A stretch of 63,999 nt of DNA, counting the filler, from Hausera hauseri (Eukaryota), in NCBI GenBank assembly GCA_046269625.1. It is 13 parts of 13 records of this genome, joined end to end, with 100 filler letters (N's around TTAATTAATTAA, not from the genome) between each part and the next. Parts side by side here need not be neighbours in the genome. Positions count along the whole stretch, not along the records: positions 29,935 to 34,295 come from JBJURY010617665.1; 12 more parts are not named here. One strand, 5' to 3'. Every line of letters starts with the position of its first letter. Position 1 is the stretch's first letter. The notes under the pieces are model-generated. The model did no database searches, was not told the DNA's origin, and worked only from the letters and a program-made list of their open reading frames with translations. This document shows positions 1-63,999 of the stretch, one piece after another. A program made the translations under genes and the position numbers.

Positions 1-1509
1 ATTTTGTTTATACATGATGATGAAATATACAAATACATTGGATTGTCTGGTGCGATATATACTGAATCACCATACTTGTGTTTTGAATCATTTTTCCAAA
101 CACATCTTAGCAGAGGTAGTCGTTCTGAACCGACTGTAGTGACTATTTAACAGCTGTAGTGCCTAAATCACTATTACAACCAAATATGCAATATACTTTG
201 CATGGAACATTTTCGACATATCTTGACACATTCTTTACTTTTCCAATTCCATAATTTATCTGAATATTAATGACCTTTGATTCCCCGATTTCTGGTTTGA
301 CTGCTATTTGAAAAACGGCTTAAAAATACTAAACAGCGATGAATTTAAAAACGATAATTAAGATATACATTATTTTAAAAAAGAAATTATTCCTATATCT
401 GTAGTGTTAGGAATAAACATTCGGCCGTGGTCAAAATTGTTGTAGATTGCAGTTTATATAAATTGTGACACTGGACGGCCGCCGGGGCTTTATGTACAGG
501 AGCCTGATCTCGCATTTTTATTGTTGCTGCATATTTTATTTAAAATGCACGATAATACAAAATAAAAAGTTAGTCTTTCTGATTGAAATATAGATATTTT
601 TCTGCGTTATAAATGAAATTTTCTTCTGCGTATTCCTATCGAGATAATGGCGAAAATATTACTTTATTGTGTTTAACATATTGCACGAGGACAGATTTAT
701 CAAATTATGTTGGGACATTGTTGGTGCATTGGAATTCTACAAACGACAATTCCGTATACCAACAAAAGGCGGTTACAAATTTACTACATGATTTTGTAAG
801 TAATTATTTTACAGGAGCAGTGACAAATATACCGCAGAACATACGAAACCACAATTGGTGTCAGAAGTGGGATGTTCTATCCATGTTAAAACGACAGTAT
901 TTAGTAAATTCATAATTGTAAATCCAAATAGCAGTAACAAAACAGATTTAACGAAGTTAACAATTTATTTCTGTAATTCAAAATTCAAAACAAAATGTTC
1001 TATCCCTAATCTATATTTTATTGACCGTATTTGCAATGGCATATATCTATGTATTTTGAGGAAATTACCATGAATAGCAAAACACCAGATCGAGGCTATA
1101 TGCCGAGTTTGCGATAAATATTTTCATTTCGGCATAATATCTATTTATTCGGTATATATTTTTGTTTTGGCAGAACGATGTATTTTCGAATATCGTCAGA
1201 TAGACATTTCCTGACATTACGGTAAACTTCGTATAGGGAGTTCCGAGCCGACAAAATGAAACACCAAAACACACTGATTCGTAGGCGAAATAAACAAAAA
1301 ACAAAAAAATAAGTGGTATTAACGAAATTGTATTTACAGTTAAATCAACGACCAAAAAAATGAAATAAAACGAAAGCATGATGACGTTGTACACAACACA
1401 AGCCTTTTCCGAATTATCAAAGTGTACACCGCTAGTTTCGAATGTGACATGTCCTGATAGCAAATTGCAAATTTTCACAGTAATGAGCGATTTAGTACTC
1501 GTCAACACC

Positions 1510-3230
1510 ATTGTATGTTTAGTGTAATATCGCACCAGTGGCTTTGGTTGAGGCATCGGTAGTAAATATCAGTTCCGCGTTTAGTTTTGGAAAAGCCAAG
1601 ATTTTAACGGTTTTTAGACCTTCCCGAAGGCGATCAAAATGATTTACTAGATCGGGAGTCCAATGGATTAATTGTCTTTTCTTCCCGGATGAGAGGTGTG
1701 TGAAAGGTGCCGTTAGCTCGGGCAATGTGGCACGTATTTGTGTACAAAATGCAATGTCCCTAGAAAATTCCTCATATCGGTAGTAGTAGTTGGTAACATC
1801 AGATTTTTTAATTGTTGTAAGCGGTCAGGCTGGGGCGAATGTCCTTGGGCAGTAATTATGTGGCCTAAGAAGTTGACGCGTTTCTGGAAGAAATTGCATT
1901 TGGCGAAATTAATTTGCAGGTTGCAGGTTGTAGAAAATAGTTCTAAGATGCTCGTGATGTTGTTTGATCGAGGTGGAAGAGACGAATATATCATCTATGT
2001 ATGCGTGAGCAAAATCAAGACCTGGGAGAACGATGTCAATGTGGCGCTGAAAGGTCTGAGATGCGCTACGTAGGCCGAAAGGCATGAAGATAAATTCATA
2101 AAGACCAAATGGTGAGATAACAGCAGTTTTTAAAATATCATCACGGGCAACAGGAATTTGATGGTAGGCCTTGTGCAGATAAATGATAGAATAGGTACTG
2201 GTGTTGTTGAGGCTATGAAGAATATCTTTAATGAGTGGTAGTGGATAGGCATCAGTAATAGTTAGATTGTTTAATTGTCGATAGTCGCCACATGGCCTAT
2301 AGGTACCATCTTTACCACTACATGAAGAGGAGAAGCCCACGGTGAATTCGATCTCCGAATGATGCCAGACCTTTGCAGTTCATTAAATTCCTGTTCCACA
2401 GCTTTACGTCTGCGTGGCGACAAAGGTTTGACCTTTTGTTTGATTGACATCTGATGTTCTGTTACTATGTGATGATAAGTTGTGGATGGAGGCTTGAAGT
2501 TAACGCCACTTTTAATTATGCGAAAGCAAGACGTTGTGACGTATGATTTAAGATTGGAGTCTAGAGACAAGAATGAATGAGGCATATCATTAGAAAGAAC
2601 AGCTCCAGTGATTGACGAAGAGCAACTGGCATCGCTACTGTCGACGCCTAATTTGGATTTTTGTTTTAGAATAGATTTATGATTGTCGTTCATAACTGAA
2701 ATATTACCGACTTTATCGGAAGTTTTTTTATAGATTATGAAGCGTTCAACATGTTCACAGTTGAGTGCAATAAATTGCTCGCTAAGTTGTCTACAAGATA
2801 CATATTTGGAGTTGCAATTGAGCTCCTGCTTAAAAGACAGCTGTATTTGCTATCGACCAATAGATCATGTGCGGCAAGAAAATCTGAGCCTATTATGGGA
2901 GATTTAATATTAGCCACGTGGAACTTTCAGACAAAATTATCTGGCAAGTTGGCAAGTGTGAAAGTCAATTCCGTGGTTCCTGCTATATGCAACGGTTGAC
3001 CACTTGCAGTAAAGAGCGGTGGGCAGGACATCATAGTCGATGTAGGAACGAAGGACAAGGGAGAAGCGAAAAGGAAGCACCTGAGTCTATAAGGAAGTCA
3101 ATATGTGAAGTATCTCTGCATAACAGTACAGATTTCAACAGAAAAACTGCAGAGGCGGTGCTGAAACGGACAGAAGTTTGAGCGATATTGGTGCGCCAGA
3201 ATGTGTCGTAAAATCTGGCGGCGTTATTAG
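1510..3230 (-). pseudogene. pol: pol (aspartic protease, RT, start of RNase H), copy A
   Basis: DSGAS, IIGSDFL, SNSPWASPLHVV, YIDD, TDAS spread over several frames. Confidence 0.92.
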
Positions 3231-4477
3231 TTTTTTTGAACGTTTTGGAGAAAAGGAAGAGTAGAGGAAAATGAGATTTATCGTTGTAATATTTACAACC
3301 AGGCACACATGATCTAGCGCGTGACTGAAACTTATTGTGAGAGACGCAATTGGGGTTGTCACAGCGTACCGTTCGCTGTAGAACCGACAATCCAAAAAAC
3401 ATTTCCGAGCATCCCTTCGAAATCGCGTGTGATAAAAGCAAGTCATGCGTCCGCCAGGTGAAATGGATCGAGCAGTGTCTGGAAATGCTTCTCTCCATTG
3501 AAGGTCTGGTTTCACTTCGTCGAGGCCCATTAAGATTATTTAGTTGGGTAGTAATGGCCAAAATCGATTTCTGTAACTCGCCAAACTGTTGCTGCATCAT
3601 TTGCAATTGTTGTGAAAATGAAGTGTCATCTGTGTGTGAAGGTGTGAGCAGTTGCTTCAGCTACTGGTTGCGAACTATTAGATTGTAAAATGTCAAAACT
3701 TTTGTCTGCCAATAAGGCGAGCTTTTCAAGGGCCGTTGAGTCGTCTACTACAGTGAGCAGCGCTCTGATGGAGGTTGGCAAGGATGAAAGAAAATACCGA
3801 AGAAGAAGATCGGCATTGTTTATGGAAGTGACGTCTAAGGAACTCAGTTGAGATATTGCAGTTTTAAGGAAGTCCGATGACTTTTGATTTCCTATGGCAT
3901 GTTCATTAAAGTATTTCTGAATTATGCTGTCAATGGAAGGGCCGGTAATGTGCAGAAGTGATTCATAAAGCATATCATATGGATTTGAAGAGGTTAATAT
4001 GTCGGCCAGATTATTGATTTGTTGCTTGGCATTAGCTGGAAGTAGTAGCAGCAAACTGTTCGCCCGCAAGAAGGAATCTGTGATATGATTAGCCTTAAGC
4101 CATTGCAAATTGAATTGTAACCAGGTACGACTCGAATTCATCTTGTCGAGAAAAAAATCTGTGTAAGGGAGATTTGGAGATGTAGTCGGTGTGGGGTCGG
4201 CAGGACGACGACCAGATCTGGTCTTAGTGGGGTTTTCCACATAAGAAGGATCGGGGTCCAATCCACCCCGTAGACGAAAGTGAAGAGTGAGGTGGATAAT
4301 TTTGGAGAATGCAGAAAGTTGGTCATGAGCACTGAGTATAGAACCATGATATGGAAGATAAAAGTCTGACAAGTTGAGGAGAGAAGATAGATGTGTGGGA
4401 AGGTGATGAGAGGTATAAGTGTGTGGCACATAGAAGGTATAGAGGTGTGTATTATTGATGAAGATAAATAGGGAAAA
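3227..4477 (-). pseudogene. gag: UBL-Gag (ubiquitin-like domain + capsid-like region + two CHCC motifs), copy A
   Basis: ORF 3626..4582 has HLTLHFRLRGG followed by gypsy Gag-like sequence (GNQKSSDFL, FLSSLP, LADK); CFYH..C..C motifs lie in downstream frames. Confidence 0.85.
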
Positions 4478-5118
4478 GGGACGCGGTGCAGCGGGGGCGG
4501 TAACGCTCGATTTTTCACCAAAATCATTGATAGCTGTCTTGATCCGGACTATCATAGCTCTGAGATGACATAAGGCACTCATGTGAACTACCAGCGTCGT
4601 TAAGCATTATAAATGATGAAATGCCGATACGTAAATTTTTATCATAATTATCTTTTGATAAAGGTGACTGGGGCAATCCTATTTGGGGTTTTTGCTTAAA
4701 CAAAACTGATCACACTGATCCTTGAACAGTATTGACAATTTGTTTTTTATGGTCCATAGTAGTTAAGAAAGATGCGGTTTCTGAAGTCGATAACACCGTG
4801 GCAGGCGTGTCAAATGACTTTGATATTGACGGACCGAGAGGGAAAGAATTTGGAGCACCAGTACATTGAAGTGGTTGTTGAGCAGATGGTGATGTTGAGA
4901 AACGCATCGAATAATTGTTTGTGGATAGATTTTGGTAGGGTAGAAGCAAGCTCATTTCCCAGATTTTTATATTCATTCCGTAAGTGTCAATGATCGCCGA
5001 ATGGACATTTAAACGGGAAAGATCTAGCCGAATCTAGATAATATTTTGTAACGATGACAAATGCTCCGTTAATCTGTACGTTGATCTCCGTAGGAAACAC
5101 TTCTTTCTCTTTTACGTG

Positions 5119-5367
5119 ATTCAACACGGCAGTTAAATAATTCTGTCGCCGCAAAATCCGATGGTAAATGTCCAATTCGGTTAACATCGGTTTATGGACG
5201 CACAACTGCAATTCTTTCTGGACTTCAATCAATTGTTTCAAAACATCCGACCAAGTCTTATCCCGGATTGCATCATCCGTGATTTTCAACACATCTCGGT
5301 AAAATTTCGACACTGAATAAAACTGATGCAGTTTCGGTATTTTCGTAATGATAAACATGGCCAGCAT
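5119..5367 (-). pseudogene. ATG9: Autophagy protein 9 fragment or exon
   Basis: TWSDVLKQLIEVQKELQLCVHKPMLTELDIYHRILRRQNYL matches the conserved ATG9A segment (TWQEVQARIVQTQKEHQICIHKRELTELDIYHRILRFQNY); similarity stops after VLN. Confidence 0.85.
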
Positions 5368-5370
5368 GAG

Positions 5371-5470
5371 NNNNNNNNNNNNNNNNNNNNNNNNNNNNNN
5401 NNNNNNNNNNNNNNTTAATTAATTAANNNNNNNNNNNNNNNNNNNNNNNNNNNNNNNNNNNNNNNNNNNN
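5371..5470. other. Artificial contig linker
   Basis: N-run + TTAATTAATTAA + N-run, 100 bp; stops in all six frames. Confidence 0.99.
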
Positions 5471-6449
5471 TCTTTTAATATTCAATTTATAGTATTTAGT
5501 TCGGCCATATAATCGCATATTCTCTGATATGTAAATATAGGGCGTTCACATAAGTGATCACAGACAATAGGCCAAATCTTCGATGGATATTTTTTATTTC
5601 AGCAGAACGTCAAGGAAAGACTACAAATTGAATAATAAAGATCATTATTTTGAGGAAAGGAACAAAATTTTCCAAAGTTCAAAATTCCTCAATGTAATGG
5701 GAGTATATGAATCAGTGTCAAATGCTGTCATATTTAAATTCGCAAATTGCGTTATTTTGACTATTTATTATATAAAAACCGATGTTTATAGCAGAATTCG
5801 TTGAATTGTTAGAATGTCAAGGTATTAGCAAATATTTGAAGTCTTTGCAGAACCAAAAATAGTATGAGTTAAAACTTGACAAAAGGATACACATTATTCC
5901 TTAATAAATGTCCTACATTTTAGAGATAAAAATGAACTTGGTTTTATGATGCCATTGGGTTTGATATACATCTAGTTATTAAAGACTAAAACCAAATTTA
6001 TCTTATATTTTTCGTTCAAGATAATAGTCACATTAACAAATTCAGTGAGTTATAAAAGGAGGATAACCGACTTGGATCTCTGTCATATTTCGCGCATCTT
6101 GTACGACATTCTCAGCTTGTAACAAATGTCACCGAATTAATATTTTCAATCTATCAAAATATTTTTTATGACGTTAATGTGAAATGCGATTAGTAATTTT
6201 GAACTTGGATAAAATTTTTGTCCCTTTTCTTCATCTAATGTTCTTTACTTATTTCAATACCATTGTTTCGTGAAAATTTTGCCAATATAAAATGTATTCG
6301 TCTAATTAGCAATAGCATATTCCCTCATGTATAAATTTAGCCTATATCAAGAGTGATCATAGACCTTTGGTAAAATATACAATGAATATTTTTACTTCAA
6401 CAGAGCATCACAAAAGCACTATAAATCGAATATTAAAAGAACCTTAACT

Positions 6450-8340
6450 GGAGATAAGTAATTAAATTCGATATTAGCATTACTTCTTGCTCGAGTAAGC
6501 TTCCAGAATGGTGGTCTTGTTTGGATTCTGATATTTTGAACGATGCTGTGAGACTACTTTTAGGCTTCGAACAAAATCAGCATCATCATGCTACGTAGAA
6601 GGATTTCTGACGAGAAGCGACTGATGTAGTACAAGAATCTTGAAGAAACGTATAATGTTGCATGTCACAAAGTCAGACATGGATTTTGTTCCATGCTGTC
6701 ATCAATTTCTAATTTGAGCCGTTTTGGTACACTGAGTATACCTGGTGTATGCTCCATTGCGTTGACCATCAGCTGCTTCTCTTCAACTGGGACTTGTTCA
6801 ACAAAGAATACCGCAGAAACCAGTTCCTCGTTAGTGTACCACATATGTCTCGAGAAGGCTGTATTGCGGCATGTGACAGTCTTTGTCCACTGACTTTAAA
6901 ACCCATATCCTTTTCAGAAGATCCACGTCGTGTCTTGCAGGGGTCACAAAATCTGGTTCTAAATACCATGCTCTGATCTATATAATTAGAGCAAATACGA
7001 TAAATCGTGATAAGCCTGTTTCTTTGGTCAGTTTCAGTTTGAACTGTTGTTAAAATAAAAGCAACTTTATGGAATAAATCTTCCGCTATCCATCCTGCGT
7101 GATGCATAGCACCAGCCTTCATTATCCTGATGTCACGGCGTGGTGTCTTGCCAAGAATAATAAGAGACAATTCCAACACTTCACTGGAGTCATCCCTTGG
7201 TTGTGCTGGCTGTAATTGTTCTACATGGAATGATGCCAATTGTCTTGTCGCAAAGCACCAAACTGCTACTGCAATCGTTTGAATAGATCAATTTCGGGTC
7301 CAGATGACTTCAGCTTCATACATTCTTGGAAAACTGCTTAAAGGACAATTTCAAATACATGATGCCTGCAAGAGACGTGATGGAGATGGCAGTCTAATTT
7401 CTATTTCCTCAGTGTTTCTTGCAGTCGTGTCAAATGCCAAAGCCTTTCTGTGATTCTTTATATCCACTCTTCTACACACTTATGCACTGCTTGTGCTTGA
7501 CATTCTCCAGTTCCTGTTGGATTTCTTGAAGCATCTAATAGCTGAGATACTCCATTTCCTGATGCTGCAACAGCTAAGCGATCCATTTGGCATTTTTGTG
7601 CAACATCTATTAATTTGCTATCCCACTGGAATGTGAACATCATCTCAAGCAAGACGTTACAACAAATTTCTTGAGCTATACCGCGTATTTTAGACCATTG
7701 TAAAAAGAACGGCTAACTGGTAGATTATGAACTTTCTGACTTAGATCGGATGCAAACGCACTGAGTATATATGTGCGAGAGAGGCAGTTGTTTTACTACT
7801 AACTACAAAGAGTGATTTAGATTTCTTGAGTCTTCGCTTCAAAGTACGAAGAATCAGTATCATAGCTTTAGCTGGAAGTCACATGATAGTCACAGAAGAT
7901 GTTGTTACACCTATTGTTTGGACATGCGTGACACATTTGAGTTTTAATTGCTCCAGCAGTCGCTTTCTGCAATCAGGTCTAGCTTCTTTTGCTGTCAGTT
8001 TCTTGTCAGCCTCAACCATAAACCTACGGCGACCACGTTCTCTTTGTGCTCGTAAAAATTCTCTCTCCACCAACAACTTCATTAACTCAATGGTGTTTGC
8101 ATGTGCGATGTCAAAGACGTCATTGCTTCATTTTTCTTCTGAGTATCCGTGATTTTCTTACTGACTATTGTAAAACTTTGTCAGGCTGTGAACATGGCAT
8201 GCAACGTACTGATAGCGTTGTACTCCTGCGTTGTTGGAATACGTGCTTTTTCTATATTAGATCAATGCAACACCACTCAATATTCAGTCTAACTTTGTAT
8301 ATAAATTTGATTGTCATGGGTGCAATGGATCATACATAGG
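6450..8340 (-). mobile_element. Decayed DDE DNA transposase (hATm / Cc8K15.2-like, tentative family)
   Basis: Fragments QWDSKL, DRLAV, GTGECQAQAV, AFDTTARNT, SCRHHVFE and GAMHHAGW with many frameshifts and stops. Confidence 0.75.
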
Positions 8341-8423
8341 AGAGGCTTCACGTCATCTTCGCGCAAAAATAAATTTAAATACTTTTAAATTGTGTTACAC
8401 TTTATATATTTATTTAATTTCAG

Positions 8424-9215
8424 GTAATCATGTATCCTACAAAAAGATCTCTGGATAGCCAAGGTGCCACAATTGTAATATTTCTTATCTGGATTTTTGC
8501 ATTCGTGTTAGCTTCACCCTTACATTTATTTTCCCACGTTGATTCGGTCAACAAAACTCGATTTGAATGCACAGAAATTTCGTTTAGTTCGGCCATTCAA
8601 AAAACCAAACTAGCTTATTCCATTTTCGGAATGTTATTTCATTGTCTAGTACCATTAATTATTTTACTCTTTGTCTATTCCCGCATTTACAAGAAAATGA
8701 AAAATCGAATGCGTCATCAAGGTCATAACAAGAAATCCCTTTTAACCAGAGACGAAAAGCTGATGAGCCTGTCAACATGCGATGATTCACAGGCAACAAA
8801 ACTTAGTGCATTCGCAATAATCAATGAAAGGAAACAGTTGGCCGAAGCAAGTCGACAACGAAAAGTCAATGTTTTACTATTTTCCATAGCAATTGTTTTT
8901 GCATCCAGTTGGTTACCATTAAATGTAACTAATTTAGTCATGGAGATTGATTTATACATTGAGACAAACTACAATACATCTCAAAACTCATCGGAAATGT
9001 CGGTGAACTATACTCAAATAGTTGGCATAATTCAAGCCATTTGTTTACTATTAGTTTTGAGTTCGGCCTGTACGAATCCGATTTTGTACAGCTGGCTGAA
9101 TGAGAGTTTTCGACATGAATTTCGAAAATTTGTGTTTTGGAAAAAACGAAACGAAGAGAATGGCAATCAGCATCTGCAGAATGCTAATGTTCCTACGAGA
9201 AATGTAACGGTTTGA
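8424..9215 (+). CDS. Neuropeptide Y/F receptor-like rhodopsin GPCR, terminal exon (TM4-TM7 and C-tail)
   Basis: Acceptor tttcag at 8418-8423, then in-frame VIMYP (normally follows DRY-Q); IW..AF.LASP, FASSWLPLN, SSACTNPILYSWLNESFR; uninterrupted to the stop. Confidence 0.88.
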   Translation, partial: VIMYPTKRSLDSQGATIVIFLIWIFAFVLASPLHLFSHVDSVNKTRFECTEISFSSAIQKTKLAYSIFGMLFHCLVPLIILLFVYSRIYKKMKNRMRHQGHNKKSLLTRDEKLMSLSTCDDSQATKLSAFAIINERKQLAEASRQRKVNVLLFSIAIVFASSWLPLNVTNLVMEIDLYIETNYNTSQNSSEMSVNYTQIVGIIQAICLLLVLSSACTNPILYSWLNESFRHEFRKFVFWKKRNEENGNQHLQNANVPTRNVTV

Positions 9216-9843
9216 TGAAGACTGTTAATTTTTATTGCTTTGCACAGTTTATTGTTGTTCTGTTCATATATGGTTTAAAAAAGAAAATTGTCTTTTTGTT
9301 AATGGGTTTAATTTATATGACACTGCATACTTTGTATCGAACAATGGTTTTTTGTGGAATGACACAAATTTATGATATAGAATAAGTATCCAATGCTATA
9401 TCGGCAAAATGTTTAAACTTATACTCGGACAAATTATGAAGATTATTTAAGCAAGTGTGGCAAAAATATTTAGAAAACCTACCTGGGTTGATATCGGTTT
9501 TTCACATTTATTGACTGGAGATGAGAGTTCATCACGAGATTTTTGGCATGACTGATGTGTTTACCATGTTGCAATTGGTTGCCTTTATATCATTAGTTAC
9601 GAGTCAAAGGAACTAAGAAATCTATTCGAAACACCATCTACTAAGATTTTCACGTAATTTGTTAAGTACATTTCCATTAGAGACAGTTCTTCAGTCCATC
9701 GCGTATAAGAATCAAAGTAATACGTCATATGTGTTGTAATATGTTGCGGCTTTTATATTTCATACTCCCTTATATTCCAATTACATCATATTTGATAAAG
9801 CGGGGTGAAATTGCCGGTTGTGGCACAGACCCCCCCCCCAAAA

Positions 9844-9921
9844 AATTGCGCAACTTCCGGTGTGGATTTGCGTCACTTCCGGTTCAAATTGCACGACTTC
9901 CGGTGACAATTGCGCAAAGTT
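9844..9921 (+). repeat. Tandem ~21-22 bp repeats (W)TTGC..ACTTCCGGT, 3 copies plus a partial one
   Basis: aattgcgcaacttccggt / atttgcgtcacttccggt / aattgcacgacttccggt. Confidence 0.7.
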
Positions 9922-10078
9922 ACGCAAGTTCAGACCGGAAATTGTTCAATATACGGGCAGGAAATGTCGCAGAAATGCGCAGCAGCTGTGTCCTTGTCTG
10001 CTCGGCTTTAAAAAATTGCGAAAATGGCGTAAGGGTACTGGGAAATTGACCTGAAAGAAAAAGTGGTTTTTGGGGAAT

Positions 10079-10178
10079 NNNNNNNNNNNNNNNNNNNNNN
10101 NNNNNNNNNNNNNNNNNNNNNNTTAATTAATTAANNNNNNNNNNNNNNNNNNNNNNNNNNNNNNNNNNNNNNNNNNNN
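10079..10178. other. Artificial contig linker
   Basis: N-run + TTAATTAATTAA + N-run. Confidence 0.99.
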
Positions 10179-12420
10179 GATCTGTGGATAATGCATTCTG
10201 TAAAATTATATCAACAGCTACAAATATGACCTGCTTCGTGAAAATCCTATGCTTTGTGAAGTTATGTCCAAAATGATACAATCTCTCTGAGTTAAAATTA
10301 TTTTTCTAACACCCCCATACGTTTCAATAAAGACCATAGTATTGGATCGCAACATAAAATGCAGGATGGTTAAAAACCCAATGTGCTAAAATAGTACATT
10401 CACCCCTCACAAATATAATTTTTAAAGAATAATGTTTGGTAAGAGTGGATTGAACTGCACCCACCAGGGATGTTAAGAACATGTAGGAAAGCGATATTCC
10501 GACATTATGTTCATCAACCCCAATAACACAGTCCTAATAATACATGTATATGCGGGGATAGGAACCCAATCACCCTATTTTAAGAAACCCAATATCATGA
10601 ATCTTATCTATTCTTGTCCCTCCACATTCTATTAATATAAATAATAGCTATTAGTGACATGCATGATTATGATATTTTAGTAACACTTTAATCCCTTGTT
10701 GGACTTGTGATTTTTTTTTTTTCCCTTATTCTTTCTAATATACCTAAATGGTGAAAAACATACTATTATTTAAATGCAATATTTGAATACCCATTTGTTT
10801 ACTGCGTAAATTTATTAATTTTTAAGTTGAGATTCATTAAATTTTGGATTAACGATTTTACACCCTGCTTTGAAAACCATCGCATATTATTTTCAATGTT
10901 CGTTTGCTGACGTCCAACACTTTCATCCCCTTTTTGTTGCAACATATTATGTAATACCTAACCCCACAGCCCGCCGGGCGCCTGTGATTGCACCGCTACA
11001 AGTACATTCTATTCCTCAGAGACTCCGAAAGAAACCTCAACTCAATGAAATAGGATAAATATTTAAATATAAGTTTAAGAAATATATATGACAATTTTGA
11101 TTTAAAAAAAAAACTTTTATTAAAATATAGCTTTTATAAAATAATGCTTCTATTAAAAGTGAATGCACAAAGAATTGTAAATGCATACAATTTCAAATGC
11201 ATGTGTGAATTAGAACTTGGAAAGTGCAGAGTACCCATAAGGTTTTGGAAAAAGCATGGTGTACTGCACTTAACTTAAAATGAAATCCTCAAATAATATT
11301 TCATCACACTGTATAGTCGAAATTTATATGCGATAAACCCCCATTGTGATATATTCATTAAATCTTAAAAATGAATCCAGTAGGCAAATTCATTGCATAA
11401 TATCACCCATTCACATAAAATATTGTGTTCCTTAGAACAAAATAAGGTTAGTAGGTAAATGAATACCTCATGACTTTTAACTAAGAGGGGCATAATATAT
11501 GCTAAAATGAATCATTTCTCAGTCAAAATAGAATTTTTTAAAGAACAATGTTACATGACATGAGGCACAAGCGGGTTGAACTGCACCCTCCATAGGATCC
11601 GCAGTTAAAAACATGTATGGAAAGCAATATTAGGACATGGGGGTTATTAACCCTCCTTTAAAACTCTACCATGCAGATATAGTATATGAACCCATCTCCC
11701 GAACCGATGAGACTTGGAATCTTAAGAAGCTGAATATTATTAGTTGGACACTATTTTTTACACATATGGATTACTGAACTTGCATTCTGTGCTATTTTTT
11801 CTATCCGTGCGAATACATGCACTGAGAAACAGAATATTTACCCTTAAGCCCCCAAATTTCTAACATGAGTGCACATGCAAATCTTTCAAACTACATTTAT
11901 AAAACACTCGTGACATAGAAAATATATCAATAGACTTTAGGACTTATAACTCTTACTGAATAGTTTGGCATATAACACATAAATTCACAATTTTAATGAA
12001 ACTTCATGTCACAGGAATTAAAAATCACTTCATTTCCATAAAATTAAATAATGATATACATATAATTTTTAAATTTGACGATATTTGTCATTGAAAACAT
12101 ATATGGAATCATACCTTTTATAGCGCTGAAGAATTTTGAGCCAAAGGAGCGTAAAGCGCAGAATTTTCATGATAAATAATATTTATCAATTATAATTAAT
12201 ATTGAATGATTATAAATAAGTATTTTAATACACGGTATGATTTTAGAAAGACTTTAATTCACAGAGAGCAGGAAACGACTTACCATCAAATATGTACATT
12301 TAAGCTTATAATATAGGTTCTAGCACTGAAACTTATATTTACACATTGACACAATCATATACCCACACATGAATGACATGCTTTAAGTATATTTTATGCT
12401 TAAAAAATTAAAGATATAGT

Positions 12421-12606
12421 TTTAGGGCTATATATTTACATGTTTCCCCCATCGAGCATGAGGAATGGTTACCAAGTGAGTGATTTATCGCAAGATGAGC
12501 AACTTAGTCAAGAATCAAACATTTTATTTTAGGGCTATATTTTAAATGTTTTCTTATCAAGCATAAGGAAAGGTTGCTAAGTAAGTTATTTATCGCAAGA
12601 TGGATG
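12421..12606. repeat. Two ~80-bp diverged direct repeats (period ~107 bp)
   Basis: tttagggctata...ttatcgcaagatg occurs twice. Confidence 0.65.
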
Positions 12607-13674
12607 ATTTTTCGCCAAGTGATTTTAATTAACATGAAAATGTATACTATTATTTTAATACGTTGAATAAGACACTCAAGGCATAGCTCAACATACCCGC
12701 AGCAGATTTATTTTGTTCACTTAGGTTCGCAATATGGTCATCGAATGTTTTGACAACAATTAATTTAATCAAGTCAGATAATTAAGAATTATTAAAACAA
12801 ATGCGAAATTCAATTAAGAGCGCATTAACAAATGCGAAAGTGAATTTCTAATTAAAAAATTCATTTAAACCGCAAAACCAATGGCAGCATACGTAATTAA
12901 TTTATTGTCTATCTTACCGTAAGATTCACTATTTTAAGACTAATGGTACTTACATTATCACTTTGTTGTCCATCTTAAACTTTGCATCCCCCGTTAAGAA
13001 AAATATCGAAGCATACATCCAAACACTTCCTCCTACGGCAAGAGTTGAATGCAAATGCACGTTTTACCTCAGAGCAGACACCCCGTCGCCACGGTAGATA
13101 AGATGCTATCGGGGTGAACGTGATTGGTAGTGGCTCTCACCCCACCGCATGACGTTTCATCCTCCCCACGTGATCAGGCTGATATGCTAACACAGTATTG
13201 GTGGGAAGTGACATCATCCCATATATGGATAGGAATACGTAGCAGTTACGATTTGAACGGATAGTTGCTGCCTATTCCCGGTGGAAGCAGTTCCCTGCGT
13301 CGAGAAGCGGCTGCCTTCTAGCGAACTCTCATGTGAGTGGAAATTATATATTTTTACATGCTAATTTCATGTTGTATTCAATCGTTCAATTATTAGAAAA
13401 AAAAATTTAAACACTGTTTTCACATCCCCCAGGTGGCATAGGCTATGACGCAACGTGATAGAAACCTACACCCAAAATAATGTCAACTTCACTTGATCAA
13501 TACATAGGAGAAAAAGTAGGTTTTAACCCACGCAGCACAAGGCCACTCTCTAACATAAATTTATTTATAGAATTTACTAAATTATGTTACTAAAATTATC
13601 AATAAGAAACTTTAAAAGCAAGTATACACACAGAAAACACATACACCAGTTTTTGAAAATGATTTTATTTGGTA

Positions 13675-15116
13675 CTAACCAAAAGGTCTATATTTTGCTA
13701 TGCAAAGATCCAAGTTCACAATCTTATCAAGCTGCCAACCTGAGCCCAGATTCACAAATTGATCAAAGGAAGTCATTATTTTAGCATAAGCCTCAGTAAT
13801 ATGTTCATCGATCATATTCTCATTTAGCTGAATAATGCAATTACTGCGAAAATGCGGAAGGGCCGTACCACCATCTTCATCATCGCTGATGCGAGTAAGC
13901 ATAACTTGCACAACTATGTACCATTTGTATGACCTTTTCTCGCTTAATTCCACCTGCAATTGATGATGAATATGTGGTCTTACTTCATCAAGAAATAGTG
14001 GGAGATCACCATCGTTTCCCTCACTAGGCTCCAACGTATGCGTGGAAAATGTGTTTAATGCACTTTTGCTTCGCACCCATCGCTTACTCCTAGTCAGTAC
14101 AGGTTGTTCTTCCCTTGTCAGAGTAGGCTCATGGTTTCTAATATGCTTGAGAAGTTCACTTTTTCGCGTAAATGTTTGATTGCACTGTTCACATGAATAT
14201 TGCGTTTTTGCTTTTTGATGCATTTTTAAATGTAAATTCAGACTAATTTTTCGACTAAATTCTTTTTGACATACATCACAAGTAAATGATTTCGCGCTAG
14301 AATGAATTTTTTTATGACGTTTTAAATCAATTCTTTTAGTAAAGTCTTCGCCACATACATCACAAGCGAATGATTTTAGGTTTAAATGTGCTTTTTCATG
14401 ACGTTCCAAATCATATTTTCTAGTAAAAGATCTGCTACACACATTGCAAGGGAATGATTGTTTGTTCAAATGGATTGTTTCATGACGTTTCAGATCTGAT
14501 TTTTGTGCAAAGGCCTTATTACATGTACTGCATGCAAATGGTTTAACTCCCAAATGAATCTTCATATGACGATTAAGAAGATATTTTTCGGTAAAGGCTT
14601 TCCCACATATCTCGCACACCTGCAAAGATCAAAAGCATCATCTTAGTAATGCATTTTGCAATCCATACAATAAATAATCAACGATTTAAATGGTAAAATT
14701 TTAAATAACCAAAATATAACATCTCACACATTTCCTATGCCCATTACATATCGCGCAATAGTAAAGAGAGATTTCTCTCATGCACTCCCACATAATAGCG
14801 AAACATACATTTCAAATATTTGACAGGTACATACTTTCATCCCTCAATACCTTACATTCTTTAACATATCAATCAAAATCTATTGAATTTCCATGACATT
14901 TACACGTACAATTCGTAAAATGCGTTACACTCAATTTCTTCTCATATCAATACTGTTAATTACAATCGCCCGCATATATTTCTTATTTTTTATGATTGAA
15001 TACGCATGCATCATCAAACTAATACCCCAACAATAACATACTCTTTCATATGCACTTACCGCCGACAGAGGTGTCTTGGGTTCTGATATAGGTTCATCCA
15101 TATTATTAGACTGCAT
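13675..15116 (-). CDS. Spliced gene: 6 C2H2 zinc fingers + Polinton pPolB N-terminal (terminal-protein-like) domain; coding exons 15116-15060 and 14619-13675
   Basis: Exon MQSNNMDEPISEPKTPLSA|gtaagt ... tttgcag|VCEICGK in phase 0; six CxxC..H..H fingers; C-terminal SALN...KWYIVVQV...HFRS...GSGWQLDKIVNLDLCIAKYRPFG*; AATAAA just after the stop. Confidence 0.8.
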
Positions 15117-15208
15117 GCTCCACACAACCTACAGAAACAGAAGTTTTCTATGAAAATGATTCCTGTCGTGCGAACGGTCCTACAGATTTTCAAAACCCAA
15201 CAATTTTG

Positions 15209-15563
15209 CGATTTTTTGATGATTTTTCGCCAAATTTGACCATATTTGCTGATAAATCGCTTCCGATTACATACATGCAATCTGATTGGCTGATCCCAAC
15301 ATCACGTGATCTATGTCACGTGATTCGACGAATTAATGTATCTTATAATTTTAATTTATAAATTTTAGATGTTAATTCTTGCACGCAGTAGAGGTATAAT
15401 GTAATTAGTTACTGCTAGCATATTGTTTGTAATAATTGATTAATTGAATCACGTGACATAGATCACGTGATGTTGGGTTCAGCCAATCAGATTGCATGTA
15501 TGTAATCGGAGGCAATTTATCTGCAAATATGGTTGAATTTGGCGAGAAATCATCAAAAAATCG
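15209..15563. promoter_or_regulatory. 118-bp inverted repeat (15209-15326 / 15446-15563); candidate bidirectional promoter
   Basis: Arms differ at about 7 positions by eye; each has two CACGTG E-boxes and an AGCCAATCAG CCAAT box and points toward one of the two zinc-finger genes. Confidence 0.8.
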
Positions 15564-15660
15564 TTGAATTTAGGCAGAATGTGAAAGGTAGTGGGATCAG
15601 ATTCATTTCCATATAAATTTTTAGTGTTTGTAGGTTGCGACGCAATTGTAGATTAAGAAT

Positions 15661-16600
15661 ATGAGTGCGTCCATACCTACCCCCACTGTGGGAATACACA
15701 CCGTTAGTCCCATTGTAAGTATATGTTTTAATTGACACATCTTTTGTTTGGTAATGCATGAGAATTGTAATATTTGAAGTAGGGAATTCATGGTTATGTT
15801 TCTGGGAAAGCATTCTTTTTCTCTAATTGCATAGTACAAATCGGAGAATTATTTTTAAGTGCTAATCTTACAAGTATGAACAATGTGTATAATAATGAAA
15901 TCAATTTTAAGATGTTGGAGGTTATAAACATTTGTCAAATTTAGGATTTTAAATACGTAATATTCCAAATGTGAAAAAATCAGTGATTTAAAACAATGTG
16001 ACTAAAACTTAATTTTTTTTTTTTTTTTTTTTTAATATCAATGTAAAATGAATATATTCCGTTCAGAAGTGACATTCATATACTAAAGGTAAATATTTGT
16101 AACGGTTGAAAATGCGTTTTGCATGCAATTTCTCACCCTGTTTCAATTTGTAAAAGTGCATATTGTGTAAAAATATAGTGTATCGACCAAAAAATGAATT
16201 CTAAGATGTGGCTTTCAATCTTTCGCAGGTGTGTGAGACATGCGGGAAAACCTTTACCCTGAAAAAGAATCTTAATCAGCATATGAAGATACATTTGGGA
16301 GTAAAACCATTTGTGTGCGATACGTGTAATAGCGCTTTTACTAGAAAATCAGATTTAAAACAGCATGTGAAAATTCATTTAAATATGAAATCATTTGCTT
16401 GTGATGTATGTGGTGAAGCTTTTACTAGAAAATATGATTTGGAACGTCATAGAAAGGTACATTCAAACATAAAATCATTCACTTGCGGCGTATGTGAGAA
16501 GGCGTTTGCAGGAAAATATGAATTAAAACGACATGAAAAAACGCATTTGAACGTGAAATCATTCACTTGTGACGTATGCGATGAAGCTTTTACAGATCGG
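15661..16600 (+). CDS. Spliced C2H2 zinc-finger gene, paralog of the minus-strand gene; coding exons 15661-15714 and 16229->contig end; partial
   Basis: MSASIPTPTVGIHTVSPI|gtaagt ... tttcgcag|VCETCGK in phase 0; 4 complete fingers plus a partial one; shares MKIHLGVKPF and FTRKYDLERH with the paralog. Confidence 0.8.
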
Positions 16601-16700
16601 NNNNNNNNNNNNNNNNNNNNNNNNNNNNNNNNNNNNNNNNNNNNTTAATTAATTAANNNNNNNNNNNNNNNNNNNNNNNNNNNNNNNNNNNNNNNNNNNN
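16601..16700. other. Artificial contig linker
   Basis: N-run + TTAATTAATTAA + N-run. Confidence 0.99.
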
Positions 16701-17045
16701 TGGAGGATCTCAGCTCAGTGCGCTTACTCAGCTGCACCGGCGAGGACCCTGTAGGTTAATATATCTAACTTTTTTGTGTAGGAATTTTAACCACATTTTT
16801 GTCCGGGTAGCGGCCGAAGGGCTACTCTTTTTCGATTTCCAACTACCAAGGGATCTTTTACGTGCGAAACGTTCACACGGGACCTATGAATGTATCGTCC
16901 ATCTACGATAGGACTAAGCGCCGGTCTACCTACACACAGACCGGGGACAGCATTATAGGTTTTTCCCGCCGCCTAACCAGTAATATCTCGATCACAGGTT
17001 CGTAGCGGTAAGGGTGAACACACCACTGTCCACTCAGCCACGCTG
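16701..17045 (-). mobile_element. Putative tRNA-headed SINE with Nin/Deu-like central domain
   Basis: Minus strand reads A-box-like TGGCTGAGTGG, then GGTCCC...CACGTAAAAGATCCC...AAGAGTAG, resembling the Deu/Nin SINE core; B-box is poor. Confidence 0.5.
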
Positions 17046-17309
17046 TTGCCTTGCCAAATGTTGTAATCGTATGAACCCTTATAAATTGATACTTAGATTT
17101 AAACCACGAGTTGCCGCGGTGGTCTGCCAGCCAACAAGCGATTCCCCCCCTGCGAGTCTGCCAGCAAGTCTCGAACGGTTCCCCCACGTCGACGCCACCC
17201 AGACAACTAAGCTAGGGCTGGAAGGTCACTAACACTAACCTTATATAACAGCCATCACCCCTGCCACCGCTACATGTAATCCCCTGAAAACACTATACTT
17301 ATGCTTGGA

Positions 17310-18665
17310 GGAAAGGTCTTGGTCGCTAATAACCCTAACAATGCTACCCTTATACGAGACGGCACATGATGATGATTAGACATACCCTGTCATAATCCTA
17401 TCCTCAGCACCCCTACCTATATATGTCATCAAAAATGATGATGGTGAGACTACATAAAAAACCGATATAAATATTTACTTAAATATATCTAATGGAGACG
17501 ACGGAAGGTCTTGGTCACTAGCCTTATAAGATAACACCACCACCCCATCGTCCCTAGCTCCGCCCAATCACCGGAACCACTATCCCAGCATCCCTAACTA
17601 TTCTAACTATATGCGTCATTAAAAGAATGATGATGATGAAAATAGAATGATGATGATGAAAATATGCTTGCGTTCCAGAAAAAGACGATTTCTTATTAAC
17701 CTTTTTCCTGACCATAGCCCCTTAGCCCCTAACTAGTTACTTAGGAACCCCTAAGAAGACCTTATAGGGAGGCAGCCCGCTTACTAATGATGATGATGAA
17801 AAGAAAAAAGAAAAGATGCTTACGTTGCAATAAAATAAAGAATCTAACTACATAAATTCCTTATATAACCTTACCGTAGGGGGAGGGAGTTTTTGTTATA
17901 TGAGCCATGTTCTCCCCCAACAAGTATTGCTTTATATGGACCCATTCCTCCCCCTAAAAAAATCGATACAAATAAGGCTCATTTTGTAATACTATTAAGC
18001 TACTCACACATTAGCGACACCATCAGAAAGAAAGAAAAGTGTATCACTCTGGTTGTATAAAGGAAAGTGTTTATACACAGAAGAATAATGTGATTGGCTA
18101 ACCAATCAGAAACAAGATGGGGCCAGGTAAGGGGGAGACAATTTTTGTAAGGGAGAAACAATTTTTGTTAAGGGGGAGACAGTTTGTGCTGTTAGGGCTA
18201 TTAGTCATCGTCATTGTCTGACTGACCAAGACCTACCGCCATATTTGAGAGTTAAGATATACGACTGTTAGAGGAGGAGGCAGGGGATCAGAGGCATGTT
18301 TCTTCTTCGAGTATAGCTATCAGTCATCATCGTTGTCTGACTAACCAGGACCTACCGCAATGTTTGAGAGTTGAGATATAAGACTGTGGGAGGAGGAGGA
18401 AAGTGATCTAAAGTATGTTTCTTCTTCTTCTGCTCTTGTCTTGCCCAAAACGTTGGAGTGGGTCTACTGCTCATCACTTCCGATTATCTTACGTATTTGC
18501 CTGCAGGTAATATAGCCCATATAGGAAAAAACCTGCAGGGAATGAAATATAAGAAAACATTATGGCCAATAATCGATGTCGGATTTGTGTAACAGCTAGT
18601 TGAGGGTGGAGATGTAGTAGACTGACCAAGACTTTCCAACTCTTTTGAGTTGTAAGATAACAGTT
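17310..18665. repeat. Non-coding repeat-rich region: GACCAAGACC-type motif in both orientations, ~119-bp tandem duplication, AATGATGATG(A) repeats
   Basis: ggtcttggtc near 17315 and 17506; gactgaccaagac-like near 18220, 18339 and 18620; 18202-18308 resembles 18321-18427. Confidence 0.7.
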
Positions 18666-18667
18666 AC

Positions 18668-19376
18668 GAGGGATTTAACTTGGCTTTCCTGACTACCAGG
18701 ACGGTGTACATTATAACAGATTTATAATCTTCCGCTGGATCTTCGGCTAAAAGGCTGAAAGCATCCTTGGCCATTGAATAGCTTTATTTTTACATCTACA
18801 CCGTTCAGCAAGTATAGGTCTTGCACAAAAATGTAACTTTCCCATCATATCCATTTCTCGACTACCTACAGCCAATTCCCGATGCATTTTTATTCCAAAG
18901 TTAAATTCGTCTTTTCCATCTTCGAAAATTTTGGCGTGTCATTGTAAAAGAGAACTACAGTCAAAGTGACCCTTCTTGGCTTCCTGCCCATAATTTAAGG
19001 TCGATTCGAGGTAAGCTCTGTAAGGATACGTGCTTTCACTAGGCGTGATCAACGTGTCGTTCAGGGCTACATCCACTTGAGAAAATAAACTGTGTAGGTA
19101 ACTGTTTATTGGGGCGACAGCCACGTCTTCGGGTATGTTATTACCGTTGGCTAAAACGACTTTGACTCTCACGTGTAAAAACGTATTAAACAAATCCAGA
19201 TACTCTTCGCCATTTCCAGATATTACAAATTCTATGGGCGCCCCAGGTGCGAGAGAAGCGAGAGGGTGAATTTCTACAAACTGTCCTTCTTCTACCACCG
19301 TTTGTGTCGGGGGAACGCTAAACACATCCAATCTGGAGTGAAGGCACTCGCACGACCCGGGGTGAATGAGAGACAT
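18668..19376 (-). pseudogene. Polinton/adintovirus major capsid protein (hexon-like), N-terminal half, frameshifted and truncated
   Basis: MSLIHPGSCECLHSRLDVFSVPPTQT, PIEFVISGNGEEYLDL, LHSLFSQVDV, YPYRAYLE; downstream frames give YLLNGVDVKIKL and VRKAKLNP. Confidence 0.88.
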
Positions 19377-19377
19377 T

Positions 19378-19848
19378 ATTAATCAAAAATGTCTGAATAC
19401 GGCCTCACTCGCTTTTTCTTGAACTCGTTATGAGAAATACTCGAGGCGACCGTCGGTTTTATTCTTTTGCTAAAGGGCTCGCCTGATGGGGTAGCTTTTC
19501 TTTTACATTGCCACTAACCGATTGGTTGTCTGCCACGTGGCTCACTGCACCTTACAGCAGTCTCTGACCCACTTGTTTGGCGTGGTCTCTAAAGCTTCAC
19601 CTACATTTCTACCAGCTAAAGCATCATGGGCGACTTGCAAGCCAGTACCAATGCCTTCCCTGAGCAGGGCTTTTCCTTCAGTCTTTAGCCATGGGAGCAC
19701 CATTTGACCCAAGCCGCTAAAGAAACTTCCAATCCCTCTCCATCTCTGATGTCTACCACCGACAAAGACGGGAATCTCATCTCCGGCTTGACTGCGGTAA
19801 GTCTTTGTATGCCTTGGCGTTTTGATGCAAAGGGGTATGTCTGACCAT
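19378..19848 (-). pseudogene. Polinton/adintovirus virion core / membrane-active precursor
   Basis: Across frameshifts reads YRSQAG..VFVGGRHQRWRGIGSFFSGLGQMVLPWLK...basic tail...DIFD; lies between the minor and major capsid genes. Confidence 0.7.
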
Positions 19849-19850
19849 CT

Positions 19851-20624
19851 TTACTGGAAATCGACTTGTCTCTTCGTCCTAAAATGTAACGTCACCGTCG
19901 ATATTCCGCTCATAAATGGGATCTTATGTCCCTGTTCGTTGGTTAAAAGTATTTCCACAGTATCAAAAGAAAAACAGCTCAACGGTAAGTAATGCGGCTT
20001 GTTGTAAATTCTAAACACTGAACACAATGTTTTATTAAAAATAGGAACAGTTTGCAACAGTGGGACCATGACATCTCCAACAGGACTCGCGGCTACGAGA
20101 TCAGAGTACACACACACGTTTCGTATGTCGCTGTGGAGATTCGATGGTGATTCACCTACTAGTAGTAACTTGTTGTCTGCGATGTGCTGGGCTGTGAACC
20201 CAGCCATGCTTCTTAATTTTTCGCTAATAAATACTGTGGCCTCCTTTTTGCACCATTCCAACAGGACAGTTTTCTTGACTCGGTGATAGCAGACTCGAAT
20301 TGGTGGGGGTTCAATATCCTTCACCGCTATGGCGATCAAACGATTCAATTCGTCTACAAAAGAATTTGGTGAATTGTACAGCCCCGAAAGTAATATAATT
20401 TGTATGGGTCGTTTTGTCATATCTAAGGGTTTTTCGTAATGGAGCCACACTTCGTTTTCTAGAACGTTAAAATAACTGGTTGGAAATTCAATTTCCACCA
20501 AACCCATTTCGTAATTGGAAGTTAGGTTTATGGTTTGCGGTAGTTTTACGTAAAACTGACTGGGGGTATTGTCAGGAAACGTTTTCAGAGAGGCGTTGCT
20601 AGGTAGCGTCACGTAGAAGCTCAT
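19851..20624 (-). CDS. Polinton/adintovirus minor capsid (penton-like) protein
   Basis: MSFYVTLPSNAS..FPDNT..F.VKLP..I.L...YEMGL.EI; VYSDLV...VGD..VPLL..V; PHYLPL; VTLHFR. Confidence 0.88.
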   Translation of the reverse strand: MSFYVTLPSNASLKTFPDNTPSQFYVKLPQTINLTSNYEMGLVEIEFPTSYFNVLENEVWLHYEKPLDMTKRPIQIILLSGLYNSPNSFVDELNRLIAIAVKDIEPPPIRVCYHRVKKTVLLEWCKKEATVFISEKLRSMAGFTAQHIADNKLLLVGESPSNLHSDIRNVCVYSDLVAASPVGDVMVPLLQTVPIFNKTLCSVFRIYNKPHYLPLSCFSFDTVEILLTNEQGHKIPFMSGISTVTLHFRTKRQVDFQ

Positions 20625-20715
20625 AACCGTGTCTTTTGTGTTAATTAGCCCAAACAGTTCCTCCTAACCGCTTCCTCTATTTAGATGGTTCGTAAACTTG
20701 ATCGTTGCGCCATAT

Positions 20716-20815
20716 NNNNNNNNNNNNNNNNNNNNNNNNNNNNNNNNNNNNNNNNNNNNTTAATTAATTAANNNNNNNNNNNNNNNNNNNNNNNNNNNNN
20801 NNNNNNNNNNNNNNN
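20716..20815. other. Artificial contig linker
   Basis: N-run + TTAATTAATTAA + N-run. Confidence 0.99.
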
Positions 20816-21673
20816 ACGTACTCCACCGACCAAAATCGGTTCGGTGACATTCACGTAAATGTACATTTGACTTAGTCCCGTTTTCAGTTTGGATTTGAGT
20901 GTTGCAACATGTGTCACCGCCGTCTTCGTATTCGTCGATGCCTCAAACTGCTGTTTTAAAAACCCAATACCATGGCCAAAGCTTTGTCCAATGAAATGTC
21001 GACAATATCCTTAGCCAATTCAAATTTAACATACCCATTTGCATCTGATTCGAAAACTTTAAATATCGCCTTGTACTGTTGATTTGAAAAGTATTGACAG
21101 AGCTGTGCTACAGATTCACAATAGACATGGTCTCCAATCGATACGTATGACGTTGACACCCTTCCTGTTGTATAGGTAAATTTTACCGTTGTCTGGTAAT
21201 ATACGGGATTTAATCTAGGAGCAACTATATTTTCACTTTTAATATGATTGCCTTTGTACTCTGTATTTATGAATGCAAATTTTTGCGCCATCTCAGAGAA
21301 GGGAAAGGTAACAGTAAATTCAAATTTTGCCATAAAAACTAAGTTTTCCCATAAAATATAAACACCGATTTTGCCGTGTGAACCGGAACCTGTTTCGGTT
21401 GTGCAAATGACCGATTCTCCAACCGTTATTTTATTGTTAGTAAGTGTTAGAGGACAAGAATGTTTTGGTTTGAGTAACAGTCTTGAACGTTATTTTCATA
21501 CTACCTTTCAATGTCACCGGTGCGTAGGGAAAGTTAAATTCCGTCAGTGCAACCTTCCATTGTCTATCAGATAAATCCAAAGGATTGTTCCAATCTACAA
21601 CGTATTCACTAGCGGCATTGTTTGGACGAGTCGTCGGACAACTGTTGCTCGGCAACACCATGTAAATACTCAT
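20816..21673 (-). pseudogene. Polinton minor capsid (penton-like) paralog 2 with large insert; partial
   Basis: MSIYMVLPSNSCP...NAASEY...PLDLSDRQWKVALTEF; later LAMVLGF and QMYIYVNVTEPILVGG. Confidence 0.75.
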
Positions 21674-21718
21674 GATCTCGATGATGATGATGATGATGGT
21701 GATGATGCAGTTTGTTTA

Positions 21719-22795
21719 TTATCGACGTTGACGACGTCGAAAATGTAACGTCAAATGTGTCGTTGACCGAAACAGAAATTTAATGGGTTCCCAAAATTCA
21801 TCAAGCATATACATGGAAATACTGTGCACAATATTGTGAGACAATGATAAGTACACGGGTCTGAACATATTAACGCGAACAGTTTCACCCGATGTTTTGT
21901 ACGTGTCAGAATCCACGTCAATAGAAGCCAGTAGATTTTTACGTTCTCCACCAACGAGTACGGATTTGGTTAAGTCCGTTAAAATGTTGATGCGGTCAAT
22001 TGCTCCATAGAGTTGTGGTTTGTATTTTGCAACAATAGATCGTCCAACAATGTTTTTATAAAATTCACGTTTTGGAAAACCGCGATTCCGAGCCAATAAT
22101 TCACCAAAGGCAAAATACGTAACATTGTCATGGACTGTAATCGAAATGTGACCATTTGCGTTTATTTCACATGTTTTTACGGCTAATGTAGTTGTTTTTT
22201 TGACGTATTCAGACAATGCCAGTTTCATTTCCATTAGTAAATCGTGTGGTATAATGTATGAGCGGAAGACTGATTTTGACTTAGTCCATTTTACTATAAT
22301 ATCGGATTCCTCGTTGGACGAAAGGTCCAATTTTTCAACAATTATAACATGTCCACCTAGCCGTAGACGTTTTGAGTGTACACTGACTGATTGGAAACCC
22401 CATACCTGAGCATCAGCTAAAAGAATTAAACTGCATTTCAATTGGATTTCGATGCATTAGTTTCATACGGTAATTTGAAAAATAAGCATAAACCTAGAAA
22501 TTTTCTCGCGAATATTTGTGAATAATATATCGGTTATAGGAACGGATTGTCCGCAAACGACTTGAAATAAGGTTTGTTTTTTGTCGGGTAAAGTAAATAC
22601 CACTGTTCTGAGGTATTGTCATTGGCGAAAATGTAAATGTGAATTCTGTCAAAGCCACTTTTCAATCTCTGTGGCGTAAATCGACCGGTTGGTTCAAGTG
22701 TATGGTAAACTGTTTAGCGATATTGTCATTGTCGTCATGTTGTGATAATGATCTCTTACTATCAAGTACCAAGTAAATGCTGCTGATGCTGCTCT
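21719..22795 (-). pseudogene. Polinton minor capsid (penton-like) paralog 1 with large insert
   Basis: SSIYLVLDS...N.AKQFTIHLNQPVDL..VALTEFTF; C-terminal INILTDLTKSVLVGG..NLLASI, RPVYLSL, LTLHFRR. Confidence 0.78.
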
Positions 22796-23830
22796 TTGAA
22801 TCTGTGATGCAAAAATCCAACTTGTTGCATTGTGTCCGTGCCACTTGACGAGATATTGTTTATTCGAACCTTTGCCACGTGAACGTAGAATTTTCTGAAT
22901 ACAATACACACCGAGTTTCTCGGGCAGTACCTGAAGTTCCTGTTTGTAGAATTTACCCGGTATTTTCTCACCGTTTTTAACCTATAAAACGTACATGACA
23001 AGTGTTTGTTTTGTGTTGATTGTCGAAATGCAGAAAACCTCGTCGCTTCAGTTCTGATTGAAATTCTTAATGAATTTCGCAGTACTTATTTTCAAAATAC
23101 GTACGCAAGCACCGATTTTATTTTTTGGGCGTTTAATTGCCTGTGTTCTGTTTTGATAAAGCCACATGTCCAAATAATCAACTGGCCGTAATCCATTGAT
23201 GCTACGGTGTGTCGAATGATTGTATGCATGAATAATATCCGGCCGTACATCTACCCAGCATTTTTTGCCTTTCTTCGTAAAGTATTTGTTTGGGCGACCG
23301 CGCAATGTTCGATTAAATCGTTCAACGAGTGCAGCCTTGAATCGGGAAAACACAGAGCAGTGGTTTACACCGAGCCGTTTCAAGACCGTTGCAACGTGGC
23401 CGTTGTAGAATTTTTTACCCAAATCTGTTTGTAAATGCTTCGGCCGTTGTTGTTGTTGTTGTATCAGTGCCTGAACAGCGTCGTCAATCTCTTTACCGGA
23501 TTTAGGTTTCACAATAATTGCACGAGCAAAACGACTAAACACATCAACGCATGTCAGCACGTACCGATACCCATTGTTGATGCTGGCGTAAGGAATCATT
23601 TCCATCAGATCCATTTGTCATACATTATTTACATCGGCAGCACGATATGCACGAGTTGGAAACCGCCTTTCTTATCGGTTTGTTTAGGCTGTATGCTAAC
23701 TGTTTCCTGAGGTAACGTTGGGTCTGTTGCCGTGTCTGTTTGATAGTCTTTGCCAGTTTGTCGAAGCCAGTATACCCGACGGGATGATGCTGATCGAGCC
23801 ATACGTCACCAATCGTTGTCGTCGATGATT
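22790..23830 (-). pseudogene. Polinton retroviral-like integrase with C-terminal chromodomain
   Basis: MDLMEM..YASINNGYRYVLTCVDVFSRFA, LQTDLGKKF, KAALVERFNRTL, YNHSTHRSI; QYLVKWHG...SW chromodomain. Confidence 0.9.
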
Positions 23831-23956
23831 CGGGTGTGCTTGTATTACAACAATTAGAACAAAACGTGAATGAAAGACTCGGTAAACTGAAACAGAAAGA
23901 TTAAAACCATGCACCCATATCGCTAAATCATCATATACTTACCTCCATTGTTTATA

Positions 23957-24280
23957 TTAAACTGTTTCGCCAATGAGTCCACCCAGTAATGACATGACAA
24001 CCGGTAGAATTGCACCAAGGAATCCGCCGTCTTGCTGGTACATGACATCTCGTTTCAGTCGTTTACTACAAGCGCTGGCAAGGCCAATGAATCGTTTTCG
24101 ATACTTTAGTAAATTCCGCTTCCCACTACCAATGTTAACGTGATCCAAAAAGATATAGTGTAAAATTTCAATCAAATCGTCTACTACAAATTGCCAGAAT
24201 GATCGTAGCATGATTCGCTTATATCTCGTAGGTGCCTTGAACAAAGCAATAAAGTACGGATGACTACGTTTGAATCGCAT
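23957..24280 (-). CDS. Small conserved Polinton/adintovirus protein with QxGGFL amphipathic tail (pX-like)
   Basis: Ends QQDGGFLGAILPVVMSLLGGLIG; basic N-terminal part; located between the ATPase and the integrase. Confidence 0.7.
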   Translation of the reverse strand: MRFKRSHPYFIALFKAPTRYKRIMLRSFWQFVVDDLIEILHYIFLDHVNIGSGKRNLLKYRKRFIGLASACSKRLKRDVMYQQDGGFLGAILPVVMSLLGGLIGETV

Positions 24281-24497
24281 GTTTTTGGACGTATTGATGC
24301 TGATAAGACGTTGTTGTTTATAGCCATTGCCACTGTGACGGTAATTTGCATCTAGCTTCTGCTTTTGTTGTTCGAAGCACAGAATTGATTAATCGCTTCA
24401 TTGTAGCGGTTTGCTTTGATACACGTTTCTTGTCGTACACCCGCTTGATAGATTTACGTTTAACAATTTTTTTCGGAAATTCTTCATTGTAACTCAA

Positions 24498-25152
24498 TCA
24501 TGTCGTCGATTTTTGAATTTGTTTATAGACACATACACCTTTCTGACTGAAAATGTCTGTTCGTACACGCATGTCAATATGACACTGTTGTGTAAAGTCG
24601 ATGAACAAGTATCCGTGTGGCTGGGTTGTAGCATCATGATATGCATCTATCAAGTAGGCGCGGTTGTGAGGAAATGCTGGTCGTGCAATATAATCAATGA
24701 TAGTTTGATCACGGGGATTTTTGAACAACACAAAATAGTCTACGTCTAGATTTCTTGTTCGATGCTGTCCGCCCTGATGGAACATGTTTTGCTTATTGAA
24801 AATAACCGTTACACCACGGTGCCGTGCAATTTTCGTGAACAAATTGTTGAAGTCCGATTGTTTCGTGGCTTCCAGATATAAATCGTCAATGACAATAACG
24901 TCACCGTTGCGCAATCTCTCTAACCAGTTCTTATCAACCCCATCAATTACCGTTATCGACTTCAGTTTACAAAATTCCCGATGTGTCAAACCGGACTCAC
25001 CATCATCACCAACAACTTGATGAAAGTATGTGATTGTACCGCGGTAAATGGAACATGTCACGGTAGTTCTGCAATAGCTTAAACACAAAGCGTGTTTTGC
25101 CACTTCCACTGGGGCCTACAGTCTAGAAGATTACATCATCCTGCAGCTTCAT
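24498..25152 (-). pseudogene. FtsK/A32-type DNA packaging ATPase
   Basis: Walker A GPSGSGKT (other frame, ~25095-25118), Walker B VIVIDD, FTKIARHRGVTVIF..QN, FKNPRD, PHGYLFIDF. Confidence 0.9.
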
Positions 25153-25272
25153 CTAGATAATAATAATAATGATAATAATACAACCTTTCCTCACGTGATT
25201 TGTTTATAATCGTGTTACACGCATATAAATAGCTATAGTATAAACACTGTTTCCATAATGTTAGCTAATATC

Positions 25273-25372
25273 NNNNNNNNNNNNNNNNNNNNNNNNNNNN
25301 NNNNNNNNNNNNNNNNTTAATTAATTAANNNNNNNNNNNNNNNNNNNNNNNNNNNNNNNNNNNNNNNNNNNN
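25273..25372. other. Artificial contig linker
   Basis: N-run + TTAATTAATTAA + N-run. Confidence 0.99.
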
Positions 25373-26171
25373 AGAAAAAGCAGTTCCGTCAGATTTGGAT
25401 GTAATGATGACAACACAATTAATTAATGGTATTTGGTCAAGAGACCTAGTAAAGCAATTAATTTTAGCCAGACCAGAAAATTTTGAGAAGACATTACAAT
25501 TGGCACAAGACCTAGAGATGGCGTTAGACAGATATGCTAGGCAAAACGAAAGACACGACCGGAACATCGAACGAAACGAGCGCAATGAGCTCATCGATCG
25601 AAATAGAAATAGTAGACGATTCCACGAACATAATCGAAATCGAAATTTTGATAATAGGATGGATAGGAATCCACGTTATGGAAACAAAAGCTTTGACAAC
25701 AATCGTAATTCAAATAACATGAATGTGACAAAGCCGAACTATAACTTGAACCAAGATGGTTATAAGAGCAATAACAAAAGCTTTAAATATAAGGACGGAA
25801 ACAGATACAATGATTTTAGAAACAATGAATACAAATATGACAGAAGTAGTCGGATAGAATCTTTAAATCAAGGCTCTTTTAGGAGCGACAGCCGCTCAAA
25901 ATCGCCCGTAAATGAGGACGGTCGACAACGGATTGGTAGAAACGGAAATTTAATATGCTATACATTTGGCAAGGAAGGTCACATAGCTAGATCATGTCCA
26001 AATCCGCGAAGCGTTTCATTTACCGAACCGACCAAAGCAAGTATGATTAGGACACAAGAAGATTTAGAGGCAAAATACGGTCCCAGAGGTGACATAGACG
26101 CAATTTTAGATATTCAAGATTCACGACGATACTTGAAAAGTCAACGAGAAACAAATAACCCCAAATCCTGA
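25373..26171 (+). CDS. gag: Retroelement Gag C-terminal part with degenerate zinc knuckle
   Basis: QLINGI...P..FEKTLQLAQDLE capsid-like end, N/R-rich linker, CYTFGKEGHIARSCP (CCHC with Cys2 replaced by Phe). Confidence 0.75.
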
Positions 26172-29100
26172 AGGCTCGAAAAGAATATGAAGATAACGTA
26201 TGGATATTAGAAGTATACCATGGACTAGTTGAACCTCGAACGAAATATGAGTACTTAATAGCGCCAGATAATAGTAATATGGTTCGTAAGAAGAATGTGC
26301 CCAAAAAGCGTGTGGAGACAAAAGAAGTAACCGAAGTTAAAGTAGCAACGACATCGTCCAACGTAGACTTAGACGCTAAATCTGAAAACCTGACAGAAGG
26401 ATGTCCAGATGTTGCTGAGGAAATCGAAAGTGAATATATAGCCCCATTAGTCCTTAAAATAACGAAAAATAGAGGTCGTAATCCATCACTTAAAAGGAAG
26501 TCAAAGGGTCGATCAAGATCGCCAATAAAAAGAGATAATGCAGAAATAACGCAAGTCCAAGATGCAGATATAGATAACATTACGAGCTCAGATACTCCAG
26601 ATGTGGAGCATACTGAAGTTACGGATGTTTCAAGCACGAGCGCAACAATAGGAGACGCGAACAGCAAGATAAACGAGACATGTCCATTGCCCGAGAGCGA
26701 AGGCGAAATGGATGGCACGCAACAAATCAAAAAGCTAGATGGAAAACTATAGAGGATTAGAAAATCCTGGAAAAATGCAGAGAAATTGAAAGAAATTAGA
26801 ATGGCACCAACGGATACCGAGATAATACGTCACAATCTGGAAGAATTAAGGCGTATAAAAACTTAAGTAGATGTGTCATAAAAAGAACAGCAATTCGCCG
26901 AAAGAATGTATAAAGAATTCAAACAGTATCTTGAGGAGGTCCATAACAAAGAGAAAGAAACGGAACAAAAGTATGAAATTGTGGAGAAGTCAATTAATGA
27001 ATGGAAGACACAACTAGATTCGTGGATAAAAAGCGGAGTCGATTTCATAGAGACATGGAACAAGCAAGAAATAGAAATCAGAAGCAAGGTGGCAACTGCC
27101 CAAGAATTACTTAAGATATTACAAGTGGATCCAAAGCAGAAGCGCACAAAACGGAATATAGAGAAGCTAATGGTAGAAATAGAAAGTTCAGTAATCTATC
27201 ACCTCAAAAATAAACCAATATATGAATTGGATGAAAATGAATTGTCAATACTATACACAGAACCAGTAGACATTCCTCTCATAATGGAAATGTGTAAGAT
27301 CGCGTTCAACGCCCCAAAAGAATATGCGAATATAGAAATTCGCATAGTCTCGCAAGATGAAAGGCGCTCTGAAATCTACAGATGTAAAAATAAACTAACG
27401 TATGCAGAAAACCCAGAAGTACAAAGCATAACGGAAAAATGCATTTTAGAATTAGACGAATATGAGAAGGAAATTAACTACGTTAAAGGCGTAATGGACT
27501 ATATTAAAGGTCCAGATGATAAATTGAACGACGCCTACGAACGATTAGAAAATGTAATAAACGCGAAACCAATGATAGCTAACCAACTCAAAAAATGGAT
27601 CGAACTATTAGACAGAATAGTGAGTCTAACAAAATACTGTCTAAGAAAGTATGCAGAACGTGAATCAATATTAAAACAACAGTTAAAGGAAATACTTTGC
27701 AACCTAGATGCTTATAAAATAGAGGCAAATCTTCAAGTTGAATTTAACGAGTTATTGAGTCTATGATTTATGAGCGAAGATCAGGAAATGAAACTCCAGA
27801 AGAATTGTATACCATAATCGAAGAAATGGAATTATCAGCAAAACAAGAAAAGATTTCCTCCTTATAGACAAACTAAAGGGTGTCCGTCTAGAAGGTATAC
27901 GACATTTGATAACAAGGCCTATAGATGAAATATCCGTATGTGATCTATCGACGTTGGATATTTGTCCAAATCATCGGAAAGCGTTAGAAGAAGTACTAAA
28001 ATGCCTACATCGTCCTTTTGAGTGGGCATCAGATACCGACCAGAATTGTCACTGAATTAATAGAAATAATCAAGGATCATCACCTCACACTAGACGAAGT
28101 TAGATTCGTAAATAGACTGATTAAAGCAATAGATCCAGATTCAAAAACTCTGAAAGAAATGCACGAAATAATATCTCTACTATCGACAATGGCAGAAACG
28201 GATGACAAAAAGACGCGACAATTGACAACTCAGGTTAAAGAAATAGAAGAATTGCGACTTCAAACCAAGCAAAGATCTACGAAGCTAGATGAATTAGGTA
28301 AAGAATTGGAGACTTATAAGAATAAATATTTGATCACGCAATCAGAGTTAACGAATAGAAAAGAATTCGTACAAAGATGACTAACGTATATAAATACCGA
28401 ATTAACAGATTACGAGAGAAAAGTGTTGTTTTCGACGGATGAACTAGGACCGACATTAAAAACGATACAACTTGCATGTGAAAACGCAGTAGAATTTCAA
28501 ACCAACTTTATGAGAGAAGTACAGTTAAGATTAAACGAAATTCGAGAAAATGCATGAAGCACGCCTGTGACATTGTTAAATTGTGGACTTCCAGATGTTA
28601 CAGACGACTGAGGATGGAATGCTTATTTGGAAGATTTATACAACCAAAACCCAAAGACGCCCATCCAACTTCAACCGATGGATATCCTTCCAATTGATCG
28701 ACAATTTAATGTAAAAATGATATTAAATCCTGCACTAGCCGAGAGAGAGTTAAGTGAGCAGATGAACGTCAATATGACGGAGAGCAAACTGAGAAAATTA
28801 ATCCCTACATTATCCAAACTATCGAGCGAAAATGCCGTTTATAGCTCAGTACCCAGACTAATGTAATTACCGATGAACATACAAAGGATGAGTCTGTAAG
28901 GAGAGTGAGAGATGAACGTTGCGTAGGACGCATTATGGGAGTCAGAGACCCTGTCATATATTTTGACTACCTTCAGAGCGAGGAAGATAAGGAACAATAC
29001 GATAAGAATCTAGTACCGATGAGCAAAGCAATACCAACTGCTCCGAAACAGAAACCACCAGTTGGAAGGCCGAGAAAAATAAGAGATTATATTGAACAAA

Positions 29101-29588
29101 ATGCAGCCCTAATACGAGAACTAATACAACTATCTTTGCCCGCGATTAACTCCTATAGCGAAGAGTTAAACGAGTTGCTGAGATACATTATCAAAATAGT
29201 GAATTATTCGGGATCAAGAAACGAGATGTTAGATGAAAAAGAAAAGGCAATCTACGACGCCTCGAGGATAATTAGAATATTTCAGTTCAAAATGAACAAA
29301 AGCAACTTACCTGACGAAGTTTTAATCGAGAAAATTATGGTAGAGAATACTAAGGAAGAATTAAAGAAAGTAATATTATACTTGGCAATGAAAACAAATC
29401 TCTTGATGGAAAAATAATTTAATAAAACCATTGGATTGATCAGAAAAGCGGCTAGGAAGATACCTAGAGAAATAAATTGGTCAAGGCTATTCGATGACGA
29501 AGATGGAAATAGACCGACCACTAGGATTGAAGATGTGGTAAGAAATTTAATACCAACTAACTCAGCGCGAGATAGTGAATCAAATTGG
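26165..29588 (+). pseudogene. Long unknown coiled-coil-rich coding region between Gag and Env
   Basis: Run of same-strand K/E/L-rich ORFs linked by frameshifts and stops; no protease, RT or integrase motifs seen. Confidence 0.55.
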
Positions 29589-29834
29589 ATGATTAAACTG
29601 ATAACGCTTATAATGCTAATAAGGCAACTTGGCGCAATCACGGTATACGACTGCGATAAATTTAAGGTTGGACAAAGATATTCCTTGATGGATTTGGAAC
29701 TATGCGAAGATGCCCGACCTCACAAGTTAGTAACCATTGAGAAAAAGTATTTTTTGTATCAGCAAAGCGAACTAATTGCAATAGACGCAATAGAATGCAT
29801 GCTGCGACGATCGCGAAGTATTTCCCACTGCGGA
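29589..29834 (+). CDS. env: Env N-terminus, chuvirus-glycoprotein / gB-like class III fusogen; partial
   Basis: Signal-like MIKLITLIMLIRQLGA, then ITVYDC...YSLMDLELC...LYQ...IEC...R.ISHCG, the cysteine pattern I recall for chuvirus-like glycoproteins. Confidence 0.7.
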
Positions 29835-29934
29835 NNNNNNNNNNNNNNNNNNNNNNNNNNNNNNNNNNNNNNNNNNNNTTAATTAATTAANNNNNNNNNN
29901 NNNNNNNNNNNNNNNNNNNNNNNNNNNNNNNNNN
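29835..29934. other. Artificial contig linker
   Basis: N-run + TTAATTAATTAA + N-run. Confidence 0.99.
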
Positions 29935-30410
29935 AAAAAATCTCAATTAGGAAAATATCACATTCTCACAACTCTACAAAAAAGAACGTGCTACATAAAA
30001 TTAACGGAGTCTTGGGGGTTTGGTGCATTACAATCATATTACCCGACTTTTCTTTAAAAATATTTTTTTAAAGAAAAATATTGTTTTATCGTTGTTTTAA
30101 TAATCGAAAAAAACGCAGTTTTCTTCACTTTTTACAACAGACGGACATATTTATTTGATGCTTTATTATTGTACGAATATACATTATTCAGTGCTTGTTT
30201 TATCAAGAAATTTATGTTTGAGATCATGCCAATTTTATTTTTCAACGACCTGCCAAGATCCCATGCAAGGATTTATGTTTTTCTTATGTTACATGTTAAC
30301 GTTTTTGATTTAGCAACTAATATTCTTACTTCCAAAAAGAATCAGCTTACCCCTGTTGAGATTAAACAAAAATTGCTAACCTCGATAAACTCGAATATGA
30401 TTAAATTTTC

Positions 30411-30585
30411 TATGATGAATGATACTACTGCAAATGTTAATTTGATGGGAAATGATACAAAGAATGGCGAATTGCAAATTGACGATATGATGAATTATAC
30501 GACTACAAATGTTTGTTTAATGGGAGACGATATGATGAATGATGAATTGAAAATTGATGACATGATGAATAACGTTACGACAACT
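30411..30585 (+). repeat. 75-bp tandem repeat, about 2.3 copies
   Basis: Translates with a 25-aa period: MMNDTTANVNLMGNDTKNGELQIDD / MMNYTTTNVCLMGDDMMNDELKIDD / MMNN. Confidence 0.7.
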
Positions 30586-31459
30586 TGAGATACTAGAAAT
30601 ACCGATACAATAAAAGCAAACAACAATACCAATAATACAATAAATAAAAAAATAAATGGTGTCAGAAATAAATCCACTAAAGGCACCATAAAAGACACCA
30701 CAAATGGTGTCAGATGCCTTAGTACTTTCAACCACAGTCCGGTCCAACGTTCCGATTTCGTGAATACAGAAAGCAAACGACGACTCAAGGATCAATTTTC
30801 GGAGGGTTGCGCATGCCGCGGCCAACACGCAAACCACAGGTTGGTGAGTTTGATTTAAGGTTTAAACCCATCCTACGACTCCAATTTTTATAATGAAAGT
30901 AAACACGGGTAAAAACAAAAAACAGAATCAAACTGATCATGGTGTTGAATAAAACAATTTAACGTATGCTATACTGCGAATTTCTTACGATATTATTGAT
31001 ACAAATTTGAATTTACCCTATTCAAAATGTAGTAGTAATCACAAAATAACAATGAACGTTAATTCCTTCTGTAATTCTTATATGTATAAATCCTATAGCA
31101 GTCTGCTTTAAATATCTAATGAAATATTTTTCATGAGTGGGTAAATCAGAACAATGTAGATAACTATTACAAGGTACCACCTAATACAGCAACGAGAAAT
31201 ACTATCCATATTGATTGCTTCCATAAGGTCATAAAACAGAATAATTTTCCAATAGAATTCGATCACCATCAAACTGGAAAACGCAATGACACAAATTGTT
31301 ATTTATTTGTAACCGTACCGTCTGATTCTTTTTACAGTCTTTCGAAATATAAGGTGTGGTTAATTAAACATCCACGACTCCCTAAATTTATTGACACATG
31401 CAGAGCATCCAAAGAGTTTGCGATGAACCTGGATGTGTCTGTGATCCGTGCGCCACAAC

Positions 31460-34295
31460 ATGCCTCCAGCATTACTTTTCAACCCCTTTCCTTTTTTGTT
31501 TTCAAAAATAACACACATATTTCTACCATACTCACTCGTAACACGGACATTTCTTACACCCTCTATATGTCTCTATCCTCTTTCCTACACACTTCCGACT
31601 TTTATTTATCGCACCATGGTTCTGTGCTACATCCGTCTGACTCACTTTCTTTCTTCGCTTCTCCGATCATTCATCTCACCCTTCACTTTCACCTCCGAGG
31701 TGGTTCAAACCCTGATCCTTCTACTGAAAGTTCCTCCAAAACAAGATCCGGTCGTCGTCCTGCTAACTCTGCACAACCTATCTCTCCCAATCTTCCTTGC
31801 ACAGAGTTCTTCCTCGATAAAACTAATTCAAGCCGCACTTGGCTACAATTTCATTTACAATGGATAAAAGCCAATCATATTACGGATTCTTTCTTGCGCG
31901 CCAACAGCTTGTTACTTCTTCTCCCAGCTAACATCAGGCATCAAATTAATAATCTTACTGATATCCTTACTTCGCCCACACTATAAGACATGCTTTTTGA
32001 GTCTGTCCTTCATATTACCGATCCATCGATTGATAATATAATACAGAAGTACTTTAACAAACACGCTATAAGCAACCAAAAACCTTCTGACTTTCTGCAG
32101 ACCTCTGTTTCATACCTAAGTGCTCTTGGCGTTACTCCCACCAACAATGCGGACTTAATTCGTCGTTATTTCCTTTCCTCCTTACCCACTTCCATCAGAG
32201 CTCTCCTTACTGTCGTTGACGACTCGACGGCGATTGAAAAACTTGCCCTATTGGCTGATAAAAGTTTCGAAATCTTGCAAACTAACAACTCACAACCCGT
32301 AGCTGCAGCAACCACGCATACCTCATCTCACGTAGACACGACTGTTTTCGCACAGCAACTACAATTAATGCAGAAACAATACGATACTCTACAGCATTCA
32401 ATCTCCGTTATCACGGCTCAACTAAGTAATTTGTCTACGTCTCGGCGAGGCGAGATTCGTTCAACGCGTGAGCGTAGCCTCTCCAGGCATTTATTTTGTT
32501 CCAAATCTCCTAGCGGACGAATGATTTGTTTTCATCACGAGAAATTTCGTAGAAATGCAGAAAAATGTCTTTTGGATTGTAGATATTATGACGAGCGATT
32601 CGTGGTGGACAGCCCTATCTGCATTTACCATACAAAATTCCACTCCCTAGCCAGATCGCGCGTTCAGGGATGTAAACATTACAAAAGCAACTCCAGTTTT
32701 TCTTCGCCTTCTTCTCCTCCTCCTTCTGCCTACCAGTCATCATCTTTCCCTTCACAATCTTCAAAAAAACTAAAAAGGCCTCCAGATGTTACGGCACATT
32801 CTGGCATAGGCAATACTGCTCAGTCTTCTGGCCGTTTTAACACCGCCTCCGCAGTTTTTCTGTTAAAAGCTACACTGTTCTCTAGCAATGCTCCACATAT
32901 CGATTTTCTCATCGACTCAGGAGCTGCATTTTTACTCCTCCCTTTGTTCTTCGTCCCTACATCAACGGCAGTTTCTTCGCCTCCGCTTTTCACCTCCAGC
33001 AGTCAACCTTTGCAAATCGCAGGTACCACGGAACTGGTTTTTACATTCTCAAACTTACCAGAAAAGTTTGTCTGGAAATTCCACGTGGCTAACATTAAAT
33101 CGCCAATAATCGGCTCAGACTTTTGGGCTGCACACGACCTGCTAGTTGACTGCAAGTACGGTTGTTTGCTACGTAGAGACTCCGTCGTGAACGTTAACAA
33201 CTGTCTAACAGGCAGCGCAACAGACCAATCGACTGCGAACTCACACGTGAATTTGGCAAATTGTTCATCGGTTGATAACGACACCTTTAGTAGTTTATCT
33301 ATTTCCTCAATTACACCTCATACACCGAAGTTGATTTTAAAACAATCGGTTAAACTAAATGTTGACAACGGCAGCGTCGTTCGTCCTTCGCCAATCACAG
33401 TCACTGCTTCCTCTGATAATACGCCTTATTCATTTTTATCACTACATTCCAATCTCAAATCCTACGTCAATTCTTCTTGTCCTCGCATACTAAGAAAAGA
33501 CCCCAGCTTTAAGCCCCTGTCAACACCTTATCACCACATAGACACCTAACACCAAAGACCTATCAGACAAAAGGTGAGACCATTATCGCCCCGTAGACGA
33601 AAAGCCGTAGAATTAGAGTTTAACGAACTCAAAAAATCTGGTATCACTCGAAGGCCCAAATCACTATGGGCTTCACCATTACATGTAGTGGCAAAAAAGG
33701 ACTGTACTTTTCGACCATGTGGCGATTATCGTCTAGTAAACAATCTAACCATCATGGATGCTCACCCATTACTGCTCATAAAAGACATCCTTCAAGTCAT
33801 AACAACACCAATACCTATTCCACAATAAATCTGCACAAAGCTTACCATCAAATCCCCGTTGCAACCGATGACGTTCCAAAGACTGCTGTCATCACTCCAT
33901 TTGGCCTTTACGAATACATGTTTATGCCATTCGATTTACGTAACTCAGCCCAAACTTTCCAACGCCACATCGACACCGTTCTCTCAGGCCTTGATGTTGC
34001 TCATTCTTACATCGATGACATATTACTTGCCTCCAAATCCTTGAAACAACACCATGAACACCTCCGAATTATTTTTCACAGACTACATCATAATAACTTA
34101 CAAGTTAATTTCTCCAAGTGCAATTTTTTTCAGAAACGTGTCAATTTCTTAGGCCACATTATCAATCCTCACGGCCACTCTCCACAACCTGATCGACTAC
34201 AGCAATTAAAAAACGTAGCATTTCCAACGACGACTACAAATATGAGAAGTTTTTTCGGCACACTACATTTTGTCCATAAATGCATACCGCATTGC
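31460..34295 (+). mobile_element. Ty3/gypsy CHCC-Gag family, copy B (UBL-Gag, protease, RT); runs off the contig
   Basis: HLTLHFHLRGG-Gag, two CHCC motifs, FLIDSGAA, RPCGDYR, SYIDDI; close paralog of copy A. Confidence 0.93.
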
Positions 34296-34395
34296 NNNNN
34301 NNNNNNNNNNNNNNNNNNNNNNNNNNNNNNNNNNNNNNNTTAATTAATTAANNNNNNNNNNNNNNNNNNNNNNNNNNNNNNNNNNNNNNNNNNNN
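34296..34395. other. Artificial contig linker
   Basis: N-run + TTAATTAATTAA + N-run. Confidence 0.99.
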
Positions 34396-35260
34396 GCCAG
34401 TAGTTATTTACGTTCTCCACCAACGAGTACGGATTCGGTTAAGTCCGTTAAAATGTTGATTCTATGAAATGCTTCAGAGTTTTGGTTTGTATTTGGCAAC
34501 AATAGATCGTCCAACAATGGTTTGATTGAATTTGCGTTTTGAAAAACCCATATTCCGGGCCTATAATTCATCAAAGGCAAAATATGTAACTTTGTCATGT
34601 AGTGTAAGCGAAATATGACCATCTGCGTTTATTTCACATGTGTTTATGGCTATTGCGGCCGTTTTCTTGATGTATTCACACAATTCCAGTTCCGTTCCGA
34701 TTAATAAATCGTATGGTATAATATATGACCGGAAGACTGATTCTGACTTAGTCCACTTTACTATAATATCGGATTTTGCATTGGACAAAAGGTCCAATTT
34801 TTCACCAATTATAACATGTCCACCTAGCCATAGACGTTTTGAGTGTACATTGACCGATTGAAAACCCCATGCCTGAGCGTCAGCTATAGAATTAAACTGC
34901 ATTTCAGTGGGATTTCGATGCATTAGTTTCATACGGTAGATTGAAAAATAAGCATAAACCGAGAAATGTTGTAGCGAATAATTGCGAAGAGTACATGGGT
35001 TATTGTGTCGGATTGTCCGCAAACGACTTGAAATAGGGCACATTTCTTGTCGGGTAAAGTAAATACAACTGTTCTGACGTATTGTCATTGGTGAAAATGT
35101 AAATGTTAATTCCGTCAAAGCCACTTCCCAGGCTCCCTGATGTAAATTGGCCGGTTGGTTTAAGTGCACGGTAAACTGTTTAGCGGTATTGTAATTGTCG
35201 TCATGTTGTGATAATGATCTGTTACTATCAAGTACCAAGTAAATGGTGCTGCTGCTCATA
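34396..35260 (-). pseudogene. Polinton minor capsid paralog 1, second copy
   Basis: MSSSTIYLVLDSN...WEVALTELTF...INILTDLTESVLVGG; alignable by eye to 21940-22795. Confidence 0.8.
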
Positions 35261-35261
35261 G

Positions 35262-36300
35262 AATTTGTGATGCCAAAATTCAACTCGGTGCAGTATATCC
35301 GAGCCACTTGACGAAATATTGTTTATTCGAACCTTTGTCACGTGAACGTAGAATTTCCTGAATACGATATACATCGGGTTTCTCGGGCAGTACTTGCAGT
35401 TCCTGTTCGTGGAATTTACTGCGTATTTCCTCGCCGTTTTCATCCTCTAAAACAAACATGACAGGTGTTTGTTTTGTGTTGATTGCCGAAATGCGGAAAA
35501 CCTCGTCGCTACAGTTCTTATTGAAATTCTTAATGAATGGCGTCGTACTTATTTTTGAAATATGTACTTGAGCACCAATTTTATAATTTGAACATTTAAT
35601 TGCCTGTCGTTGTGTTCGGTGTTGATAAAGCCACATATCGAAATCATCGATTGCGTCAACCGGCCGTAATCTATTGATGCCACGATGTGTCAAATGATTG
35701 TATGCATGAATATTATCCGGCAGTACATCTACCCGGATTTTGTCGCCTCGCTTCGTAGGGAACTTGTTTAGGCGACCGCGCAATGTTCAATTAAGTTGTT
35801 CAACGAGTTCAGCCTTGTATTGGGAAAACACCGAGTAGTGGTTTACTCCGAAAGGTTTCAAGGCCGCTGCAACGTAGGCGTTGTAGAATTCCTTATCCAA
35901 ATCCGTTTGTAAATACTTTAACTGTTGTTGTTGTATCAGTGTCTGGATCGTGTAGGCAATCTCTTTACCGGATTTAGATTTTACGGCAAATGCACGTGCA
36001 AAACAACTAAACAGAACGATACATGTCAACACGCACCGATACTCATCGTTGATGCTGGCGTACGGAATCATTTACATTAGATCCATTCGCCATACGTTAT
36101 TTACATCTGCAGAACGGTATGCACGAGTTGGAAACTCCCTTCATATTGGCTCGTTTAGGCTGTATGCTAATTGTTTATCGAGGCAACGTTGGGTCTCTTG
36201 TCGAGTCTGTTTCACAGTCCTTGTCAGATTGTTGACGCCAATATAACCGACGGGATGACGCTGGTCGAACTACACGTCGCCTATTGTTGACGTCGATGAT
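35262..36300 (-). pseudogene. Polinton integrase + chromodomain, second copy
   Basis: LTCIVLFSCFA, LQTDLDKEF, KAELVEQLN, FHEQELQ, YFVKWLGY; homologous to 22790-23830. Confidence 0.88.
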
Positions 36301-36603
36301 GTGGTTTTTGTTATCATTACAGAAATCTAGAAAATGCGTCATTCTGCAGCTTCATCTAAATAAAAATAAAAATAAAATACAACCTTTCCTCACATTATTT
36401 GTTTATAATCGTGTTACATGCATATAAATAGCTATATTATAAACACTGTTTCCATAATGTTAGCTAATATCAACTATCGCGGATATGTTACCGAGTGTGA
36501 CATTAACACACTAAATTTTAATCAATGAAAGCCGAGGCAGTATGTCCTCAAGTGTCCACCGCATTTTTCATGCATTATATTTCAATCGGGAAAGTGTCGT
36601 ATT

Positions 36604-37140
36604 ATGGGTTGCCGAAAACCAATCATAACTGATAATCTACTACCATTCGGAATTGTCATTGGCCAAATTCAATCAATAACGGTGACGACTCAGTTAGACT
36701 ACCAAACAATTAATCTGTATAAATTATCAATGGCCACTGAATGTACGAATGAACCTGAACTGTCTCCTGAACTGAGATTTACATCGTTTCGCCCACTTTG
36801 TGTCAATGTGTTTAGCAGTGGAAAAACTGTTGCACTCGGTATTCGGACAGTGGACTATAAACCTATTATTGATCAAATTGAAAACCACATAAATATTTTA
36901 GTGAATCAAAATAATGTAAATTGCACAACAAACTGTAAATACCATTCCCATGGTTGTTCAGACATTACTTCCAAGGAAGACGACGATAAAACGATTCTAC
37001 TCAATGATGCTAATGGTGAAAGTTCCGATTGGTCGTGGTTGTTTGGCTACAAAAAGGACGATTTTAATGCCAAACTGCTGGAAACGAAAACAGGACCTGT
37101 CCAACAATTAGAAAAACCTTCTAATGGCGATTGTCTGTAG
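36604..37140 (+). CDS. Unknown Polinton-associated protein
   Basis: 178-aa ORF divergent from the integrase/capsid block, downstream of an A/T-rich TATAAAT intergenic stretch. Confidence 0.4.
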   Translation: MGCRKPIITDNLLPFGIVIGQIQSITVTTQLDYQTINLYKLSMATECTNEPELSPELRFTSFRPLCVNVFSSGKTVALGIRTVDYKPIIDQIENHINILVNQNNVNCTTNCKYHSHGCSDITSKEDDDKTILLNDANGESSDWSWLFGYKKDDFNAKLLETKTGPVQQLEKPSNGDCL

Positions 37141-37657
37141 GTCGCTTGTCTGGAAACGAAAAATGAACTTGCTCAGAAATCAGTAAAACCAACGTTAAGA
37201 AGGCAAAATGCAATGATTGGAATACGTAAACGAAAATCAAAACAGTCGTGTCAAACACAGACATTTTTACCGAAACGAATTGTTTCGCAAATATGCAATG
37301 CATTTTTTGCAAACGCCCGTACTGATTTCATTGAATGATCCCGTGTCTCTATCGTGTAAAATGGCTTTCTGGTGAAAATTTGGATAAACTTTCTGATACT
37401 TACCGGCGCAGAAAACGAAATTATTTGATTTTATCGGTCGCGAAATGCCTCATGTACCCGATGGTGATGGTTTAAAGTGTTGACTAAATATTGTATTGCA
37501 AGAATACAAGGAAAAGGCCGGTATCAAAAACCCGATTTGGCGTGTAGCTGAATCACATTTAAATTATCAATAAATTTTGTTTTACCGTTCTTCTTCTTTT
37601 ATTAACTCAATTAAAGAGTATAAATATACGTGTAATTTTAATATAGGCATAAGAATA

Positions 37658-38134
37658 ATGATAATGAATGATGTAAAGATTATCTTAACAGGCGAAAATG
37701 CCTTTGTACCGAGACGTGTTACAGAAAACAGTTCAGGCTACGATGTGTTTTCCTATGTCAATACGACAATTTCGAACAGCACAATCAAATGCTTAACGAC
37801 TGGGATTAGATTGGCGATTCTATCCGGTTACTACGACTAACTTTTATCGAAAAGCGGACTGGCAAAACTCGGATTGACGGTTATGGGCGGCGGCGGTGTC
37901 ATTGATTCAGACTTTCGTGGTAAAATTAAGGTGGTGCTGGAAAACCAATCTGGGGAACCGTATGCTTTTTCGAAAGGCAGTGCAATTGCACAAATTGTTT
38001 TTCTTCGCTCCGAAGTGGCGAAATTTAGTCTAATGTCACCGGAACAATGGGAATTGTTTTGCGTCAATGAATCGACACGAAACGAACGCAAAAGATTTGG
38101 CTCTGGTGATATGGACGAAACCACCTATGTTTAA
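37658..38134 (+). pseudogene. dut: Trimeric dUTPase with one in-frame stop (37838-37840)
   Basis: Motifs I-V: SGYDV, SKSGLA, GVIDSDFRG, IAQ, R...RFGS, all in one frame. Confidence 0.9.
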
Positions 38135-38201
38135 TGATTGTGATATTAATAATATTAGTTAGTTGTTTAGCTTGTGTTATAAACAAAAAATGATTTTGTA
38201 C

Positions 38202-38700
38202 ATGATAAGTAATAACGACAGGATTTATAGATATTGAAGCTTTCCAAGATGGTAATGCCCGGTACATAATACAAGAATTATGCATTATGGACGTCAGTTA
38301 CATTTTCGAACCGCTTGTGTACATATTCAACCCCGGTATTGTGTGGAAAGACCTGGCGGAAAAGGCGAAAATTATAAATGGATTTCTCTTTCGACATCAT
38401 CATGGACTTCATTGGTATGAAAGCAATTCAACGTTTTGTGCGACGTGTATTATGGGAGATATTTATGATTGTTTTCACATTGAAAATACAATATTTTACA
38501 TTAAAGATCAAATTGACGGACAAAAGTTGACACAACTACATTCATTTTTTTTGAGTTGCGAATGACGACGTATTTAACAACATCAAACAACTGACTGGTG
38601 ATGGTACCTGACAATATCCGATGTCCGTATTGTGATCATGGACCACATTATGCTTACAAAAACTGTCTACGGATTTGTGTTGATTATGTTTCACGCAAAT
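38202..38700 (+). pseudogene. Small DEDD-exonuclease-like Polinton ORF
   Basis: GFIDIEAFQ....YIIQELCIMD, HHGLHW, C-terminal CPYCDH..H...NC. Confidence 0.55.
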
Positions 38701-38789
38701 AAATAAATATATGTACGTATTTCCTTCTTTCTGTGAATAATTTTCATGTCATATTTAGCCGTATTGGTCAGTTGAATAATCTGTCAACA

Positions 38790-40040
38790 CGCATCAGGTC
38801 AGTGATACCTATACCACAACACTGCTGTATATTGATATTAATAACCTGTATGGCTGCGCGCTTTCGCAACCCTTGCCGTACAGTTCATTCGAATGGGTTG
38901 TTGACAGACAAGATCTAAATGACATAATGGTCAACCTACCCCGAGCAGACATGGCAGGCTCAGTCGCATAACTGATGGAGGTCGATCTCGTTGTACCAGA
39001 TGAGCTGCATAACGTTTTGGCCGATTTACAGGTCACACCATTTAACCAATATCCGCCAGGCTCAAAAGTGAAGAAACTTTTCATGACGTATTAACCGATG
39101 CTGAATTACGTGGGCCATTGGCGTCTGCTACAGTTCTACATACAGCTCGGTGTACGCGTCACACAGCTGCCTTGTGCAATCCGATTTGTTCAGGCTCCAA
39201 TATTCAAGGCGTACATAGATGGAAATTAGGAAAAATGAGCCGCAGCTTGTACAAAGTTCGAAAAGGACTACTACAAGCTCAAAGACAATTGCCTCTATGG
39301 AAAAACAGTGGAGAAACTGAAAAAGCAACTTAGTGTAGGCCTATGCAATAGCAAAAAGCGGTAGGTCACGTACACGAGTGAGGCACAGTTTTGGCGGTCA
39401 ATACACATTGCAGATGGATTGGTTGCCGTGCTTTTAAACAGAGAAGTCGTTGTGGACAGGCCAAATTACATCGGACAAAGGGTATCGGACCTGAGCAACA
39501 TGAGCTACAGTATTGCGATTTGGCAAATTACCGGCAAATATTTGACGGCTGTGACCTTAGTATAATTGCCGGTGACACAGACAGTTTTTTCCTGCGGCTA
39601 AAAAAAGTCAGTCGCGAACAGCTACTTCAGCAAATGCAGTCAAATAAATTACTGGACACGTCCAACTACCCACCGGATCATCCGTTATGCAATAGCGCAA
39701 TCTCAAACAAAATCGGCTGCTTCAAGGATGAAAGTGAAGGTCGGGTTCAGTATCGGGAATGGCTATTTAAACGGCCAAAATGTTATAGCCTTTTAACTGA
39801 CGATGGACCGAAAATAAGTGCCAAAGGTGTTCAGTTGGCTCAGACGGAAATAAACCACGGTGATTGTCGCCGTATCTATGAAGAAGAAGAAGGACAATCA
39901 AAGGCTGTTGTGCCACAAACGATCATCCAATCAATTGAGTACCATCTGTATACGGTAACCAATACAAAAGTCGCTTTATCATGCAATAATGATAAACGTA
40001 AGTGGGTGGGGCTAAATAAGAGTTGTCGTACGAACATTGG
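38790..40040 (+). pseudogene. Protein-primed DNA polymerase B, polymerase domain only, frameshifted
   Basis: Motif A YIDINNLYG, motif B KLKDNCLYGK, motif C GDTDSF, LDTSNYP, FKDE, RPKCYS, SAKGV, NDKR. Confidence 0.9.
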
Positions 40041-40726
40041 CGTTTGGAATAAAACACACACGCATGAATTCGGTGCTGACGATGTAGACAGATCAAATTC
40101 CTGTGACAATTCATTGTAATCTGTTTTTTGTATAAATAATGTATATTGTTCATTGTTTTTGCCTTTTCTTTTATTATAATTTAATTTTTCTATATACACT
40201 TATATATTTAACTTAATGTGACGAGAAACAATATGAAAAACAAACAAAATCAACAATATTTATTAATCATCATAAGCTAAAATAAAAAGACAAAGTCAAA
40301 TAAGCGTAAACTTTCCCAGTTTCTATATTGGTGATTTAACGCTGTGCAGATCCTTGTATCCTTTCAATTTCAATGTTAGATGGCCTTTAGCTCCTTCCGG
40401 TGGCAAAACCGCTTTTTCTGCTGCTCCTATCTGTTTGCCATATAAAATGACAATTTTCGCCATATTTCCTTTGAGAAAAATCAACGATGTATCTAGGATG
40501 TCGTTACTCAACGTCAAATCACTTTTCTTTTTGTGTCTTCCATTGTATCCAAATCATCGTAGCTGATTTTTCACCAATAGACCATATTTTACCTGTTTTA
40601 TTTTGATCGTTTGCGTCAATGGCAATTGAACAGCGTTGTGCAGATAATGTAATTTGTATCCATTACACAACCGGGAATTTTTGAGGAAATATTCGCTGTC
40701 CCGTGGCCTTTTTGAGAGACTGTCAC

Positions 40727-40826
40727 NNNNNNNNNNNNNNNNNNNNNNNNNNNNNNNNNNNNNNNNNNNNTTAATTAATTAANNNNNNNNNNNNNNNNNN
40801 NNNNNNNNNNNNNNNNNNNNNNNNNN
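40727..40826. other. Artificial contig linker
   Basis: N-run + TTAATTAATTAA + N-run. Confidence 0.99.
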
Positions 40827-42033
40827 CCACCAGGAAATACATAAAAGATAAAACGGTACCTACAGATAAAGAATTAGCTCGACACCTGGCCCGATTCAGT
40901 GAAGCATATGAAGAAAAAGAAGGATTCCTATACTTTATTCATCAAAATGGTCCTACTTCAGTAATTCCAAATAAGAAGAGAGCAGTTTTGCTAACCCAAT
41001 ATCATGATGGATTACTTGGCGGACATCAATCAATCAATAAAACACTTAACAAGTTGAAACGAAAATATTTTTATCCAACAATAATGAAAAATGTACAGGA
41101 ATGGTGCCACAGTCGTAGGTTATGTGCTACTAGGAAGAACACGGGATAAAAAAACAAGGCACCCCTCAAAGTATGGGACAAGCCCCCCTCCCAGCACCAT
41201 TCGAGTTTACCGCAATGGATATAACAGGACCACTACTATTAACACGAAATGGAAATAGATATATTTTACTAATGACGGATATGAAAGCAGAAACAATCGC
41301 TGAAAAGTTCGTGGAGAACATAGTATTTAATTATGGAGCCCCGAGAATCCTTCTAATTCATCAAGCATCAAATTTAACCGGAACCGTAATGCAAACCATA
41401 TACGATATTTTGAAGATATTGAAACTACGATTCACACGTGGACATCCAGAAAATAATCGGATGGTTGAAAGGTATATTGGAGACTTAAAAGGGAAAATGC
41501 AAACGGTGGTAAATACTAGACAGGACGATTGGGATGAATATATCAATGCGTGTGTTTTTGTAAATCGGACATCGGTCCATGAGGCTACTAAAGAAACACC
41601 CTTCTAATTGATGTATTTAAAGGATGCGAGACTACCAATAGATTTGGATTTTAACGTGAAACCCACCTCACATTTAATGGAGGTAGGAGAATACAAACAG
41701 TTAATGCAGGAACGCCTCCAATTAGCATATAAAACAATTGGAGATAATCAAAAAGACTAAATTAAAATATAAGAAGTATTATGATAAGAAGACTAAACAG
41801 GCTAAAATTAAGATAGGTGACCAAGTAATATTACACTCGCCGGCAATTAAAAAGGGTAAGGCATCTAAGCTTCATAGACCATATAAAGGGCCATATGAAG
41901 TAGAAAGGTGGACCTACCGAACATCTGTTTGAAGAAAAATAATACTTCTCTTAAAGTCCACATCAATAGATGTAAACCAGCTGCTAAAGAGAGTGAACTA
42001 AGAAAAGGCGAAAGAGTTAATACAAAGCATTAG
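40827..42033 (+). pseudogene. pol: Ty3/gypsy integrase (zinc-binding domain, core, GPY/F)
   Basis: YHDGLLGGH, PFEFTAMDITGPL..GNRYIL, HPENNRMVER, VHEATKETPF, KLHRPYKGPY. Confidence 0.9.
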
Positions 42034-42063
42034 TGAGAAAGTAGTCGAACTAGACTCAACAAG

Positions 42064-43700
42064 TAGACCGCGCCAGACAAAAAACGGTTTATTATTAATC
42101 ATTCTATCACTTTCTGGAGTGCTAGGACAGGTGAATAATTAGGAAATTGAACAGGCTAAGATAAGACACGCAACGGCTATAAAAGAAGATATGTTAATCA
42201 AAAGTTTACAATACCGTATAACATACAAGAAAAGGACAGAAAAGTATGATTTGGACCACACCCAGACAAATGCCTCAAGAGTACTTAATAGGTATACAAG
42301 TGATACCCTGGGATGATAGTAGAAGATATCTTAATAAACGATAATTTGACTGCTTACTCCATTCAGAGGTCAATGAAACAACATGTATAATAGAAACCTC
42401 GGGTGTTCACAATGTATATCTCACATTTGTTAAGAAGAGAGATTATTATAGGAGCCAATACACCAAACTTCACAAATCAATAAAGATTCCTATAAGACAG
42501 CAAATGAACGAAACTTTATTAGACGAAATAACACTTAGCCAATTAATCGCAAGGTCAATAGGATTTAAAAGCGGAAGAAGTTGTATCGAAATCATAACGA
42601 TGATAGTTAGAATACATACGATGGATAACTATAGTGATAAAAGAAACCACGACACAGGCTACCATAAAATGTAGAATTACAGATGAACAGCAACAAGTTT
42701 GTTGTAACGTGGCACGAGAAAAAATATATAATGTTAACTATACCTTATACGGTAAGCTATTAAATAGCTTAAAACGAGAAGGGCCAACAATGTATATAAG
42801 TTATAAAAATCAAAGAGTATGATTAAATACAGAACGAAATACAAAAAGAGGTCACGACGCTGACTGCCCTCTTCAGTTGACAGAAAGGAGATGACTATTT
42901 TAATTAAGCCCTATGCTTCTTATTACCGTCAGAAACCCTCTATATTGGATAATGTAACAATTATATCAGCCCCCACCGCGCTAATAATTTCTATAAAACC
43001 AGATCTCGATTTCGTTAAAGGAAAATTTAGCTGTAAGAAACGGGATACAGTTGTCACAAAAGGAATTATAACCCCTGACGATTTGGTAGTACCATGCACG
43101 TCTCTAGATCCCAATACAAGGTATACGATCATCTTACAGTTAATAGATGATAATGACAAAATAACATCCACTAAGATAATATCGGCGTTTACAAAAGGAG
43201 AAAGGAAAATAGAATTACCATACGAAATGATTACGAGTAATAATAGGGTAACTAAAAAGCCCTCACGTGCGGTATATAAACATTATCGCTTAGAGATAAT
43301 ATTAATTGGTTCGATAGTTCCGGTAGCAGTTATGGTAATGGTGGCGATATTGTTTAAGATAATACGAGTACGACGCAAGAAGAGACAAAGCTGGATTCGA
43401 ATTAACATGCGCGATCTAACGAATCCGTTAGATACAGACAATTCCAGCGGACGGTTAAGTCTAGGGATTGCTGTCTATGCAACCCTTTTAAGAAAGATAA
43501 CCACATGTCATCAGGTTACCTACAAAAACCAACTAAAATGTAAAACCATGAAGATTACCACTGCATGCCTGATAACCGTTGTGTTGTGCTTAGATATCTA
43601 CGATGATCACCTATTGACATTTCGTTTTACAGTATTAACTTCAACCTCTTACCAGATTCAATCAATCACCAGATTGAAATACTGAATCAAAAACGCCAAA
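42064..43700 (+). pseudogene. Post-integrase ORF: type I membrane protein (signal peptide, FN3-like ectodomain, TM, cytoplasmic tail)
   Basis: GLLLIILSLSGVLG signal-like stretch; LDPNTRYTIILQL FN3-like motif; TM IILIGSIVPVAVMVMVAILFKII followed by RVRRKKR. Confidence 0.55.
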
Positions 43701-44417
43701 ACCCATCTCATCAATGCTACCCCGGCCAATCAAAATCACATAGTTCACAATGACTATACATGCAGTCTGAACTATCCCCAAACGCCACAGATTCCGAACA
43801 ATCTTAAGGGCTATAGTATGGGCAATAGATCATTAGCCTTAATTCATCTAACAAAGGCCACATCATTTTACCTCCAGGAATTAATAATACTCCCAGAAAT
43901 ATATCATTCAATGAATGTCTATAATATCACTGGCAAATTTCATATAAAAACAGCGAATCGCAAAACCTCAATGAAAGGAGAGCTAATAAATATGGACCCG
44001 GATCACGCTCTCGCTTTCGAGTATAAATTTATAAAGGAGAATACGTTGAATATTTGTTCCATATTGTGGTGCCAACAGCAGCCGGCGCCCATTTGGTTGG
44101 ACACGGCCGAGCGTTTGTTGCCGCCGCGTCGGGCCCATAGGCGGGTCCCGATCTTCCGCCTCGAAAGAAGTTACGTCGAGTTCATCTGAAACATTAGAAG
44201 TTGAATAGGCGAATGTCGAAAATAATACATTTCTTCCACCGGTTTACCAAATGAGCACATATCAATTGCAAAATGTATTCAATTCCAGTTTATATTCATT
44301 TATAGTTTCCAAATTTTTGTATCGGTACATTTATACAAGTTTCTTGTAATTTTTATAAACCGAGATAACCATTAACGATAATTTTGTGGTAAAAAGGTGA
44401 TAGTACTCTCTGTAAAG

Positions 44418-44700
44418 CAACTATAATAGAAAGCCGCTTGTCTGCTTCAAATGAATTTGAATATCTTGTTCATTATCTTGGTCATGATCGCCGACTCGAC
44501 GAATGGGTTCCTGCTGAGCATATCGACAGAACATCAAAATTTACTCTTACTGATTCATCAAATATCTTAATTACACCAGAAACTTCCGATGGAAGATTAA
44601 CTCGACACCAGAAGCGTAAAATAAACGAAATTTATTTGGGACGTTTAATGCAAGATGATACTCCGATTAATTCTATTACACAGAAATTCGAAAAGAAGTC
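44418..44700 (+). pseudogene. KAT8: KAT8/MOF fragment (chromo-barrel/Tudor-knot and following linker)
   Basis: ATIIESR...EYLVHYLGHDRRLDEWV...RLTRHQKRKINEI; no MYST domain follows. Confidence 0.8.
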
Positions 44701-44836
44701 AATGGGAATATAGAACTTCTACCGGAGTCAAACGATGGTTCACAGAAATATTCGACTAATATTTGAACTAATCTCTTCTACAATTGTCAGTAAGGATACA
44801 AAAGTATCTTTCAAATTCCATCGGTTATCTCGACGC

Positions 44837-45180
44837 ATTTCGTCAATTTACAACAACGCTATACCGTGTTATCGTGGAAATTGTTTAAGTGCTGGAGAGA
44901 GAGGATTCTGGAAAAGTTGGTCTGATAAAATCGGTGCAAAGATTGGACAATTATACGTTCAAAGAATTGTTCTAGAAAATGTTGGAGCTCGAGAGAATGG
45001 CTACAAAGACGCTGCATCATTTCATTTGAAGGGTGATTTTGAGGAAGACAATTTCGAAAACTCCACGGATTCGTTCGACACTGTTTGAGTGAATATTACC
45101 CGGAAAAATTTAACAGAACTGGTCCAATTCCAGCACATTTATTTGGTGATGTTTGGAGTTAACAATGGACAAATACATTC
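44837..45180 (+). pseudogene. ACE: Angiotensin-converting enzyme (peptidase M2) fragment
   Basis: SSIYNNA..C, WKSWSDKIG..I.QLY...LEN.GARENGYKD, then frameshifted LHGFVRHCL..YY......GPIPAHLFGDVWS*QW. Confidence 0.82.
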
Positions 45181-45905
45181 CACTGTATTGTAAAAAAACT
45201 TTTGTTTAAATATGGTAAAAAAATAAATACAAAAATAATTGCATTTGAATTTTGATTTAAAAAGTTTTCTGTTTGCCATATTGAAAATTTTTGTTTGGAT
45301 GATTTTTGATTGATGGATATAATTCAGAATTGCAATATGTGGTGTGAGAGTCAAGATTATTGTTCCAAATGTTGGATGAACATTTGTTCACAATTGAAAC
45401 TAACAGAAATTTTATCGGTTTTACCTACATTTCCAATCGGATGATTAATTCAAAATTGAATTACAAATTCTACACGTTGTTCTTACGACCGGTGAAACTT
45501 TACAAATTAAAATTAGACGGTATCGATTATGATGTGTTTCTTGCCGAAAAAAAGATTGTTTTGTTGGGACCGGAAGTGTTAATTTCCGTGAATTATTTAA
45601 ATTGTAAATCAACGACAAGCTTGTTTCTGCCAACTGACAATTTGCATATGGTTTCGTTTCATGAGTTGGATAAAATTAACAAATCAAATTGGCTGTCGAA
45701 TTTTTTCCCGAGGAGTACCATTGATATTCAGGAAGGTATTTACGTTACGTTTATTCGCTACAGTTATCTGTGTTTTAAAATGAGTTTTTTTCACTTCTGT
45801 CAATTCATGTTAGATCGTAAAATTTCACGGGATGACGTACCGCATTATTTCCTAGCCTTTAATATTGTTAATGAAGGATTCATTAGTTTTCAACCTTTCC
45901 TTGTT

Positions 45906-46283
45906 GATGTTGCTTGTTCTCAATCACCCACTATGCATCGCCATCGACGGAATTATTTGTGTGTAACGTTAAGACAATTGTGCCAAATAATAACCGACGA
46001 GCCCGATTTGCTTGGTCCGAAATCATTTCTTGTTCTTTGGGCGCTCTCATATACTACAGGTAAAGTTCATTGGTTGCTCAGATATTCGGAAAACGTTCCA
46101 CCAAAGAAAGGCCCTGTTATTAATTTAAATTCTAAAATTAAGGTTGGCGAATTTTCCGATGCTTTGTTACCGGAACTTTTCTTTTACATCGAAGAAATTC
46201 GTCGACTAATGTTGAGATTTTGGCAAGCAGTTGAGATATTTTACATTCAAATGTTGTCGGAATACGATGCAACGGATTTGAAC
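45906..46283 (+). pseudogene. NCKAP1: Nck-associated protein 1 (Nap1/Hem) fragment
   Basis: MHRHRRNYL..TLRQL..I.TDEPDLLGPK...WLLR...D.LLPELFFYIEE.R...YIQMLSEYDATDLN. Confidence 0.82.
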
Positions 46284-46742
46284 GAAGATGACTTATTCTC
46301 TGATATTAGCCCTGTTAAACGAGATCCGGCACATTTAGCCCATTTGGATCGCTTGTTGGAAAGTTGCTAGCCGCGCAGTAAATGTCTAAGTGACTGTCGT
46401 AGTCTGATTGTCATGGACCCCTGTATGAATATAATATGCAGTAGATGACACAGTTCCAAATGCTCTTATCTCAGGATCATTTGCAATTGCAGGATTTTCT
46501 AAATACGGTTGCAAATACGTCTTGGTTGCGAAAGAGCAAACACAAAGGCAAACGGGTCAATCATGAAAGTCCCGTCAAGTATTCACGCATAATTGAAGTT
46601 TCATCTGCTATGACGGAAAGGAAAGAAAAGTCTATCCGCAAGAAGAGTACATATAAAGAAATTGATGGTTTATCATTGAAAATTAGTAATCCGCATAAGA
46701 GTCGAAATAAAAAGAAATATCGTGAAAAGATCGACAAAATTC

Positions 46743-46842
46743 NNNNNNNNNNNNNNNNNNNNNNNNNNNNNNNNNNNNNNNNNNNNTTAATTAATTAANN
46801 NNNNNNNNNNNNNNNNNNNNNNNNNNNNNNNNNNNNNNNNNN
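46743..46842. other. Artificial contig linker
   Basis: N-run + TTAATTAATTAA + N-run. Confidence 0.99.
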
Positions 46843-48649
46843 AGGTGTTGACGATGAGTAGGTGTAACTTTTTATAATGTCGGATTGTCGGAGAAGAAAT
46901 CCATTAAAACTAAGGCGAAAATTAGCAAGAGTTGTTTGTCGTTGTAGCATGTCGGATAATTTTGCAATTGTTGCTAATTTGTGAATGTAGTAGGTTTGTG
47001 TGTAATTATTATCGAGCAAAAGGATAAGTAAGGTAAAGTTGCCAGATATGTCGGGTGTGTAAGGTGGCGCGTACGATACGGCGCACCCAAATTCCCTGCG
47101 TTGTAGTAACTGGTGTGGACGTCTGGTGATTCGTTATTTTCAATAGGGGCATGATACGTTGTACCATATTTAGTAATTTCGGGATATTCTGGTGGCATTT
47201 TAAGCATCAGATAAGATAACTCACCAGTGTAATTCTGTTCCGAAAGATCCGCGGTAAATTCTAACCATGCTTATTTAGTTTTGTCTTTTCTTTTGTTACT
47301 AGCTTGCGTTAGGTTGATGTTCTCGGTATCACTGTTTGACTTTCATTAACAGTTGAGTACCGCTGCACTTCGTTTTGCCCGACTGCTGTGTGACATTTGT
47401 CGAGAGAGTTGTTTGACTTGACGGAGATTGCAGAACATTCATCAGCAGACGAATATACAGAAAGGATATTTTGAGAGGAAAATTTTGTGAAAATTTGCAA
47501 TTTTACTCTGGAAAAAGTTTCGTCATCATTAATAACGCTAATAAAACTAGGTTCAACTGGATATACTTTTTTCTGACTTTTGCACGAATTGTCATAGGAC
47601 ATAACAGAAGATTTGATAAATCTGACGACATAGACCACGATGATAGATTAAGTTGTGCGACTCTAAAAGAAAACGGTACGAGTTTGGCCTCACGGTTTTC
47701 GTATGAACATTTTCCAGTGGCAGTTACAATTGTTGCATGACGCGTGTCTGATTTGATGAAGCTTTCGATTGCCTCATTTAAAATGTCGTATCTCTACATT
47801 TTTTAATAATTTTATAGCTTCGGTTTTCTCTTCTCCATCGATTTCTATGAAGATCTTACACGGCATTTTGCAAAGATCAAACTGCATCTGTTGAATAAGG
47901 GATTTAAAAACACGTAGATTGTTTTGTTGTTTTGATCTCTTTCAGAAAAGTATATCGGTTACAACTTCCAACTTCTACATCATCGGGAGCACGTTGGCAA
48001 GGATATGTTGTTTTGCCATCTCAACTTGCAGTGACAATTATTCAAATAGTTATAATCACATTGGAAAACCTGAGTGTCTTTTTTTGGTCACAATCTGAAA
48101 TTTGATTGCACTTTGATTCCAAACAACATTTGATTTCTTTCTAAGAAATATCAACTTTCTTTTTACACTCATTTGATTCCAATATGTAGTATGTCGTTAT
48201 TACCGTTAATAAATCGCATACTTCGACTACTTTAGGACCACAACATTTGCATATTTGCCATTCTATATGTTTCTTGGGTACACATTTACAATCTGCTATG
48301 TCATATTCTTTATATGTAATCGATTTTTTTAGAGAACCATCACTAACATCTTGACAATTCGATTCAACTGGCAGCTCTATCGGACATATGACGGCTTCAT
48401 GAGCAACTCTTTCTGTCTTCTAACACTTGTAATCAATCATAGAATCTGTATAGTACATTGTCTTGGTCTGATTATTATCGCACACAGATACCTTGTCAGG
48501 TACCGTGCAAGTACAATGACAGGTAACATTCTTTGTTTCTTCTTTACAGTCGCATCCATCTCGAATATTTCTTACGTAGGTCAACGTATACAATCCGTAT
48601 TCATAGTTGGGTTGGCATCCCGAATCACTGATGAGTTTTCAATCGGAAA

Positions 48650-49800
48650 TGCCTCAAGTTACGATTTTGTTTATTTTGTCTGCTTTGTTTACGCATTGCC
48701 CATTTTCCAATACTGTGTAAGTCGTAGTGATTTCAATGACGCCTGTATAAGCGTTGCACTCAATAATTCGAATAAGATAACTGTACGATGACGAATTGTT
48801 GTAGATGAGAGAACAGCTTGACAGTGTCGATAAATATATCCGCTGATTGGGAGATAATCCATGTATTTCATGGATTATCACAAAGGATATCCTCACGCGA
48901 TGCAAGGATAGAAAAATCCGCATTGATAATAAATTGCAATCTATAACAGAGAATTGGTAAAAATGCATATACAGGCTGATCATTATCATTATTATTATCA
49001 TCATTTGCAGCACAACCTTCTATTTGAATCGCCAATGTAATAACAGTGTTACCGATGGCAATTGGACTGTGCTGCACCAATGTCTCATTTAATACTGCTA
49101 ATGTTCTACTGCATGTGAACCAAATGTACTTTTCACCTTTATCTTTAACGATAACTCTTTTTTGTGACGAACATTCCCATTTGTTAAGTTCGATACTGCG
49201 TAATAATTTACCACCATCACGTAATACGATACGCCGTATTTTACGCAGAAATAATAGGAGACGGTCGAATATGGTCAGCAACAGCAATAATTATATTCGA
49301 TGATAACGATGAATTGATTGGTAAGAGAAATGTTTGCGTACTGTATTGCGGCAGTGGATCACACCGAATTAGAATAAGGGCATTTCCGTTGTCGATAGTT
49401 TTATCGAATCTCACATGGAATCCATTTGAATGCATTTCTGGGCAATCAGATACGAGCAATACCGATTTAAATCCAATTCCTTTTCTACCAATTTTATCGT
49501 CCCTTTGAGACAATTTCGTGCTACATCCGATATAGCACAATGCTCGAATATCCTCCTCAGTAAATCCAAATTCGTTATTACGTACTTCCAATACGAGTTT
49601 ATCATCATTTGTCCAACTGGACAGCCAAATAAATTCTAATGTCGGTACAGCATCACTAGCATATAGATTATCATCAGCATTTTGTAGTAATTCCAATACG
49701 AAATGCAGGTAAGTAGTAATTCCAATACGAAATGTAGGTAAGTAGTAATTCCAATACGAAACGAATAGATCATTTTTGAATCTGACTTTCGATAAATCGA
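48650..49800 (-). pseudogene. NO VEIN / sacsin-like GHKL ATPase fragment
   Basis: HFVLELLQNADDN, NNEFGF, ALC.IG.STK, IGRKGIGFKSV, HSNGFHVRFD, QPVYAFLP..FIINADF...SREDI; frameshifted. Confidence 0.85.
49684..49761. repeat. 29-bp tandem repeat, about 2.7 copies
   Basis: gtagtaattccaatacgaaatg(c/t)aggtaa repeated. Confidence 0.85.
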
Positions 49801-51039
49801 TCTACAGGAATTTCCACACCAAGAATTAACATCCGTTGAAGGGATTACGGTAGATTCTATTCCATACAGAAAGTCGTGGTTATACTTAACTGGTTTGGTA
49901 GATATTGGTATAAATCTTTTCAACATTTGAGAGAAAAATATATTGTGAAGGTTTCAGAAATCCCACTTTTGGCACAATTGAAATAAAGAAAACCAAACTA
50001 TAATATAATGATCTTTATTTTCAAATTCAAAACCATTAAAAAACTATAGTCAATTTTCCAAATACATATGATCACACGCTTGAATTAAACCAATACTCCA
50101 GTGGCAATCGGAATCGGTCACATCGAATTCTAAATGAACTTTGCAGCAAAAATGTTGACTTTCGTATTGAAGTAAACTTGGCATTTCGTTCGTCTTCGTG
50201 TTCGTTCTCGTATCACAGTAGACCTTCATCAGTTGAAATAGGTTTGGAAATCAGGTTAAACGATATTTTGAACACTTTTTGGAACTAACCTTTATTTGAT
50301 TCATTAGTAATGTATTCATAGTTGTCAAAAGCTATACGATTGAGAAAATGCATTTGTTCAGATTTATTATATTCTACAAGATTTTTATCCTCACAAATCA
50401 CTTCTGAAATATTCAAATCTAATACAATCATTATATATTCTTTCAATCGATCCTGAAAGAACTTCGAAGCATAAGTAATTTGCAATTCATAACCAAACAA
50501 AACGAGAAAGTCAACATTTGTTGTTATCCATCTTGATTTCGTAATATTTTTAATCACTCCGAGCCGTGTATCGTCAGCCTCATGGTTTTTTAACTCAAAA
50601 TATAGACTTTTCAATTTATTCCATATTAAATAAAACTTACAATATAAACACTTGAACTTATATGCGGATGATACACTTGAATTTGTTGTCCAAATGCATT
50701 TGTAATACCAACAGTGTTTTTGAATACTTCATCATTAGATGTATCAAATTTTTGTCTATTAAAGTCATTCCCGTAGTCTTGTATAACGTCGCCGAATGCT
50801 GTACCTAATATCCATATCCTGAGATTTTCAATGTCTCCAGTAGTCATTCCTTTTGATTTCAATTTATGCATTTAAAGTAAATTACTTTTTGAATCGATAA
50901 CATCATCACTAATATTGATTGTTAATGAAAGTACTACTGCATTTCATATAAATTAGTGTATATACCTGACAATGTTGAAGTCAAATTATTATTGTCAATC
51001 CATAGACGGCGGTGGTGCCCGAGTCCGCGGCACCACAAT

Positions 51040-51244
51040 GTATGCAACTTAGAAGCAAAATTTGGTCGAAAAGTGATGAATGAAGAACGATTCAAAAGGA
51101 CGAAAGAGACTCTGCAGATAAACGAAAACCCAGTGGTATTTGACATAGTACCAAAGAACCAAGAAGACTTCATGGCGGACAAATGGGATATAGGCTGTAC
51201 AATATTGATCAAACATAGAATAGACACAAAAGGCGCACCAATTA
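51040..51244 (+). pseudogene. Gypsy pol fragment just upstream of RT
   Basis: DFMADKWDIGCT.LIKHRIDTKGAPI at the contig end. Confidence 0.6.
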
Positions 51245-51344
51245 NNNNNNNNNNNNNNNNNNNNNNNNNNNNNNNNNNNNNNNNNNNNTTAATTAATTAA
51301 NNNNNNNNNNNNNNNNNNNNNNNNNNNNNNNNNNNNNNNNNNNN
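51245..51344. other. Artificial contig linker
   Basis: N-run + TTAATTAATTAA + N-run. Confidence 0.99.
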
Positions 51345-52067
51345 CTGAAGTCACGGCATCATCAATCACTCGAATGAAGGGGAGTTTTTCTGTCCCCCGT
51401 GCAAAGAGACCAGTGTGCGTCTGGACTCCTGATGGACAGCTCAGACACTCTGGCGACTAGTGATGGACAGTGGCATTGTGTGAGGTTTTCGGCAGGCCAT
51501 CTGATGTCGAAACTTAGTAAAGAGTCAGGATTTCACGGTCCAGTCTGATCTCCCCGACGTGGGAATTTTCGTTAAAAGCCTTCCAGACTCTCGGGCGTCC
51601 CGGAGGGAGCAAATCCCATTCTGGGGTCCCGAAAGGTGACCAATTGTGCATGGATGAACCGAACCGCCCCTGGAGAAAGATCCGCCCTCTGTGCGAAGAC
51701 GGGACGGTGAGATGAAGTTTTTTTGGACAGTTTTTCGGAGTGCCGCGCTGAAGGAAGGTTGGCTCTGGTGCAGAGTCCTGTTTGCGAAGATCGGAAAACC
51801 GAGAACCATTTTCAGCGAGTATACACATGCACTCCGCGGACTTGAACTGTAAAGCAGCCCTCTAAGGCTCGGCATGTTTTGTCAGAGCTCGATATCTATG
51901 AGACCACATGTGAGGTCTTTGTATTATAATTCAGTTGTATGAAAGCGAAAATATATGTGTCATTTTTTTGCATTAAATTAGTTTTCATGTGTCTGATTAA
52001 TTATGCTGGAGCGGAGAATCTCGAAACGTTACAGCTATAGTAGTATAATTAATTATTTGGTGGCAGC
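51345..52067 (+). repeat. Putative 5' LTR remnant (ends ...GTTACA at 52033) and tRNA-Leu-like PBS TGGTGGCAGC (52058-52067)
   Basis: ATTAAA signal, a CA end and a PBS-like decamer upstream of gag; no second LTR available for comparison. Confidence 0.55.
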
Positions 52068-52650
52068 TAAGTTGGATCGGCTTTTGAAAAAAAAAAAAAA
52101 GCCCGAACCTGCCCCGCTAGACACTTCGGGGAACGCTATCTGAAGGAGATTGGTCTTGATGCAGACGAGTGGAAGTCCTGCTGAATACGTCTGACCCAGT
52201 GCTGTGGATTTGTCTCATCCGGTGGAGGTCCAAGTAAATTGTAGCAGTTCCCACCGTCAAGTGCAAAGTCTGAAATTCAGAGGTGACTTTTCTGAAAGAC
52301 GGGAGGACGATCACGGTGTGTTCAGTGCTATTTGGACGGATGACCTGCAGTGGGGTAAGTCCCTTTCTCATAACTCTTTGGGAGCAGCATTAGTTATTTT
52401 AGCTGTGTAGTTAGCGTTGTTTTGAATGCTCTGTTAGGAGTTTTCAGGTTAGAGGTTGCGAACGTTGAAGTGTAGTAGGGCGTAAAAGTTTTTTTCTCTT
52501 TTATTTATTTATTTATTTTCTCTGTTTTAGGCGCGCGTGTTAGTTCGCGAGCTTAAGTTTTCTCGTCAGCTTTCTAGGATTTGTTTGTTGTGTTTTTTTT
52601 TTGTTCTTCTTTTTTTTCTTTTTCTTACTGGGTGTAACGTAAATTTAGGA

Positions 52651-53778
52651 ATGGCATATCTGCTCAAATTGACGAAAGGGGAGTTGTTAGAACTCGCGGG
52701 GGAGTTAGGAGCTCCGGCGGAACAATCTTCAACAAAATTACAGATCCACAATAGTATTGCGAATCATGAGCAATATGAGGAAGAGACGGTTTTGGCTCTA
52801 ATAGAGGGTATGCAATCCGAGAAAAAGGCGAGATTAGAAAAGGAGAGGGAGAGAGAGAAATTGGAAAGAGAGAGGGAAAAATTGGAAAGAGAGAGGGAAG
52901 AAGAAAGAGCTGACAGAGACGTAGCAAAAGAAAAAGCGGACAGAGAATTTGAATTGGAGAAATTAAGAATAACCGGATCAATGGAGACGTTGAGCGTGTC
53001 GTCAGTTGGGTCGGAGGGTCGCATGTCCGCCAGACGTGTAAATTTAAAAGATCTAGTCCCAAAATTGGACATAAAAAATTCAGACATAACCCTGTTTTTT
53101 GAGCTATTTGAGCGGCAAGCGAAAAAAGAGAAGGTCGATGAAGACGGCTGGGTCTCCCAGTTAATTCCCCTTCTACCGCTAGAGATCGCGGAGCTGGTGG
53201 CCAGGGAACCGCCGGAAAAAGGTGACGATTACGCTCACATAAAAGCTCTTTTACTAGGTAGGTTTCAGCTGACGCCGGTGGCCCTTAGAGATAAATTTGA
53301 GTCGCATCAAAAAAGGCCGGGGGCATCGTGGTCAGACTTAGTTTTCGAACTAAGGACGTACCTGGATAATTGGTTAACAGGTATGAAGGTGTCCGATTTC
53401 CAGGAACTGAAAGAGTTAATATTGACTGAGCAGTTAAAGAAAAGGGCGCCAAGCGAAATTATCAGTCATTATTTGGATGATTGGGATAGTTGCAAGGTAG
53501 CGACGGACCTGGCCGCGAAAATGGACCATTTTGAAACCGTGCGGAGGGTCCATAGAAAACAATTGGGTCCCAAGTTATGGGAGAAAAAGTCGAGCGACTA
53601 TAAACCGAACCCCCCCATTTTTAAAAAACAAGGAGGATCCCCCAAAAAAGAAACACCTAAGGAAAATGAAAAGGCGAAAGAGCCCCAGGCGAATAAAAAT
53701 GGGAATTATGAAAAAAAGCGGCCGATTGTTTGTTACCTATGTGGCATGCCAGGAAATATTACGCCTTCATGTCTTTGA
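52651..53778 (+). CDS. gag: Gag with SCAN-like capsid domain and degenerate zinc knuckle
   Basis: MAYLLKLTKGELLELA, ER-rich coiled coil, FFELFER, LL.RFQLT...LRDKF, LKELILTEQLK, CYLCGMPGNITPSC. Confidence 0.85.
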   Translation: MAYLLKLTKGELLELAGELGAPAEQSSTKLQIHNSIANHEQYEEETVLALIEGMQSEKKARLEKEREREKLEREREKLEREREEERADRDVAKEKADREFELEKLRITGSMETLSVSSVGSEGRMSARRVNLKDLVPKLDIKNSDITLFFELFERQAKKEKVDEDGWVSQLIPLLPLEIAELVAREPPEKGDDYAHIKALLLGRFQLTPVALRDKFESHQKRPGASWSDLVFELRTYLDNWLTGMKVSDFQELKELILTEQLKKRAPSEIISHYLDDWDSCKVATDLAAKMDHFETVRRVHRKQLGPKLWEKKSSDYKPNPPIFKKQGGSPKKETPKENEKAKEPQANKNGNYEKKRPIVCYLCGMPGNITPSCL

Positions 53779-55807
53779 ATAAAAAGAACAATATAGAATC
53801 GATAGCTAATCTAAAGGGGAGTGAAGACCCTGCGGACGGGTTTGAACCTTATAAAACCACTCTTGAGATTAACGGGGTGAACAGGACATGTTTAAGAGAC
53901 ACTGGGAGCTCAATAGATGTTTGTGCGCGAAGTTGGGTCGCTGACGAAGACTACACAGGTGAGTATGTGTGGTTGCGGTCTCCGCTGGACGAGGTGTGCC
54001 ATTGTTTACCGTTGGCGATAGTTAGGATAAAAAACGAAAAGGGAGAATTTTACACTAAGGCGGCGGTGAAGGCGGGCAACCTGAAAGATGATCTGTACCT
54101 ACTGGGCAACAGAACGGCTGAGCTCATCGAATTAAACCGTGAGGGAATCCAAAACGTGAACGCAGTAATCACCCGAAGCAGGTCCGGAAAACGGCAGAAC
54201 CAGTCGGCTAAGGGAAAAGGGGATGACTTGCAGGTCACGAGCGGAGAAAAGGACTCCTGTGGGGAAAACTTTGAAGGAAACCCCGTATCTACGGAGGGGG
54301 AGATTGTGAGTGACATTTTAGTCCCCTCTTTAGAAGCGGGGGGGGGGAACCAGCTTTGGCGAAAATCAGCGGTATTGAGTTTGAGGAGGCGCAGAATAAC
54401 TGTCCAGTTCTCCGGCCATTGTGGGAAAAGGCTGATTCGGCCGAACAGGAGTTTCGAATTCTAAAAGGGAAGTTGGTTAGCGTATCTCTTTCGAAACGGG
54501 GAGAGGAACTCACGCAGCTGTGTGTACCCGCGAAGTACCGGTCCGACATCTTGAAGCTTTGCCATGAAGAGATAAGTGGTCATCTGGGGACGACTAAAAC
54601 TAAAGACCGGATTTTGAGGCAATTTTTCTGGCCAAATGTTTACAAAGAAGCAGAAAGTTTTGTAAAACTTGCGATATTTGCCAGAAAGTGGGGAAGCCCC
54701 AAGATAAGGTCAAGGCGCCGTTGAAGTTGGTACCAATAATTTCGGAGGTTTTCGCGAAAATAAACATCGACGCGGTAGGGCCTTTACCGATTAGCGACCG
54801 GGGAAATAGGTACTTGATAACAGCTATATGTGTGGCCTCGAAATACCCCGACGCGATTGCCGTTGAGAACATTACGTCTCCTAGCGTCATCGAGGCTTTG
54901 TTGAGGGTGTTTTCCAGAACGGGTTTCCCGAGAGAAATCCAGACGGATTTGGGGACTTCGTTCACCAGCGAGTTAACTACCGAATTTTTCGACCGTTTTG
55001 GGGTTAAGGTGACGCGGTCTTCGGTTTGTCATCCACAAAGTAATTCGGTAGAGCGTGTGCATCGCAGTCTTAAACGTATCCTCAAGGCTCTGTGCGTAGA
55101 GTCAGGGCAGGACTGGGAGAGGAATCTTCACTCGGCTCTTTTTGCTTTGCGTACACTCACACACGAAAGCACGGGATTTAGTCCCACCGAATTAGTGATG
55201 GGGAAAAATTTGAGGACCCCTCAGATTTTGGTTTATGAGAATTGGTTAGGGGACGAGGGGAAAAACGAAAATGTGGTCAAATACGTTCTCAATTTGGTAA
55301 ATCGGCTGGAGCGTTGCCAGGACCTTGCGGCGGCGCGCATGAGGGAGTGTCAGGTGAAACAAAAGAATTGGTACGACCGGAATGCGGTGACCAGAAAATT
55401 CACGGTGGGAGACTCTGTTATGGTGCTGGCCACGTCGCGAGAGAACAAGATGGAAGTAAATTGGATAGGTCCGGGGACCATAACGGGTAAAGTCTCGGAA
55501 ACAAATTATCTGATAGATTTACCAGGGAAAAGGGACCAAAGCACAATATATCATGTGAACATGATAAAACCGTACCATAGGCGACCTGAGGCCGTGAACT
55601 TAATTTTAGAGGAGATTTCCGAGGAAATCGAGCAGGACGCGGAGATACCGTATCCGACTAAATCAAACGTGTATTATGATTTCCAGGAAATTGTGCAGAA
55701 TAGCAAGTTGGAAGAGAGGCTGTCCGCGCACCAGATAGGCGAGCTGTGTACGGTTTTGGAGAGACACCAGGGAGTTTTTTCCGCAGACCCGGGGACGACT
55801 CCCTTAA
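53760..55807 (+). pseudogene. pol: pol: protease, integrase and RT start, frameshifted
   Basis: LRDTGSS; CHEEISGHLG..KT..RI; IDAVGPLP, IQTDLGTSF, HPQSNSVER, WIGPG. Confidence 0.9.
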
Positions 55808-55907
55808 NNNNNNNNNNNNNNNNNNNNNNNNNNNNNNNNNNNNNNNNNNNNTTAATTAATTAANNNNNNNNNNNNNNNNNNNNNNNNNNNNNNNNNNNNN
55901 NNNNNNN
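55808..55907. other. Artificial contig linker
   Basis: N-run + TTAATTAATTAA + N-run. Confidence 0.99.
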
Positions 55908-58900
55908 CAAGGCAACAGTTGCAGATTTGTCTAGTGAACTAACTCACCGAATTAACTTAAAATACTTTATACTACGCATAAACGGATATCATCTACATTA
56001 TTCTGATTTAGTATCATTCTTTTTATTCTCATTTTCATCACTAATAATTACTTTAAGTCCCCGCCTATTCGGTGGTTCCGACACCAAATCATCACTAAAC
56101 GATTCTGAGGAACTCACCGATATTCCCACCATACACATTCCTATGAAACAGTTTTCCTTGCAGCATTCTCGTTAGTCAATTTCTGCGTTGACTATTTTAC
56201 TGATAAACAGCATTCCAGGCGTACATGGCTGGAATTCCATGCACAGTGGCTAAAATCCAAAATCACCGACCCTTTCTTCAAGGCAAACAGCCTATTAATC
56301 CTTTCACCAACCGGTCTTAAATCACTGTTCCCAAACCTTTTAGAAATTTTTCAAACCGCAAACCCATACAAAACACTCTTTAATGCCGTTTTATAACTTA
56401 CCGAGCCCTCTCTCGATAACATTATCCAAAAATATTTCAACGACAATTCAATAGGAAATCAAAAACCCTCTGAATTTTTGCAAACATCTTTGACCCAATT
56501 AAGCAAGTTAGGAGTAAACCAGACAAACAATGCCGATTTATTGCGTAGATATTTCCTTCAATCGTTGCCGAAATAAATACGCGCCTAACTAACCGTTGTT
56601 GAAGGCACCGCTACGCTAAAAAAACTACCACAGCTGGCTGATAAAAGCTACGAAATATTACATACACACAATGCTCCAATCGTTGCAGCCACATTACAAC
56701 CGTCTATGACACCACCCAGTGCAGAAATCTTAGCGTTAAATAACAAAATGAACGCTCTCCGGGCTGAAAGCACTGCAATACACAAAGCCATTTCTGCTTT
56801 AACTTCTAAACTAGACAATTTATCCATGTCGCGACGAGATTGATTTACAATTAATCGTAGCCGTGCTTTATAGCACAATTAGAGATCCGCCAGGCCCCCT
56901 ACTCGACCTATGGTGTGCTATTATCACACTAAATTTAAAAACCAATCTAACAAATGTTGCTTGACGTGCAAATTCTTTACACCCACTTTTCAAAAATGTG
57001 ACACTGTTTGTATCTACCACGATATATTCAGCAATAAAGCCTGAAACTGCATCAACGGTTGCACGTTTTCGAATCGATCTAACAAATTCCTTTGTAATTC
57101 TTCCGACTCCCCAAATCTTTCCATCCAAAAAAACTGACAAAGCCGCCATATGTTCCGGCGCATACTGGCAAAGGCTACCGTCGTCATTGTAACAGCTGCA
57201 CGAATGCTGTCTTTACATTAAGTGCCTTCATTTCTACCAAGCCAAATCAGTTAATCAATTTTTTAATAGATTCTGGAGCAGCAGTGTCCCTTCTACTTAT
57301 GTCTCCCAAAATATCAATTACCTCACCGACTTCAACTAAACTGTACACAGCAAACGGCCAAGCTTTACATGTATTCGGCACGGTTAAGGTTTCATTCACA
57401 TTACCACCATTCTCCGACATTTTCAATTGGACTTTCATTGTCACCGACACACAATCCCCAATACTTGGCTCTGATTTCCTATCTTTCTACAACCTCTTTG
57501 TAGATTGTAGACAACATCGAATCATTAAAAGCAGTTCAACAAAGCCAATTTCTACAAGTAACCCTCCATCGGTCACGCAGCCTATCTCGCCTATAAAATC
57601 TATATTAAATGAACCATCAGCCAACGCGAATAAAAACCTTAATACTAATATAATTAATCCAACGTTTTCGTTTAAGTCCGATAATAAAGGAACAAAAAAC
57701 GTTGACAAGGACAATTCAGGCGACCCGATTTCTGCCGTTTCTCACACTAAATCCAATTAGTCCACCACAATAACAACAACAGCCTTTACTACGCTTAGCC
57801 AAAAAGTGCAACAATATTTAACCCAGTCTTGTGTCCATACAATAAAAAAGATCCAGCATTTCGACCGGCTGACACAACGCTCCATCACGTAATCACAGAA
57901 AATTCTAGGCCCGTTAGGCAAAAACTCCACTCACTTCCACCACGCCGTCGACAGGCAGTCCAAGCGGAATTCTCTGCACTTGAGTAAGCTGGATAATAAA
58001 ACGCTCAAAATCACCACTCGACATCGTCCAAAAAAAGATGGTACATTCCGTTCATGCGGCGATTATCGCCAACTTAATAACGTCACTGCCATGGATGCTT
58101 ATCCTTTACCTTTGATTAAAGATATATTACATTCCTTACACAAGACAACAATCTATTCGACCATAGACCTCGAAAAAGCCTACAACCAAATACCGGTATC
58201 ACTCGAAGACATTTAAAAAAACGGCCATGATAACACCTTTTGGTCTCTTTGAATATCCATTCATGCCTTTCGGTTTAAAGAACTCAGCACAAACTTTTCA
58301 ACGACATATTGATTCAGCCCTTTCAGGCTAGTTATTTGCATATCCGTACATTGATGACATACTAATCGCATCGACATCACCCAAACAACACGAAGAACAT
58401 CTCAGACTAGTTTTCCAACGCTTACACAACTACAATTTGCAAGTGAACTTTTCTAAGTGTTCCTTCTTTCGGGAAAAAGTGAATTTTCTTGGCTATGTCA
58501 TCACACCTGATGGTCACAATCTACAGCCTGATAGAATTCATCAGTTACGAAACATCGAGATACAAAAAACCACTACTGACATGCGTAGTTTCCTTGGGAC
58601 TTTACATTTTGTTTATAAATACATCCCACACTTTAGCCATTTAACTGCTTCTTTCGCTGAGTTAGGAGCAGGGCCTAAAATAAACTTATATATTGGACAC
58701 GTGAACTTGTAAACCAGTTTGCCGAACTCCGCTATAAACTTAAAACAGTTGAAATCTTAGCTTACCCAAAATCTGATGCCGACCTTATTTTGACAAGTGA
58801 TGCATCAACCAGAGCAGTAGGAGGGGTTCTTCACCAAAAATCTCAAGGTACAAATGAGAAATTACAATTCTTTTCACGTAAGCTCCAGCCACAAGAACGC

Positions 58901-59882
58901 CGTTATTCCACATTTGATAGAGAACTCTTGGCCATTGTTTTAGTTCTCAAACATTTTTCACATTTGCTTATTGCTCGTTCCTTCACTATTGAAACGGACC
59001 ACAAACCTCTCGTTCACATAATGAACATGAAACAACCATCACTCCGTCAAGAACGCCATATCTCGTACCTGTCAACATTTAACTTTAAAATTTGTCATAT
59101 TTCTGGCACAGGCAATTTAATAGCCGATTTCTTATCACGGTCAGTCGGTGCAATTAGTTTCATACCCATATTCTCCAAAGAACAATTAATCGAAAACTCC
59201 CCTTCCGCGAATATTCTTAAACAATGCAAATCAGTACAAATTATCGATGGCACAGCCATGGATACGTCGACACCTGGGAATCATTTGCCAATCTTCGCAC
59301 CTTCTCTACAACAAATAGCATTTAACCATATCCATTCGTTGCATCACCCAGGTATGAAGGTGATCCGCCTCCTCAAACGTCACATAACTTGGCCATTGAT
59401 GAGGTCTGACGTACAGACTTGGGTTAGAAAATGCGTAGCTTGCCAAAAGTTCAAAATAGCTAAGCACCTGAAGCCACCATTATTCCATTTCCCCTGTACG
59501 TCCCGCTTTGAATCAGTTTACTTAGATATTGTTGGTCCATTACCTTCTAATAACGGCCACCAATTCGTTGTAACAATGATAGACCGCGCATTTCGTTGGC
59601 CTGAAGTTGTTCCTTTGCGCTCCATCAATATAGACTCCATAGCCGATGCATTCATAAGGATTTGGATTAGTCGGTTCGGTTCATCGCGTTATATAATTGC
59701 AGACCAAGGTCCTCAATTTGAATTGAACCTATTCATGTTTTTAGCTAATTGACTGGGCATAAATTACATGCACACAACTCCATATCACCCCAGTCGAACG
59801 GCTTATTGGAATGTTTTCACCTCACTCTTAAAATATCGTTAAAATTCTTACCGAAACACATACGAACTGGACTACCATCCTT
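55908..59882 (+). mobile_element. Ty3/gypsy CHCC-Gag family, diverged copy C (partial UBL-Gag, protease, RT, RNase H, integrase)
   Basis: RLFGG-Gag, GNQKPSEFL, FLIDSGAA, CGDYRQLN, YIDD, SDAS..FFSRKL..YSTFDRELLA, H.LHHPG, LDIVGPLP, RWPE. Confidence 0.92.
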
Positions 59883-59982
59883 NNNNNNNNNNNNNNNNNN
59901 NNNNNNNNNNNNNNNNNNNNNNNNNNTTAATTAATTAANNNNNNNNNNNNNNNNNNNNNNNNNNNNNNNNNNNNNNNNNNNN
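59883..59982. other. Artificial contig linker
   Basis: N-run + TTAATTAATTAA + N-run. Confidence 0.99.
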
Positions 59983-60229
59983 ATTACTTTGACAATAAAG
60001 TTGGATTTGAGGAATGTAGAATATTTCATCGGTAATGCATGAATTGTAAATTTGGTTTGGGTATTTGATGAGAACTATTGAGAGAGAAAATAAACATAAG
60101 GCGACAAAGAAGTGAAATAAGTTTTCATGGGATCAACAGAAAATAACAAAATTTCTGGAACTTAACCTATCCAAATCGTGTGCATTTTCAAAATTAAACC
60201 ACATGGTATTATTCCGGTCGTAGTATGAT

Positions 60230-60379
60230 TGTGTATCTATATTTTCAATCTTCCAGTCCTCAAGGCAGAAAATTGGGGCCTGCCTATGCGCCCGACGCGC
60301 CTGGAGCAGAAAACCCGGCCGTGCCCAGCCGAATGGGCCGGAGGGCGAATCATCGACGCTGGCACCACATCACCCCACC
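60230..60379 (-). repeat. Polypurine tract (60370-60379) and start of the 3' LTR (TGTGGTG at 60369)
   Basis: Minus strand GGTGGGGTGA-TGTGGTGCC downstream of the integrase; LTR end is uncertain. Confidence 0.5.
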
Positions 60380-63300
60380 GTGGCAAAGTTGAAGCTATAA
60401 AGGATAAAAGATAAACAGAAAAAACGCAAAACGAAAAGTGTTTGTGTTAGTTGAGTTTAGTGTGTATAAGGCGTTGAATACTTTCGACTGATTTTTCCCT
60501 ACTATATTGGCTGAATGTGACTCTGCGTGTTGTGTATTTGTGCAGTGTGCTTGTTTGCAGAGATTGAGTTTGGGGAAAAATTGTTAGATTTTAGTGTAGA
60601 TGTTGTGTCGTGCGAAGATAAAGAGGAAGGTGTGGAAGGTAAAGAAGAAGGTGAAAGAAGAAGAGTGATTGTTGAAGACGGAGGGTTAAAGTTATTGAAA
60701 AGAGTGTTAGAAGACAAAGGAGTGATGGAAGGTGTAGTGATGGATAAAGGAAAAGAAGAAAAAGTTGGGGTAGAGATTGGAATTGTGTTTAGTGAAAGAG
60801 TTGAAGAAGAAGATGAAGCAGAGGTAGTGGTAAAGATAGGAAGAGTGGTAGGAATAGAAGGAGGAAGTGTAGGAAATTATGGAGCAAGACTAGGCGCAGG
60901 AGAGGAAGGTGGAAGTGGTGTGGCTATAGATGTAGTGGCAGCAGAGAGTGGAGGAGTAAGAAAAGAGTTTGGCGTGTCGGTTGGTAAGGTGCCATCGACA
61001 AAGAAAGCTGGCTTTGGGTTTTTGATGTGTACTGTAAAGTCTTTACCGTCTTTGGAGATGATGGCGTTATGCGAGTGTAGTTGTAACAGTTTGTAGGGCC
61101 CCAGGTACCGTAGCCGGAAACCACAAGGAGCTTGATTCTTCAGCCATACGAATTTAGCAGTATACAAATCTTCAGGTAAGTATGTTTTATCTTTATGAAG
61201 TAGTCTGCAGAACGAATCTTTGCTGACCTCGACGGTGATTTTGCGCCGCACGTATCGTTTCATCTGTAAGAGTGTCGCCTAGGGCGGTTAGTTCAAATAA
61301 TGAGCGGACAGGAGCTCCGAATAAGGCATCAGTAGGTGAACATCCTGTAGAAGTGGACGTAGTGTTCCGCCAGCCGAGCAGAACGAACGGAAGAAGATTC
61401 GTCCAACTACTGTTGGACCCTGCAAGAATTCTTAGTGACGTATTCAATGTACGGTGGAAACGTTTTAGAAGGCCATTCGATTGGAGGTGATAAGGCGTAA
61501 TATGAATGTTGTAGATCCCCAATCGGTTAACAAGGGATTTGAACAGGTTGGATTTAAACTGTGGACCCTGGTCCGTGATGATGAAACGAGGTGATCCAAA
61601 CCTGCTAATCCATGTGCGAATGAAAACGTCAGCTATGGTGTCGGTGTTTGTGCTCCGCAGAAGGATGGCTTCTGGCCATCGCAAAGAACGGTCCATCATG
61701 GTGAAGATGAATTGATGACGATTTCGATATGCGCGGACTCGAAACGCGATGTGCAAGAGACGTGGAATAGTGGTGGCTTTAAATGCTTAGCTGTTTTGTA
61801 CTTTTGACAAGGCACACACTCCTTAACCCATGCCTGCACATAAAAACGCATTGCCGGCCATATTACTTGTCGGTGGAGTAGACGACAAGTGGCTTTAGCA
61901 CCAGGATGGTGTAAAGAATGCATGCTGTGAAATTCTTGCCTTTGCAATGATGGTGCTAGAATTATTACGGAATGGCCTGGTTTGGAGGTGTCTAAAGCCA
62001 CGCCGTCAATAATTGTGCAAGATTTAAAAGAATTAACCATGTTCTGAGATGACTGCTTCTATTGAAGTTGATCTTGCGTAAAGAGCAGTGAAAAATTAAT
62101 CGAACTAACCGACCTAGATACAAAATCAGCAACTAAATTGTTAACCCCGTTAATATGTTTAATATCAAACTAAATGTCGATAAGTATGGTATTTGTAGTT
62201 CTTGGCGTGTGGAAGGGTGTTTCATAGCCGCGATGTTAAGTAAAGGCTTGTGATCGGTTTGTAGAGTAAAATGACAAGCGACAAGTAGATGTGAGAAATG
62301 CTTTAAAGCGAGAACGATGGCCAATAGTTCTCGATCGAACGTGAAATATCTTGTTTCAGGTGATGTTAGCTTGCGAGAGAAAAATTCCAGTGGTTGATTT
62401 TCTCTTTGTAGACCTAGTGGAGTACAGCGCCTAATGCAGTGGTTGACGTGTCTATAGTAAGGATAAGTTCTGCATCAGGCTTGGGAAAAGCAAGAATGTC
62501 GACGATTTTGATTCCTTCGCGTAGCTTATCAAATTTGTCGATCAATTCAGGTGTCCACTGGATTGGCTGATGTTTTTTGCCATCGCTTAAGTGTGCAAAT
62601 GGTGCTGTCAATTTCGAGCAATATGGTACGTATTTACGTACAAAGTGTAGTGTGCCAAGGAAGCTGCGAATTTCGGTTGTTGTACGTGGCAACTGGATGT
62701 TTTTAAGAACTTCAACTCGGTCTGATTGGGGAGAATGACCGTCTGATGTAATAACGTGGCCCAGAAAGTTTATGCGCCTTTTGAAAAAATGTCATTTGTC
62801 GAAATTGACTTGGAGATTATAGTAATTAAGGCGTTGGAATTTTGCGCGAAGGTGTTCTTCGTGTTGTTTGGCCGAAGATGCAACGACTAGAATATCATCG
62901 ATATAAGGGTGTGCAAACGGGAAATCGAAAATAATTGAATCAATGTGCTGCTGAAAAGTTTGTGCGGTATTCCGCAAACCAAATGGCACAAAGAGGTATT
63001 CATAGAGGCCAAAATGAGTAGATACTGCGGTTTTTGCTGTCTTCGGGTGCCACCGGTATTTGGTGGTAAGCCTTAGCTAAATCAATGGTCGAATAGATGG
63101 TGGTTGAATTAAGACGATGCAAGATATCCTTGATGAGTGGTAAGGGGTATGCATTCATGATAGTCAGGTTGTTAAGCTGTCGGTAGTCACCGCATGGTCT
63201 AAAAGTATCGGCCTTTTTGTACAACGTGCAACGGTAATAACCAAGGAGATTTGGAACGGCGTACTATGCCGGAACCTTCTAGTTCAAGAAATTTGGCTTC

Positions 63301-63999
63301 TACGGCCTGTCTACGACGAGGTGACAAAGGCCATACTTTTTGGCGTATTGGACGTTGATGATGTGTAACTATATGGTGTAAAGTATTGTTTGCGGGAGTA
63401 AACGTGCGGTCTTTTTAAAGTACGCGTGGACATGATGTGTAGACGAACTGTTGTAAAGTTGTAGGTAACTGTGAAAGATTCGGTGAAAGTGGTGAAACGG
63501 CTTGACTAGTAGCAGATGAAATTTGAGTTTTTAGGTGATTTGCAGTCAAGTGGTATTTGGTATAAGATGGTTGAATTGAAAATGGTGTTGGATGAGGTAT
63601 TTTCATCGAATGAGTTAACGTTGGTGGCAGTACCACAATTATCGACATTGAACTTAAGTCGAATATCAGTATTATTACTTAAAAAAGTCAACGAATGATT
63701 CGATTTTTTGTAACAATAATTCCATTCGTAAATTTTTAAGATTGACTTCCGCATTCCGGTAGACTGTGCGGTAGTCGAAATGCTATTTACATGTCCATAA
63801 ATGTCGCCAGTGGTGCCGTTCCTCAAACATCGTTGACTGCAGTCAACCAGTAAATTATAGTGTGAGAGAATGTCGGATCCTAGAATTGCCGTCTGGACGT
63901 TAGCGACTGTGAACGTCCAGCGGAAAGGTGCAGGAAAATTTGGTAGATTGAAAGATAATCTAGCCATGCCAGAAATGTGCAGCGATTTCCATATTACCA
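60230..63999 (-). mobile_element. Ty3/gypsy CHCC-Gag family, copy D (protease, RT, RNase H, integrase, 3' end); gag lies outside the window
   Basis: ILGSD, RPCGDYRQLN, YIDD, TDHKPL, HHPG, RWPEA, TDQGPQF, YLGPYK. Confidence 0.92.

Follow-up and report, generated by a model that had tools for sequence, protein, structure and literature searches.

In the yeast retrotransposon Ty1, the 5' LTR contains the start of the Gag frame, which extends across the primer site. In the host fusion protein FUBI-eS30, a diverged ubiquitin-like domain (UBL) can be cut. Polyubiquitin, Ub-eL40, and Ub-eS31 are UBL-GG precursors that are cut co-translationally by deubiquitinases, and according to the available text of the same source, these enzymes cut linear fusions with any next residue except proline (PMC3692480). 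Captured ubiquitin is also found in cytopathogenic pestiviruses (BVDV CP1, CP Rit), where cellular hydrolases cut after its GG; as described in the accessible part of PMC8310069, such insertions yield an authentic N terminus, can have extra residues upstream, and do not need Met1.

Among mobile elements, a ubiquitin/SUMO-like motif is present in the gypsy polyprotein of the planarian giant elements Burro/GYPSM1 (available portion of PMC6431247), and Ginger transposons carry OTU/Ulp1 proteases (available portion of PMC2836005). The CsRn1 clade (CsRn1, PwRn1, and AgCR) is recognized by the CHCC Gag signature Cx2Hx9Cx3C (PMC2582038, in the part available). The locus described here has a UBL that ends in a diglycine and is followed, in frame, by a retrotransposon Gag.

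UBL-Gag copies in the window

The window (the whole stretch of Hausera hauseri DNA that was analyzed, 63,999 nucleotides with filler included) consists of 13 contigs of ~4 to 7 kb each; the N spacers between them contain an all-frame stop word, so contigs that are adjacent here are not linked. It contains UBL copies A to D, with the following features.

31486..31704 (+), copy B UBL (beta-grasp), ending in LRGG; from translation, codon alignment, profile, and fold models
31699..31704 (+), copy B diglycine, the putative cleavage point, with Ser as the next residue; G74 and G75 invariant in 39 rows
31705..31791 (+), copy B linker of 29 residues, rich in Ser, Pro, and Thr, with low pLDDT in the AlphaFold model
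31792..32400 (+), copy B capsid of the FFLD subtype, probably DUF7041-related; a stop at 31984-31986 breaks the frame
32527..32673 (+), copy B, two CHCC motifs (Cx2Hx9Cx3C), the second imperfect
32780..34295 (+), copy B decayed pol, with a protease region and reverse transcriptase (RVT_1, 7.6e-25), truncated by the contig end
31123..31485 (+), copy B stop-free stretch in the Gag frame, a candidate leader, unalignable with copy A
31423..31425 (+), copy B in-frame ATG in weak context, 21 codons before the UBL
30657..30714 (+), two words resembling a tRNA-Leu primer site (11 and 10 nt), a candidate primer site of copy B
30058..30855 (+), repetitive frame rich in Asp, Met, and Asn, in Gag phase, with one stop at 30586
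4262..4483 (-), copy A UBL, ending in LRGG, in frame with Gag, on a separate contig from copy B
55909..56076 (+), copy C UBL, the third and more diverged, ending in RLFGG, with its front lost at the contig edge (E 0.0015)
46843..47037 (-), copy D UBL, of the same family; the contig end precedes any GG or Gag (E 3.9e-7)

The 73 residues encoded at 31486-31704 (LSFFVFKNNTH...IIHLTLHFHLRGG) run on without a frame change into SNPDPS and then the capsid, in agreement with the UBL-GG-Gag architecture that the initial annotation had assigned to copy B. Copy B is a decayed member of the family. A reverse transcriptase lies downstream of copy A, as of copy B (Pfam matches), and the UBL of copy C precedes a decayed Gag. 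Copies A, B, and C each have two CHCC motifs (Cx2Hx9Cx3C), some of them decayed. Copies C and D were detected with a UBL profile from which the sequences of the window had been excluded. In the three window copies with a Gag, as in the loci of relatives, the UBL is contiguous with Gag in the raw DNA. Contigs of two sequencing runs, 83 to 90% identical, also span the UBL and the capsid, which means that further copies exist; their depth is not a copy number, and these contigs do not give the edge of the element.

The UBLs of copies A and B align over 72 codons with 57% identity (pN 0.286, pS 0.633). As the initial annotation had noted, the N-terminal half is strongly diverged (42% identity, 15 of 36 codons, compared to 72%, 26 of 36, in the C-terminal half), and the conserved motifs carry synonymous changes; third-position mismatches predominate in the codon alignment. 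LRGG is encoded, as quoted there, by CTC CGA GGT GGT at 31693 in copy B and by CTA CGG GGT GGA at 4273 (-) in copy A. The purifying selection postulated from these changes is borne out by a UBL dN/dS of 0.26 over the 72 codons, a value not near 1; the pN/pS ratio between the two copies is 0.45 for the UBL (bootstrap 95% interval, 0.32 to 0.63) versus 0.13 for the capsid. Similarity between copies A and B ends at the start of the UBL, and the upstream DNA is not shared.

Single-sequence searches with the UBL alone gave no Pfam or PDB match. In the ESM Atlas, copy A reached ubiquitin-family clusters at 0.89 to 0.91, below three unnamed clusters at 0.92. A 23-row profile that excluded the members matching Pfam ubiquitin still aligns to ubiquitin residues 2-76. 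The AlphaFold model has the order strand-strand-helix-strand-strand-strand, with pLDDT of 84 to 94 over residues 1-70, and the topology remains unchanged when members matching Pfam ubiquitin are excluded. The best Foldseek matches are ISG15 and ubiquitin (TM by target, 0.75 to 0.78), and VIA-align gives a Z of 9.4 and an rmsd of 2.1, with 73 residues aligned. On these models, the copy B domain is a beta-grasp ubiquitin fold. Two features of a type I UBL precursor are present, namely, the beta-grasp fold and a diglycine right after the last strand, with a residue other than proline next. At the sequence level, the copy B UBL is 22% identical to that of L015, a related locus with near-native ubiquitin, and on a reading of the alignment it has no equivalents of ubiquitin Ile44, Val70, and Arg72.

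The window also contains animal genes (GPCR, Nckap1, and C2H2). A 127-residue Nckap1 match at 45348-46370 (+) lies in one open frame with unrelated flanks and may represent a retrocopied fragment. Segments 21927-23859 and 34396-36332 form an 84% identical pair without a Pfam match; their frames presumably recall the capsid genes of Polinton/Maverick elements. A TBP-like frame at 36529-37137 (+; Pfam, 4.4e-9) adjoins the repeat at 34396-36332 and is perhaps element-borne.

Distribution among Gag proteins and position in the element

Family counts are based on phmmer searches against 50%-identity representatives, with the best 150 of 155 matches used. Among these listed matches, the count of diglycine tails was restricted to Gags with at least 35 residues upstream of the capsid; of these, 34 of 37 FFLD-type proteins, versus 5 of 27 other Gags, have an [LIVA]xGG pattern no more than 60 residues ahead of the capsid. 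One of these five (P0071) is an FFLD-type protein missed by the pattern, and another (P0042) is without a UBL score. The other three (P0058, P0074, and P0085) are real UBL-GG fusions in classical Gags of the LPPYW type, and their placement in a separate clade suggests a second UBL capture. FFLD Gags labeled as having no tail mostly begin downstream of the expected GG and so were not counted as absences, whereas P0046, P0059, and P0092, with 42 to 61 residues upstream and no GG, may be true UBL-less relatives. Judging from this sequence distribution, UBL-GG before the capsid is a trait of a clade and not a one-off, as the initial annotation had proposed in calling it a family trait. The only invariant positions in the 39-row alignment are G74, G75, and one capsid Trp.

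The capsids of the window have no Pfam match; 21 of 30 scanned homologs match PF23055 at E ≤ 0.01, most of them below the cut-off. In a 79-row tree (quick search only), the FFLD group falls outside the 99-supported branch of classical members. The order reverse transcriptase-RNase H-integrase follows gag in all five relative pol frames scanned, none of which contains a deubiquitinase family. Where CsRn1 has a tRNA-Trp primer site, a tRNA-Leu site is found in all 12 loci with an upstream site. The element is a Ty3/gypsy LTR retrotransposon that appears related to the CsRn1 clade but differs from it in this primer site. Among viral contigs, no relative was found (0 of 55 pattern matches).

The position of the UBL relative to the LTR and primer site was examined in relatives. 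The 36-row alignment is too diverse for a DNA scan, so only subgroup A5, which is sister to the window's own subgroup, was collected. Metagenome contigs were scanned with capsid DNA patterns, without gene calls, and the 159 matches yielded 22 loci on 22 contigs of four assemblies; all LTR and leader data come from these. The primer site TGGTGTCAGAAG, complementary to the 3' end of tRNA-Leu (as given in a supplement row of PMC13524379), is found 357 to 722 nt upstream of the GG in 12 of the 22 loci, which places the UBL inside the element, as the initial annotation had supposed; this position is that of the related loci and not of the window's own copies. Seven of these 12 loci also have a polypurine tract that defines an LTR of 303 to 685 nt. 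Terminal repeats in four contigs and a 4965-nt tandem in one put the whole element at ~5 kb. In that contig (L005:1-8349), units repeat head to tail every 4965 nt with a single LTR between them, which represents either a tandem copy or a collapsed assembly.

These data bear on the possibility that the UBL is only a passenger, acquired by insertion beside a host ubiquitin gene, or an artefact of joins made by gene callers. Several database proteins do carry unrelated host domains spliced in front. For the UBL, however, such an origin is extremely improbable: it is contiguous with Gag in raw DNA, is under selection, and lies downstream of the primer site in the 12 loci, and its junction with the capsid is bridged by the other contigs of 83 to 90% identity. 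Selection, the primer site position, and the 34 of 37 diglycine tails among the matches listed rule this reading out.

In the window itself, a perfect 18-nt tRNA-Leu primer site is located at 856-873 (+), on the strand opposite to copy A and facing its pol. Behind this site, there is no long frame and no UBL match.

The open leader and the residues around the diglycine

The arrangement is likely to reflect capture of a UBL-GG in front of Gag, with host deubiquitinases cutting after the GG and thereby freeing Gag from a disposable leader. In the 12 loci with a primer site, the DNA between this site and the UBL is 69 to 80% AT, so that each frame would be expected to contain 3.5 to 15 stops; in 10 of the loci, the leader has no stop in Gag phase. 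Summed over all 12 loci, the leaders contain 18 stops in the Gag frame, 60 in +1, and 122 in +2. Of the two exceptions, L017 is open in +1, and L020 is disrupted. Ten of the 12 loci also lack Gag-frame stops over the final 150 nt of the LTR. A promoter-like TTGTTT..AT motif, defined by eye on the same loci in which it was counted, is present in 11 of the 12, at 144 to 399 nt ahead of the primer site. In 10 of these 11, the first ATG at least 25 nt past the motif opens a Gag-phase frame that extends to the GG, giving leaders of 77 to 247 residues. In 10 of 12 loci, an open Gag frame thus extends from an ATG in the 5' LTR, via the primer site and the AT-rich leader, as far as the UBL.

Under the proposed processing route, the Gag frame would open at this LTR ATG and would be read, free of stops as in the relatives, through the primer site and leader into the UBL. 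The LTR ATG is presumably the first after the cap and the real start, in which case ribosomes would have to traverse cis-acting RNA, and the product would begin with a poorly conserved, hydrophobic-biased leader peptide of the same 77 to 247 residues. The leader pN/pS is 0.60, 1.08, and 1.01 in three distant pairs of loci and 0.37 in the close pair L001/L009 (6 synonymous and 9 replacement changes), where the UBL value is 0.50. Across pairs, the UBL ranges from 0.36 to 0.67 (0.67 in L001/L006), and the capsid plus nucleocapsid ranges from 0.11 to 0.25 in four pairs. Leader length varies two- to threefold, and tandem repeats are present. Such a pattern is expected from selection against stops and hardly on the sequence, and the leader appears to be weakly constrained, not fully neutral. 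Tandem repeats in LTRs or leaders are seen at L006:67-255, L006:472-637, L008:2315-2488, and L010:1306-1473; those lying within the open frame keep it open.

Residues around the diglycine were compared in 56 tails (39 proteins, 14 loci, and 3 window copies, with some near-duplicates). At tail position 73, 55 of them have Leu, Ile, or Val; Arg occupies position 72 in 42 and position 74 in 20. The GG is followed by Ser in 26 tails, Asn in 7, Met in 6, and Gly, Ala, or Thr in 4 each; small residues account for 45 of 56 (37% expected), and bulky or basic ones account for 2 of 56 (22% expected). Proline is never found there (0 of 56, versus 10.6% in the linker), a count that offers support and not a clean test, since the tails are related and are not independent trials. 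The putative cleavage signal is kept in its fold, Gly-Gly, ubiquitin positions 72-73, and lack of a following proline, in elements whose scanned pol frames encode no deubiquitinase. Host enzymes would cut after the GG, as in polyubiquitin and ubiquitin-ribosomal fusions, Gag would receive a small N-terminal residue, and the leader-UBL would be disposed of after cleavage. Because most UBLs are far from ubiquitin, with Arg74 in only 20 of the 56 tails, it is uncertain whether a ubiquitin-specific protease would recognize them.

Five members carry near-native ubiquitin (Pfam E values of 5.5e-19 to 1.4e-24); the L015 UBL is identical to ubiquitin at 57 of 76 positions (75%). All five retain Lys48 in the alignment, and four of the five have lost Met1, which indicates that they are read from upstream. 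The UBL tree unites these UBLs in a single clade (100/99, with a long-branch warning), whereas the Gag tree interleaves their elements with those that have diverged UBLs, and grouping of the near-ubiquitin members, as defined by Pfam score, is rejected on that tree (AU test, P = 0.016). The disagreement between the trees implies that the UBL module has moved between elements, with template switching as the likely route. Since the near-ubiquitin Gags nest deep among relatives with diverged UBLs, the simplest reading of the sequences is a fresh capture of host ubiquitin. Worn UBLs would then be replaced by fresh host ubiquitin and swapped between elements, as the trees suggest.

It is quite unlikely that the GG is indeed cleaved while initiation takes place close to the UBL, at a non-AUG, internal, or spliced start, the open leader being otherwise caused. 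The region upstream of copy B is of interest here, with an ATG in frame 21 codons ahead of the UBL and, farther upstream, signals resembling splice sites; the lack of common upstream DNA in copies A and B and the failure of L017 and L020 to stay open in one frame would also fit. Against this, the absence of Gag-frame stops from 10 of 12 leaders and from the last 150 nt of the LTR needs translation in that frame, and a start near the UBL sits poorly with the loss of Met1 from four of the five near-ubiquitin copies. The initial annotation had drawn attention to another ATG, at 31460, as a possible ancestral start. This ATG is out of frame, as stated, but its role as an ancestral start was rejected because the frame of relatives opens 77 to 247 codons upstream, inside the LTR, and because of the same Met1 losses. 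The ATG at 31423 and the frame open to 31123 are absent from that annotation.

The stretch at 31123-31485 has no stops in the Gag frame, compared to 8 and 12 in the other frames. Further upstream, the primer-like words begin at 30657 and 30705 (3 matches in the window versus 0.14 expected). Fourteen stops from 30856 to 31122 separate these words from the Gag frame, and they therefore remain only a candidate primer site. The repetitive frame at 30058-30855 is possibly LTR/leader-derived; it includes a TTGTTT motif at 30092, and its stop at 30586 is absent from the contigs of 83 to 90% identity. The frame of copy A opens only 41 codons before its UBL.

Cleavage would also leave a free GG, and the freed leader-UBL-GG might serve the element as a selfish modifier of the ubiquitin type, becoming conjugated to host proteins, or as a decoy, or might bind E1, E3, or deubiquitinases, in each case blunting anti-transposon defense. 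Fast change of the UBL surface around a kept core, together with repeated replacement, would fit an arms race, and ISG15 is among the closest folds. Such a role is nevertheless unlikely: no surface is conserved, the invariant positions in the 39 rows being limited to the diglycine and one capsid Trp; Arg74 varies; the hydrophobic leader would remain attached; and the open leader is explained without a modifier. A broader scheme combines repeated capture of ubiquitin as a host-cut spacer (in at least two Gag lineages, with renewal in one), an LTR/leader that serves as a freely evolving peptide cassette, and a released leader-UBL-GG that acts as a modifier or decoy in host conflict; as a whole, it appears rather doubtful.

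Alternatively, the UBL could stay uncut and control Gag levels, as a degron or a handle for targeting to the proteasome, or else assist folding or assembly. Ubiquitin-like N-terminal fusions help expression, divergent surfaces may escape deubiquitinases, and Lys48 is kept in all five near-ubiquitin copies. An integral domain, however, needs no invariant GG, proline avoidance, or small next residue, and a variable leader of 77 to 247 residues on each capsid subunit is hard to accept, which makes this alternative improbable.

Comparison with known systems

No UBL-GG-Gag element was found in the literature outside Repbase/GyDB, subscription journals, and bioRxiv supplements, or in the available text of PMC7175516 and PMC9289625. 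A Gag expression strategy that combines an LTR start, read-through, and a host-made N terminus was not found described for LTR retrotransposons. If the processing of Gag after the GG by host deubiquitinases is true, replication of the element depends on a host enzyme class. The natural series of UBLs, from 75% to about 20% ubiquitin identity, would map what deubiquitinases need for recognition. The apparent lack of a Gag start codon would be explained as well, as gene callers truncate the protein or add host exons.

Ty1 differs from the elements described here in being of the copia type, in keeping the LTR-spanning stretch as part of mature Gag, and in having no UBL. Unlike the host ubiquitin fusions, the present UBL belongs to a mobile element and is internal, behind a long leader, with no sign of a usable ubiquitin supply.

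The CsRn1 clade, as far as it is covered in the available part of PMC2582038, shares with these elements the CHCC signature, the order PR-RT-RH-IN, and gag and pol frames that overlap, with a slippery site where gag ends (seen here in the relatives); the capsid is probably DUF7041-related as well. Unlike CsRn1, they have an N-terminal UBL-GG, a doubled CHCC motif, a capsid that starts with FFLD instead of LPxFW, a tRNA-Leu instead of a tRNA-Trp primer site, and a Gag frame that opens in the LTR.

In the use of captured host ubiquitin as a processing signal, the elements would resemble the pestivirus insertions, with putative cleavage in their case. According to the available text of PMC8310069, however, the pestivirus captures are sporadic, near-identical to ubiquitin, and located in the enzyme region of an RNA virus, whereas the retrotransposon UBL is fixed, old, strongly diverged, repeatedly renewed, and placed in front of the capsid. 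Ginger, in the portion of PMC2836005 available, is likewise a ubiquitin-system transposon but bears a protease, not a ubiquitin substrate. The Burro motif lies downstream of Gag among cargo domains of elements of 25 to 30 kb, with no processing role proposed in the available text of PMC6431247, whereas the UBL described here lies upstream of Gag in elements of 5 kb.
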